Below are positions 1-64,000 of a stretch of 64,000 bases of DNA, one piece after another. Under the pieces are notes generated by a model. The model saw only the letters and a program-made list of their open reading frames with translations, did not search any database and had not been told where the DNA came from. The stretch is taken from the NCBI RefSeq assembly GCF_006345805.1, contig NC_043012.1, forward strand, positions 2,852,001 to 2,916,000, given 5' to 3'. The translations under genes and the position numbers were made by a program. The number at the start of each line of letters is the position of its first letter. Within the stretch, counting starts at the first letter, position 1. Source of the stretch: Octopus sinensis. Taxonomy: Eukaryota.

Positions 1-115
1 TTATATTATGTTTATGTGTTGTGTATGCGTAAATATAAATAAGTGTGGAATTGTATTTCCGCACATTATATTACACACACCCATACACACACACACATAC
101 ACACATACACACACA

Positions 116-155
<40 letters not shown>

Positions 156-1396
156 GCACGCACGTGTGACCACGAGGAGGCATGCTCATTGGCTTGTGGG
201 CTCTTGAAGCGATTATTTCAAACAGATTTGTATTTTTATAGCTAGCTTCAAGGAGTGCACTTTACGATACGCACCGACAACATCCTGGTTTAGTGCAGAG
301 CTATTTAGGGATACTCAGTGTGGAAGACGACGACGGCGATGGTGGCGGCAATGGCGGTGGGGAGGTGTTGATTCCATCCTGCCTGGTTACATCACCTGCA
401 TCTCATTTTGTTTTGTGAGCGCGTGCAGTGAATGTGCGAGCGCGCGGAGGTGGGGACGCGTGTGATGAATGTATGTTCGGATATACGAATGGTGTTTCTG
501 TGATCAAATATATTTGTGTGCGTGCGTGCGTGCGTGCGTGCGTGCATGAGCATTTGTGGAGTACATGTGTGATGGAATGAACGTACGTGTACGAGTGAAA
601 GTTTGTGTGAATGCATGTGTGTGTGATTATATGCGTTTCCTGTAGAGTGAACAACACAAAGCTTATATGTGAAATAGTTCACTTGCCATTCTTTAGCCCT
701 TGTCCAGTTCCCTAAGTGTGCAACCCCATCAAAAATGTTCCTGCTGTGATCATCTCAATTTTTTTTTTGCACTAGCCCCGAGTACAGTTTCCCCCCACTC
801 CCTGTTTTAAAGAAATTCCTAACAAGTTTAGCGACCACATTTGAAAGTTCCCCCTCTTTGGCTTGATATTTTAGGTGTTGCTTGATCTTTGATCAGTGGC
901 GTTCCAACTATGACCATCTCATCTATTTCCGTGCGTCGAGGGCTGCTAGAGCACATTATGAAATGTATTCTTCCTGTTTTAAAACCGTTGACATGACATT
1001 TGAAAAAGATCTCTCTCCTTTTTCTAGCAGATCGACCGATCTCAGTCTTCCGCATCGCTAGAGCCAAAGTTGTTTAAAGGAAAACTTCACTTCGGTCAGA
1101 TCCTCCATCTTTCTCGAAGAGGTCGTTTTTCCGATTGCTGTCCTGTTCTGCATACGATGAAGTATCGTGGCGATGTTTTTAATGCAACTGTCTCACTATA
1201 GTGTATATATATATTGTTAGCGATAGAAGCAGTTTTAATACCAAAAGATAATCTTTATATGCAACTTAACATGAATGTCTTGTTAGAACATCTTTGGCCA
1301 GGATATTAGCCCTGGCTACCGGTACGCAGGAAGAATATGAATTTAGAACACAAACAGTAGGAACCGCTGCCGCAAGGCATCTTGTCTAGCGCTTTG

Positions 1397-1449
<53 letters not shown>

Positions 1450-1454
<5 letters not shown>

Positions 1455-1661
1455 TAATCCAAACAAGAAAACAAAAAAACAAAAAAGACAACAACGCAAG
1501 GAGGTGGAACAATTAAAGTATTATTAGGCGCTCAGGAAAAAGGGAAGAAGGAGGGTATGACGTTTCGAGCGGAGCTCTTCGTCGGAAACATAGGAGAAAG
1601 AAAGATCCCGAGGTGGGAAGACAGAGGGAAAAAAATGCAAGTGGTCTCACGAGGTCAACAT
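1450..1661 (-). mobile_element. Penelope-like pseudo-LTR / short non-autonomous repeat with hammerhead motif
   Basis: ~200-bp unit also present at 32447-32645 and partially at 1786-1969 and 22795-22920. Flanked by (TA)n. Minus strand carries CYGACGAA-GAGC-TCC-GCTC-GAAACGT. Confidence 0.6.
1555..1589 (-). ncRNA. Minimal type I hammerhead ribozyme motif (U4C core variant)
   Basis: Minus strand reads GUUU CCGACGA A GAGC UCC GCUC GAAAC GUC AUAC: stem II of 4 bp, GAAA core, GUC triplet, stem I with one mismatch. Confidence 0.55.
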
Positions 1662-1785
1662 ACTATATATATATAGTGGCGTACTCCGGATGAATGGTAA
1701 CAGTAATCCGTAGGTGTAAAAATCCAGGAATTGGTTATCCAAGGCAGTCAGAAGGCCGGGGTCCGTGTGAGCGTGCGGTATATAA

Positions 1786-1964
1786 AGTTAATCCAAACAT
1801 GAAAACACAAAGAGAAAACACAACAAAGCGAGGACGTGGAACAAATATAGTATTATTGGACGCTCAGGAACCTTCTTTCCTTTTTTCCTGAGTGTCCAAT
1901 AATACTATACTTGTTCCACGTCCTCGCGTTGTTGTGTTTTCTCTTTGTGTTTTCATGTTTGGAT

Positions 1965-1969
<5 letters not shown>
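1786..1969. repeat. Inverted repeat of the Penelope-like unit (85-bp arms, 14-nt loop)
   Basis: 1786-1870 is near-perfectly reverse-complementary to 1885-1969; the right arm runs into (TA)n. Confidence 0.9.
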
Positions 1970-2025
<56 letters not shown>

Positions 2026-2063
2026 GACCATCCCGAAATATAACAATATATATTCACATAAAA

Positions 2064-2458
2064 GCGGCGAGCTGGCAGAATCGTTTGTACACCGAGCGAA
2101 ATGCTTTGCGGTATTTCGTCTGCCGCTACGTTCTGAGTTCAAATTCCGCCGAGGTCGACTTTGCCTTTCATCCTTTCGGGGTCCATAAATTAAGTACCAG
2201 TTACGCACTGGGGTTGATGTAATCGACTTAATCCGTTTGTCTGTCCTTGTTTGTCCCTTCTGTGTTTAGCCCCTTGTGGGTAGTAAAGTAATAGGTATTT
2301 CGTCTGTCTTTACGTTCTGAGTTCAAATACCGCCGAGGTCGACTTTGCTTTTCATCCTTTCAGGGTCGATAAATTAAGTACCAGTTACGCACCGGGGTCG
2401 ATCTAATCGACTGGCTCTCTCCCCCAAAATTTCGGGCCTTGTGCCTAGAGTAGAAAAT
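2064..2458 (+). mobile_element. tRNA-derived SINE family M, head-to-tail dimer (tail A, then tail B)
   Basis: A-box-like TGGCAGAATCG, B-box-like GAGTTCAAATTCC, conserved core GTCGACTTTGCCTTTCATCCTTTCGGGGTC; more than 15 copies in the window. Confidence 0.85.
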
Positions 2459-3677
2459 ATATACACTCACATATATATCGACCGTGAAATGAAGGCAAAG
2501 TTGATTTCAGTATTATTTGAACTCAGGTAGCCGGAACGAATACCTGCCTACGTGGATGCACATGTTTTAGCAAGACACTGATTAGTTTCAGTTTTCTAAC
2601 TAATAAATTCCAAAGGTTTCTTTTTTAATTTTCTATATTTTTATTATTACCTTTATTCATTTAATTGCGATGGATGGTAGAATTGATAGAGCGCAGTTTT
2701 TTTTTTTTATTTTCCCTTTACTTCTGCAGTTCAAATTCTACCGAGGTTGATCCACCATCTTTCAACGATGCTGATAAAATAAGCACCAGTTAAAAATCAT
2801 ACGGCCGGTTGGAATTTCCCACTACCCACTTCTCCGAATCTTCTTCGAATTTTCAGACCTTGTGTCTACTTCAGAAGTTATCTATTTAAAAAATTGTTGT
2901 TAGTGGAGTAACGTTGGATAGGGTTGAAGTGTACAAACGATAATGCTAGAATGTTAAGTATTAAATTGCATCCCTTAATGTTCCAATTTGAAATCCCATG
3001 GGGTCGACTTTGCCTTAGATCAGTCTTTCACAAGAGGACAGATTGAGGCTGTGAGAAATGAAAAATGAACGGACAAATTAATATGTCTAATAAAATTCAG
3101 AAGATTTTGTAATGCTTAAACTTTGTCCAGCACCATAACCAAAAGGAAGAATGATATGATTGCAAACTATTTTGTCTTCGCATGCATAAAGGTGTGCGTA
3201 TAGGAAGTAGGGTAAAAACATATTCATTAATATTCGGGGTGGGGTACTGAAATTTTTCAGTTTGAGAACCATTGCCTTAGATTCAAGTACGATCGATAAT
3301 AAAGAACTGGCTACCCCACTACAAATTCCGTGGCTATGAGCTAATATATTAAAAAAATCGTTAATTTTTACTTTGCTTCTCTGATATTCATTTAAAAAAA
3401 ATTCTTTCTTTGCTCTTACGCATCAGTGTCTGTTTTTCTGATTGGCTAAAACTGATCAACACGTAGGCAGAGAGAACCAGAAAATAAGTACCAATCTTTC
3501 ATCACTGCCAAAGGTTTATACATTGTTCCTGGGGTTATTCTCCCAATACATCTCGTATATTAGCTTCTTGGCTAAACTTTTTATGACTGCACTATAACTA
3601 AGAAGCGTAAAGGTTTAGAAAGGGCACCGGCAAAATTTATATATAGTTGCAGGCATGATTGTGTGGTTAGAAAATTG

Positions 3678-4098
3678 GGATCTTTTCGGTTTGAACGGCA
3701 GTTTTTAACATAATTTTTAGGTAATTAAAAAATTTTAAACTTCGTATACTGGTAGAATGTGTTTATAAAACATCATTTTCTCTTGCCTTTATTGAGAAAA
3801 TTCTATAGTTTGTAAGATATTTGTTGTTGTTTTTTCTTCAATTTCTTCAATTTCAACCAATCAGTGACGTCTATTGAGTTAAAAAGCATTCTGTGTCGTA
3901 TGAATATGTCCCTCGTTTAAGAAACAGATTGGGTTTATTTACATTTGTGAAGAAAAAAAGATACCCTTCCCCTACCCCTAACCAACCCTAACCCTAAAAG
4001 AGATTGAAATGCAATAGATCGATTCTAGGGTCATAATTATGGGTGACAATTTCATATGACACCGCTAGAAAAAACTGCCGCTCAAACCGAAAAGATCC
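3678..4098. mobile_element. Non-autonomous DNA transposon (Merlin-like MITE) with internal telomeric repeats, copy 1
   Basis: ~29-bp TIR GGATCTTTTCGGTTTGAACGGCAGTTTTT; 8-bp TSD GAAAATTG (3670-3677, 4099-4106); inserted into the head of a family K SINE. Confidence 0.85.
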
Positions 4099-4819
4099 GA
4101 AAATTGTTTCCCAACTACATGGTTCCGGGTTCAGTCCCACTGTGTGACACCTTGGGTGTCTTCTATCAAGACCTCGAGCCGACCAAAGCCGTGTGAGAAG
4201 ATTTTCGAAACGAAAAGTGACAGAAACCTATCATTTGCGCGTGTATGTCTACATAGTTTTAGAGTCGAATTTCCCTATCAGTAAAATGTTATGTTATTAA
4301 AATTTCTACAAATAACCTTGAATTACGATATTATTCACGCCCAATCGAAGATAGATTCTTGATTTATTGAGATTACCTGACTCTCTCATTTCGAGTTGGT
4401 CCCAATTGCTACCAAGCCATTGTTCTAGTTTCTTTGGAATGGGAGATAATTTCAGTAAGTTAAAAATTCTATTTTGTATAGTATTTAACACTTTTACAGC
4501 AGAAATCAGATATATCTAATCCACTCAAAATTTCATTGTCTTTAACTACCGAGGACAGTTTTATTTACAGGTTTACTTTGTTGAGAAATGTCATGTTTGA
4601 TACTTTTTTTGTTGAGATTTGTCAAAGTTACTGTGGCAACGGAACTTGCAGAAAATACCAAATCTAATTGTTGGTAGATATTTAGCATCATCACTGGAAT
4701 AATCATGGAATTTAATTTCTCACCGAAACGGTTAATATACTCTTATTGATGTTCAATTATATGCACTTCCCCCCCCCCCGAGTTATTTCTCTGAGCTCAT
4801 TTTCATTTCATCTCATGGA

Positions 4820-4860
<41 letters not shown>

Positions 4861-4862
<2 letters not shown>

Positions 4863-5240
4863 TTGCTTCAATCATTGGACTGTGGTCATGCCGAGGCACT
4901 GCCTTGAAGGGCTTTTAGTCGAACGAATCGACCCAAGTACTAATTTTTTAAAGCCTGGTACTTATTCTATTGGCCTTTTTGCTGAACTAGTAAGTTATGG
5001 GGATGTAAACACACTATCACCGGTTGTCAAGTGGTGATGGTGATGGGGCGACAAGTGCAAAGATACACACAGATGTATATCATGTGTATACGACGGGCTT
5101 ATTTCCGTTTCCGTCCACCTAATCTACTCACATGGCTTTGGTCGTCCCGGGGTTATAGAAGACACTGGCCCAAGTGCTACACACTGGGACCGAACCCGGA
5201 ACCACGTGGTTGAAAAGCAAGCTTCTTATCATACAGCCAC
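4861..5240 (-). mobile_element. tRNA-derived SINE family K (Octopus OK-like)
   Basis: Collinear with the full copy at 35868-36256, including GGTTCCGGGTTC B-box region and the CAGTCAAATGACTGAAACAAGT-like tail. Confidence 0.8.
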
Positions 5241-5242
5241 AT

Positions 5243-5245
<3 letters not shown>

Positions 5246-5322
<77 letters not shown>
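5246..5322. repeat. (TG)n microsatellite
   Basis: Pure TG tract. Confidence 0.95.
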
Positions 5323-5323
<1 letters not shown>

Positions 5324-8012
5324 CACATACGCAAAGAAAATCAATCGATTAATCTTAAATGAAATCTTGCAGCTACTAGAACATGAACAATCCCTTCGGT
5401 CTTAAAAGGGGTTTTTTTTCCTCTTCATGTCCATCCTGCTTAAACATTAGTGATCTGTAATAGATTAGCCAAACTACAAAATGGCAATTGATTAATGTAA
5501 CCATTTTTTATATATTTATTTATCCATCACGAAAATTGTCTACTCGAAAAAATTTTTAATTTGTTTGTTAGAAAATGCTGAGTAATATATCTTTTAACTA
5601 GAGAGAGGGAAGGACGTAACTTCATTTACAGTTTTCTTAGACAAAAATGAAGAAACGGTTAATAGCAACAACAACAAAAAAAGAAGTACTTATACCCATT
5701 ATATATTTTAAAATTTTATTTTCAAATTTGTGTGTATCTTGTAGTTCTTCAACTTGGCAACTTTCCATTTGATAGAGTCTCTATACCTAAACGATTATGA
5801 ATTAAAAGGCCCCCGTATAGATCATCACCACGTCGTCTACTTACTGAAAGCTTGAAAAATATTCCAAAGAAATCTTCATTAACATCAAAGATATGCGGAG
5901 ACTTTATGTTTTTTCCATCAACAAATACAGAATTTTAATCTGTTATGTCTGCGGAAATATCGTATGTCAGATCATTGAGAAAGCTCTCGTAGGTAGATAG
6001 GTAGGTTCAGTGAGGTTAGCGGTGTGTTAGTTTGAGATGTTATCAGTGATAACGATGGTGATGATGATTTTATTGGTAGCGGTGGTAGTATTTTCAAACA
6101 GTGCAGATGTGTTTACCTCGGTTCTTACTGTTTTCGGATTACTGCGTTTTCCAAGAATTTTTCAGAAATTGGGTATCATTTTAATTTGTTTGCGTCATGT
6201 AAAAATATTTTACAAGGGAAGTTTTACTTTATTTTATTAACTACCCTCACCCCGCCATTTTCCTTGACATTTTGAACTTCGTTTTAGTTCGACTGGATTT
6301 GCATTAGCTTCAAGAAAATACCCAACCAAAATAAAAAGGTGGGATCTTATCACTGCGAGGCAGAATAACGAACAAAACTGTTTTGCACTTTGTATTCACA
6401 GAAAATTTTGCACTTCAAAGTAAGATAAAATAGTTTGTTTTTCCTCTTTTTTTTTTGTGGTGGGGCATTCTAATAACTTGTTTAATGGCAACAATAACAG
6501 CATTGACACATTAACGCAAATGTAGTTGAACAATAATTCCATACATGACAGTTTTACCCCGGCTACCTCCGGTGTTGAATCTTTAAACAATAAAGAATTC
6601 ACAGTGTGAAGTGTACTGGCAACAAAAATGTGTTCAAAAGAAACTGCGTATCTTTACTCAAAGAATTCAGAATCGGGCCAAGAGAAAACTGACCTACCTT
6701 CATCTCAGAAATAGAGGAGCCTTTCTTTACATTTAAGGGAGATGCTATCTGATGCCTGGGTAAATGTCTTATACATAGTGATGTACAAAGTACACGGAAC
6801 CGTTTGCCTCGACTTCCGAAACAAAGGGCGAGTGTCATAGGCAAGCAGAAATTGTACGCGAAACAATCACCTACAAGCTTTGTAGCCAACTGCATGGGGT
6901 TGTGCAATACAAGAGTTACGGTTTGAATCCTTAGCTTGTTATTGCCTTTGTAAAACAGTATGAACGAATGATGTAGCGAGAAATGATACTTGATCGGAAG
7001 GGTCAGCCTAAACTTGCAAGTCCTTATGACTCCTCGGGGCCAAAAGACCATTCTGAAACTGTACCTCATTGCACAACTGAAGGTGCAGAGCAGGAAGTAA
7101 AATTGTTTTACTCATGGCAGCAAAAGGAATATGATGGTTTCATGCCCAGTGGAATTGGAAAACATAAAAAGATCGAGTAGGGTCCGAAGAGTGCAGTTCC
7201 GGTAGTATCACCATCCATACCATATCCGAGAATTGCTTGTCGCATATCCGGGAATAGCCGGAAAATCCGCTTCGTTCTCAGTCTCAAATGTGAACGATGT
7301 CAAAACACTCTTCTAGTTCAAAGATGGCTGAGGAAGTTAACTCTTGCTCGATCCCGCAAATAACCAGGTACCTCGCCTCCCTAGCATAACTAAAAGCAAT
7401 AGCATCACCATTGTTTTGTGATGGTCAGATAATAACGGAAATAGAACTCCAAGCTGCTGGAGAAAATGCGAAGAAGAACAAAAAAGTGTCTCATTCCCCC
7501 AAAAGAAAGTGAACCACAACGAAAAATAATAATTAAAAAAATGGGGAGACTTAGTCTTTAGAATAACGAAGATGACGACGACGAGGAAGATGATGAAATG
7601 AAATTCGTCATTCTTCATAGATAAAACCACTGCTTCGTAGACAGAAAGACAATTGTAGTGCTGCAAGAGTCGCTTCTAAGATTTTGAACTCGGTGTTAAT
7701 ATATTGGACAATAAGACAGGGTCATGTAAAGAGAACACATATTAACCCGGGGTAACCAAAGCCTTGTAAGTCGATTATGTAGACAGAAACTGAAGGAAGC
7801 CCGTCGTTTGTTTGTGTGTGTGTGTGTGCGTGTGTGTGTGCATGCACGCATTTGTCCCCTCTCCCTGTTATGTGTTATTGAAAGCTTTTGACAGTGTTCA
7901 CTCTAGTAATCTTGAAGGGTTTCTGATCTGACAACTTCCTCCTTTCCTTTTCATCAATCACAAAGGGACGAGGGAGGCTGAAAAGCTCATAGTCGCTACC
8001 TTTTCTCTACTG

Positions 8013-8231
8013 TAGTGGTTTTCAACCGGGGTTCCGCGGAACCTTAGGGTTCCGCCAGTACAGTCCAGAGGTTCCGCAAGAAGTTACAAAACTGCTACAA
8101 TCGGCAGTAATTTTTAATTCTCCAGTGCAGATATGTGCGCATAAGACTATTAAATTATTGCACAGGGGTTCCTCGAGCCAGTGGAATGTTTCCTTGGGGT
8201 TCCGCTCCAGCAAAAATGTTGAAAAGCACTG
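8013..8231. mobile_element. hAT-type MITE
   Basis: TIRs TAGTGGTTTTCAAC / GTTGAAAAGCACTG; 8-bp TSD CTCTACTG (8005-8012, 8232-8239); GGGGTTCCGCGGAACC subterminal motifs. Confidence 0.85.
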
Positions 8232-8247
8232 CTCTACTGATTACAGT

Positions 8248-8576
8248 GAATACGCTTGGCTCAGTAGGGAGTAATTCGGCTCACGATCGTAAGGCCGTGA
8301 GTTCGACACCCGGTGTGGTGTAGTACCCTTGAGTAAGACTATTTCACGTTGCTACAGCTCACTCAGCTGGCAAAAATGAGTAGCACCTGTTATTAAAACA
8401 AAAAAACAGGGGGTCAGCCTTGTCACATCCTGTGTGTTACGTTGAATTTCTCGGAGAACTGCGTTATGGATACGCGTGTCTGTGGAGTACTCAGCCACTT
8501 GCACGCTATTTTCACAAGCCGGCTGTTCCGTTGATCAGATCAACTGGAACTCTCGTCGTCGTAACCGACGGAGTGC
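8248..8576 (+). mobile_element. tRNA-derived SINE family R (OR-like), short form
   Basis: B-box GAGTTCGACACC; CORE-like middle; 3' tail ...GTCGTAACCGACGGAGTGC shared with 28327 and 42086. Confidence 0.75.
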
Positions 8577-8624
8577 TAGTTTTTATTGATTACACGAGTA
8601 AGCGCTTGTGTGCGTGTCTCTGTG

Positions 8625-8799
8625 TGTGTGTGTGTGTGTGTGTACGTGTGTGTGTACGTGTGTGTGTGTGTGTGTACGTGTCTGTGCGTGTGTGTGTCTG
8701 TGCGTGTGTCTGTGCGTGTGTCTGTGCGCGTGCGTGTATGTGTGCGTGTCTGTGTGCGTGTTTATGTGTGCGCGTGTCTATGTGTGTGTATATGCGTAT

Positions 8800-8848
<49 letters not shown>
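8625..8848. repeat. Compound (TG)n/(TGCG)n microsatellite
   Basis: Low-complexity TG-rich tract. Confidence 0.9.
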
Positions 8849-8849
<1 letters not shown>

Positions 8850-9086
8850 TGATGGGTCGTTGGTTGGTTTTGTCTTTCCGATCAACTGAATTACCTGCTC
8901 CTTAATTAACGCCCAGGTAGCTGAGCGTCATACAGACACGTGTACCTTTAATGTAGGTTCTCGGGGAGAATGAGCGCGACAAAAGTGTGCCTAGCTTATA
9001 GCTTTTGACGGGCTTCTGTACAGTTTCCGTTTACCTGAGACTACAGAAAAATGATATTTGCAGTCATAGTTGCAAAGCGAACTTCT

Positions 9087-9500
9087 GGATCTTTTCGGTT
9101 TGAACTGCAGTTTTTAACATAATTTCTTGATCGCTAAAAAATTTTAAACTTCGTATACTGGTAGAATGTGTTTATAAAACATTTTTTTCTCTTGGCTTTA
9201 TTGAGAAAATTCTATAGTTTGTAAGATACTTGTTGTTTTTTTCTTCAATTTCTGCATTTTCAACCAATCAATGACTTCTATTGAGGTAAAAAAAAAACAT
9301 TCTGTGCCATATGAATATGTTCCTCGTTTAAGAAACAGATTGCGTTTATTTACATTTGTGAAGAAAAAAAGATACCCTTCCCCCCACCCCAAACCCTAAA
9401 ACCGATTGAAATGCAATAGATCGATACTAGGGTCATAATTATGGGTGACAATTTCATATGACACCGCTAGAAAAAACTGCCGTTCAAAGCGAAAAGATCC
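9087..9500. mobile_element. Merlin-like telomere-repeat MITE, copy 2
   Basis: Same TIRs and interior as 3678-4098; 8-bp TSD GAACTTCT (9079-9086, 9501-9508). Confidence 0.85.
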
Positions 9501-11123
9501 GAACTTCTTAATTATTAGGCCATACTGTACCTACATGAGTGAGTGTGTGTGGATTTACATTTCGACGTAGTTGCTGTGAAATGGATGTAGCTGTTTTTTC
9601 CTTTCAAAATCATTTTTAGGTTTGTATTTTAATTCAAAATACAAATGACTTTATAACAGTCGCTTGCCATTTAACGGCCAGAATGTGGTGTTGCCGCAAA
9701 TGCTTTTGGGTGTGGTTTGGTATAATTCACCTATCAAATTAGTGACATAGGAAATAGACAAATAGAGATAACTTTTAACGCTATTTCGTTGATGAGTCTG
9801 TGGAATTTGTGTTGGCAGGAAAATGTGTTCTGTTGAACTCTAAATATTTTCCCAGCAACCACAAATGTTTTCAGATCAGCACCAAGCATTTCCTTGTGAA
9901 CTACAAATATCACAATTTGTTCAACCAAGAGACATTTTATCCTTAATTTAAAGTACCAATCTTCATGGGGTGGTGTGGAGAACAAATATATTCCATTACG
10001 GCATTCTTTCAGATTTAGTCTCACAGGAATAAGTCTATCATATATTACACACAGTGAACACAAAAGAAATTTAATGTTACTAACTTTTGGGCGGAGTTTC
10101 TGAATAGCGGTTATTACCTCATGGAGAAGGGAAAAGAGCACGGAATAGGTGGCGGCGGGGATATTAAAAAAAATTGAAATTTTTTGTAAAAAAAAAAAAT
10201 CTCTTTTATACTCTAATTTGTACAATGTAACACAGGAGTACTAAAAAAAATGGAGGAATAACTCCCAGTTCTTTGTCCTTTTCCCTTTCTCTTAAGGTAC
10301 TGATAGTTATTCCGAAAATCCGCCAACTTTTATCTCAATAAATTAAAGTTTTATACGAATACCTACTCATCTTGGTTAAAACGCACACTATTATATAGAA
10401 CATAGCTATATTGTTTGGACGCTTCACGGTAGATTTATTAAAATACACTATTAACATACAACAATATACATTTATTATTGATCATAGTTGTATCTACCTT
10501 GTAAAATTTCTATGGTAACTTTCTCACAAGAATTTTTTTATAGCGTCAGTTTTCACTAAAATCTCAGAGAATATATTTTGATAATCTATATAATTCTTCT
10601 GACAGCGCGTAATAAGAACCAAATATTTTAAGTGTGATAGCAAGTTACTTGACTTTTCCTAATTAAAGACATCTCCCGTGTAATTAATCAGGATGACTTC
10701 AAGATTGTCAGATGAGGTTCATAAAACCTAATACATTTTTTTTCAAGAAGTAGAAGAAACTAACCCCAAAGGAAAAATTTGCACGAGTAAATTATATATA
10801 AGTCATACCTCAATTTACATAGTTTCTAGTTACGTCTTTTTTTTTTAAAGGGAAAAGACATTACGCAAACTTCAGTCGATTATTCGTCGGCCTTAGCGAT
10901 CAAAAAGTAAACTGCTGAAAAAAAAATACCTACCTAAAAGCCAATACTGGAAGTGGAAATTCAAATAAAATGCATGTAAAAATAATTACGAACCATTTAT
11001 AAAAATAGATATAAGGATATAATTTTTTTTCTTAGAAATTTTTTTTCATATTACATCAGTTTTCAAGTTAAGTCGCATGTCTTAGAACCAGTTACCGACG
11101 TAAGTTGAACTATATGGAAAATA

Positions 11124-11984
11124 CAGTGATCCCTCGCTACTTCGCAGTTCAACTATCGCGGATTCACGACTTCGCGGATTTTAAAAATATATATGAACAC
11201 CTAAAATTTTTCATTAAATCCATCAAAATATAATAAATATTATTTTCTAGTCTAGGAACAACAAAACAAGCGTAAAATAGCAAAAAAGCATATTCAGGGG
11301 TATTTGAACTTAAGACGGGCTGTGATTGTGGTGCAATAGGGAGAAACGACGAATCACAGCTTTTTATTATGTAATCTGGCCTGTGATTGGTGCTTTGACC
11401 GATGCTAAGATCAGCAGCATCTTCTCTTGTCTCTCTCTCGCGGCCATTTCGCTTTAAGCTTTCTCGCCGAGTGGTTTACTGTACTACTTTACGATGTGCT
11501 GTGCGATTTTTTTTCTTTGCGTTTTCATCCCCTGCAATGGCTCCTAAACGTGCTGCTTCTTCCAAGGCTGGTACTGAGCCTAAACGCAAACGAAGAATGA
11601 TGACTGACGATCGCTGGGAAGGTGAAACTTCTGAATATGTTGAAGGAATGGAGAACCTTCGTTGCCGTAGCCCGCCATTTTAGCGTGAACGAATCCACCG
11701 TCTGCTACATCAAGAAGGACGAGGCTAACATTAAGAAGACGCCTGCCAGCAGCTTTAATTAGTCGGCGAAGAGAGTGGTTACGTCTCGTAATAAAACTAT
11801 AATCAGTATTAAAACTATTAATAGACAACTGTAATGGGTAGGTTGTTAACAGTACATGGAGGGTTTTTAAAAGTCCAAATACACGTTAAATAAATACTGT
11901 AAATATGGTGTCCCTACTTCGCGGAAATTCAGTTATCGCAGCCGGTCTCGGAACCAATCTACCGCGATAAACGAGGGATCACTG
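11124..11984 (+). mobile_element. Tigger/pogo-family internally deleted DNA transposon
   Basis: TIRs CAGTGATCCCTCG / CGAGGGATCACTG, TA on both sides. Frameshifted transposase N-terminus from 11537: MAPKRAASSKAGTEPKRKRRMM / TIAGKVKLLNMLKEWRTFVAVARHFSVNESTVCYIKKDEANIKK (CENP-B-type HTH). Confidence 0.85.
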
Positions 11985-12649
11985 TAGATTACGATTGTCT
12001 ATTAGAGTGTTCTAATTTAGTTAATAATGTAGTATTATGTTTTGTAAGTCTTACCTTTGAAGCCTTAATTCATCAAGAATAGAATTATCTTCTTGAGTAG
12101 TTTCTCTCATTTTTGAGGATGTTTGAGTCTTTCTGCAGCATGACTTCGCTAAGGGTAAAATCATAGTTGGTTTATATATTTCCAGGTATTCAAGATTCTT
12201 TTCGCAGCGCTGATCTTTGGAACACGTTGTAGGTTCCTTTTAACAGATCATCAGTATTAGGCAAATCTTCAGCACAATGGGAACGTGCTAAATGACAAAT
12301 ATATTTTATGAGAATTCAGTTCGGATTATCTAATTGCATTAACGTGCAGAGAGAAAGAGAGAGTTACTAACGGCGCAAAGGCTTGAAGCTCAATTTGTCG
12401 CAAAAGCAAAGAAAATTTTAACCCCACACCACTTAAGAACTTTTTCGCGATTTGAAGCAACACTTTAATAGCAGTTTTTGTAACAGGGATTAACTCAAGA
12501 AACTGATACAATTTCATTTTGTTTTATATTGAATGTATAACATTTCCAGCGGACGCATTTCCACAGGCAATATCAGTCGACTTCTTGAAGTGTGAGATTC
12601 GAGCGGCCGTCATTCCATTCTTCATTCTTCCCGTTCATACTCATAAAAT

Positions 12650-13915
12650 GTGAATCTCGAGGTCAGCTTACTGAGCACTTTAAAGAGGTCTTCGAAAGAA
12701 AAAAGCGAAGAAAAGTGAATTTTTTAATGCCAAGAATAAAATATCCAGGACAGATTAATGAAAATGGACGCAGACCAGACCCGTCTAGGGCGAGTGCAAT
12801 AAAAAAATATGCGGTACTAGTATCGTAGACTGGTCCCGGTTTGCGCAGACGCGCGTCCGCGCTAGCCAGACGTAGGCAGTCGATCCTACGAGCTGACTGG
12901 CGCATGCACGATATATACGATATATACTTGTATCGATATATACTTGTATCGATATATACGATACAAGTATATATCGTATATATCGTGCATGCGCCAGTCA
13001 GCTCGTAGGATCGACTGCCTACGTCTGGTTAGCGCGGACGCGCGTGTGCGCAAACCGGGACCAGTCTACGATACTAGTACCAAAATATGCTTCCCTCCCC
13101 GACGAATATTACAACGTTACAAGCATTTTTGGAGCTTTCAAATTACTACCAGGTATACATACCGAATATGCACAATTTAAGAGCACCCCTGAATAACTCG
13201 TTCATTATTGCCGGTTGAGAAAAGCTACAGTCAAATAGGAAAAGAGGCTTTAGCCATCATATTTGCGGTAAAAAAATTTACATAAATTTATGCTTAGAAG
13301 AAAGTTCCGTCTGCGGACAGACCACCGCCCATTATTGTCGATCAATAGATAAAAAAAAAAAAGAAAAAAAAGGGTATCCCCACTCATTCAACGAACCGAT
13401 TGTAGCGTTGGGGAACGATCCTACTGAATTACGATTTCAAGATGGAGTATTTGCCATCGAAAAAGTTGGGACATGCGGATGGTTTGTAAAGATTAATACC
13501 AAAATACAGTGAACCACTAGAAGACACAGTGATAGCGGTGTTAAAGGCCGAAAATGAAATTTAAAAAATATATTGTGCAATGTTGTGCGTGAATTGCTTG
13601 TGACATTCCAGGAAATAAAAATTAAGGCAGAGACGGACGAGTTTATCATAAAAATGAAAAAAAAATGGGGAGATAAAAAAAAAACAGATAAAAAATATGT
13701 ATGGTTGGACGTAAGCTTCGAATTTGTATTCGATATGTAATAATGCATTTATGTATGCTCAGAGGGTCATAATGCCTACCTCACTACAAGGTCAGTAACG
13801 TGTAACAGTGTACAACATGTTGCATCCACCGGGACATCGAGAAGTTGGTGAAAGCTCGTAGAGGTTGCGTGTTAGTAGCCAAAGTACTTCCAGTAAAATA
13901 CCTATCATGTCCCGT
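12650..13915 (+). pseudogene. Decayed Gypsy/Ty3 LTR-retrotransposon pol fragment (RT C-terminus, RNase H, start of integrase Zn domain)
   Basis: Manual translation gives KYPGQINENGRRPDPSRASAIKNM, LQAFLELSNYYQVYIPNMHNLRAPL, EKSYSQIGKEALAIIFAVKKF, RTDHRPLLSI, RWGTILLNYDFKMEY...GHADGL and DIEKLVK; contains stops, frameshifts and a foldback insertion. Confidence 0.85.
12813..13081. mobile_element. Foldback MITE (Mutator-like or Merlin-like)
   Basis: 123-bp arms (12813-12935, 12959-13081) with 2 mismatches, 23-bp spacer, GG termini, 9-bp TSD AAAATATGC (12804-12812, 13082-13090). Confidence 0.9.
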
Positions 13916-14710
13916 AAAAAGGCCGCAAGTTGGTAGAAGTCGTTGAAGGGTTTTGCTACAGGTCGGTAAGATTCGGTGTGTTACTTCCGTGTTGAACTCC
14001 CACCGAACACGTAAGTTGACGTAATGATAGTTGTTCGGCGCTAGAATGTGGTAAGGGTTCGATGCAGTTGTTAACCAGTTAGAGATGTCTCCTTGGGTTT
14101 AAAAAAATCGCACTAAAGTCCGTTCGAGCAAAAAACAAGTGCTGTGTGCGCAAATCGAACAAGACTCGGGTAACAATATTACGTTACATCTGGCAACGAG
14201 TCGTCGGGATATAAAAGTGACGACGTAAAAAAGAAATAAAAATTCCAAATTTCAAACTCCAGACCGATATTGTGTAAAATATACTAGTAAAAATAAAAAA
14301 TATTAACTTCCAACAGAAGTCAATCTCAAAGGGAGATGTTGTCGCAAGAGTCATTGACACCCCTGGCGGATTGGCAGAATGGACTAGCCGAACTCTTTTA
14401 AAGAGTAGTGGTCGATAGTAGAAAAAAAATTAATGAGCCTTCTCGCGAATTACGTCGTATGAATACATTGATTTAAATCTCCGCTGCATAATTTATTTAT
14501 ACCAACCTGTGGCAGAATATATAAAAAAAAAGTATTGTGTCAAGCATTTTACTATATTTAATTTGAAATGAGCTGTAATTAATAATGAAGGAAATCTTTT
14601 ATTAATAATTTCTTCTAAATGAACGACGCTACAAATACTAGCATGACAGGCTACAAAATACTTATGACTGGAATTCTAATGTTGTTTTACAACCGAAAAC
14701 AAAACTGCTA

Positions 14711-14912
14711 GCTAGCAGAAGCGTTACCTCGCTGGACAAAATGCTTAGCGGCATTTCTTCCGGCTTAACGTTTCGAGTTCAAATATCTTTGAAGTTAACT
14801 TTAGCTTCCATCCTTCCGGAATCAATAAAATAAGTAGTAGTTGAGCAGTGGAATCCAAATAATCGACTGGCCCCTTGCCCCCAAATTTCAGGCCTTATAT
14901 CTGTAGCAGAAG
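14711..14912 (+). mobile_element. SINE family M, diverged, tail B
   Basis: Collinear with the family consensus; ends GACTGGCCCC...AAATTTCAGGCCTT. Confidence 0.7.
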
Positions 14913-15094
14913 GAATTATATTTCAGCCATTCAACTCGTGAAAGAAATTAATTCAAGTAAAAATTATGTACAAACATAACTGTGAAAACCTATATTTCTC
15001 AAACATTTTTTTACCTATGTATCCATTTGATACCAATTCTAATCTGGTGGATCCCCATAGCATACGATGTTTTAAAAATCATATTATATTTTTA

Positions 15095-15463
15095 TACTCT
15101 TTACTCTTTTACTAGTTTCAATCATTTGACTGTGGCCATGCTGGAGCACCGCCTTTAGTCGAGCAAATCGACCCCAGGACTTATTCTTTGTAAGCCCAGT
15201 ACTTATTCTATCGGTCTCTTTTGCCGAACCGCTAAGTTACGGGGACGTAAACACACCAGCATCGGTTGTCAAGCGATGTTGGGGGGACAAACACACACAC
15301 ACATACATATACATGTATACGACAAGCTTCTTTCAGTTTCCGTTTACCAAATCCACTCACAAGGCTTTGGTCGGCCCGAGGCTATAGTAGAAGACGCCCC
15401 AGGTGCCACGCAGTGGGACTGAACCCGGAACTATGTGGTTGGGAAGCAAGCTACTTACCACAC
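15095..15463 (-). mobile_element. SINE family K
   Basis: Near-full copy with internal (CA)n and a (TACTCTT)-type tail repeat. Confidence 0.85.
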
Positions 15464-15759
15464 GTATTGTAGAAATATAACCAGTTTATTGCAGATAAAA
15501 TTTAACAAAATTTTACATGGATCTCCAAGGATTATATGGAGCCCTGTTGAAAAAAACCACTGGTGTAAAAGAAAAAAATAACCAGTATGATCAGAAATAT
15601 TGCTTTATTCAACAGACTGGACACGTTTGGCAAAACTTTAATGTTTCACCGGGAAAGTTTATTTAAAACTGAAGTTTTTTCTCGAGATAGAATAAACCAA
15701 CATTTGTTATGCAGCATCCAGAGGTGTTGCTAATCGTTGGAATTGGACACAAAGGTCTT

Positions 15760-18200
15760 TGTACTTTGTGTGATCCAGCGTGGAGCACAAAGTGTATCCT
15801 GGCCTGGGGCTATAGAAATGCTTTCAATGAGGACTTTACACAATCCTTAAATCGTAGTCTTGGTTTCTGCTGGGGGCGCTTTCCACAAACGAGTTCGCCA
15901 TATAGCATCTACTTAGGGATTGTCCAATCATTCATCCAAACGAGTGGTCAGTCCAACGTAAACGTTGCTTACACACTCTCTCTTCAGTGTTCAACACATC
16001 GGTTCGCTTTAAGACCTCTGTATGGAGTCTGCAAAGACCAGCCAGCATTAAAATTGTGGTTCAGACATCTCAGATGGAAGCGTTAAAGGACTCCGACATA
16101 ATGCCTGTAAAGGGTCCATGTCTCACATGAGTAAGGAGTAACATCAGCACACACGCCCAGTACACGGCAACTTTTGTTCGTTTCGTGATACCATGTTGGG
16201 GCCAGATACGTCTCCAAAGCCCTGAAGGAATCGGTTGCCTTCGGAAGCCTTAAAGATATTTCATTATCTAAAGAGTAAGAACGGCTGAATGTACTGTCCA
16301 GGTAGGCAAACTTGTCTACCACTTTCAGTGTCTAGGCTAAAGCTGAGTCCAAATAACTTGCAAGATGCAGAAATATGATCTTTGCATATCATCAGCTGCA
16401 TGAGAAACTAAGTCGCAATCACCTGCATAAAAGAGGTGAAGGAATAAGAGATTGAAAATTTTTCGGTACTTAATAAATAACCTAAAAAAGCCATCTGCAG
16501 CAAAAAAAAACAAAAAACATGATATACAAGGAAAATAGAGTTGGGCAAGGATAGCACTTTGCTTGACAACATTCTCTACAAGAATGGGTCCGGCCATGTT
16601 ACTACCGATATTGATTCGTGCCTCCTTTTTACCATGAAGTGATTTAATTATCGACACAAGGTGTCCTGGACAACCAAGTTTGGCGAATATTTTCCATAGG
16701 GAAACCTTTTTCAGTATCGAAGGCTTTTTCCTAAATCAATGAAAACCTGAGCATGACCCATATTTCGTTCGTAGCACTTCTCTTGTAACTGTCTGGTGGT
16801 GAAAATCATATCTATTTTTCTACCAGAACCGAAGCCACTTTGAGACTCTGGTAGGACGTCATTTGCAAGGCATTTATTCAAACGAGTAAGAAGAATACTT
16901 GCCAGAATCTTGCTAACAGTAGAGTAATGCCTCTATGGTTGCTACACTCTCTTTCCTTTACAGAAGGGAAGGATAACTGCATCGTTCTAGTTGTTGGCAA
17001 CAGTCCCGTCCCTCCAGACTACATTAATAAACTCGTGTGGATTCTGTGTAATACGACTACCGCCAAAGCGTAAGTTATCGGCGCTAATTCTGTCATTACT
17101 TGACACTTTACCAAGATTCAACTTACTTATTGCCGTCACTGCCGCACCTATTGAGGGTACAGATCCAAAGAGATGATGACAGGTCTCGGTTGAGCAGTGT
17201 CAATCACTGTATCATCTACAACTGACTCACGGTTTAGAAGTTCTGAAAAATATTCAGTTCAGCGATTTGTGATTTCTGTTGATTTAATAAGTAGAGTAGA
17301 GCTTCCCTTGGGAAGCAAAGGATTTAGAACTCTTAGGCTCATAAACTTGCTTCGCGAGATAGTGCTGCTTACTGTAATTGGCATCAGTGGAGATTTTGTA
17401 TTCTTTTAAATGAGTTAGTGCTAGATTTTGCTACACAACTGATAGCCTTCTGTGCCGTAATACACTGTTAGTATTGTACTTTGCAGACAGGAGTCGCTGA
17501 ACATCAGCACCATTTTCAACCAAGCCCTTGGTTGTAGCATATCCCAGTGTTTCAGCAGCGCATTGAAAACCCTGGGCTCAAAATTCTTAATTTGTGATAT
17601 CTTCGATACTGGAAAAACAATTCTGAAGTTTCTTCCTCACAGTAGGATCATATATTTTACGGACATTATGGGGCCAAAGAATCCCGACAGCCCCTTTTCT
17701 CTCTTTCACTTTAATTATTATCCGGAACTTTACTCACACCAAGCAGTGATCTGTCCAACACTGCAATCCATGAAAGGACTTGACATTAAAGATATCTTAG
17801 ATATCACACTTGCGAATGATAACATAATCCAGCAAGTGCCAAGCCTTAGACCTCGGATGCATCGGTGTTGTTGTGTAATAACAGTTGTGTATAAAGTGAG
17901 TACTTGCACTCCAAAGTACATATTCATCATAGAGCTTTAGGGGTCTGCATTGCTTATCATCTTCCCTAAACTAAAACGTCCAAGAGAATTCCATGTGTGT
18001 TAATCAGTTCCAACCCTAGCATTAAAATCCCCCAGTAGAATGACTGGCTCCGAGAATTTTCCTGAGTACGGCTCTCAGCTGGTCTTAGAAGGTAGTTATT
18101 TTCGTCAAGGCTGATTAGAGTAGAAGCATAGGCACTTATCAGACGTAAAAGCTTCAAACGGTCAGACAAATGAAGCCAATCTCGAAATTATAAGTTTGCT
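15760..18200 (-). pseudogene. Decayed RTE-clade (BovB-like) LINE: APE endonuclease plus reverse transcriptase
   Basis: Minus-strand motifs across frameshifts: LISAYASTL, MHPRSKAWHLLDYVII...WTDHCL, EYFSELLNRES, SNHRGITL, LPESQSGF...DMIFTTRQLQEKC, VKQSAILA, VDKFAYLDS, YSCETWTLY, MLYGEL...RFKDCVK. Confidence 0.85.
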
Positions 18201-19083
18201 GTTGACATCAACACTGCAAACAGATTTTATTCATCAAATAAAAACATGGAAAATTGAATAAACTGTAAAACCACTTTTGTCGAACAACGTAGTCAATATT
18301 GTCGATACAACAGCGAAAACTGTTTGAGTCAATAAATGTTCGATTGAAATATGTCTTTCGGGACTTGCGTGGATCATCAACTAAAAAGATTTCAACTCGG
18401 GTCGTTGCTTTGTATAGTATCCACTAAGATAACAAGAACACGTCATTCGTCTTGATTCCAATGACTTTTCTCGGCTGTTTACTTCAGTTCTCTTCTCTTT
18501 CTAGGTTGTTAGTGTTGTTGTAGGCAGTGTCTGGAAGTAATTCAAAAACTTATGTATCTGACACACACAACCGAAGGAAAAACTATTTTGGAGTCAGGAA
18601 GTTTGTAAATCAGTGATAACACACCTCATTGTTATCATCATCATCATTATCATCGTTAGGGTGCTGAAGATGATGATCTTACACCATAGAAAACTTGCAA
18701 TTTAAGATTCATAAAGCAAAACAGCAATATTAAATTCAGCAGAGTAGATTTCAAAATCACGAGTATCATTCATGTCTTTATCAAATAATCCATTGTCAGT
18801 TTCGATAAAACACCTACATTTTTATAAGGTTGCTTTCTTGAAATTTTGCAATGCTGTCCTTTAAAAGTTTTCAGCTCCTGAAACGAGCAAGTTCCAGATT
18901 TGTGTTGGAAAATCGTTCACTGGTGACATCTTTTTACAATCTCGTTGATCGACAAAGTATAATCTTCCATTTGACTATATACAATTACTCTTTGTGTTAG
19001 AGTGTCTTTATTAGAGAACAATGACTTTTTGTACCTATTTTAACGAAAACACTTTGAAATTTCCGCCATTCCTCAGTACACAC

Positions 19084-19170
<87 letters not shown>

Positions 19171-19393
19171 CACGACAGACTTCTTTATTTCTGTCTACCA
19201 GATCCACTTACAAGGCTCTAATCAGCCCAAGGCTATAGTAGAAGGCACTGGGACTGAATCCGGAACCATGCGGTTGTGAAGCAAACTTATCACACAGCCA
19301 GTCCTACACATACATACATACATACATACATGCATACATACATGCATGCATACATGCATGCATACATACATACATACATACATACACACATAC

Positions 19394-19452
<59 letters not shown>

Positions 19453-19455
<3 letters not shown>

Positions 19456-20714
19456 GGGTTCGACAAAATAATGGAAACACCTTAAAATTTCAAACAAATT
19501 AATTTTAATATGGGGTAAGACCGCCTTTGGTAGTAATTACACCTTGAATTCTCCTAGGTGTGGACTTGTACAAAGCTTGAATTGTTTCCAAAGGAATTTT
19601 TGTCCATTCTTCAGCTAAAACAGTCTCCAGTTCTTGTAGTGATGATTGTGGAGGATATCGACTCCTTTACTTGTTTTTCTAAAATGCACCATAAATATTC
19701 AATAATATTGAGATCTGGGGCTGTGGTGGCCAGATAAGACGTTCAACTTCACTAGAATGTTCTTCGTGCCATTCAGTAACAACTTTAGCTATGTGAATTG
19801 GTGCATTATCATCCTGAAAGGTTGCATTTCCCTCCGGAAACAGTTCCGGAAGTATAGGATGAATATAATCAGATAAAATGCTTAAATAGTCTTGACTATT
19901 AATTCTGCCATGAAGGGAAACCATTGGGTCGGGAATTTCCAAGATATAGCCCTCCCCCCAGATCATCACAGATTCTCCTCCATATTGAACAGTTGGAAGA
20001 AGGTAGTCTGGGTCAAATGCTTCTTTTGGTTGTCTCCACACATATACTCTGCCGGTGGTCGGAAATAAGTAAAGGATGATTCATCCGGCACAATAACATT
20101 CTTCCACTGCTCTAGGGACCAATTCTGTAGGTTTTTACTCCACTCTAAACGCTTTGCAACGTTTGTTTTTGAAAGTAGTGGTTTTCTGATTGCAGCCCTC
20201 CCGTGAAATCTGGCTTTGTGCAGCTCACGGCGAACAGTTTTTGTGGAAACTGGGTTCTCGAGGTAGTCATTAAGCTCTGCAGTAATTTTGGCAGCTGTAC
20301 TTTTGTGGTCCTTTCTAACAATTCGCGTAAGAGTCCGACAGACTCTATCTGAAAGTTTTGGTTTTCTTCCGGAGTTTTGTTTCGACGAGGTGGCTTTCCC
20401 TCTTTCTCAAAGGCTGTCATTACTTTCGAGACAGTACTTCTTGATACACCAAACATTTCGGCTGTTTTCGTTACGCTAGCGCCTGCCATGCGAGCACCAA
20501 CAATATGACCTCTTTGAAAGTCCGATAGATCTGTCATTTTAAAAAATTTAGTTATTTTTCTGATGATATCTGAAAAGAAACAGCAATTTTAGCAAAACAT
20601 ATTAAGCAACACTAATAATAAATGAAAAACGTAAAACTAAAGAAGCTTTTGACGGTTTTATAGATATTTCAAAATTATGGTGCTAGATATTTCTATTATT
20701 TTGTCCGATTCCTG
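19453..20714 (-). mobile_element. Tc1-family (DD34E-type) transposon with disrupted transposase
   Basis: Imperfect TIRs CAGG(GGTT/AATC)..GACAAAATAAT, TA flanks inside microsatellites. ORF pieces MTDLSDFQRGHIVGARMAGASVTKTAEMFGVSRSTVSKV (20537), GGESVMIWG, FQDDNAPIH and a frameshifted PDLNIIEYLW. Confidence 0.92.
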
Positions 20715-20742
20715 TATACATACATACATACACATACATACA

Positions 20743-21280
<538 letters not shown>

Positions 21281-21321
21281 ATATATATTCAACCACGTGC
21301 TTTCACACACCAACTTTCTCA

Positions 21322-21373
<52 letters not shown>

Positions 21374-21506
21374 AGGAATGTAGGTTTAGTTCACAGGTAA
21401 TCTAACGATTAGGTACGCTAGATAAGTGGTGTGACGGATTACTGGGGCTCCAAAGTTATAGCCGAGACGATAGTTATGGAGCCATTGCAGATTTCGGATG
21501 CAGCGG

Positions 21507-21683
21507 ATATATAATTGTTAAACAGGACGTCAAACATTAAGGCAAGGCAAACATCTCAAGACATATTATTATAGGAAGAAATTCAAAATCTTGCAGCTGT
21601 AAGATTTTGAATTTCTTCCTATAATAATATTGCATATGTCTTGAGATGTTTGCCTTGCACTAATGTTTGACGTCCTGTTTAAC

Positions 21684-21693
<10 letters not shown>
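21507..21693. repeat. Near-perfect palindrome centred on CAGCTG (21594-21599)
   Basis: Arms of ~90 bp with one ~7-nt bulge; ends in (TA)n. Confidence 0.9.
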
Positions 21694-21717
<24 letters not shown>

Positions 21718-21813
21718 CAACGATTTGCCTCACCACACACCGAATTTAGAAATAGCAGTCAAAGAGTTTTGACTGCTATTTCTAAATGCGGTGTGTGGTG
21801 AGGCAAATCGTTG
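21718..21813. repeat. Hairpin with ~46-bp arms and a 4-nt loop
   Basis: CAACGATTTGCCTCACCACACACC... and its reverse complement ...GGTGTGTGGTGAGGCAAATCGTTG. Confidence 0.9.
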
Positions 21814-21934
21814 CTAAACCCTTAATTACTTAGTATTACTTAAACCTTCCTTGAATGGGGCTTTTACATACCGAAATCTACTTGGTGAAATTAATGATTA
21901 TTCCAAATTAATTAATTTCACCCTATATTATTAT

Positions 21935-21995
<61 letters not shown>

Positions 21996-21998
<3 letters not shown>

Positions 21999-22258
21999 AT
22001 TATATACATAATTATAACAAGGGTTTGGCTTGCGCCTCACGCCTCACCACGCACTGAAAAATAGACGTCAAAAGACACTGTTGCCACCATAAATTCTCCG
22101 AGGAAAGCACACTACATATAGGTTAATAGAAGAAAGAAAATGAATTACAACTTTGGTCAACCGCGTACATGGCAACAGTGTCTTTTGACGTCTATTTTTC
22201 AGTGCGTGGTGAGGCGCAAGCCAAGCCCTTGTTATAATTCTGTATATAATAATTATAA
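21996..22258. repeat. Inverted repeat with ~88-bp arms and an ~84-bp spacer
   Basis: TATAACAAGGG...AAGACACTGTTGCCA / TGGCAACAGTGTCTT...CCCTTGTTATA. Confidence 0.85.
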
Positions 22259-22395
22259 AATATTTATATAAATTTATCTATGAGGTTCTTTCCGCGCTGA
22301 CCACTTAGTAAAAATCATTTATGATTTTTACCCTTTAAATATCATTATTGTTGTTGTTGTTGTTGTCGTTTTATATCTTTTTCTTTCTCTTTTCT

Positions 22396-22791
22396 CTTGT
22401 TTCAGTCATTTTGACTGCGGCCATGCTGGAGCACCGCCTTTAATCGAACAACTCGACCCCGGGACTTATTCTTTGTAAGCCCAGTACTTATTCTATCGGT
22501 CTCTTTTGCCGAACCGCTAAGTGACGGGGACATAAACACACCAGCATCGGTTGTCAAGCAATGCTAGGGGGACAAACACAGACACACAAACACACACGCA
22601 CACACACACATATATATATACATATATACGACGGGCTTCTTTCAGTTTCCGTCTACCAAATCCACTCACAAGGCTTTGGTTGGCCCGAGGCTATAGCAGA
22701 AGACACTTGCCCATGGTGCCACGCAGTGGGACTGAACCCGAAACCATGTGGTTGGTAAACAAGCTACTTACCACACAACCACTCCTGCGCC
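22396..22791 (-). mobile_element. SINE family K, full length
   Basis: Head GGCGCAGGAGTGG through tail TGACTGAAACAAG; internal (CA)/(TA) tract. Confidence 0.9.
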
Positions 22792-22794
22792 TAT

Positions 22795-22920
22795 ATATAT
22801 ATAGTAAATCCAGAAACGAAGAACAAATTCAAAAAGATCACAATGCGATACTTGGTACATACAAAGTGTTAAGCAGACGCTCAGGGAAGGAAAGAAAGCT
22901 GGTTTAACGTTTCGAGCAGA
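22795..22920 (-). mobile_element. Diverged, truncated Penelope-like unit with half a hammerhead motif
   Basis: GACGCTCAGG...GGTTTAACGTTTCGAGC matches the 1450 and 32447 units; starts at a (TA)n tract. Confidence 0.5.
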
Positions 22921-23118
22921 CGTCTGCACCAATGGAAGTGTTTTCTACTATAGCCTTGGGCCGACCAAAGCCTTGTGAGTGGATTTGGTAGACGGAAACT
23001 GAAAGCAACCCTACCACCACCACCAAAAAAAAAAAGTTGTTCTTACTGTAAAGGCTTCGCATACAGGATATAGGGTGGTTCTTCTGAGAAATTTTGTATT
23101 TTGGAAGCACTGTCTTCT

Positions 23119-23350
23119 ATACCTATTTCTTTATTACCCACAAGGGGCTAAACACAGAGGGGACAAACAAGGACAGACATAGGTATTAAGTCGATTATAT
23201 CGATCCCAGTGCGTAACTGGTACTTAATTTATCGACCCCGAAAGGATGAAAGGCAAAGTCGACCTCGGCGGAATTTGAACTCAGAACGTAACGGCAGACA
23301 AAATACGGCTACGCATTTCGCCCGGCGCGCTAACGTCTCTGCTAGCTCGC
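23119..23350 (-). mobile_element. SINE family M, tail A
   Basis: Full monomer; tail ends AAATAGGTAT. Confidence 0.9.
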
Positions 23351-23706
23351 TTCTATACCACCGAATACTTTTATATATAAGAAGCGCCTTTGTTCATCGG
23401 TCTGTTGGACCAGAGTTGACATGAGCTAAACAACTGTGAATATAACCTCAGATGTTATGATTGTCCGCTTCTTACGTTAATGTTGTGTTTGTGCTGTTGT
23501 TTCTGTGAAAGTCTTGTGTGTCACGTAAGAAATAGTGGACTTCCAATTAAGTCAGCCTCTTTCTTTCTTTCTTTGACTCTTAATTTATCCGGTATAAATT
23601 CCTGCATTTCAAGATCCGATTCCTTGTACAAGCATAGATGTGAATGATGGGGATTAAATGTTGCTATAGTGTCGTTTGTTTCTGTTTGTCGGTAGAAGTG
23701 TTGATG

Positions 23707-23718
23707 TTGCTGTTGATG

Positions 23719-23750
<32 letters not shown>

Positions 23751-23806
23751 GACAATGATGATGGTGATGATGATGATGAAGATGTTGACGACGACAATGA
23801 TGATGG

Positions 23807-23852
<46 letters not shown>

Positions 23853-23905
23853 GATGACGATGATGATGATGAAGATAATGATGATGTCGATGACGATGAT
23901 GATTG
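23707..23905. repeat. Degenerate (GAT)n trinucleotide array
   Basis: GAT units with single-base variants. Confidence 0.9.
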
Positions 23906-23976
23906 TGATTAGCTCGAGTGAAGTCAACTCTGGTCAAGCAGACCTATGTCCACAAGAATTCCAGCCGTGACCATCC

Positions 23977-24039
<63 letters not shown>

Positions 24040-25437
24040 GTAGATCTAAAACTACACAATATAATGTCACTACTTTTTTTCTTTTTGCTAATAAAGACAG
24101 TAAAATAAGATTTGAGAGAGAGAGATTTGGCTGCGATTTCAAGCACATCGAAAACGACCAACGACTACGTAGATACTCCCTCGTGAATGGAGGGAAAGGA
24201 GGTACTGTGACATTCATGCCTTCTCCCAAGAGAAAATCTGATTATATTAATCTGGTAAACTATTGTTGCTGTTTAGACACGGGAAATCCCTAACTAAACA
24301 AATCTTTATCAGATTTTTAGGGGTATAGAAACTTACTATTAAATGTCTTTTTGATAGTTCGTGATATTAAAGAAATTAGCTGTTATTTTTAGCAGGTCGA
24401 GCGACTGCGTAAAGGTCCCCTCTTTGGCTCTTGGAAAGTTGTTGTTTAACCCCCAGGCCAACCTTTATTGAGCAGTTCCAAAATCAAAGGTGTTACAGCT
24501 TTGATCATTTTGTCGTTTGTTTAATGTATAAGTGTTACTTCTAAATGCTGGGGGATCTGGTTATTTTGGGGTTTTTTTTTTTTCATAAGACGATAAAATG
24601 TGAGTTGAGGTGGCGTCGGTGTGAGTGTAGGGGTAGACTAACTTGACTGCTATTTCTAGCGGGTCGATCAACCGCGTAGACGATCATTCGTTGGTGCGTG
24701 CTTAAACTATTGTCTGTTGTATACGTATGAAAGAGAATTCCCATCAAACTCCAATGGCGTGTATTATGTGTGCGTGTGTGCGGTTCACAGAATTACGTCT
24801 CGGTGAACCAGCCGTGTTAATAGCAATAATATTGGTTGGTTTATTTTTCCTATACAGCCGACAAGGCCAATTTGTTTCCCTTTTTACTTGTTCGTTTTTT
24901 TTAAATTCTTTTTGAATGGTAATGTTACTATATAAACGATTGATTATACCACAAAATATTACAGGTACTTCGTTTATCGAACTACTTCAAAATGAAGTGT
25001 TTTTGAAATAACGATTTCTTTGTTAATGTAAGTACTTAGTTACACACACACACACACACACACACAAAAGCGCGCACATGGGAAAACTAGCTCGTGCTTT
25101 TGTGTCTGTGTGTCGGTGCAATCGCGTGCACATGCCTGCTTGTGATGTCAGGTCGACTAGAGAGAGAGACAGAGACAGAGACAGAGACAGAGGGACAGAG
25201 AGAGAGAGAGAGGTGGGAGGGAAAGATATCGAGTGGAAGGAAGAGTAAGAGAGTAAGAGAATAAGAGTGGGAGAGAGAGAGAGGGAGAGAAAGAGAAGAG
25301 AAGTCACTGCAGAAGAAAGAGTGAAGAAGCGCGCTGCACTCGTGTTGTTTTGCATGATATACACAGGAGTCAGGTATTAAATTTGACTTGGGAAGCAGTT
25401 CCTTAGTCGCGACAACGATTCGCTTGGCCAAGATGTG

Positions 25438-25447
25438 ATGACGTCAT
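25438..25447. promoter_or_regulatory. Perfect CRE/ATF palindrome ATGACGTCAT
   Basis: Lies in a unique CpG-containing island between (GA)n and (CA)n tracts; motif match only. Confidence 0.3.
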
Positions 25448-25809
25448 TCTCTCCCATTATTAGGTGACAACCGTTGCAAGCTCATAGTTTTACACACACA
25501 CACACACACACAAGCAGAAAGAGAAAGAAAGAGAGAGAGAACGAGTGACAATCTTGACCATCGTTGTGATGTATACATATATATGTGTGTGTGTATAACC
25601 TATATGTATATATATATATATATATGTAAGAGGTAAACTGCTGATCTATCATTAACAGTATCACCTATTCATGGATTCTATCAAAATATTACCAATCCAC
25701 GCAGTTTCCTTTACGGCAACTTTTTCTTCCTGAGATTTTGGATATTTGGATTTTTAAAAACCTGTCTGTATCTGCCTGTGTGCGAACACACACACACACA
25801 CACACACAC

Positions 25810-25857
<48 letters not shown>

Positions 25858-26376
25858 TTATTTATTTATATTTATGTGTGTGTGCGCGTATGTGAAAAAC
25901 ATAACGCGAATTGTATGGGAAAGGTTACTATTTCGCTTATTTTTTTATTACATAAAATTATATTTGTGTGTGTGTGTGTGTGTGTGCTTCCTGTGTGTCT
26001 GTGTGTTTGAAAATTTGTGATAAGTTTGTATGCGTCCCACCGGAAACGATTCATGCGCAGTCGCAAATACGAAGGGGGGAAAGAGGAGATAAGGAAAGAA
26101 AAGCGTTGCCTATTTTCTGGCGGGAAAGTTGGAGAATTACAAAGAGACTCGCTGAGGGGAAGGGAAAGTGTGAGAAAAAGACAGCGTGGAAGTTCAGCAG
26201 TTTATGTTGCACACACACACACACACATTCAGAACTGTATACAGATTGCAACCGACAAAGGTGCACACTCGTTAGCACGCGCACACATAAAATCATCTTT
26301 ATAAACAAAATTATTTGCACCTATCAACAAAAATTAAACTTCACACACACACACATTTATACAGCTTATATATATA

Positions 26377-26797
26377 TTTCTTTACTACCCACAAGGGGCT
26401 AAACACAGAGGGGACAAACAAGGACAGAAAAACGGATTAAGTCGATTACATCGATCCCAAGTGCGTAACTAGTACTTATTTAATCGACCCTGAATGGATG
26501 AAAGGCAAAGTCGACCTCGGTGGAATTTGAACTCAGAACGTAACGGCAGACGAAATACCTATTTCTATTTCTTTATTACCCACAAGGGGCTAAACATAGA
26601 GGAGACAAACATGGACAGACATAGGTATTAAGTCGATTACATCGATCCAAGTATGTAACTGGTACTTAATTTATCGACCCCGAAAGGATGAAAGGCAAAG
26701 TCGACCTCGGTGGAATTTGAACTCAGAACGTAACGGCAGACGAAATACCGCTAAGCATTTCGCCTGGCGTGCTTAACGATTCTGCCAGCTCGCCGCC
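26377..26797 (-). mobile_element. SINE family M dimer (tail A + tail A)
   Basis: Two tandem units joined at CGAAATACC (26551-26559). Confidence 0.9.
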
Positions 26798-28326
26798 GTT
26801 GTGATTCGCTCAGCATATAGCATGTATATAAGTGTATATAAATCAACGGAGCCAAGTTGATTTTGGGATTTAAATTCTTCAATGAAAAGTTTTGGGTGAA
26901 AAAAAAAATGAATTAACCTTACTCAAACAGAAAAAAATTGACGACAGATTATTCTCCATCATATCCAATATTCCTGTATCATATCCAAAGTATTTCAGCA
27001 TAAGCCCTGCTCCAGCACGCCTGCAACCGCATGGGAGTGCATTGCTCATGATCCTTGTCAGCCCTCCCAGTCTGTGTAGAACATTACTGTACTTGAAGAA
27101 AAGATGAGTTCGCATTGTACTTTAATAGAAACACAAAGTGATGGTAACAAGGGCAAGTGATCCTGGTTTCCAATAAATAGTTTAAATAAACATGCCTGTT
27201 ACAGCTCTTGTCTAGTATTGTAAAACATGTGCCATCTTCCTTCTGTAATTATGCTCACATCCACCGCAATTTTTATCTCGCTAATTTGTAGCCTTCACGA
27301 GTAGTCTTTGAAGGTTATCATTTGCTTAGACTCTGGTCAACTATAATCGAATTGACGTTATGAACTCGGCTGAGCTTATTCTCTCTAGATAGAAGAGCAT
27401 TCTTGGGAGGTGGAGAAAATATTTCGCTAATCTCCGAAATCTGGTCACAATGTAAGAGGACTATTGCTGACCTATTTCTATTGTAAAATTTACATGAATA
27501 CTCTTATTTCTGTCATCATCGAAACAACATGGGTTTTAGACTGTGGAATTAATACTGCTTGTGAAACTGCAAAGCATTTTGGAGATTCAAAAATAGTGTC
27601 AATGTAATTCGTAGAAATTTTCTGCTATTGAATCGTGACGACAATGCTTCTATACTGATACCTACCAAAAATTCAAATCAATGTAATTTACTTTTAATAT
27701 TTGTAGCACAGTCACAATGTGGTAACAGCATAAAAGAAATTAAAAATTAAAACAAGCGGTGTTTTCGTTTTTCCCTTTCGGTCCATCAAGATAATCAGTT
27801 CTGCCAGCCGTCTAACAATTTAATACCTAAATATCATAAACATTCCAATGTATCAAAAAAAACACACACGCCCGTGTACTCATAAAACATCAACAGCTAT
27901 CATAAAACACAGTTATTTATGTCGAAAGATAGTGGTGTCTATCATAAAATGTCTCTCATCGTTCAACTTCAGTCAACAGTATCTTACTACAACTGCAAAA
28001 TATGCCGAGCAGGAAGTTATGCTGCGGGGGTATGTTCTCACCAATTGGAGCTCCCAACCCAGTTTCGATTTCCGGTTGCTTCATGCTTTTGTAAAAGCCA
28101 TAATCATTTCAGTTTTCAATAACAAAAATTCAAAATCACCCAATCTCACCCTCATGGACTTCGTTCCATTATTGCCCCGAAACAGAATGGTGACGCTTGA
28201 AATCCCTTTGATCAGTGGTCTGTTTCATCACAGCTGACCTGAGACTTAACAACAACAACAACAAAAGAACATTAAAAAAGGGAGTCATTTAGTTTGCTAA
28301 TTCTGTATGACTTACTCGGCGAGTGT

Positions 28327-28710
28327 GGAGGCGCAATGGCCCAGTGGTTAGGGCAGCGGACTCGCGGTCATAGGATCGCGGTTTCGATTCCCAGACCGGG
28401 CGTTGTGAGTGTTTATTGAGCGAAAACACCTAAAGCTCCACGAGGCTCCGGCAGGGGATGGTGGTGATCCCTGCTGTACTCTTTCACCACAACTTTCTCT
28501 CACTCTTACTTCCTGTTTCTGTTGTACCTGTATTTCAAAGGGGCCGGCCTTGTCACTCTCTGTGTCACGCTGAATATCCCCGAGAACTACGTTAAGGGTA
28601 CACGTGTCTGTGGAGTGCTCAGCCACTTGCACGTTAATTTCACGAGCAGGCTGTTCCGTTGATTCGGATCAACCGGAACCCTCATCGTCGTAACCGACGG
28701 AGTGCTTCCA
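28327..28710 (+). mobile_element. tRNA(Arg)-like SINE family R (OR1-like), long form
   Basis: A-box TGGCCCAGTGG, B-box GGTTTCGATTCC, hairpinned LINE-like tail ending GTCGTAACCGACGGAGTGC. Confidence 0.85.
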
Positions 28711-30002
28711 ACTCGGCGAGTAATTGAAAGACTAAATCGACCGCAGACCTGGACTTTTTGTGCCCTTAGCAGAGTCCCACGACTTAAATTCAAATTCTTG
28801 TTCTTCAGTTTCTCATGACAGTAACCCACAAGTCGTAGTTCCGTATTTTCATCCCTATCTCTCTAGCCTTGTAGGTCAAACAAAGGTCATGAACGTTTAC
28901 CCTCCCTTTTTGCTATAACTAAATCATCGAGTCCGAAAGGATGAAGGGCAAAGTCGACTTCAACGGAATTTGAACTCAGAACGTAAAGACGGGCGAAACG
29001 CCGCTAAGCATTTTGCCCGGCGTGCTAACGATTCTGCCCGCTGAAAGGCAATGTTTCGGTGGAATTGGAATTGTTTGCTCTTCCACCGCTGACTAAGCCC
29101 CTTCCCAACAAAAAATGTAAAATTGTTGGAATTCATTGCCTCTAAAAACATCTTCAAGAGAAGCCATTTATAAATATTGTGCAACTCCAATCAGTTAACC
29201 TTCAAGCAGCTCCTTAACATATCGAACCTAAGGTACACCACACAGCTCTCCCTCTTTACTCATGCCATGTTTCCATCTTGTTGAGAGCTGTATATGTAAC
29301 TGTATCTGAACGACATGTACTTGTTGTTTAGCCCCGAGCCAACCCTGACTGAGAAAAATTTTGATCAAAAGCTTCCCAGCTATGACCATCTTAACTTCCC
29401 TTTCCACCATAGTAAAACTTTTGGTATACATACAAATAACTGCAAGGCATTTTGTTCGACGCTCTGAGGAGTTTGCCAATCCACCGCCTTACGTTAGAAT
29501 CTAATAATCCTTTATTTTGGCACAAGGCCAGCGTTTTGAGGAGTAGGGAAGCCGATTAAATCGCCCCATCCCCACTGCTCAACTCGTACTTATTTTATCG
29601 ACCCAAGCATTTTGAGCGGCCTGCTGTGATTCTGCCAGCTCAACGCCTTTATTTAGGGTCTAATAATGGTAAGAAATGTAATCTTAGAAAAGAAACATTA
29701 GACACTATAGTTGTGGATATACGAAAAGAAGTGATGGTCACAAGTGGAATGTCCTTTATCGTAGGTTTGCTTGATTAAGGCTGACAAAGAAACAATTGTA
29801 CAGTTGGCCAATCTGATATTTATAGAAACAGTATCTCCTTAAAACCACTCCTCGTCAGAAAATGAAAGATGAGACTTGCCACTTGTCACACTAATCAACA
29901 TGTTGGACATAAAACAATGAAGAAGTCTCTATGTAATTTCTTCGACCCGCTAAAAATAGCTGTTAAATTCTGTTTTCTTAAAAAAAAAAAAGGAAAAGCC
30001 TA

Positions 30003-30383
30003 CCCGTATTTCGCAACGTTCTGAGTTCAAATTCCGCTGAGGTCGACTTTGCCTTTCATCCTTTCGAAGTCGATAAATTAAGTACCAGTTACGCACTGGG
30101 GTCGATATAATCGACTTAATCTGTTTGTCTGTCCTTGTTTGTCCTCTCTGTGTTTAGCCCCTTGTGGGTAGTAAAGAAATAGGTATTAGAAATATAGGTA
30201 TTTCGCCTGCCGCTACGTCCTAAGTTCAAATTCTGCCGAGGTTGACTTTGCCTTTCATCCTTTCGAAGTCGATAAATTAAGTATCAGTTACGCACTGGGG
30301 TCGATATAATCGACTTAATCCGTTTGTCTGTCCTTGTCTGTCCTCTCTGTGTTTAGACCCTTGTGGGTAGTAAAGAAATAGGT
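30003..30383 (+). mobile_element. SINE family M dimer (tail A + tail A)
   Basis: Second unit restarts at GGTATTTCG (30197). Confidence 0.85.
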
Positions 30384-31142
30384 AATACTAATTCAAAGGG
30401 AAACAGAAGTATAGGAACTGCCGGCTGCGTCAAGTTTGGATCGAGTTTTTCACTAATATACATAGTATTTCTGCGAAAGAAATTATACGAAGATAAGCGA
30501 GATGCTGCCAATTTTTCTTGATTACTTTTCTAGCCTCCCCTTTTCTGGGTAGAAATAAACATCATTGTAGGTTTTGACAATGATTCGAACCCAGAAACTT
30601 CGATTTTAAAGATTTGAACTTTTACCAGTGCATTGAATTCGACACTGTAAGCTAAGGATTTTTAACTCAGTGGGTTATATACATTTCCATGTTACAGCAA
30701 GTGTTAAAATAACTTAAAACTAAAGCCTTTTATGATGGAAATTTGATGCATCCACTCAAAATTTTATTACCTTTAACTGTGGGAAGCTGTTTTGTATAGT
30801 AATCTGTCTTTTGTTGAGGAATGTCAATGTTGGAAAATAGCTTTTGTTGAAAGTGTCTACTTTATTATGAGACAATGTGACTTTCAGAAAATATCAATTA
30901 ATTCTATGTTATGATGGATAATTAACTTCATTGCGGTGTATAACCGTGGAATTAAATTACGCAGTTAAAGAATTAAACATGTTTTTCTAGAACACGATAC
31001 AGCACTATTGAGTGGACACGAAACGTCAGTTTTAGGCATTAAAGGCCGCCATGTTAATGATTTGAAGGTATAAGCGATTGGCTGGTTTTATTCGGAACCA
31101 ACTTATATAACGGTATTATAACTTCTGTTCAACAAGTTTGTT

Positions 31143-31593
31143 GGATCTCTTCGGTTTGAACGGCAGTTTTTAACATAATTTCTAGGTAACTAAAAGATTT
31201 TTAACTTCGTATACAGGTAGAATGTGTTCATAAAATATCTTTTTCTCTTGGCTTTATTGAGAAAATTCTGTAGTTTGTAAGATATTTGTTGTTTTTTTTT
31301 CTTCAATTTCTGCAATTTCAACCAATCAAATACGTCTATTGTGGTGAAAACATTCTGTGCCGTATGAATATGTCCCTCGTTTAAGAAACAGATTGGGTTT
31401 ATTTACATTTGTGAAGAAAAAAATATACCCTTTCCCCCACCCCTAACCCTAACCCTAACTCTAACCCTAACCCTAACTAACCCTAACCCTAAAACAGACT
31501 GAAATGCAATAGATCGATACTAGGGTCATAATTATGGGTGACAATTTCATATGACAACGCTAGAAAAAACTGCCGTTCAAACCGAAAAGATCC
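31143..31593. mobile_element. Merlin-like telomere-repeat MITE, copy 3
   Basis: Same TIRs; TSD AGTTTGTT/ATTTTGTT (one mismatch); about 8 CCCTAA units at 31441-31492. Confidence 0.85.
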
Positions 31594-31884
31594 ATTTTGT
31601 TCTTACATCTTATGAGGATGTTGATTTGTGTTTTTGGGCAACCGGAGCAGTAGCATTAGCTGGAGCAGTAACAGTTGTAGCTTAGTACAGTGTGGTCAGC
31701 CCTTATGCAGCAGATCTTATAATCAGATAAGCATAAGTAGTGACCGTCTTGTCATTATTTTCAGACAAAAACACTGACGTAACTGCGTAGTTAAGAAGTT
31801 TGCATTGCAACCACATAGTTTCAGGTTGTCTTGGACAAGTGTCTCCTTTTAGTAGAGGGAAACTGTATGGGAGCCCATCGTATG

Positions 31885-31950
<66 letters not shown>

Positions 31951-32172
31951 TGTGTGTGTCCTTCCCCCAAGAGTGTTAGCGGCAAAGATTCCGATAGAAA
32001 AAGTACTGGACTCAATTTACTCGGCTAAACCCTTCAAGGCGGTTCCCTAGCATGGCTGCAATCCAATGACTTACGACTTTCACAATTAAAATGTTATATA
32101 TATATATAGATAGAAATTTTTTCTACCAGTGGCCTAGTATATATACAAAGTCAAAAGACATATTTTTCATAT

Positions 32173-32365
32173 AAGAGGCAAGCCATTAACAGGTTGCCTA
32201 ACATACTAGAAAGAACAGTCAAAAAGTCCAAACCACAGTTAAGAGCAATTTCGAAGGGTAAATGTATTTATTTTTCATTCCCTTTGGAATTGCTCTTAAC
32301 TGTGGTTTGGACTTTTTAACTGTTCTTTCTAGTATGTTAGGCAACTTGTTAATGGCTTGCTTCTT
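32173..32365. repeat. Inverted repeat with 86-bp arms and a 21-nt loop
   Basis: 32173-32258 versus 32280-32365, few mismatches; near (TA)n. Confidence 0.9.
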
Positions 32366-32384
32366 TGTGTATAAATGTACACTA

Positions 32385-32446
<62 letters not shown>

Positions 32447-32451
<5 letters not shown>

Positions 32452-32645
32452 TAATCCAAACATGAAAACACAAAGAGAAAACACAACAACGCGAGGACGT
32501 GGAACAAATATAGTATTATTGGACGCTCAGGAAGGAAGGAGGGTTTAACGTTTCGAGCGGAGCTCTTCGTCAGAAACACAGGAAAAGGAAAGATCCAGAG
32601 AAGGGAGACGGAGGAAAAAAATCGCCAACGGTACACACGCGATCA
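32447..32645 (-). mobile_element. Penelope-like pseudo-LTR unit, best-preserved copy
   Basis: Collinear with 1450-1661; (TA)n on both sides. Confidence 0.6.
32543..32577 (-). ncRNA. Minimal type I hammerhead ribozyme motif
   Basis: GUUU CUGACGA A GAGC UCC GCUC GAAAC GUU AAAC: intact CUGANGA and GAAA core, 4-bp stems I and II, palindromic AACGUU stem III. Confidence 0.7.
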
Positions 32646-32658
32646 TATATATATAACT

Positions 32659-33051
32659 AGCAGTATCGCCCGGCGTTGCTCGGGTTTGTAAGGGAAATAA
32701 CTATATAAGCATTTTTAGAGATGTAAAGTATAATAGCCATCTCAATATGGCTAACCACAAAGGGGGGTGTTACTGTAGCTTTTTACGTTCTGAGATTTAA
32801 TAATACATTTTTAGAGAGTTACTTCCCTTATATAGTAGCAAAAAAATGCATTAAAAAATGGGCAAAAATGATGGTAATTTTTTTTTAAATCGTAGACTCA
32901 TCGTAGACGCGCACTAATAACCAGAAGGGCTCGATATGAATCACGACTATAAGATACCCGCTTTTGGTTACACTGCACCGCAAAATGTGGGAGTAGTTAG
33001 GAATCTAAATCGTAGGAGACAGACACACAACTTTAGTTTTATATATAAAGA
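32659..33051 (-). mobile_element. Non-autonomous Helitron
   Basis: 5' TC(TTTATATATAAA), 3' hairpin CCCGAGCAACGCCGGG followed by CTAG, inserted between A and T. Confidence 0.75.
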
Positions 33052-33405
33052 TATTGCATATGACTTCTTAAAACAGTGTGTCCTTTCGATTTCAAGGCAG
33101 AAGAATGTATGATTTGGAACAAAGAGTGGTAGATTGGTGGAATCAGTAGAACGGCGTCTACAATAACTACGTCAATTCGTTACAGTTCTTTAAGTTTTGA
33201 GTTCAAATTCCGCCGAGGTGAGGTTTGCTTTTTAGCTTCCTGGACGCGATAAGATAATCCACTGGTGAATAGTGAGACGTTTTAATGCCTATTCTTACAG
33301 TGCATCCTAAATGTGAAACAGATTCTAAAAGACAGCAAGACAAGAGATTTGGTTACTATTTCTCGTAGGTCGAGTGAAGGGAGTAAAAGATCTCACGTCC
33401 ATCAC

Positions 33406-33790
33406 TCTGTATATAAAGCTGAAGTTGTCTGTATGGCAGCTTTGGTAGCCTTCAACTAACACTATCTCCTCCGAGACCCTGCGGCGCAAGTTGACCAAAA
33501 TTGAGAGTATGATAGAAGAAGCTTGCTCTTCATTCCGTAGAGGAAAAAATTCAAATCGGGCCATGTTAACACCAAAAATTATTTACATCAAAAAGGTGCT
33601 GTTTTTCTATGAAAATCCCTATTTTTTACGAATTTTTGACTGCTGTGTCGCCATTTCTCGGTGTATTTAAACCAGAAAAATGTTCCCTTAAAGAGAATAA
33701 CAAGCTACATAATACACAATTTTTACTTTTCAAAAATTCCAATTCTAAAGGGTCGAAACAAACCCGAGCAACGCCGGGCGATACTGCTAG
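33406..33790 (+). mobile_element. Non-autonomous Helitron, second subfamily
   Basis: 5' TCTGTATATAAAGCTGAAGTTGT; 3' 34 bp identical to the neighbouring element, ending CTAG|T. Confidence 0.7.
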
Positions 33791-34192
33791 TATAATATAT
33801 ATGCGGTGGTATGACTAGGATTTTGAATGGCTACCAAACATTTGGCTGACCAATGGTAAATCTGTTGACCTCTAAACTGAAGTACCGAGATACTAGTTGG
33901 TCAATCTAAAACAAAAGAACCTATTTTCTTATATGCTCAAGTTATGAATAAGCTACTTGTATGTTTGTAGATAAGTTCGTGTGTTTTGGATGTGTATGTG
34001 TCTAGATCTACATATGTATGTATTATGTCTCTTTCTCATATGTGTGTGTTTGTTGTTCATACTTGACCTATACAACCTTTCCTAAATCTCGACCGGAAAA
34101 CGAAAGGAACGGCGCGTAGTGCAGTGTTATGATAACAGACTGCGTGCGCGCGCGTGAGTCCGCTCTCACCTCTCCTACTTACACACACACAC

Positions 34193-34244
<52 letters not shown>

Positions 34245-34475
34245 ACACACACACACACACTGAGTAATCGTATGTGTTCATAAATGTTTCGTTTCAGAAA
34301 TTTAAAGTTTCATTTATAATCAGTCCCTTACACCGCCTCAGACTAAGAGCTCTAACGTGCTTGTGCGTATATGTATGCATGTGCATATGTGTGTGCGTGC
34401 GTGTGTATCTATAATTACGTATGTATGTGTATTTGCATATATCTATATATATATATATATATACACATACACATA

Positions 34476-34604
34476 CAGTAGAACCTCGGTTTTCGAACAA
34501 CTCTGATCACGAATAAATCTCCTGTTTTTCTCATATATATATACACACATATATAAAGCACGATTTATTCGAGATGAGAGTTGTTCGAAAACCGAGGTTC
34601 TACT
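34476..34604. mobile_element. Tigger/pogo-type MITE, ~130 bp
   Basis: TIR CAGTAGAACCTCGGTTTTCGAACAACTCT and its reverse complement; TA on the left. Confidence 0.75.
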
Positions 34605-34605
34605 C

Positions 34606-34639
<34 letters not shown>

Positions 34640-35525
34640 GTCTTTTACTTGTTTCAGTCATTTGACTGTAGCCATGCTGAAGCACCACCTCAAGGATTTA
34701 GTCGAAGTCATCGACCCCAGGGCTTATTCTTTGTAACCCTAGTTCTATCGGTCTCTTTTGCCGAACCGGGGACATAAAAGCACTTAGCATCGATCATCGA
34801 TTGTCAAGCAATGGCGTGGGGACAAACACTGACCCACACAATAAACAAGTATATATATACTGCCAGATAGTTCAAATTGCTTCTCATTTGTATTTTCTGG
34901 TGACTCAGTCAAAACTTGTTACGGAAAATACAGTTATTTTGCGCGGGTTGCGAAAGTAACACCCATTGGATACTTTCACCATCACCAACGCAACTAGAAC
35001 GTTTGCCATCCCCGAGCACCCTCAACACCACATATTGCCTACAGCAGACCCAAAAGTAGTGCCACCCCCATAAAAGTGCATCGGCACCCCTCTAGTTATG
35101 CTTATGTTCCACATGGTTGTTCTCTCATTTATCTCTCTTTTTTACTTGTATATCCAGAGAGCTAGACTTGTAGGGTGTGCCTCAATGTTCGACTAGCTAC
35201 ATTGTTTTGCATTTGACATAGATCTTATTTCTTTATTACAAAATTATGACTGGTGTGTCTTCCAAGACCTTGAAGCATTATGATGGTTTTCTTAAAAAGC
35301 TTTAATTGATTAAATTTTAAAAATACGAGGCTCTCTAAGATACTTCTGCAGCGCACCAGTTGTGGAGCACTGCTTCAACAAATATCTTTAACCTTTTATT
35401 ATTTGAAACTGCCATATCAGGCCCAAATATTCTACCTGTTTTATGTTCAAAGTGGCCAGATCTGAACTCCCACGCCTACTCTACAATACCATCCTCAAAA
35501 TAAACAATCATATTAAGGAAACTGT

Positions 35526-35756
35526 GGCGAGCTGGCAGAAACGTTAGCACGCCGGGCGAAATGCTTAGCGGTATTTCGTCTGCGTTACGTTGTGAGTTCA
35601 AATTCCGCCGAGGTCGACTTTGCCTTTTATCCTTTCGGGGTCGATTAAATAAGTACCAGTTACGCACTGGGGTCGATGTAATCGACTTAATACCTATGTC
35701 TGTCCTTGTTTGTCCCCTCTGTGTTTGGCCCCTTGTGGGTAATAAAGAAATAGGTA
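35526..35756 (+). mobile_element. SINE family M monomer, tail A
   Basis: Clean full-length copy. Confidence 0.9.
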
Positions 35757-35867
35757 TAAGATAATGCATGATTAATTCAAAACAATGAGAATAAATAAGT
35801 ATCACATTTGACAAAGAAAGCTGAATACTGAAAGGTTAAAATATAACCAGGCTGATACACATACATA

Positions 35868-36256
35868 GGCGCAGGAGTGGCTGTGTGGTAAGTAGCTTGT
35901 TTACCAACCACATGGTTCCGGGTTCAGTCCCACTGCGTGGCACCTTGGGTAAAAGTGTCTGCTATTATAGCCTCGGGCCGACCAAAGCCTTGTGAGTGGA
36001 TTTGGTAGACGGAAACTGAAAGAAGCCTGTCGTATACATGTATATGTATGTGTGTGTGTGTGTGTGTGTGTGTTTGTCCCCCGCAACATCGCTTGACAAC
36101 TGATGCTGGTGTGTTTACGTCCCCGTCACTTAGCGGTTCGGCAAAATAGACCGATAGAATAAGTACTAGGCTTACAAAGAATAAGTCCTGGGGTCGATTT
36201 GCTCGACTAAAAGGCGGTGCTCCAGCATGGCCGCAGTCAAATGACTGAAACAAGTA
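35868..36256 (+). mobile_element. SINE family K (OK-like), full length
   Basis: A-box TGGCTGTGTGG, B-box GGTTCAGTCCC, CORE-like ACCTTGGG..AAGTGTC, internal (TG)n, 3' CAGTC-AAAT-GACTG hairpin. Confidence 0.9.
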
Positions 36257-36927
36257 CGCACACACACACACATACCAAGAAGGAGAGAGAAAGAGAGCGA
36301 GAGAGAGCAGTGGTTAGCAACCACCGAGATATGGAGTTAAACATTTGATCCTATCCAGTGAATGAGAATGAATCTCACTTACCATCCATTGACAATCAAT
36401 TTGATTCAGAATTAAAGGTCCGACGAACGGTCATTCATGATTTTTAAAAATTTTTTGTTCCAGCTGTAAAACTCCAAGTAATGCAATTCTGAGTCAGGCT
36501 GCTAATACAAGTATGTAAACTTCACAAAAAACGTGTTGAGTGGTGTTTTCCTTCGTTAGCAGACACGCATATGTACCGTCTGCATGAAAGAGAAAGTTAA
36601 GTGGAGGTTAAGATACTTAGTACAGTGAACCAAAAACTGTATTCCAGCAACTGAAATTACAACCGATGTGAAGAGAAATGCTGTTGGGGTGTAGCAAAGG
36701 AAATAACTCTGAAATATAAATTGATTAATAATTAAATGGAGACATGCGGTGAAGAATAAGTCTGATTCTTGGTTGTTGCAGTGACAACTCCAGATGTGTT
36801 CCTGCTTTTTATTAAACCTCCCCAACATATCATGGACAAATTGTAGTCCAACGCGTAAATTAATGCTGTCTCGAGGCCTAGAAGTCATAGGGTCGGCTTA
36901 AATGACGTATAAATGACCAAGATCACC

Positions 36928-37106
36928 ATTCAGTCTGGACGGAACTCGAGTCCATCGTAGGGTAACTCGTTTACAGTTAAGTGGACTAGAGTAACATGAA
37001 ATGAAGTGTTTTGTTCAAAAACAGAACGCACCGCTCGCTCCGGGAATAGAAACCACGATCTTGCCTTAGCGAGTGCAACGCTCAAACCACCAGACCAGGC
37101 GCCTTC
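36928..37106 (-). mobile_element. Family R head with alternative V-like tail
   Basis: Reverse-strand homologue of 43825-44050. Confidence 0.55.
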
Positions 37107-37251
37107 GGATACCCGTCTAAGACTGTTTTACAAAAATAGTAAGGGACTCAAGAATAGTAATACCAATAAAAAAAATGGACTTTATATACGTGTACCTGCT
37201 TTTAGTGACGAAGCCGACAATTTGGTTCAGGAAGATATTCTTTTCTACCCT

Positions 37252-37669
37252 AGGCACAAGGCCCAAAATTTTGAGGGAAAGTGGCCAGTCGATTAGATCG
37301 ATCCCAGTACGCAACTGGTACATAATTTATCGACCCAGAGAGGATGAAAGGCAAAGTCGACCTCGGTGGAATTTGAACTCAGAACGTAAAGACATGTGAA
37401 ATGCCGCTAAGCATTTCGCCCGGCGTGCTAGCGTTTCTTATTTCTTTATTGCCCACAAGGAGCTAAACATAGAGAAGATAAACAAGGACAGACAAAGGGA
37501 TTAAGTCGATTACATCGACCCCACTGCGTAACTGGTACTTAATTTATCGACTTCGAAAGGATGAAAGGCAAAGTCAACCTCGGCGGAATTTGAACTCAGA
37601 ACGTAACGGCAGGCGAAATATCGCCAAGCATTTCGCCCGGCGTGCTAACGATTCTGCCAGCTCGCCGCC
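37252..37669 (-). mobile_element. Two adjacent family M SINEs (tails A and B)
   Basis: 37441-37669 has tail A; 37252-37433 has tail B. Confidence 0.85.
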
Positions 37670-37769
37670 TTGGTTCAGGGAGATATTAAGAAGTAATCGA
37701 GGTGGTACTATAGTGTAGCTGAAGATGTAGCTTGATGCACCGTAAAAATTAAGAGAATTATATTTAATA

Positions 37770-38143
37770 GGCGCAGCAGTGGCTGTGTGGTAAGAAGCTT
37801 GCTTCCCAACCACATAGATCCGAGTTCAGTCCCACTGTGTGGCACTTTGGGCAAGCGTCTTCTACTATAGCCTCGGGCCGACCAAAGCCTTGTGAGTGGA
37901 TTTGGTAGACGGAAACTGAAAGAAGCCCGTCGTATATATATATAATGTGTGTATGTGCTGGTGTGTCTGTGTTTATCCCCACACCCCCCACCATCGCTTG
38001 ACAACCGATGTTAGTGTGTTAACGTCCCCCGTAACTTAGCAGTTCGGCAAAACTGACCGATAGAATGAGTATAGGCTGGGGTCGATTTCTTCGACTAAAA
38101 GGCGGTGCTCCAGCATGACCGCAGTCAAATGACTGCAACTAGT
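37770..38143 (+). mobile_element. SINE family K
   Basis: Full-length, diverged. Confidence 0.85.
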
Positions 38144-38591
38144 ATAAAAAAAAAAGAAAAGAAAATTTTTTAAAATGAATATAGAAAGCACAAACTAAAA
38201 TTCTACGCTTCAGTTTCTTTTCGAATAAAAAAGTTAAGTACCTAATCGTTTCCTGTAGCTTAAAATATTTATATTTCATTTATTTTTTAATTATATAAAT
38301 ACCTTTTTTTTTAAATACATTAAAAAAAAATTTTGTTCCATGCCTGAAATGCGTCGGAGTATTTTTTTACTTTTCGCTAAAGTACACGGCGAGTAAAAAA
38401 GAAAAAAAAAATAATATAAGGAAAGGAGTTGCAAGGAAACATCACTATTAGAACGACTAAATAGTCTTTGTGAACACGTGACACGGAGGGTCACAGTTCG
38501 AAAAGTTTCCGCTTTTAATAAAATATACACGTCCTTCTTTAATTTTATATTCTTTTCATTATTTTAGTTTTCTCCTCACTCCATATACGTA

Positions 38592-38594
<3 letters not shown>

Positions 38595-38657
<63 letters not shown>

Positions 38658-38908
38658 ATGCATGTATGTACGTATGTATGTATGTATGTATGTGTGTGTG
38701 TGTGTGTGTATGTACGTATGTATGTATGCATGTATGTACGTACGTATGTATGTATGTATGTATGTATGTATGTATGTATGTATGTATGTATGTATGTATG
38801 TATGTATGTATGTATGTATGTATGTATGTATGTATGTATGTATGAATGTATGAATGTATGTAAGTATGTAGTATGTATGTATGTATGTATGTATGTATGT
38901 ATGTATGT
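38595..38908. repeat. (TATG)n compound microsatellite
   Basis: ~310-bp tetranucleotide tract. Confidence 0.95.
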
Positions 38909-38910
38909 CA

Positions 38911-39313
38911 TTATTACCTCCGCCTAAGCGAAGGCGGAGGTATTGTTTCAGTTGTGTTTGTTTGTTTGTGTGTCTGTGGACAAGATATCTCAAGATGGAT
39001 TCGGATGAATCCGTTTCAAAATATCTCAAGAGAATTCGGATGAAACTTCCAGGGACGTTTGGCTCATGACTGGCACGAACTAATTAGATTCGGGGACCGA
39101 TCCGGTACCAGACAAGGATTCTAGATTATTTTTCCTGTTTTTTTTTTTTTTTAACTTAATTTTTGAGAGCGGTTGGGTTCATTTTTAGTATTCTCGTTTG
39201 CGAGCAGTCGCGCTTATTTCAGATGCTCTCATTTTAAAAATTATCTCTGGCCAATCGTTGAGAGGACGTTTATGTTGCCTTGGCAGAGGTTTGTGCTCTC
39301 TCAGTGCTCTTGT
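38911..39313 (+). mobile_element. HINE/DINE-1-like (Helentron-associated) element
   Basis: Starts TTATTACCTCCGCC..GGCGGAGGT (subterminal IR), GTTT microsatellite, ends CTTGGCAGAGGTTTGTGCTCTCTCAGTGCT in T-rich DNA. Confidence 0.65.
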
Positions 39314-40389
39314 TCACTTTATTTCAGTTTCTTGCCAATAGAGAAAGAACCGGTTTCTAACCTAGATCCAAGGTTCCTTCACTGGAATTTCAACATCAAC
39401 AACAGGATATGTATGTATGTGTATGTATATTATTGCGAATCCAGAAAAATAAATATTATTTATTGCCGTTGAAGATATTCGAAGTCCTGGCTTTCCTTTC
39501 GACAAATAATTTAATGTAACAGGATAAGACCGGCACCCCTCAAGTGTTCCGGAGACCTTCATCTTTGTTACAAATGTTTGGAGTGTCAATATTACAATAC
39601 GAAACATCTTTTGTTATAATGGTCAAGTAGTTAACCATTTCACCAATTATCTACTCGATTATTTCATTAATTGTTTGGCCAGTCAATCAGTCAGCTAGAT
39701 TCGTCAGAGATCTTTCGTTGCCATCATCGGATCATCAGTAATATAGTCTCTCTACTCCAGGGTCGTATGCAATAATATGCTATCGTTTTTAACTAAAACA
39801 CCGTAAACAAAGGAGTCACTATAAATTTTTAGAGTATAATTGTTATTGTTTTGGCTTACTCTTACACTCCCAGCAATATGAAAAAGAAAACTTACTACAG
39901 GAATGGTTTAAAGCAGCTGTAATCCCCGTATAGATTAGAGCCAGCATATATTGCCATATGTGACCTTCACCCTGAAATATAAAACAAAGTCAAGAGTACG
40001 TAGTAATCTGAAGGCTCATAGCAGTAAGATTCAAAAGCCCGTTACAAGTATATGTCTGCAATAAGAAAATAGTTGTGCTTGATATGAAATTGGTGACCAA
40101 CAACATGTATGTATGTATGTATGTATGTATGTATGTATGTATGTATGTATGTATGTATGTATGTATGTATGCATGCATGTATGCATGTATGTATGAATGT
40201 ATGTATGTACATACGTACGTGTGTGTGTGTGTGTGAATGCGTGCGTACGTGTGCGTGTAAAATGTGCTGGTAATACCGAGGAAGCGGTTACAGCGAATTA
40301 TGCAACAGGTCATTCAGCTTGCGTAATAGCGACAATCGACTTAAGGAAATGCGTATATGTTATATAAAGCTTTAAAATACCTATTATGT

Positions 40390-40449
<60 letters not shown>

Positions 40450-40680
40450 TGTGCGCGCGTGAGTTTGTGTGTATGTTTCTATGTGTGTATATGTGTGTAT
40501 GTGTATGTAATTGCATGTGTGTATAGGTTAACATGCAATTTAGTAATTGCTATAGAAACCGGAAGTGACGACAGGAAATCCTATAATTTCATTACATTCT
40601 ATATGAAAACGATATATATATATATATATATATACTGTATGTTTGTGCGTATTATGTAACAATATAAAAACTTTATGAAC

Positions 40681-40716
<36 letters not shown>

Positions 40717-40733
40717 GCATCACACACACACAA

Positions 40734-40771
<38 letters not shown>

Positions 40772-41273
40772 ACACACAGAACGTACATATGCTTTATATA
40801 GCATGAAGACAAATAATGTATGTAACGTACGTATCATTCAGAGGAAAACATGAGTCATTCATATGCAAAAGGAGTTTCGCGAATAAGTTTTCTCAATCTC
40901 TGAACCTATTTCGCTACATATGCGCATGCAGATACCCTGTAAATATGCATCATTCGTTCCGCATTGTCGCCTGAGTTTCTTCTTGGCGAGCATCCATCGC
41001 CTTTCGATGGTATGGGGATGGATGATCTCATCATTGGAATTAACATTAAAAATGGAATTAAAAATTATCTTGCAGAAATGAGATGTTGTAGAAATCGTAG
41101 AAATCCATAACTCGCAATTACACCGAAAATATTTCTTTTGTGCAAAGCGATCAGCAGAGAGCTGAGTAAAAGTTACAATAATTGCGAGATTATTTTATAC
41201 GTGTAATTAGTGAGTGTCTCTGCCTGCTTGCTTGTCTGTCTGTCTGTCTGTCTCTCCCTCTTCCTCTCTATCT

Positions 41274-41339
<66 letters not shown>

Positions 41340-41857
41340 TCACACACACGCAACACACAAGTAGGTATATATCTATATATGTATATATATGAATAAATAT
41401 ATATGACTATATATATATGTATGTGTGTGTGTGTATGCATTTATATGTATATGCATGTATATATGTATATTTGTTTAAATATATATATATATATATATAT
41501 ATATACTGCCACCTACCTACATAATTATACATATACACAGACTATGTATACACATGTCTATGTATGTATGAGGAGGGTACATAAGCAGTTGCAGCTCTCT
41601 TATACACAGAAATAATATCTTGATGGACCTTGGAAGGACAAGTCGGATGCGAGGATATTGACCGGTCGAGCTGGGTAGACTTCGACTTCCGTTAGTCTCT
41701 CTCGTTTAGAGAAATTGAATCAGTAACACTAGTCAAGATGTCTGTTATAACAGAACAAATTTAGCTGATTTAATCAAATACATAGTCAAAGAAGTAATGA
41801 TTTTTTTTTTTGTGACAGAAAGAGTCTGTGTACCTATGTAAATATTGATTTCACATT

Positions 41858-42052
41858 TTGGCACAAGGCCAGCAATTTCGGGGGGTGGAGACGAGTCGAT
41901 TACATTGATCCCAGTACTCAAGGAGTATTTATTTTATTGACCTCAGAAAGGACGAAAGACGAAGTCGACCTCTTCAGAATTTTGAATTCAGAACATAAAG
42001 ACAAAGGAAATGCCGCTAAGCGTTTTGCCCGGTGGGTTAACGATTCTGCCAG
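41858..42052 (-). mobile_element. SINE family M, tail B
   Basis: GGCACAAGGCC...GAATTCAGAACATAAAG...CTGCCAGC. Confidence 0.75.
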
Positions 42053-42085
42053 CAGGCAGAATGTACGTGTATATGTGTGCATTGT

Positions 42086-42397
42086 GGAGGCACGTAGTCT
42101 AATGGTTACGGTATTTGCCTAACGATCTTTAAGGTCGTGAGTTCGATTCCCGGCAGAGCGTTGTGTTTTTGAGCAAGTCACTGTATTTCAAGTTGCTCCA
42201 GTCCACTCAGATGATGACAAATGAGCTGTACCTGCATTTCAAAGGGCCAGCCTTGTCACATCCTGTGTCACGCTGAAGCTCCTTGAGAATTACGTTAAGG
42301 ATACACGTGTCTGTGGAGTGCTCAGCACGCTAATTTCATGACGGTCGTTCCGTTGATCTGATCATCTGGAACCCTCGTCACCGTAACTGATGGAGTG
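42086..42397 (+). mobile_element. SINE family R, short form
   Basis: GGAGGC head, B-box GAGTTCGATTCC, same tail as 28327. Confidence 0.8.
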
Positions 42398-42514
42398 ATA
42401 GTTATGCGTGTCTTTGAATTACTGGCGAATCAAGAGTATTTGCATTACCCAAGAATGACAAATCAGAAAATATGTCAACATTATTATAAAGAAATGTTTT
42501 ACTCAGCTGATTGT

Positions 42515-42890
42515 CTGATCTGGCGAAATGTTTAGCGTTATTTCGTCTGCCGCTCCGTTCTGAGTTCAAATTCCGCCGAGGTCGACATTGCCTTTCATAT
42601 TTCCGGGGTCGATAAATAAAGTACCAGTTGCGTATTACAATCGATCTAATCGACTGGCCCCCCTCCCACCAAATTTCAGGCCTTGTGCCTATAGTAGAAA
42701 GCATTAGTAGTGTGTATCTGAAGGCGGCGATCTGGCAGAATCGTTAGCACATTGGACGAAATGCTTAGCGGTATTTCACCCGTCGCTATCTTCTGAGTTC
42801 AAATTGCTTAGAGGTATTTCATCCACCTTTACGTTCTGAGCTCGAATTCCACCGGGGTCGACTTTGCCTTTCATCTGTTTGGGGATTGAT
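42515..42890 (+). mobile_element. Two family M SINE copies
   Basis: 42515-42702 has tail B; 42722-42890 is partial with an internal duplication. Confidence 0.7.
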
Positions 42891-43824
42891 ATAAACGATC
42901 TCCTTCCCTCAGGCACTGCTATCCCTTTGTTAAAATTCGAAACCGTTTTTAGTGTGTGTCTAGGGCTAAATAAATATGTTCTTTAATGAGAAACAACAGG
43001 GAAACTTGACAGTGTTCTTTTGGCGGGCCCAAGGGAATTTGTGCAGGGTCGCACGACCCGCTAAAAAGTACACCCTATTAGACAAGGTATCATTCATAGT
43101 ATTTAGTAGTAGATACACACCGTTATAAAATGAAATCTAAATACAAAAAACACAATTCTGTATTGTAATTGCTACATGTAGTTGTGTATGTGTGTGAGAG
43201 TGATTTGTCTAATGCATATCACTGAAAACAGCTTTCCGTATTCAGTGAGTTTTGTGATATTTGATGGTACTGTGATAATTTTACCCATGTTAGCAGGAGG
43301 CTCGACTTTGCTATCCCTGCCGGTACCCTCAAGCTGGGTAATAATGATTCAGTGCTTAGTCCAATGTGATAGTTGCGAAATTTAAGGGAGAGTTGGCTGA
43401 ATTTCACTTCATAGCGAGGGTTGTTCAAACGCTGTGACGGAAAGCATTACCCGAAAGTCATTAAAAATTGAAGGTAAAAACCAAGCCCTGTTACTTTGGT
43501 GTGAAGAGTAGAAAAGGATAACTAACTTTCCAGACAGAGACGACCATCGTTCGACACCATCAAGCACATTGTCTAGGCATCAGCCATTTTCTTCTTTTAC
43601 TGTAAGCTAACATACGACGTTAACTTAGCCAATGCAGACGATCACTTTAGTCAATGAAATCTGTTCTCGTGTATTACCCACTGTTGAAAAATAAGCTCCT
43701 TTCATACAAGACAATTTGTCCATAGATCAGCACACCACCGTGCAGACTGCGATAGTCAACGAAATAGAATAAAATTTTAAAACTTATTCCTTCTGTGCTG
43801 ATCGGCACCAAAGATCCACGGGGT

Positions 43825-44050
43825 GGAGGTGCATGGCTTAGTGGTTACAGTGGTGGACTCATGTTCGAAAGATTGTGGTTTCGTTTCCTGGACTGAGCGA
43901 TGCATTGTGCTCTTGAGCAAAATACCTCATTTCATGTTACTCCAGTCCACTCAGCTGGCAGAAGTGAGTCATCCTGCCACGGACTGGCGTCCCATTCAGT
44001 GGGGGAAATATATACACCGCGGAAATCGGGAAACCAGGAGTCTCTATGAC
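43825..44050 (+). mobile_element. SINE with family R head and V-domain-like segment
   Basis: GGAGG head and CCAGTCCACTCAGCTGG middle, then CTGCCACGGACTGGCGTCCCATTCAG (43974-43999) instead of the usual tail. Confidence 0.6.
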
Positions 44051-44747
44051 TCGGGAAGGGTCTATCCAATTGATCCACGGCCTGGCAGACTTATGATAGG
44101 CGCCTCAGCAATGACAACCTCGCAGGGTTTTTTTGCATACCTAGGATTGCATTGTCTAATGTGGGATTTTCTTTCTTAAAAGAGTAAGGTGTGATTTTTG
44201 AGAGGCCAGGCGGAGCAACTATACACGCACCTCGTTCACTCGCCCACATATCCATCAATTCGGGTGGATGGCGAGAGAATTAGAATCTTTCAGAATGCAA
44301 CAGTCAGCTCTTTACAGCCCTTCACGTGTGTATATCCCTGCCACTATTGGGAAATAAAAGAACCCTAAATAAATGGATTAAATTGTACTGACCAAGCCAT
44401 CCCACGTATCCTAGAATTTCCTCAAAGACATGAATATATTTATGAAATTTTCTTTCCTTATATATATATTCATTATTTTAATTTTCTCCATCTTTTCTAT
44501 TAATTATCATGAGTAAAAATTACCCGAAAATCGTTTATTAACACCAATACTTTTCAACGCACCCGTGAGCTCATCTCCATATCTTCCTATATACATTGAG
44601 GGTACTCGGCTCCCTAATCAGAAACCGCTGTTTATCAGTAACTCATAAATTCGTATACCCGTGCGCACACACATGCACGTACGTACACACACGCACACAT
44701 ACATACATGTGTGTGTGTGTGTGTGTGTATGCGTGCATGTATATATA

Positions 44748-44903
44748 TTTCTTTATTGCCCACAAAGGGCTAAACATAGAGGGGACAAACAAGGACAGAC
44801 AAAGGGATTAAGTCAATTACATCGACCCCAGTGCGTAACTGGTAATTTATTTATCGACCCCGAAAGGGTGAAAGGCAAAGTCAACCACGGCGGAATTTGA
44901 ACT

Positions 44904-44940
<37 letters not shown>

Positions 44941-45822
44941 CATTTTAACAGTGAACCTCAAAGTAGATACAACTATACGCAAGGGGATGCAATATATTAG
45001 TTTCAAAATTTGGCAAAAAGCCAGCAATTTCGGGGAGGTGTTAAGTCGATTACGTCGACCCCAGTGTTCAACTGGTACTTATTTTATCCATCCCGGAAGG
45101 ATGAAAGGCAAAGTCGACCTCGACGGAATTTGAACTCAGAATATGAAGTGGGACGAAATGCCGCTGAGAATTTCGCCCGGCGTCATAACGACTCAGCCAG
45201 CTAAGAGTATGCAATACATTGATTTCTAATTTTGGCACCAGACCAACAATTTCGGGAGAGGGGATAAGTCGATTACTTATTTTATCGACCCCGAAAGCTT
45301 GAAAAGAGGAATTCGAACTCAGAACATAAAGACGGACGAAATACCTATTTCTTTACTACCCACAAGAGGCTAAACACAGAGAGGACAAACAAGGACAGAC
45401 GAACGGATTAAGTTGATTATATCGACCCCAGTGTGTAACTGGTACTTATCTAATCGACCCCGAAAGGATGAAAGGCAAAGTCGACCTCGGCGGAATTTGA
45501 ACTCAGAACATAAAGACGGACGAAATACCGCTAAGCATTTTTCCTGGCGTGCTAAAGATTCTGCTTGCTTGCTGCCCAAGAATATGCAATATATGGACTT
45601 GAGAAAGCAACGAAACCGTTAGCGCGTTGGACAAAATGCTTAGCTGTGTTCCTTCCGTTTCTTTCCGATCTGAGTTCAAATTCCGCTGCGGTCGACTTTG
45701 CCTCGCATCCTTTCGGCATAAATAAAATAAGTTCCAGTTTGAAAACTGGGGTTGGTTTAAACGACTAGCCCTCTTTCCCACTCGCCTTCCCCCTATTATT
45801 TCAAGCCTTGTGCCTATGGTAG
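44748..45822. mobile_element. Cluster of five family M SINE units in both orientations
   Basis: 44748-44903(-), 45008-45200(-), dimer 45230-45570(-), 45612-45822(+). Confidence 0.85.
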
Positions 45823-46983
45823 AAAGAATATACTGGGTGAAAAATAAAAATAAAACCTTTGAATGGAAAAGGAAAGAAAAGAACAAAAGAACAAAAAAAA
45901 AAAAGGGCCGAAACACTCATACATATAAATATACACTCAACGCAGGATCTTAGGCACACGCACGCGCGTTGTTGTTTTGCACAGGTTAACTTTGATCGAG
46001 TAGACCTGGGATCAAAAACGTTCCAGCCGTGAGCGTCTCGTCTCTTTTCTCCCAGACCATCGTTATATACTAACCAATGCGTCCATTTTCTATCTTTTAA
46101 TTTTTATGACTGAAGGGTATTCGGTTGCTCTTTCTAGCAAATCCAAGCAACCACGAAGAAGCTCCCTCGTACACACATACACACACACACACGCGCGCAC
46201 ACGCATATGTCGAGTGAGATATCCAGTAATGTAGCTATGGATGGGTGGTTATGGGTCAGTCTGCCCCCGGGCGACGCATTTATAGGGCGGCACTTTTTGG
46301 GGGAGTGGTGGTGGGTGGTGGTGGTGGTGGTAGTAGTAGGGGTTGGGGGTCTGCTGTATTAAGTTTGTATTGGTTTGGGGACCCGTGATGTGGGGGGGGG
46401 GCGGGGGGGATAAACAGCAAACTCCAAGGGCTGTTACGGATGGCACACACACACAAACACACTCCAGCTACGTCACTGGAAATATCAAATGGTAACACGT
46501 TCGATTTCTTGTTTAACCTTATTTCACGCGATTACCACTACCACTACCACCTCCACCACCTCCACCTCCACAGTCTGCTGCTACTGTTGCTACTGCTAAC
46601 AACAACAGCAGCAACAACGATGATTCATTCCACAGTCATTTCTTGAAATGACGATCTCCAGCACAAAACACAAGGCCGCATCATTTTTCGAGGGAGGAGC
46701 GTGGCGAGGGGGGGGTATGGATGGGTGGGGGTAGGGGTTATTGTTTACTTCTCAAATTCTGTTCACATGGAAGATAAATTGCAGTGTTTTATTTATGCAT
46801 CGATCCCAGCACTCGAGTGGGAATTTATTTTCACTACCGCACTTAGAGAGGGATGAAATGAAAAATTAAAGATTTGAACTCACAATATTGAAAAGGTGGA
46901 ATAAATAAATAAATATACTGCTAGTCGTTTTGTCCGGCGCTCCAACGATTCTGACCCCCCGCCCCTCACCGCAACTCCCTTCA

Positions 46984-47357
46984 TACTCTCTTTTACTCTT
47001 TACTTGTTTCAGTCATTTGACTGCGGCCATGCTGGAGCACCGCCTTTTAGTCGAGCGAATCGACCCCAGGACTTATTCTTTGTAAGCCCAGTACTTATTC
47101 TATCGGTCTCTTTTTGCCGAACCGCTAAGTGACGGGGACGTAAACACACCAGCATCGGTTGTCAAGCGATGTTGGGGGGGGACAAACACAGACACACACT
47201 ACAGGCTTCTTTCAGTTTCCGTCTACCAAATCCACTCACAAGGCATTGGTTGGCCCGGGGCTATAGCAGAAGACACTTGCCCAAGATACCACGCAGTGGG
47301 ACTGAACCCGGAACCATGTGGTTGGTTAGCAAGCTACTTACCACACAGCCACTCCTG
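46984..47357 (-). mobile_element. SINE family K
   Basis: Near-full copy with a short internal microsatellite. Confidence 0.9.
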
Positions 47358-48113
47358 ATAATTATTTTCTAATAATAGGTGCAGTATTTTATTGACCCCG
47401 AAATGATGAAAGCAAAGTTGAACTCGGTGAGATTTGAACTCAGAACGCCAGTGCATTTTTTGTTTTTTTTTCCCAAGGATCCTAAATTATTCTATCAATT
47501 TACCGCCTACATGCCTTTGTGTTTACAATAAATAATGATTTTAATTCATTTCTGACTTTAAACAATATAGGTGGTGGATGGGTGCACAAACGGTCGAATC
47601 GACCTATTTTCTCGAGCCTTCGTCTCCAGAAAATAAATAAAATGGAGAGCATAAAATTGCAAAGTCGAACACAGTGGGATTCGAACTTAGAATGTAAAGG
47701 GGCGTAACTAGATAAATCTCTCTAATGTTCTACCGTTTCTTCCAAATGACTTCTTACATTGATACAACGTCAATATTTACAGCAGCGGTATCCAAGCGCC
47801 ACGTCGCAAGGGAATTTGTCGAAGAAGATCCGCGGGTTTTTAGCAATGAAATTTAAAGGTTTTAGAAAATCTGTATTAATGCTTGTTATATACAAGTGTG
47901 GCCAATAAAACTAAGCAATAGATTTCAAGTGGCTTTTAAAAATTTTTAATTTTTATCTTTATAACGCAGAATTAAAAAAAAAAAAAACTTTTGCCATTCG
48001 AAGTGCACCTATATATTTCATTCTCATTCGATCACCTGTATACCAGGGACTAAGAAAAGATTGAGAATCACTATTCAGGAGAAGAAATTATATATATATA
48101 TATAATTTTTTGT

Positions 48114-48410
48114 CTTTTACTTGTTTAGGACATTAGACTGAGGCCATGCTGGAGCACTCCCTTGAAATTTAGCCGAACGGATCACTCTCCCGGTATTTAT
48201 TCTTTAAAGCCCGGCACTTATTCTATCGGTGTCTTTTGCCGAACCGCTAAGTTATTGAGACGTAAACACACCAACACCGGTTGTCAGGCGGTAGGTGAGG
48301 GGAATACGGACCCAAAGACATACACATGCATATATGTATACGACGGGTTTCTTTCAGTTTCTGTCTACTAAATCCACGCACAAGGCTTTGGTTGGCCCGA
48401 GGTTATAGAA
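48114..48410 (-). mobile_element. SINE family K, 5'-truncated
   Basis: Tail and middle are collinear with the consensus. Confidence 0.75.
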
Positions 48411-48929
48411 TACACTCACATACATAGATATGTATATATGAGCGCGTGTGTGTGTGTGCGTGCGTGTGTGTGTGTACATATGTATGTATGTATTCGCGTG
48501 TGTGTATGTGTGCGTGCATGTGTATGTATGTATGTGTGTATGCGCGCGTGTGTGTGTTGCTATTATAGTACTAACTGGGCCATGGATATTTAAGCGGAAG
48601 CCTAAAATGATGTGATTAGAGGCTCGAAAACAAATTTTGTCCGTTGCTCTGTTATTTCTTTCTCGAGACATTTTTTGTTAATGTCTCAGAGGAAGAAGGG
48701 CTGTACTCATGGCATTGTTAGGGGCCAAGTTTCTTCACGGCGGTGTTAGGAAACTTGGCTTCAATGCAGGTGCGGCGCTTGAGCCGTGAGGTTAGTGTTG
48801 AGGCACATTAAGTCCCACCACCCAGTATTAAGAGACGGTTCCTTTGGTGCACGTCCGCCGCCCAGTTTTTGCCCAACTAAATTTTATCAAACAAGGCCTT
48901 GGTCGAAGAACTCTCAAAGAACTTCGTGT

Positions 48930-48969
48930 CATCATCATCATCATCATCACCACCATCATCATCACCACC

Positions 48970-49027
<58 letters not shown>

Positions 49028-49091
49028 CCACCACCACCACCATCATCATCACCATCACCATCATCATCACCACCATCATCATCACCACCAC

Positions 49092-49183
<92 letters not shown>

Positions 49184-49185
49184 CC

Positions 49186-49240
<55 letters not shown>

Positions 49241-49307
49241 CCATCACCACCACCACCACCATCATCATCACCATCACCATCATCATCACCACCATCATCA
49301 TCACCAC

Positions 49308-49376
<69 letters not shown>
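48930..49376. repeat. (CAT/CAC)149 trinucleotide array
   Basis: 447 bp made only of CAY units. Confidence 0.95.
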
Positions 49377-49377
<1 letters not shown>

Positions 49378-49446
49378 GTCGCACGAAGGCCTAGAATTTA
49401 TTGGCTTCTCTTATAAAATGCACGGCAAGAATTTAAATATACATAC

Positions 49447-49494
<48 letters not shown>

Positions 49495-50191
49495 TGTTAT
49501 TTGCTTCGCGCACGCGCACACATATGCACACACATACACACAAGCACGCACGTGTATATTTACATTTGAGGTGGGCGGGGTCGGGTGCAGTAAATGCCAT
49601 GTTTTTCACACAGGTAAACAAATGGATACATAGGTATACTCGATGGGTGTGCATACTACACGTACACAATCTCAAATATACTGCAAACATATATTACTCA
49701 TTATTCATGTAATTGACTAATAAAAAAAAACAAAAACGAAACAAAACGAAACAAAAAATCCTGTTAGCGATTATTGTATGTGCTGTTGTTGTTGTTGTAG
49801 TAGCTTTGGTGGTGGTGGTGGTGGTGGCGATGGTGATGATGATGATGGCGATGGTGATGAAATCTGGCATGCCGTGTACCTTCTGGTTTTATTTTCAAAA
49901 AAAAATTTCTCACCAATTGGGCAAAATATTCGGATTCCAAGAAACAAGGCTTTTTCTTTGGAATTTAGGACATCATCAACTCATTACAAAACTATACACA
50001 CACACACACACACACATGATTACTCGTGTATATATTTGTGCGCGTGCATGCATGCATGCATACATGGTTCTATTTCATTGCATATGCGATCCCTATGTTT
50101 TGACTTCACTTCTATTTACGTTTGTGTGTCTTTGCGTCCATTACGTGCGTAGATTCAGAAACAAGCCAAAATCAGGGATTCTCACAGTATA

Positions 50192-50244
<53 letters not shown>

Positions 50245-50858
50245 GCGTTTATATCTATGTGTGTATTTAGTGCATATGTGTAATATGTACGCAAGCAGGT
50301 ATCCATGTAACCCATCCGTCCGTCCGTCCGTCCATCCAATCTATCCACTCGTCCATGCATGCATGCATTCCCGCACTTTCGACAGCATAAAAATACTTTA
50401 CATATTCCGTTTGTACACCAACTGACACAATGCATATAAATAAATTTCATTCTTTTGATTTCAACGATTAACACACATTATTCATTTTCTTAATGCAATT
50501 TTAAAAAAAAACAAAAAAACTATTTAACTGCAAAATTTTGTTGACCGAAATCTCTGCTATTATCTTCAAAGTGTACAGCTTAACTTTTTACTGCAATAGT
50601 TATAGAATTTCTTGCCAAAATATTATGATCGCTCTCGCAGTTACGTAACTTTGGAACCAAACTTTAAGGGAGCTAAGAGGCAAGTCTTTTATGCTGTGTC
50701 GTCGGTTGGTTAAGAATTAAATGCGAAACTTCTCCAAACGGTTGCAAGAAATTTTAGAATATATATACATACATTCACAAATACATACATATATATATTA
50801 CATGTATGTATATGTTATTTGTTTAGTTTTATCCAAGAATATAGATTTTAATCGCCAA

Positions 50859-50915
50859 TTCTTCTTCTTCTTCTTCTTCTTCTTCTTCTTCTTCTTCTTC
50901 TTCTTCTTCTTCTTC
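50859..50915. repeat. (TTC)n microsatellite
   Basis: Pure tract. Confidence 0.95.
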
Positions 50916-51174
50916 CGCTTTCTAGATTACATAATTTATAAAGTTGTGAGCTGTTTCGTAACCTTCCTTTTGTTTCATGTCCAAATTTATAGTTTATGAT
51001 TATTCTGATTATTGATTGAGTCAAAACCTTTGACGTTGTAAATAATTTTTCTGATTTTTTTTTTTAAAGTCTAAACCAAGAAAAAATTTCACATATAAAT
51101 TTTGCTCTTTTTCATTTGAGCATAATTCAAACTTTTACAAAACCGGAATGAAATTAAAAGAAAGGAAAAGATCA

Positions 51175-51226
51175 TACATACATACATACATACATACATA
51201 CATGTGTATGTATGTATATATATATG

Positions 51227-51260
<34 letters not shown>

Positions 51261-51298
51261 TGTATGTATGTATGTATGTATGTATGTATGTATGTATG

Positions 51299-51332
<34 letters not shown>

Positions 51333-51376
51333 TGTATGTATAGAGGGAGAGAAGAGAGGGAGAGAAGAAAGCAAAG

Positions 51377-51432
<56 letters not shown>
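51175..51432. repeat. (ATAC)n/(ATGT)n tract followed by (AAT)n
   Basis: Compound simple repeats. Confidence 0.9.
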
Positions 51433-51434
<2 letters not shown>

Positions 51435-52924
51435 GTAATAATAATAATTGTTTTATGTGAAAACAACAGGTCCGTATTTACAAGGCTTGACGAATGATCC
51501 CAAATTTATTTGACAGAAAGTTGAGCCAAGGACACCCATATGGCATTTTGAAGAGGCAGCATCTAGGAAGAAATCTGTTCGACGTCGGCTGTGGTAATAG
51601 TAGTAGAAAAGAGGCACAGGAAAGGGACTATCTGAGAGTAGGTCGAAGGCTGGAGTCGACTAGACAAAGATAGGTTGCCGATCAGTCGGACGACTTTGGT
51701 TTAGATGCAGTTCCAACTATCGATGACTGACGGAGGAGCACTCTCCTAGATCTGCTATTATCCTTCTATCTACGGCACAGTCAAACAGATCTAGGAAGAT
51801 TGAAATTCAACTGGTCTCCATCACAGCCGTCGTAAGCTATCTTTGGTAAGTGTTCAATTTTCTTTTACCACCATTTATTGAAAGCAATATTGCGAGAGAG
51901 AAAAAAAATACTGAATTGATCAAGCTAGCATCAAGGCAAACCGTATTTATACCCCCACGCCATTGCTATTCGTTGCTACACTTTCTCTCGCATACATGCA
52001 ACTATATTAGCTTGCACGCTTTTTCAAATACAAAAATCAATCGAAAATTCCAGAGCATTCGCAAATATATTCGGTTCTTCATTAATTGGTTTCGATAGAG
52101 ATGATAATTTTAGTGGGAAATACTTGTAGTAGAGGTGATAGCAATAAATCTGAGAATATAATAATAATGATGATGATGATGATGTTTATGATAATAATAA
52201 TGATAGTAAAAGTGGTTGTGTAGAAAGGCGGAAGAGACTGATCGAAATGATGATAGTGGTTGTGTCAACACCAACAGTGATGATCGAAGTAGTATTATCA
52301 AAGCTAAATACACTAGTAAAATAATGCTAAAATAGTATGGGTGTATAATGCAGGATATATATTTAGACATACATATATAAGGACGCAGATACACATAGAC
52401 ATATGCACACATATTCATACACACATATTTATGTATATATTTTACGCGCATATTTATTTTTATACACGCATGCACGCACGCATACAGGCATGTAAATAAA
52501 ACGATTTGGTTGTATGATGGGCATGTAACTACTACAATGAAATCAACTATAGTAGATTTTACATTCTACAAATTTGTATTTTCAAAACATCAGCCATAAT
52601 AATACGTTGAGAAAAAAATCCCTACCAAGAACTAGTCATGGAATATTTTGCATTTCTTTAAAAATGGTGTTTTGTTATTGCTTTAATTTTGTACATCTTT
52701 GAGTTAAGGAGTGGACCAACACACACACACACACACACACATACACACTTACATATACACGTATGTGTGTATGTTTATTTGTGTGTATATGTAATGTTTT
52801 AAAAAATTCGACCTTGCGCAATCAACATTCATTTCTAGTTGGACAGTATCTTGTGAACACCAGAAAATTATCATCCATCACCTCTTCTTTTAAAGAAAAC
52901 GGCTTTTGAGGAACGAAATTCCAC

Positions 52925-52961
<37 letters not shown>

Positions 52962-53282
52962 CATTCATACACCTATACGTCTAGCAGGTGAAGTAGGAAT
53001 TGATTTCTGACATTGCTTACCCAAAGACGCAAACTGTTTAGAAAACGATTCTTCTAAATTAGAGCGATATCAGCTATTAAGAAAGAAAAATAAGGGACGG
53101 AATAATGCGATGTCATCGTCAATAACAAACAAGCAACACAACATCTAACATGTACAGGACGAATTTGACCGTTCCCGCAACGATTTCTCTCTATCTTGTT
53201 GATGAATTGTGGAGAGTAAAATCGTGACATTAAACGAAAGAGGCGAAGGAAGAGAAAGCGTGAAAAAGAAAGACACATAAAT

Positions 53283-53316
<34 letters not shown>

Positions 53317-54379
53317 GTGGTGGCTATATTTTCCAACAGATGGATGGTTTATATTTTGGAGAAACCTCACCTCCTGCTTTAAATTATCTCTCTATGGACA
53401 AAATCGTGCGTGCGTGCGTGCGTGTGTATCTACCTATTTATTGCTGACTCAAACGTATAGGATATCGCCGTGCTTGAACAAGTACCTCGATTCCTCCGCT
53501 GTTTTAATAAAGCGACCGATCATTAACTATTACTATTATTATCATTATTATTATTATAATCATCATCATCATCATTATTATTATTATTATTATCATAATT
53601 GTTATTGATGTTGTTATTGTTGTTTAAGCTTTGTTTTAAAAAATGTTTCTAGAATTATACAAGAAACAGATATATAAACATTGGCATTAAAAATGAAATC
53701 GCAAGATGGAATCTAGCAATATCAAATTCAGCTGGGTAATAATATTTGCAATAAATATAACATAACTTATTCTTCACGCTTAATTATATATATATATAAT
53801 GTATATGTATGTCCGTATACGTATATATATATATATATATGTATGTATTTATGTATCAATATATCATTACAACAGACTGTCTATGAAGATATATACATAT
53901 GTACATATATATATATTATACACATACATGCATATATATATACTTGTGTGTGTGTGTGTGTGTGCGTGGATTAATGTATACATGTACATATGTATGTATG
54001 TATGTATTTGAAGAATATCTATTGAATTGTCTAAATGTCTATTATTGAAACTCGTATGCGGTGTTCCTGTGGGTTGTTTTTTTTTTTATTTATTTATATA
54101 TTGTAATTATTTAGAAGAGGTTACAATTTGGTTTTTCTTCAGCTGACGCAGTTTAATGTTTCGAGACGTGAGCTACGTGAAAAGACTGGAAGTAGCAAAG
54201 GAAAAGAGTCACAACATGTATGTATTGTATTGCTAAGCAAATGAGAGAGAGAGAGATTGTGAGATTAGGTATACAATAAAGAAATATATACAGGGTTATA
54301 TAGTCAATACAGAGTATTTCCTACAAGCTTAGCGTTTATTCTTTTTCGCAACCTTGTATTTTATTTAGTGACTATATAT

Positions 54380-54562
54380 ATACATCCACACATACATACA
54401 TACTTACATACATACATACACACACACATACATACATACATACATACACTCATACATACATACATACATACATACACTCATACATACATACATACATACA
54501 TACACACACACATACATACATACATACATACATACATACATACATACATACATACATACACA
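54380..54562. repeat. (CATA)n microsatellite
   Basis: Tetranucleotide tract. Confidence 0.9.
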
Positions 54563-55303
54563 CGCGCAACAGAAACATCCTATTATATACAATTATGAAG
54601 CAATTGTTGGATGTCACATATATAATTACAAATATCTTGAACAGGAGAGCAACTGTTGCAAAGAAATGATGGTCAACACGAAGCTATGAAATAACAAAAA
54701 TTCTGGGAGGGGTGGGGGTGAGTCCAACAAAAATAAATGTGTGTGTGTATGGATATTTATTTTACATGTGTTTGTGTAAATAATAATCTTTTACTATAAA
54801 TATACAGTCAATATACATGTTTATATTTTTTAACGCGAAAAAAAAAAGTACTATATATATGGTGTACAGTTTTATAATGAATGGAAAATATTTGGTGATT
54901 CACTCCATTATTGCTCGGAGTTTCGCATACGGAAACGGAGTTTCGCATATATCAATGTATGAGATCGGTCTGTGAAGATGTAGTCTGCCCAAAATATTGT
55001 TTCACCGATCACATTTATATTCATATATGTATAAATATACATATATATATATATACATCTATATAATTTACGTGTACGAAACTCCGAGTAACAATAGAGT
55101 GAATCACCAGGTGTTTCCCTATAAAGAAATAAAAAAAAAATATTTGCTTGGATGAAGTGATAACAGTTCGGTTTGGAGTGGTGGCATGGATAACGGAGGT
55201 GGTGGTGGGGGCGAAAGCGCGCTACAGGGAGGCCCAAAAGCACCCAGGGTATTCACTGTTAGCATCAATGCTGCTCTGTACTGTTGGAGCATGAGAGAGA
55301 GAG

Positions 55304-55334
<31 letters not shown>

Positions 55335-55487
55335 GAGAGAGGGAGAGAGAGAGAGAGAGAGAGCTGTATGCTATTCGAAAGGTGGTAAAAATCATTGCAT
55401 CGTTGTAATTTCTAGTCGACAGCTGATAAAGGGAGTGTCCCGCAGTGCACTACATATCTGCATACATACATACATACATATATATAC

Positions 55488-55561
<74 letters not shown>

Positions 55562-56019
55562 AAAGGTAGAATGATGACAGTAAATGTGACAGAATTAATG
55601 ATTGAAAGTACAATAAAATTATTAATGATGAGAAAGCATAACCAATAAATACAATAAAAATGGTAACATTAACCGAATTTAGAACTACAGATAACGAACA
55701 CGACAGGACGATGGCTAGTTATGATCGGAGTTTTTTTTATATACCCTCCACCATATAAATATATACACACACGATATTTATATATATATTCTTTTTACTC
55801 TTTTACATATATATATATATATATATATTATATACACGATACGTTCGCACTGCTGTGAATTGAATGAAGCGAAATAGCTATATGTAATACGTATGTATGC
55901 ATGTATATATATATATATATATGAATATATATGTGTGTGCATGCATCATGTATGTATGTACTTATGTATGTGTATTATATGATGACACAGGGAGGTCAGC
56001 TTGCCGTTGCCTAGACGAA

Positions 56020-56361
56020 TAAGTTGACCAATCGACTGGCTTGTTGCTGTCTTCGTGACAAGCTCTGCTAGCCAATCAAATCCGACGATAAAATAGCGAG
56101 CAGGAACTCCATGCACGGAAGAAACCCAGTTGGTAAACATGGCTGTGAACAACAGCTGCGGCCGTGCGCCGTGCTGCCGCCGTTGTTGTTGCTGCTGCCA
56201 CCTTCATCACCATCAACAGCAGCAGCAAGGTTTCCATTATCGCTACAACTGCTACAACAACTGCTTCTTCTGCCGAGGCCGCTGAAAACAAGCTTTGTCA
56301 AGTGCGGTGGGGGACAAGGCGTTAAGCAGAGCAAGTCCATGATGACATGACTCCCGTAAGG
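56020..56361 (+). promoter_or_regulatory. Candidate promoter / non-coding first exon
   Basis: GC-rich unique island; NF-Y-like GACCAATCG (56028) and AGCCAATCA (56072); possible donor CCC|GTAAGG at 56356; upstream of the 60087 exon. Confidence 0.4.
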
Positions 56362-56709
56362 GCCAAGTGGAAGCTACAACCGAAGAAAAAGAAGAAAAAG
56401 AAATACTACTACTACTACTACCACCCTTACAACAACTACTACCACCACTACTATTATTGCCACTTTCTCTCTTTACAAAGACGACCTTGCTCGTCGTGAA
56501 AAAAAATCAACAAAAGGACTATATATTACATATAAAATATATAATAATACATCGTCTACTACATTTTAAAGATTCTTGAGATATATATATATACATATAT
56601 ACACATATATATACATATATATTTCTATAACAAACAGTTCCTTCTCCGTTTGTCTGTGTGAGTGTTTGGCTCCAGCTCCCACCGTTGTTTATTATAATTA
56701 CTTTATTAC

Positions 56710-56748
<39 letters not shown>

Positions 56749-59700
56749 TTTTCATTGTGATAAAGGGAGGAAGAATCTATTTTTCTTGATTTTTTTTTAA
56801 ACACTTCGCTGCTTCTTTATACTGGAAGCGAGGATCCACATTTTCTTTCAATAATCTCATCCGTGTGACTGCACACACACACACACACACACACACGTTG
56901 AAACACGAACACATAATAAATGTTACAGCTTAATAAATATACACGTATATTCTCACGAGTGTATAAATATAAACATATATATATATATCCCACGACAACA
57001 TAAGAACTCTACAAACACAGACACAACACTCAAATTTCACAAATTATCTATTCTTCATAACATAGTTATATGTCTACATAGACAGTTATAGCTGTACGTA
57101 TATATATATATATATATTTTATATTAAATATATACACTCTCGCATTCTATATATATATATATAACAACTATGTATATCTCCAGATCTGAATGTCGATCTG
57201 GAGAAAGTATGACCTAGCTCATATGTGTTTACAAATAACCGTTAAGTTTCTGTTTCTCTTCGAGTCCAGCCGTTGTTGGTGCCATCAAAAGAAACAGTGA
57301 TAAAGACTAATAATATATATACATACATTATATATATATATATTTATATATATATATGTGTGTGTATATACATATATACACCTAATAGACTGTCACGCAA
57401 GCTTATAGTAATTATATATAAACATCAATAATAAAACGTAATGTTAAAAGATTGATAACAAAAGAAATACATACAAACACACAAAAAGAACAAAACTAAA
57501 CAGTCTCAACTTTTTTTGCTTCAAAGAAAGAAAAAAAAAACATTTTTGACACCCCCCCCCATCCTCCTTTACACTTCTTTCGTAATAATTAATCACAAAC
57601 AGTTCTTAATATTTTAAGTGATATTTTTCAAAATTTCTTAACGGTAATTTTCTGTGTCAGATGTTCAGGATGAAGAAAAGACATATTGAAAGAGATAGGA
57701 AGAGACTGATGGCATTGGGCAATTATTTTCCACCCGGAAACTGATGCCATGATGTGTCTACCAACCTACCTCTTTTAATTTTGTTCATATTAAGCGATCG
57801 TTTTTGATTTCTTGTTTTTCTGTGAGTGTCTGTGCGCGTGAGTGTATATAAATCTATATATCTATATCTATATATATATATATTATTTTTATTTGATTAT
57901 TTTATTTTATTTATTTTCCCTCCATTTCACCCCCTCCCAGTAAGAATAACCGGTGTGCTTGTGTGTCTCTACATTACATATATATATATCTATATCTATA
58001 TCTACATATATATATATATTATTTTCTTCGCTTTCTCCACCCTGTCCCTTCTCCTTCTTCTCGTCTCCAGTTCTTCAAATGATTCGTGTTGTTTTTTTCT
58101 TTCTTTTCAAAAACATTCGCACTTAATAATAGACACTGCGATTTATCTTGGTGGGGCTCGGAAGAGAGGGGATAAAAAAAGAAGAAAAAGAAAAAAAAAA
58201 ACTGAAACCCCCAACAATTACGATGTACTCTCTTCTTCACCATCATCGTCTTCATCTTCTTATTCCAACTCGCACGAACCTACCAACCGAACAATGTAAC
58301 CGTACAAATTGCTACTTGCTCATATTCTTATTATTACGTCTCATGGATTCTTCTTATATCAGACTACAAACGTGCACGGACAGAAGAACAACGCCACCAA
58401 TCCAATTTAACAACATCCCCAAATAATTTCTTTGTGGGGGGGACAACAACAACAAAAACTGCTTTTGTCTATTTATTTTTTTTCCGTTGTTGTTACAGAT
58501 AATTAACGCCAACCACTATAATACTAAATTTAATTGGGGTGGTGAGTGCGTGTGTGTGTGTGTTTATATATAATTTCTTCCCTCTCTCTCTCTCTCCTCT
58601 TCATCCTTTTATATTTACCTCTTTCTCTCTCCTTCTTATCTAATGGCTAAAGTGTAATATACATACATACATACATACACACATACATCATATATATATA
58701 TATATATATAATATATATATCTGTATTACATTTATATATATATAAATTTTGATATCGTTAAGATATAAAAGAGTTTAATGAATTGACCGCATTTACGAAT
58801 AATTCTATATACATATATAAATATATATATTTTTTTCTTTTTTCATGTTTAAGTTTCTTTATTTCTCATTATTTCCTTTTATCATCCTATTTTGCTTTCC
58901 TAATTTCTCTTGTTAAAAGCCTACCCGCCTGCAGAATAGATTTTGATATCGAATATGATATAATCTACGCATGATAAATAGCAGGAGAGATCGTTACAGG
59001 AGGGAGGCATAGAGAAGAAATCTCTTCCATATTTTCAGGCTGATAGTTTTTCAGTGGGGGAGGTTTTTGTTTCCTATTCGGATAGATAATAATAATAATG
59101 ATAGTAATAATGAAAATAATACCGTACACGAGAAGAGACAGTCACATCTGTATGCTTTAATCAAGACCTAGTTTCTCCATGCTATACTTCTCTGATGCGA
59201 ATGTGTATGGATGGATGTTTTTCTCTTTCACATTTTCTCTCTCCTATAGTTAGCTTGTTTGGATTTAAGAAAAAGCAAGAACGACTGAGTGCTTGTATGT
59301 CTGTCTCTGTGTGTGTGTGAATGCAAGTATGTAGATTATATGTATATACGTAGATGTATGTATGTATATATATTGTATACTTGTATGTATGTGTGTATGT
59401 ACGTATATATGAATAAAGACAGTTGTATAGGTGAAAAAAGGGGGGAAATTTTGGTGACAGTTCTAGGGAATGAGGTCGTTTTTTTATTTGGTCAACAACA
59501 ATTTTTTTTCTTTCTGAAAACGTCGCTCTGAGAGGAAATATTTCACCATCCTTATTCCGATTAATATCGAATTAGAGGCGGAAAAATCAATTGCTATTCC
59601 ATTACAAATATCAGAGTTCATCTATCTTCTCTCCCTCTCTCCTCTCACTGTGTTTTTCCTTCTTTTGAAAATAGTGTGTAGGATCGTATTTTCCTGGAAA

Positions 59701-60086
59701 TCTACCACCAATACTTTTCAATTACAGCCTTCAGTACCCCTCTCCCCCTCCACAATTCAATCTATATACCTATATATTTTATATATAAATATATACGCAC
59801 ACATACACACATCCAATGATATATTTACCAATCAGTAAATGCATCAATGAAAAGAACATGGTTTTTTTTATTCGCGTATCTAATTTACTTCTTGTGTTGG
59901 ATTCTTTAAAAATGGTGAATTTCTGGATATAATTCATCGGATTCTTTATTCAAATTCTACATGTCTGATGTATGACAGATTATTGAGGAGTTTTTTTATT
60001 TCGCCTATCGGTGCTAATGTGACTTGGTTGTATTTCGCTGCTGCCAAGCTTCTTTGTGTGTGAGTGTAAAAAGCCTACCAACCAAC

Positions 60087-60578
60087 ATGGGCCAGCAGTC
60101 GTCATCACCATCTCATAGCGCCAACGACTCTCAGAAATTTGAAAGGTCTTCCAGTTACCGGAAGAAGAAAGACAGTTGTGATATCGGAATTGTGAATGCC
60201 GCTGCTGCCTCGCCATTATCGGCTCCGAGTTTGTCGCAGAGTACCGGCTTCAAATCAAGTAAACCCCCCGACCTACCTTCCACACATCGGCAGCTGCTTC
60301 ATCACACCGAACACGACCAACAACAGACTGAACAACCTCCACTGCCTCCAACACCAGTAGCCAAACCGACCACGGATAGTACCCTTACTGGCATGGTTAC
60401 TGCTGTTAGTCCGCCCCAGCCGCCGCCTCCCGTGGGGCCGTCGGCACCCCCGATGGAGAGAAGGTCCTCCTCTCCAGCCCATCACAATCACACTTCGTTA
60501 GCGGGTGCCCGGGCTGGAACCGCTGGACCTAGCGGTGCCACTAACGTCAACACGGCCGCTACTGCCAATATGTGTCAG
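60087..60578 (+). CDS. First coding exon (164 codons) of an unidentified, probably N-myristoylated Ser/Pro-rich protein
   Basis: CAAC-ATG-G context; MGQQSS fits the myristoylation pattern; GC-rich non-repetitive ORF in AT-rich DNA; PPLPPTP and PPQPPPP motifs; phase-0 donor CAG|GTGAGA followed by AT-rich intron-like DNA. Confidence 0.75.
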
Positions 60579-63500
60579 GTGAGAGACCTAGATTATTATT
60601 ATCATTGTTTTTATTATTGCCATTGTTAATGTCATTTTATCATTACCTATTTATTGATACCAATAAACCTCTAGCTTGCGATTTGATGTGTCCAAGGATA
60701 CGTTGCATATTTTATAGTCATAATTTCGTCACATCTCGCTACCTGTGCATTAAATGTATACATACACATATACACACAGTATATATCCATCAATTTATAT
60801 TATACACAACGCAAATCCTAACAACCGTTCATCCACACATATGTTTACCATTTTATGGAATTTTCAGGATTTATCTTTCAGTTCTGCAGCTATTGGAGCA
60901 GGGTCAGTTACCTTGACCATGTGGCTTCAACAACATACCACCCTATATTTAGATTGTATTGATTACGTTAGCAAATAAAGGGCAGCATTCAGATCCCCAC
61001 GACCAAGTCCTTCCAGCTGACGATTGGTATTCATTAAGCAGTTGTATTAGATTATCAAGAAGGTTACTTAATCAAAAAGACAACATCGACAAATTCGAAT
61101 AAAATATTTTAGAACATTTAATAAACCTCTATTGATAATGTTGACATTTGTCTTTCGTTGACAGGAACTGTTTGCTTCATCTGTTACACGATGGTATATA
61201 CTCTTTGTGTATGCATGAATGCCTTTTTATACTGTTATTCATTCACCTACTAAAAATTAGTCACATGTCAAGATGTAGACGGTAGGAAACCGTTGGTATC
61301 GAATTGATATTTTAGTTTCCTATATACGAACCAGACATGTCATGGTAATCTTCATTCAGTTATATCTCTCACCTGCGTTATAAGAGTTGATGGCTCTAAC
61401 GACTGTCACATCATATTCAATTATCATGATAAAGGGTCTTTTACCTACGTGACTAAATGTATGCAGCTGTTCACCCTTAATAACCACCTAATTATTTGTC
61501 TAAGTCTTCCCCCACATACACACACATCTAAGAACCAATATAGATGTTCTGGTTGTTAGACATATTGGTGGAAATTTGTTCACAATTTTCAGAGTCAGGT
61601 GTTCGTTGTTAGGTAAGCTTTTGGTTGCATTCCTTCTTGTCTGATGTATTCTAGGAATGACATCAAGGAGTAAGAGGTTTTCATACCATACACAAGTATT
61701 GTTATAGCAAACGTTACATACACTCAATTAAATTAGTTGCCATAATGTCTTCAAGTTCTAATACCAATAAATGGCTGGAACCCTAACAATAAGGTTATCA
61801 ACGCGAAAGAACTTGAGTAATCTCGAGAATTTGTTGTAGAACTATTAAACAATACGCAGGGCAACTAGTTTTGTTGACACATGTACTATAATAGTACGTC
61901 AAAGTACCTTTATCGGAAGTTTTGGTATAATTTGGTCTTAGAATTTTGTCTTATGGTTCTCCAATGTATGAATGAATGAATGGTGTTAGCAGTAAATCTA
62001 TATAATAATGATCAGTTTTTCTTCAAATTTGTACCTCACTCATAATTACTCATCAATCAGCTACATATCTTAACATGTTGATAAAGATACATAAAACTGT
62101 TTGATCCTTTAACGTGATCCTAACTTTGTGCTTGAGTCATTTTTCACAACAAAGGTGGAAAACTAATTATTCTGTTCTAGCTAACTGGCAAGAACATAAA
62201 ATATAACATATTCTTGCAAGCGAGTGTATTATATATTTTATATATCAAATTTTGAAGGTTCTCATATCCAATTGGTTAGGCAGTTGATTAACCAAAGTTT
62301 TTTTCAGTTTAACATCAGAGATACTCTTCTGTGATCGAAGTCTCTTACCTGAGGACTCTTGAAGCATTTATACATAATAGGCGAATAGATACGCGCCATT
62401 TGCTATTGTTGTTTTTGTCCCATGTCAACCTGATCGTACAGGCTTAATATTAAAAGCATTTCAGCTGTGACAGTATCTTATTGTTAGGTTAAGACTACTT
62501 AACGTCGTGTCAAACATGTCTTTCATTTTTTAAAGACGTTAGGGTATGATTTGAGAGAGTTTTGATTGCTGTTTCTTACAAGAAGAAGGACTACTTAAAT
62601 ATTTCGTCTTATAGCTCGTGTATATATATTCCTATATTTTAACTGTAAAATTGATTCCTTGATCCATTGCTGAGACTTCTTTTGATCTGTGCTTTGTTTA
62701 TTGGCAAGGTTATTTTACTCCACAGAACATCTTCACATGTTCGTCCTTCATAAAGTCAGCTGGCCATCGTACACAATATATCAATATTCAGTCTAAATCA
62801 CTAACAATATTGTTCTGCCTCTGCTCGATACATTCAAGTTTCTGGATTGTTATTAAATTATTCATTGGTTTGTAACAGTTAAGATTAAATTAAACTCAAC
62901 AATCAACATATTCTCTTTTCTCTTGATACAAAATACTTGGATTTTACAAAACTAAGGCTTCATCTTATTGTTGTTTAGCCCGAATCAGTTCTGATCAAAC
63001 GTTCCTGCTTTGACTATCATACCATGTTATTACCAGACTGTATCCTTGACTACATTATCCAATATGTCGTTACTAAGGAGTGTTTTGTAGAGGATGTTGG
63101 CGATTATTTCTTATCTTACAAAATCCTCCATTTCACTCAGTTATCGGATACAAAAGTTATTGTCTTCCATGCTGACCTTCCCTAGTCAAGAAGTTTTGGC
63201 TTCACTCCCCCTCTTTACCCACTCTCGATGCTTCTTCTTGCTACCAACAATACCAGTGTGGATGGGTGGTTGGTACCTTGTCACCACCTCCAAAAAGATG
63301 TCTGCGGTCGAATTTGATCACTAAACTATATAGCATCTCCTGTAACATTTCGCATGAGGGACCAACAAAGAATATGGAAACGAAATCGCCCTCAAATTAT
63401 ATCCCCCCAACTTAAAAAAATCACGGACACATTGGATAGATAACATTGTCTTGGTTATACTGTCTAAAAAACTGGATGGTCACGACTGGAATGCTTTCGA

Positions 63501-64000
63501 TCAGAGATCTCTTCTCTATGGATTGATCTGGAGCTAAACAAAAACGATAGTTGTCAAATGTCGTTGTTTTTAATACTGTTGTGACATTCTTCTTCTTCTT
63601 CTTCTTATTATTATTATTATTTCCTTTTCACGTTGTACAGATTAATTTGTGAAGTCTCCTAAAGTTAACAATGATGGATACAATTGCCATTGATTGTGAG
63701 ATAATATGCTGGATTACAGAGCCAGCATATAAAGAGCATCGTTTCGTATTATATGAAAAAAACCCGTTCTTGTTGTTTAATCCCACATGAGATCTGAGTG
63801 GGGGAGACATTATCAAAGATACTCGAACTGTAACCATTCCGTCTTTATTTCTGGCTGTATATCTAGAAATATGTTATCCAACGCGTCCTTCCATTTTTTC
63901 ATAAGACAGTAGGGTATGATTTAAATGTCTTTTGTTTTGGCTGTTATTTCTAGCAGGTCGAACGAACATGTCGAAGCTCATATGAAAATGTGTTAAAACA

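What the first reader, a model, noticed from the sequence alone, without database searches (positions are those of the whole stretch)
32543..32577. Intact minimal hammerhead ribozyme motif in a short, ORF-less repeat anchored on (TA)n
Seen: the minus strand reads GUUU-CUGACGA-A-GAGC-UCC-GCUC-GAAAC-GUU-AAAC, with every conserved hammerhead core nucleotide, paired stems I and II, and stem III reduced to the palindrome AACGUU. Established: Penelope-like elements carry minimal type I hammerheads with palindromic stem III that are proposed to cleave as dimers; an extra A after A9 is known from a viroid hammerhead. Inference: this is a ribozyme-bearing non-autonomous Penelope derivative (retrozyme-like) with at least 3 related copies in 64 kb.
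Basis: partly seen in the sequence, partly recalled or inferred. Interest (0 to 1): 0.8.

Follow-up and report, generated by a model that had tools for sequence, protein, structure and literature searches.

The report
Penelope-type minimal hammerhead in short retroposon
The motif is a real minimal hammerhead ribozyme of the kind already known from Penelope-like retrotransposons, sitting in one copy of a roughly 200-base repeat that lands in (TA)n microsatellites of a cephalopod genome; it is an ordinary, probably inert transposon relic rather than a new kind of RNA.

Summary
It has every conserved hammerhead core nucleotide, a 4-bp helix I, a 4-bp helix II, and no helix III beyond the palindrome ACGU. 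A generic minimal-hammerhead descriptor hits it once in the window, against 0.01 hits per shuffled window.

It also shows the features published for Penelope-like element (PLE) "min-HHRs": an extra base between A9 and G10.1, a G10.1-C11.1 pair, a palindromic 15.2-16.2 and a short helix I.

The carrier is a ~200-nt ORF-less unit with five copies in the window: two full and three 5'-truncated. All end in GGATTAACTT or GGATTTAC followed by (TA)n. One pair lies head-to-head, which is a PLE hallmark. Only copy A keeps an intact core.

The host is a cephalopod, a group in which PLEs are known to be abundant.

Rfam finds no hammerhead here, but it also misses two other min-HHRs used as controls. Folding energies disfavour the active fold, in line with the published low, dimer- or protein-dependent activity of this class.

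No RT/GIY-YIG ORF link could be tested, and there are no tandem arrays, so this is not a retrozyme in the strict sense. Verdict: a new member of a known kind, of low interest.

The parts
32543..32577 (-). Minimal type I hammerhead (min-HHR). Helix I 5' strand 32574-32577; CUGACGA 32567-32573; extra A 32566; helix II 32562-32565 / 32555-32558 with loop 32559-32561; GAAA 32551-32554; CG 32549-32550; U16.1 32548; U17 32547; helix I 3' strand 32543-32546. Predicted cleavage between 32547 and 32546.
   Evidence: Sequence read; only descriptor hit in the window; own covariance model gives 53 bits, by construction.
32448..32646 (-). Copy A, a full ~199-nt unit of the repeat with no ORF. The hammerhead lies at unit positions 70-104 and the 3' end is GGATTAACTT.
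   Evidence: BLAST within the window and alignment. Homology to copy B stops at the TA runs on both sides.
32388..32447 (.). (TA)30 microsatellite abutting the 3' end of copy A.
32647..32656 (.). Short TA run at the 5' end of copy A. It is the remainder of the target microsatellite, split by a later DNA-transposon insertion.
1451..1662 (-). Copy B, a full unit about 82% identical to A, followed by (TA)n at 1401-1450. Its hammerhead at 1555-1589 is degenerate: U4->C, GUC, and helix I 3' strand AUAC.
1785..1870 (-). Copy C, 5'-truncated. It holds the 3' 86 nt, is 99% identical to A, carries no hammerhead and ends in (TA)3.
1871..1968 (+). Copy D, 5'-truncated and inverted, head-to-head with C. 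It is 96% identical to A, starts about 4 nt after the predicted cleavage site, and is followed by (TA)n at 1969-2022.
22804..22924 (-). Copy E, a divergent relative (~72% identical) truncated inside the hammerhead. It keeps GCTCGAAACGTTAAAC exactly, lacks the CUGANGA box, and ends GGATTTAC + (TA)5. The 5' boundary is approximate.

Best explanation
Copy A is one insertion of a short (~200 nt), non-coding retroposon derived from a Penelope-like element (PLE). It carries the PLE-type minimal hammerhead as an inherited module.

Shown:
- The complete hammerhead core with helices I and II.
- All published min-HHR hallmarks except a long helix II.
- Five copies that keep the same 3' end next to (TA)n and lose sequence from the 5' end. 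This fixes the hammerhead strand as the RNA strand and points to target-primed reverse transcription.
- A head-to-head pair of truncated copies.
- Two diverged full copies with identical boundaries.

Inferred:
- The unit is mobilised in trans by the RT/GIY-YIG protein of a (TA)n-targeting PLE clade (Hydra- or Neptune-like). That protein would nick the microsatellite and start reverse transcription near the GGATTAACTT end.
- In transcripts of source copies, the ribozyme pairs with a second copy through the ACGU palindrome and intermolecular helix I (a double hammerhead), or is helped by the PLE protein, and cleaves after GUU.
- The solitary copy at 32.5 kb has no partner ribozyme. It is most likely an inert relic whose core simply has not yet mutated.
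For: Motif:
- The motif is exact. It is the only descriptor hit, against 0.01 expected per shuffle.
- A metagenome scan with the 5' strand of helix II and the inserted base left free returned two eukaryotic loci. Both have the extra A and a complementary GAGC(C) strand. One helix I pair covaries, U:A to G:C.

Family anatomy:
- Searches give the copies, their ends and their flanks.
- The 3' half of the hammerhead is the best conserved block between A and the divergent copy E: 15/16 against 59/101 elsewhere, p = 0.004. For A against B it is 31/35 against 130/173, p = 0.06.

Literature:
- Hydra-clade PLEs almost always insert into (TA)n and all carry hammerheads. PLE insertions are heavily 5'-truncated and often have an adjacent inverted truncated copy (PMC8557442).
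- Non-autonomous PLE derivatives and monomeric copies are documented (PMC8557442; bioRxiv 10.64898/2026.07.22.740005).

Host:
- The host is a cephalopod.
- Octopus vulgaris is reported to have 31 recently active PLE families (PMC13282606).
Against: - No RT or GIY-YIG ORF is next to any copy. No parent PLE could be retrieved, so the PLE link rests on structural hallmarks and the ribozyme class.
- Rfam 15 reports no hammerhead at gathering or at E<=10, even on a 71-nt stretch. It also misses the two control min-HHRs.
- Helix II is 4 bp, not the 6-8 bp typical of published PLE min-HHRs.
- Nearest-neighbour energies disfavour the active fold. The monomer hammerhead fold is -3.8 kcal/mol against -7.7 for a competing hairpin that pairs UGACG with CGUUA. 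The double hammerhead is -5.7 against -22.5 for a plain duplex dimer. Helix II has probability 0.18 in the 199-nt unit.
- Only two full copies define the 5' boundary.
- The long 3' and short 5' TA runs could also mean that (TA)n is a templated tail rather than the target.
Confidence: 0.62

Rival explanations
1. The copies are ordinary terminal fragments of an autonomous PLE: 5'-truncated insertions or pLTR pieces. They are not a dedicated ~200-nt non-autonomous element. The ribozyme is the same PLE min-HHR, and only the status of the carrier differs.
For: - PLE insertions are mostly 5'-truncated, and most genomic min-HHRs are single motifs from truncated PLEs (PMC4209133; PMC8557442).
- Three of the five copies here are visibly truncated.
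- In the Anolis PLE the hammerhead sits at the pLTR-ORF junction, close to the RT initiation region (PMC11167929). A short 3' fragment would therefore carry it.
Against: A and B are 82% identical independent insertions that begin at the same position, directly after a TA run. They share no similarity further upstream. Random truncation would not be expected to give the same end twice.
Confidence: 0.25
2. This is a hammerhead look-alike. The 35-mer is an imperfect hairpin inside a non-PLE retroposon (a SINE or LINE tail) that happens to spell the core boxes, and there is no ribozyme ancestry.
For: - The most stable local fold is a simple extended hairpin, -7.7 against -3.8 kcal/mol.
- Rfam hammerhead models do not match.
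- The descriptor's chance rate of 0.01 per 64 kb would give hundreds of chance hits in a genome of Gb size.
- No PLE ORF link was found.
Against: - Four features not required by the core are all present.
- The strand of the motif agrees with the strand deduced independently from 5' truncation.
- The ribozyme half is the best conserved block between divergent copies.
- (TA)n targeting and an inverted truncated pair are PLE traits.
- The same subclass recurs in another eukaryote with an unforced complementary helix II.
Confidence: 0.08
3. This is an active metazoan non-LTR retrozyme. Tandem units would be transcribed, self-cleaved at each hammerhead, ligated into ~200-nt circular RNAs and reverse transcribed by a PLE enzyme.
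For: - The unit size of ~200 nt falls in the 170-400 nt range of animal retrozymes (PMC7229834).
- Retrozymes are now argued to be PLE derivatives with monomeric offspring copies.
Against: - There is no tandem array in 64 kb. The only adjacent same-strand pair, C then B, has one hammerhead, and that one is mutated.
- The ribozyme is of the minimal class, not the canonical type I with loop 1-loop 2 contacts that defines animal retrozymes.
- The own covariance model finds no further copies.
Confidence: 0.05

Closest known systems
Minimal hammerhead ribozymes (min-HHRs) of metazoan Penelope-like elements (Cervera & de la Pena 2014, PMC4209133; Lunse, Weinberg & Breaker 2017, seen only as a citation in PMC6765202)
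   Same: Type I topology, a full catalytic core, helix I of 4 bp, an unpaired base between A9 and G10.1, a G10.1-C11.1 pair, no real helix III, and palindromic 15.2-16.2 that implies dimeric action. It occurs as a dispersed single motif in a truncated or short repeat.
   Different: Helix II is 4 bp with a 3-nt loop, rather than the 6-8 bp reported for Schistosoma and Drosophila PLE motifs. The host is a cephalopod, which the papers read here do not describe explicitly. No link to a pLTR-ORF was shown.
Hydra-clade (and Neptune/Naiad) EN+ Penelope-like elements that insert into (TA)n (Craig et al. 2021, PMC8557442)
   Same: (TA)n on both flanks, strong 5' truncation, a head-to-head inverted truncated copy, hammerhead present (Hydra and Neptune yes, Naiad no), and an aquatic invertebrate host that includes Mollusca.
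   Different: The unit here is ~200 nt with no RT/GIY-YIG ORF. The clade cannot be assigned without the protein.
Animal non-LTR retrozymes (Cervera & de la Pena 2020, PMC7229834; Li et al. 2026 bioRxiv)
   Same: Short, non-coding, hammerhead-bearing, AT-rich unit of a few hundred nt, thought to depend on PLE enzymes. Monomeric copies exist.
   Different: Retrozymes are defined by tandem repeats and canonical type I hammerheads that excise circular RNAs. Here there are only solitary or truncated copies and a minimal ribozyme.
Poseidon PLE of Anolis carolinensis, PAc (Frangieh et al. 2024, PMC11167929)
   Same: The hammerhead lies close upstream of the region where reverse transcription starts, and the target is AT-rich. 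That ribozyme is weak alone and is assisted by protein, which fits the poor folding energies found here.
   Different: In PAc the ribozyme overlaps the start of the ORF. Here there is no ORF.

Membership tests
Hammerhead ribozyme, type I | Conserved core: C3 U4 G5 A6 N7 G8 A9, G12 A13 A14, A15.1-U16.1, H17 | tested here: met
   All are present in copy A. Copy B has U4->C.
Hammerhead ribozyme, type I | Helices I and II base-paired around the core | tested here: met
   GUUU/AAAC and GAGC/GCUC, 4 bp each. Helix I cannot be extended beyond 4 bp.
Hammerhead ribozyme, type I | Helix III closing the three-way junction | tested here: inconclusive
   A15.1-C-G-U16.1 has no loop, so a monomer cannot form it. 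A 4-bp intermolecular ACGU/ACGU helix is possible, but the double-hammerhead fold scores only -5.7 kcal/mol against -22.5 for the duplex dimer.
Hammerhead ribozyme, type I | Match to the Rfam hammerhead covariance models | tested here: not met
   No hammerhead hit at gathering or at E<=10 on 64 kb, 701 nt or 71 nt. As a control, two other min-HHRs are also missed, so the models do not cover this minimal class.
Hammerhead ribozyme, type I | Site-specific self-cleavage | not testable with these tools
   Needs in vitro transcription. The predicted cut lies between 32547 and 32546.
PLE min-HHR (Cervera & de la Pena 2014) | [quoted passage not shown] | tested here: met
   Extra A at 32566. The feature is listed in PMC4209133.
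PLE min-HHR (Cervera & de la Pena 2014) | Conserved G10.1-C11.1 pair | tested here: met
   G at 32565 pairs with C at 32555.
PLE min-HHR (Cervera & de la Pena 2014) | Palindromic 15.2-16.2 with no or minimal helix III | tested here: met
   C15.2 G16.2 within ACGU.
PLE min-HHR (Cervera & de la Pena 2014) | Short helix I (4-5 bp) and long helix II (6-8 bp) | tested here: inconclusive
   Helix I of 4 bp is met. Helix II is only 4 bp here, and 4-5 bp in the two metagenome relatives.
PLE min-HHR (Cervera & de la Pena 2014) | Location in a PLE terminal repeat or a truncated PLE | tested here: inconclusive
   The carrier has PLE hallmarks, but no ORF-bearing parent could be retrieved.
Penelope-like element (EN+) | ORF with telomerase-like RT and GIY-YIG endonuclease | tested here: not met
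   No ORF lies in or next to any of the five copies. The window was not exhaustively scanned for RT/GIY-YIG, and the family's parent element could not be searched.
Penelope-like element (EN+) | Frequent 5' truncation with a constant 3' end | tested here: met
   Copies C, D and E start at unit positions of about 114, 105 and 82. All five copies keep the 3' end.
Penelope-like element (EN+) | An inverted 5'-truncated copy directly adjacent (head-to-head) | tested here: met
   C (1870..1785, -) abuts D (1871..1968, +). The trait is described in PMC8557442.
Penelope-like element (EN+) | Microsatellite target, (TA)n for the Hydra, Naiad and Neptune clades | tested here: met
   TA runs lie on both sides of A and B and at the 3' end of all copies. 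A templated (TA)n tail is not excluded.
Animal non-LTR retrozyme | Head-to-tail tandem units, each with a hammerhead | tested here: not met
   There are no tandem units in the window, and only two hammerhead-bearing copies, 31 kb apart.
Animal non-LTR retrozyme | Canonical type I hammerhead with a 6-bp helix I and loop 1-loop 2 contacts | tested here: not met
   Helix I is 4 bp and open, with no loop 1. The definition is in PMC7229834.
Animal non-LTR retrozyme | Expression as circular RNA | not testable with these tools
   No transcriptome data are available.

The most novel reading that the evidence does not exclude
The ~200-nt unit is a discrete, SINE-like parasite of a (TA)n-targeting cephalopod PLE. 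It would be reduced to the two RNA modules the PLE protein needs: the min-HHR, and about 95 nt downstream the reverse-transcription start region. That would make it a natural minimal template that delimits the cis requirements of PLE retrotransposition.
Probability: 0.35. Interest if true: 0.4.

Novelty: new member of a known kind. Interest (0 to 1): 0.25.

Why it matters
The finding adds a cephalopod example to the already large catalogue of PLE-associated minimal hammerheads. It shows that a motif-level reading of raw sequence can pick them out even though Rfam models miss the class.

If the 200-nt unit proves to be a discrete non-autonomous element, it would give a compact natural substrate. 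That substrate could be used to ask what a PLE reverse transcriptase recognises, and whether the ribozyme is needed at all. The question is open, because hammerhead mutants did not affect insertion of the Anolis PLE in vitro (PMC11167929).

Otherwise this is routine repeat annotation.

Tried and rejected
1. Rfam 15 on the whole window (gathering), on 701 nt and on 71 nt (E<=10) gave no hammerhead. A control on two other min-HHRs shows the models are blind to this class, so the negative was not used against min-HHR membership.

2. I tried to fish for more genomic copies through spurious ORFs. The antisense 64-aa translation of copy A was searched against 5.8 billion proteins, and no candidate was found.

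3. The supplementary consensus sequences of Craig et al. 2021 are not held, and Lunse et al. 2017 is not held.

4. The two metagenome contigs with related min-HHRs carry no obvious RT ORF.

5. An own covariance model built from four min-HHRs and run with filters off found no further copies in the window.

6. The core-only pattern CUGANGA-N7-18-GAAA gave four other sites, none with a helix II. The U3-A8 variant core gave nothing foldable.

7. I tested whether the element extends upstream of the 5' TA run. A and B show no similarity there.

8. Other repeat families that end at TA runs exist in the window. They were not examined further and have no hammerhead.

9. Pfam on ten long stop-free segments found only a Tc1-type transposase remnant. 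The whole window was not scanned for RT/GIY-YIG.

10. The miRNA-family hits at 32211-32327 were rejected as artefacts of a MITE-like palindrome.

Full report
**Observation.** In hammerhead numbering it parses as follows:
- helix I 5' strand GUUU
- C3 U4 G5 A6 C7 G8 A9
- one extra A
- helix II GAGC-UCC-GCUC, with the G10.1-C11.1 pair
- G12 A13 A14 A15.1
- C15.2 G16.2 U16.1 U17
- helix I 3' strand AAAC.

Every invariant core nucleotide is present. The predicted scissile bond lies between 32547 and 32546. One correction: the palindrome that can serve as helix III is ACGU (15.1 to 16.1). It is not AACGUU, because A14 and U17 must remain unpaired in an active hammerhead.

**Chance.** I wrote a generic descriptor: a 4-bp helix I, CUGANGA, an optional 1-nt insert, helix II of at least 4 bp with a 3-8 nt loop, GAAA, 0-10 nt, UH, and the second strand of helix I. 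It hits this site and nothing else on either strand. In 300 dinucleotide-preserving shuffles the mean is 0.01 hits, and 3 shuffles have one hit. That is rare for one window, but it would still give hundreds of chance hits in a genome of Gb size. The motif alone is therefore not proof, and the context has to carry the argument.

**Rfam.** No hammerhead family matches at gathering thresholds, nor at E<=10 on 701 nt or on 71 nt. As a control I ran the same search on two other minimal hammerheads recovered from a metagenome (described under independent examples). They are missed as well. Rfam's models expect a helix III hairpin. The negative result says "not a canonical type I hammerhead", and it says nothing about the minimal class.

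**The carrier.** BLAST of the region against the window, direct reading and an alignment show a ~200-nt repeat with five copies. Sense here means the hammerhead strand.
- A (32646..32448, -) is full length with an intact ribozyme.
- B (1662..1451, -) is full length and 82% identical. Its ribozyme carries U4->C, GUC, and a mismatch in helix I.
- C (1870..1785, -) holds only the last 86 nt and is 99% identical to A.
- D (1871..1968, +) holds the last ~98 nt, is 96% identical, and lies head-to-head with C.
- E (about 22924..22804, -) is a 72%-identical relative truncated inside the ribozyme. It retains GCTCGAAACGTTAAAC exactly and lacks the CUGANGA box.

All copies end in GGATTAACTT (GGATTTAC in E) followed directly by a TA run: (TA)30 after A, (TA)25 or more after B and D, and shorter runs after C and E.

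A and B also begin directly after a short TA run, and they share no similarity further upstream. The 5' TA run of A is interrupted by a 1.1-kb element with 34-bp terminal inverted repeats and TA flanks at 32657..33792. Copy A was therefore originally embedded in one TA microsatellite.

No copy contains or adjoins an ORF. Truncated copies always keep the same end. The strand carrying the hammerhead is therefore the strand that was reverse transcribed from its 3' end. This is an independent check that agrees with the motif's orientation.

**PLE hallmarks.** Cervera & de la Pena 2014 (PMC4209133) describe the min-HHRs of metazoan Penelope-like elements. They have a helix I of 4-5 bp, no helix III, and work as presumed dimers. 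The authors list features that emerged without being required by their search:
- a conserved G10.1-C11.1 pair
- palindromic 15.2-16.2.

Copy A has all of these. It differs only in having a 4-bp rather than a 6-8-bp helix II.

Craig et al. 2021 (PMC8557442) report that Hydra-clade PLEs occur in aquatic invertebrates including molluscs, almost always insert into (TA)n, and always carry hammerheads. They also report that PLE insertions are heavily 5'-truncated and often have an inverted truncated copy directly adjacent. The C/D pair, the truncation series and the TA flanks reproduce this picture.

**Independent examples of the same ribozyme subclass.** I scanned the metagenome collection with CTGANGA-N11-GCTCGAAACGTNANAC. 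This pattern leaves the inserted base, the 5' strand of helix II and the loop free. It returned two contigs of an unidentified eukaryote. Both have the extra A and a 5' strand GAGC(C) complementary to GCUC. One helix I pair changes from U:A to G:C relative to the window. Neither contig shows an RT ORF.

**Conservation.** Between A and the divergent copy E, the shared ribozyme half matches at 15 of 16 aligned columns, against 59 of 101 in the rest (one-sided Fisher p = 0.004). Between A and B the figures are 31/35 against 130/173 (p = 0.06). With so few copies this is suggestive only. It does fit selection on the ribozyme in the lineages of source elements, followed by decay in dead copies such as B.

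**Folding.** Nearest-neighbour energies do not favour the active fold.
- The 35-mer prefers an extended hairpin in which UGACG pairs with CGUUA: -7.7 kcal/mol against -3.8 for the helix I plus helix II fold.
- A double hammerhead of two copies scores -5.7, against -22.5 for a plain duplex dimer.
- Within the 199-nt unit, helix II has a pairing probability of 0.18 and helix I about 0.06.

These models ignore the tertiary core. The result is nonetheless in line with the literature. PLE min-HHRs cleave poorly in vitro even as dimers. The Anolis PLE ribozyme cleaves only with its protein present, and it is dispensable for insertion in vitro (PMC11167929).

**Host.** An exon-like ORF at 60024..60629 matches an Acanthosepion pharaonis protein at 72% identity over 98% of its length, so the window is cephalopod. 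A tRNA-SINE-like repeat occurs at least four times. From memory it resembles the abundant octopus SINE, which I did not verify. PLEs are abundant and recently active in Octopus vulgaris (PMC13282606). Hammerhead_1 hits have been reported in the giant squid genome (PMC6962438).

**Interpretation.** The best reading is a solitary copy of a short PLE-derived retroposon that carries a PLE-type min-HHR. The steps that are shown are the motif, its class hallmarks, the family anatomy and the strand. The steps that are inferred are mobilisation in trans by a (TA)n-targeting PLE protein, dimeric or protein-assisted cleavage after GUU in source transcripts, and inertness of this particular copy, which has no partner ribozyme nearby.

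The main rival differs only in degree. It holds that the copies are terminal fragments of an autonomous PLE rather than a dedicated 200-nt element. The shared 5' boundary of A and B argues against it, but two copies cannot settle the point.

A chance look-alike in a non-PLE repeat is unlikely given the convergent evidence. A true retrozyme is not supported, because there are no tandem units and the ribozyme is not of the canonical class.

[quoted passage not shown] This is a new member of a known kind, in a host group where I found no explicit description in the papers read. Interest is low, with a modest upside if the unit proves to be a natural minimal template for a PLE reverse transcriptase.

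**What could not be done.** No collection available here holds the host genome. A genome-wide copy census, the search for the parent PLE and a proper covariation test therefore remain the decisive open steps. Attempts to reach more copies through spurious ORFs and through supplementary files failed.

Noticed in passing
window 32657-33792: A ~1.1-kb non-coding element with 34-bp terminal inverted repeats (ACTAGCAGTATCGCCCGGCGTTGCTCGGGTTTGT and its reverse complement), flanked by TA. It is inserted into the TA run at the 5' end of copy A. It looks like a non-autonomous Tc1/mariner-type DNA transposon.
   Followed up: partly
window 32173-32365: A MITE-like palindrome with 86-nt arms, 94% complementary, and a 21-nt spacer, next to the (TA)30 run. 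It produces a set of sub-threshold miRNA-family matches on both strands (for example mir-2513, 53.7 bits against a gathering score of 89). These are hairpin artefacts.
   Followed up: partly
window 19682-20588 (-): A frame-shifted remnant of a Tc1/mariner transposase (Pfam HTH_Tnp_Tc3_2, E = 1.9e-17; HTH_23).
   Followed up: partly
window 16086-16932 (-): Three adjacent stop-free segments with LINE-type reverse transcriptase-like sequence (for example ...PESQSGFGSGRKIDMIFTTRQLQEK...). None reached Pfam thresholds, so they are probably a decayed non-LTR element.
   Followed up: partly
window 22742-22772, 35887-35917, 47312-47342, 15429-15459 and many partial copies: An abundant tRNA-SINE-like repeat (GGCGCAGGAGTGG...GGTAAGTAGCTTG.TTACCAACCACATGGTT...). 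ARAGORN calls no tRNA. From memory it resembles the major octopus SINE. Copy E of the hammerhead family is inserted next to or into copies of it.
   Followed up: partly
window 60024-60629 (+): An exon-like ORF starting MGQQSS..., 72% identical over 98% of its length to an unnamed Acanthosepion pharaonis protein (P0001). It is probably the first coding exon of a conserved cephalopod gene and identifies the host group.
   Followed up: partly
window, whole: Extreme microsatellite load: 29 runs of (TA)8 or longer in 64 kb, long (TG)n/(CA)n tracts, and a ~500-nt trinucleotide tract at 48.8-49.4 kb that reads as poly-His, poly-Met, poly-Ile or poly-Ser depending on the frame. Other repeat families also end at TA runs (for example flanks at 4858, 48104, 19162, 37933).
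   Followed up: no
L001 689-726 (+) and L002 2866-2829 (-): Two min-HHRs of the same subclass (CUGANGA-A-GAGC(C)...GCUC-GAAAC-GUC-ACAC) in metagenome contigs MDSQ01076973.1 and MDSQ01042480.1, from an unidentified eukaryote. In L001 the motif sits between ~30-nt inverted repeats.
   Followed up: partly
window 32615-32645 (-) and 1629-1660 (-): The 5' part of the unit has a small hairpin (ATCGC...GCGAT in A) followed by a conserved T7 run in both full copies. Its function is unknown. A T7 run would terminate RNA polymerase III in the sense direction.
   Followed up: no
window 1677-1778: A unique 102-nt sequence sits between the (TA)3 that ends copy C and the TA run that precedes copy B. It has no other copy in the window and its origin is unexplained.
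   Followed up: partly
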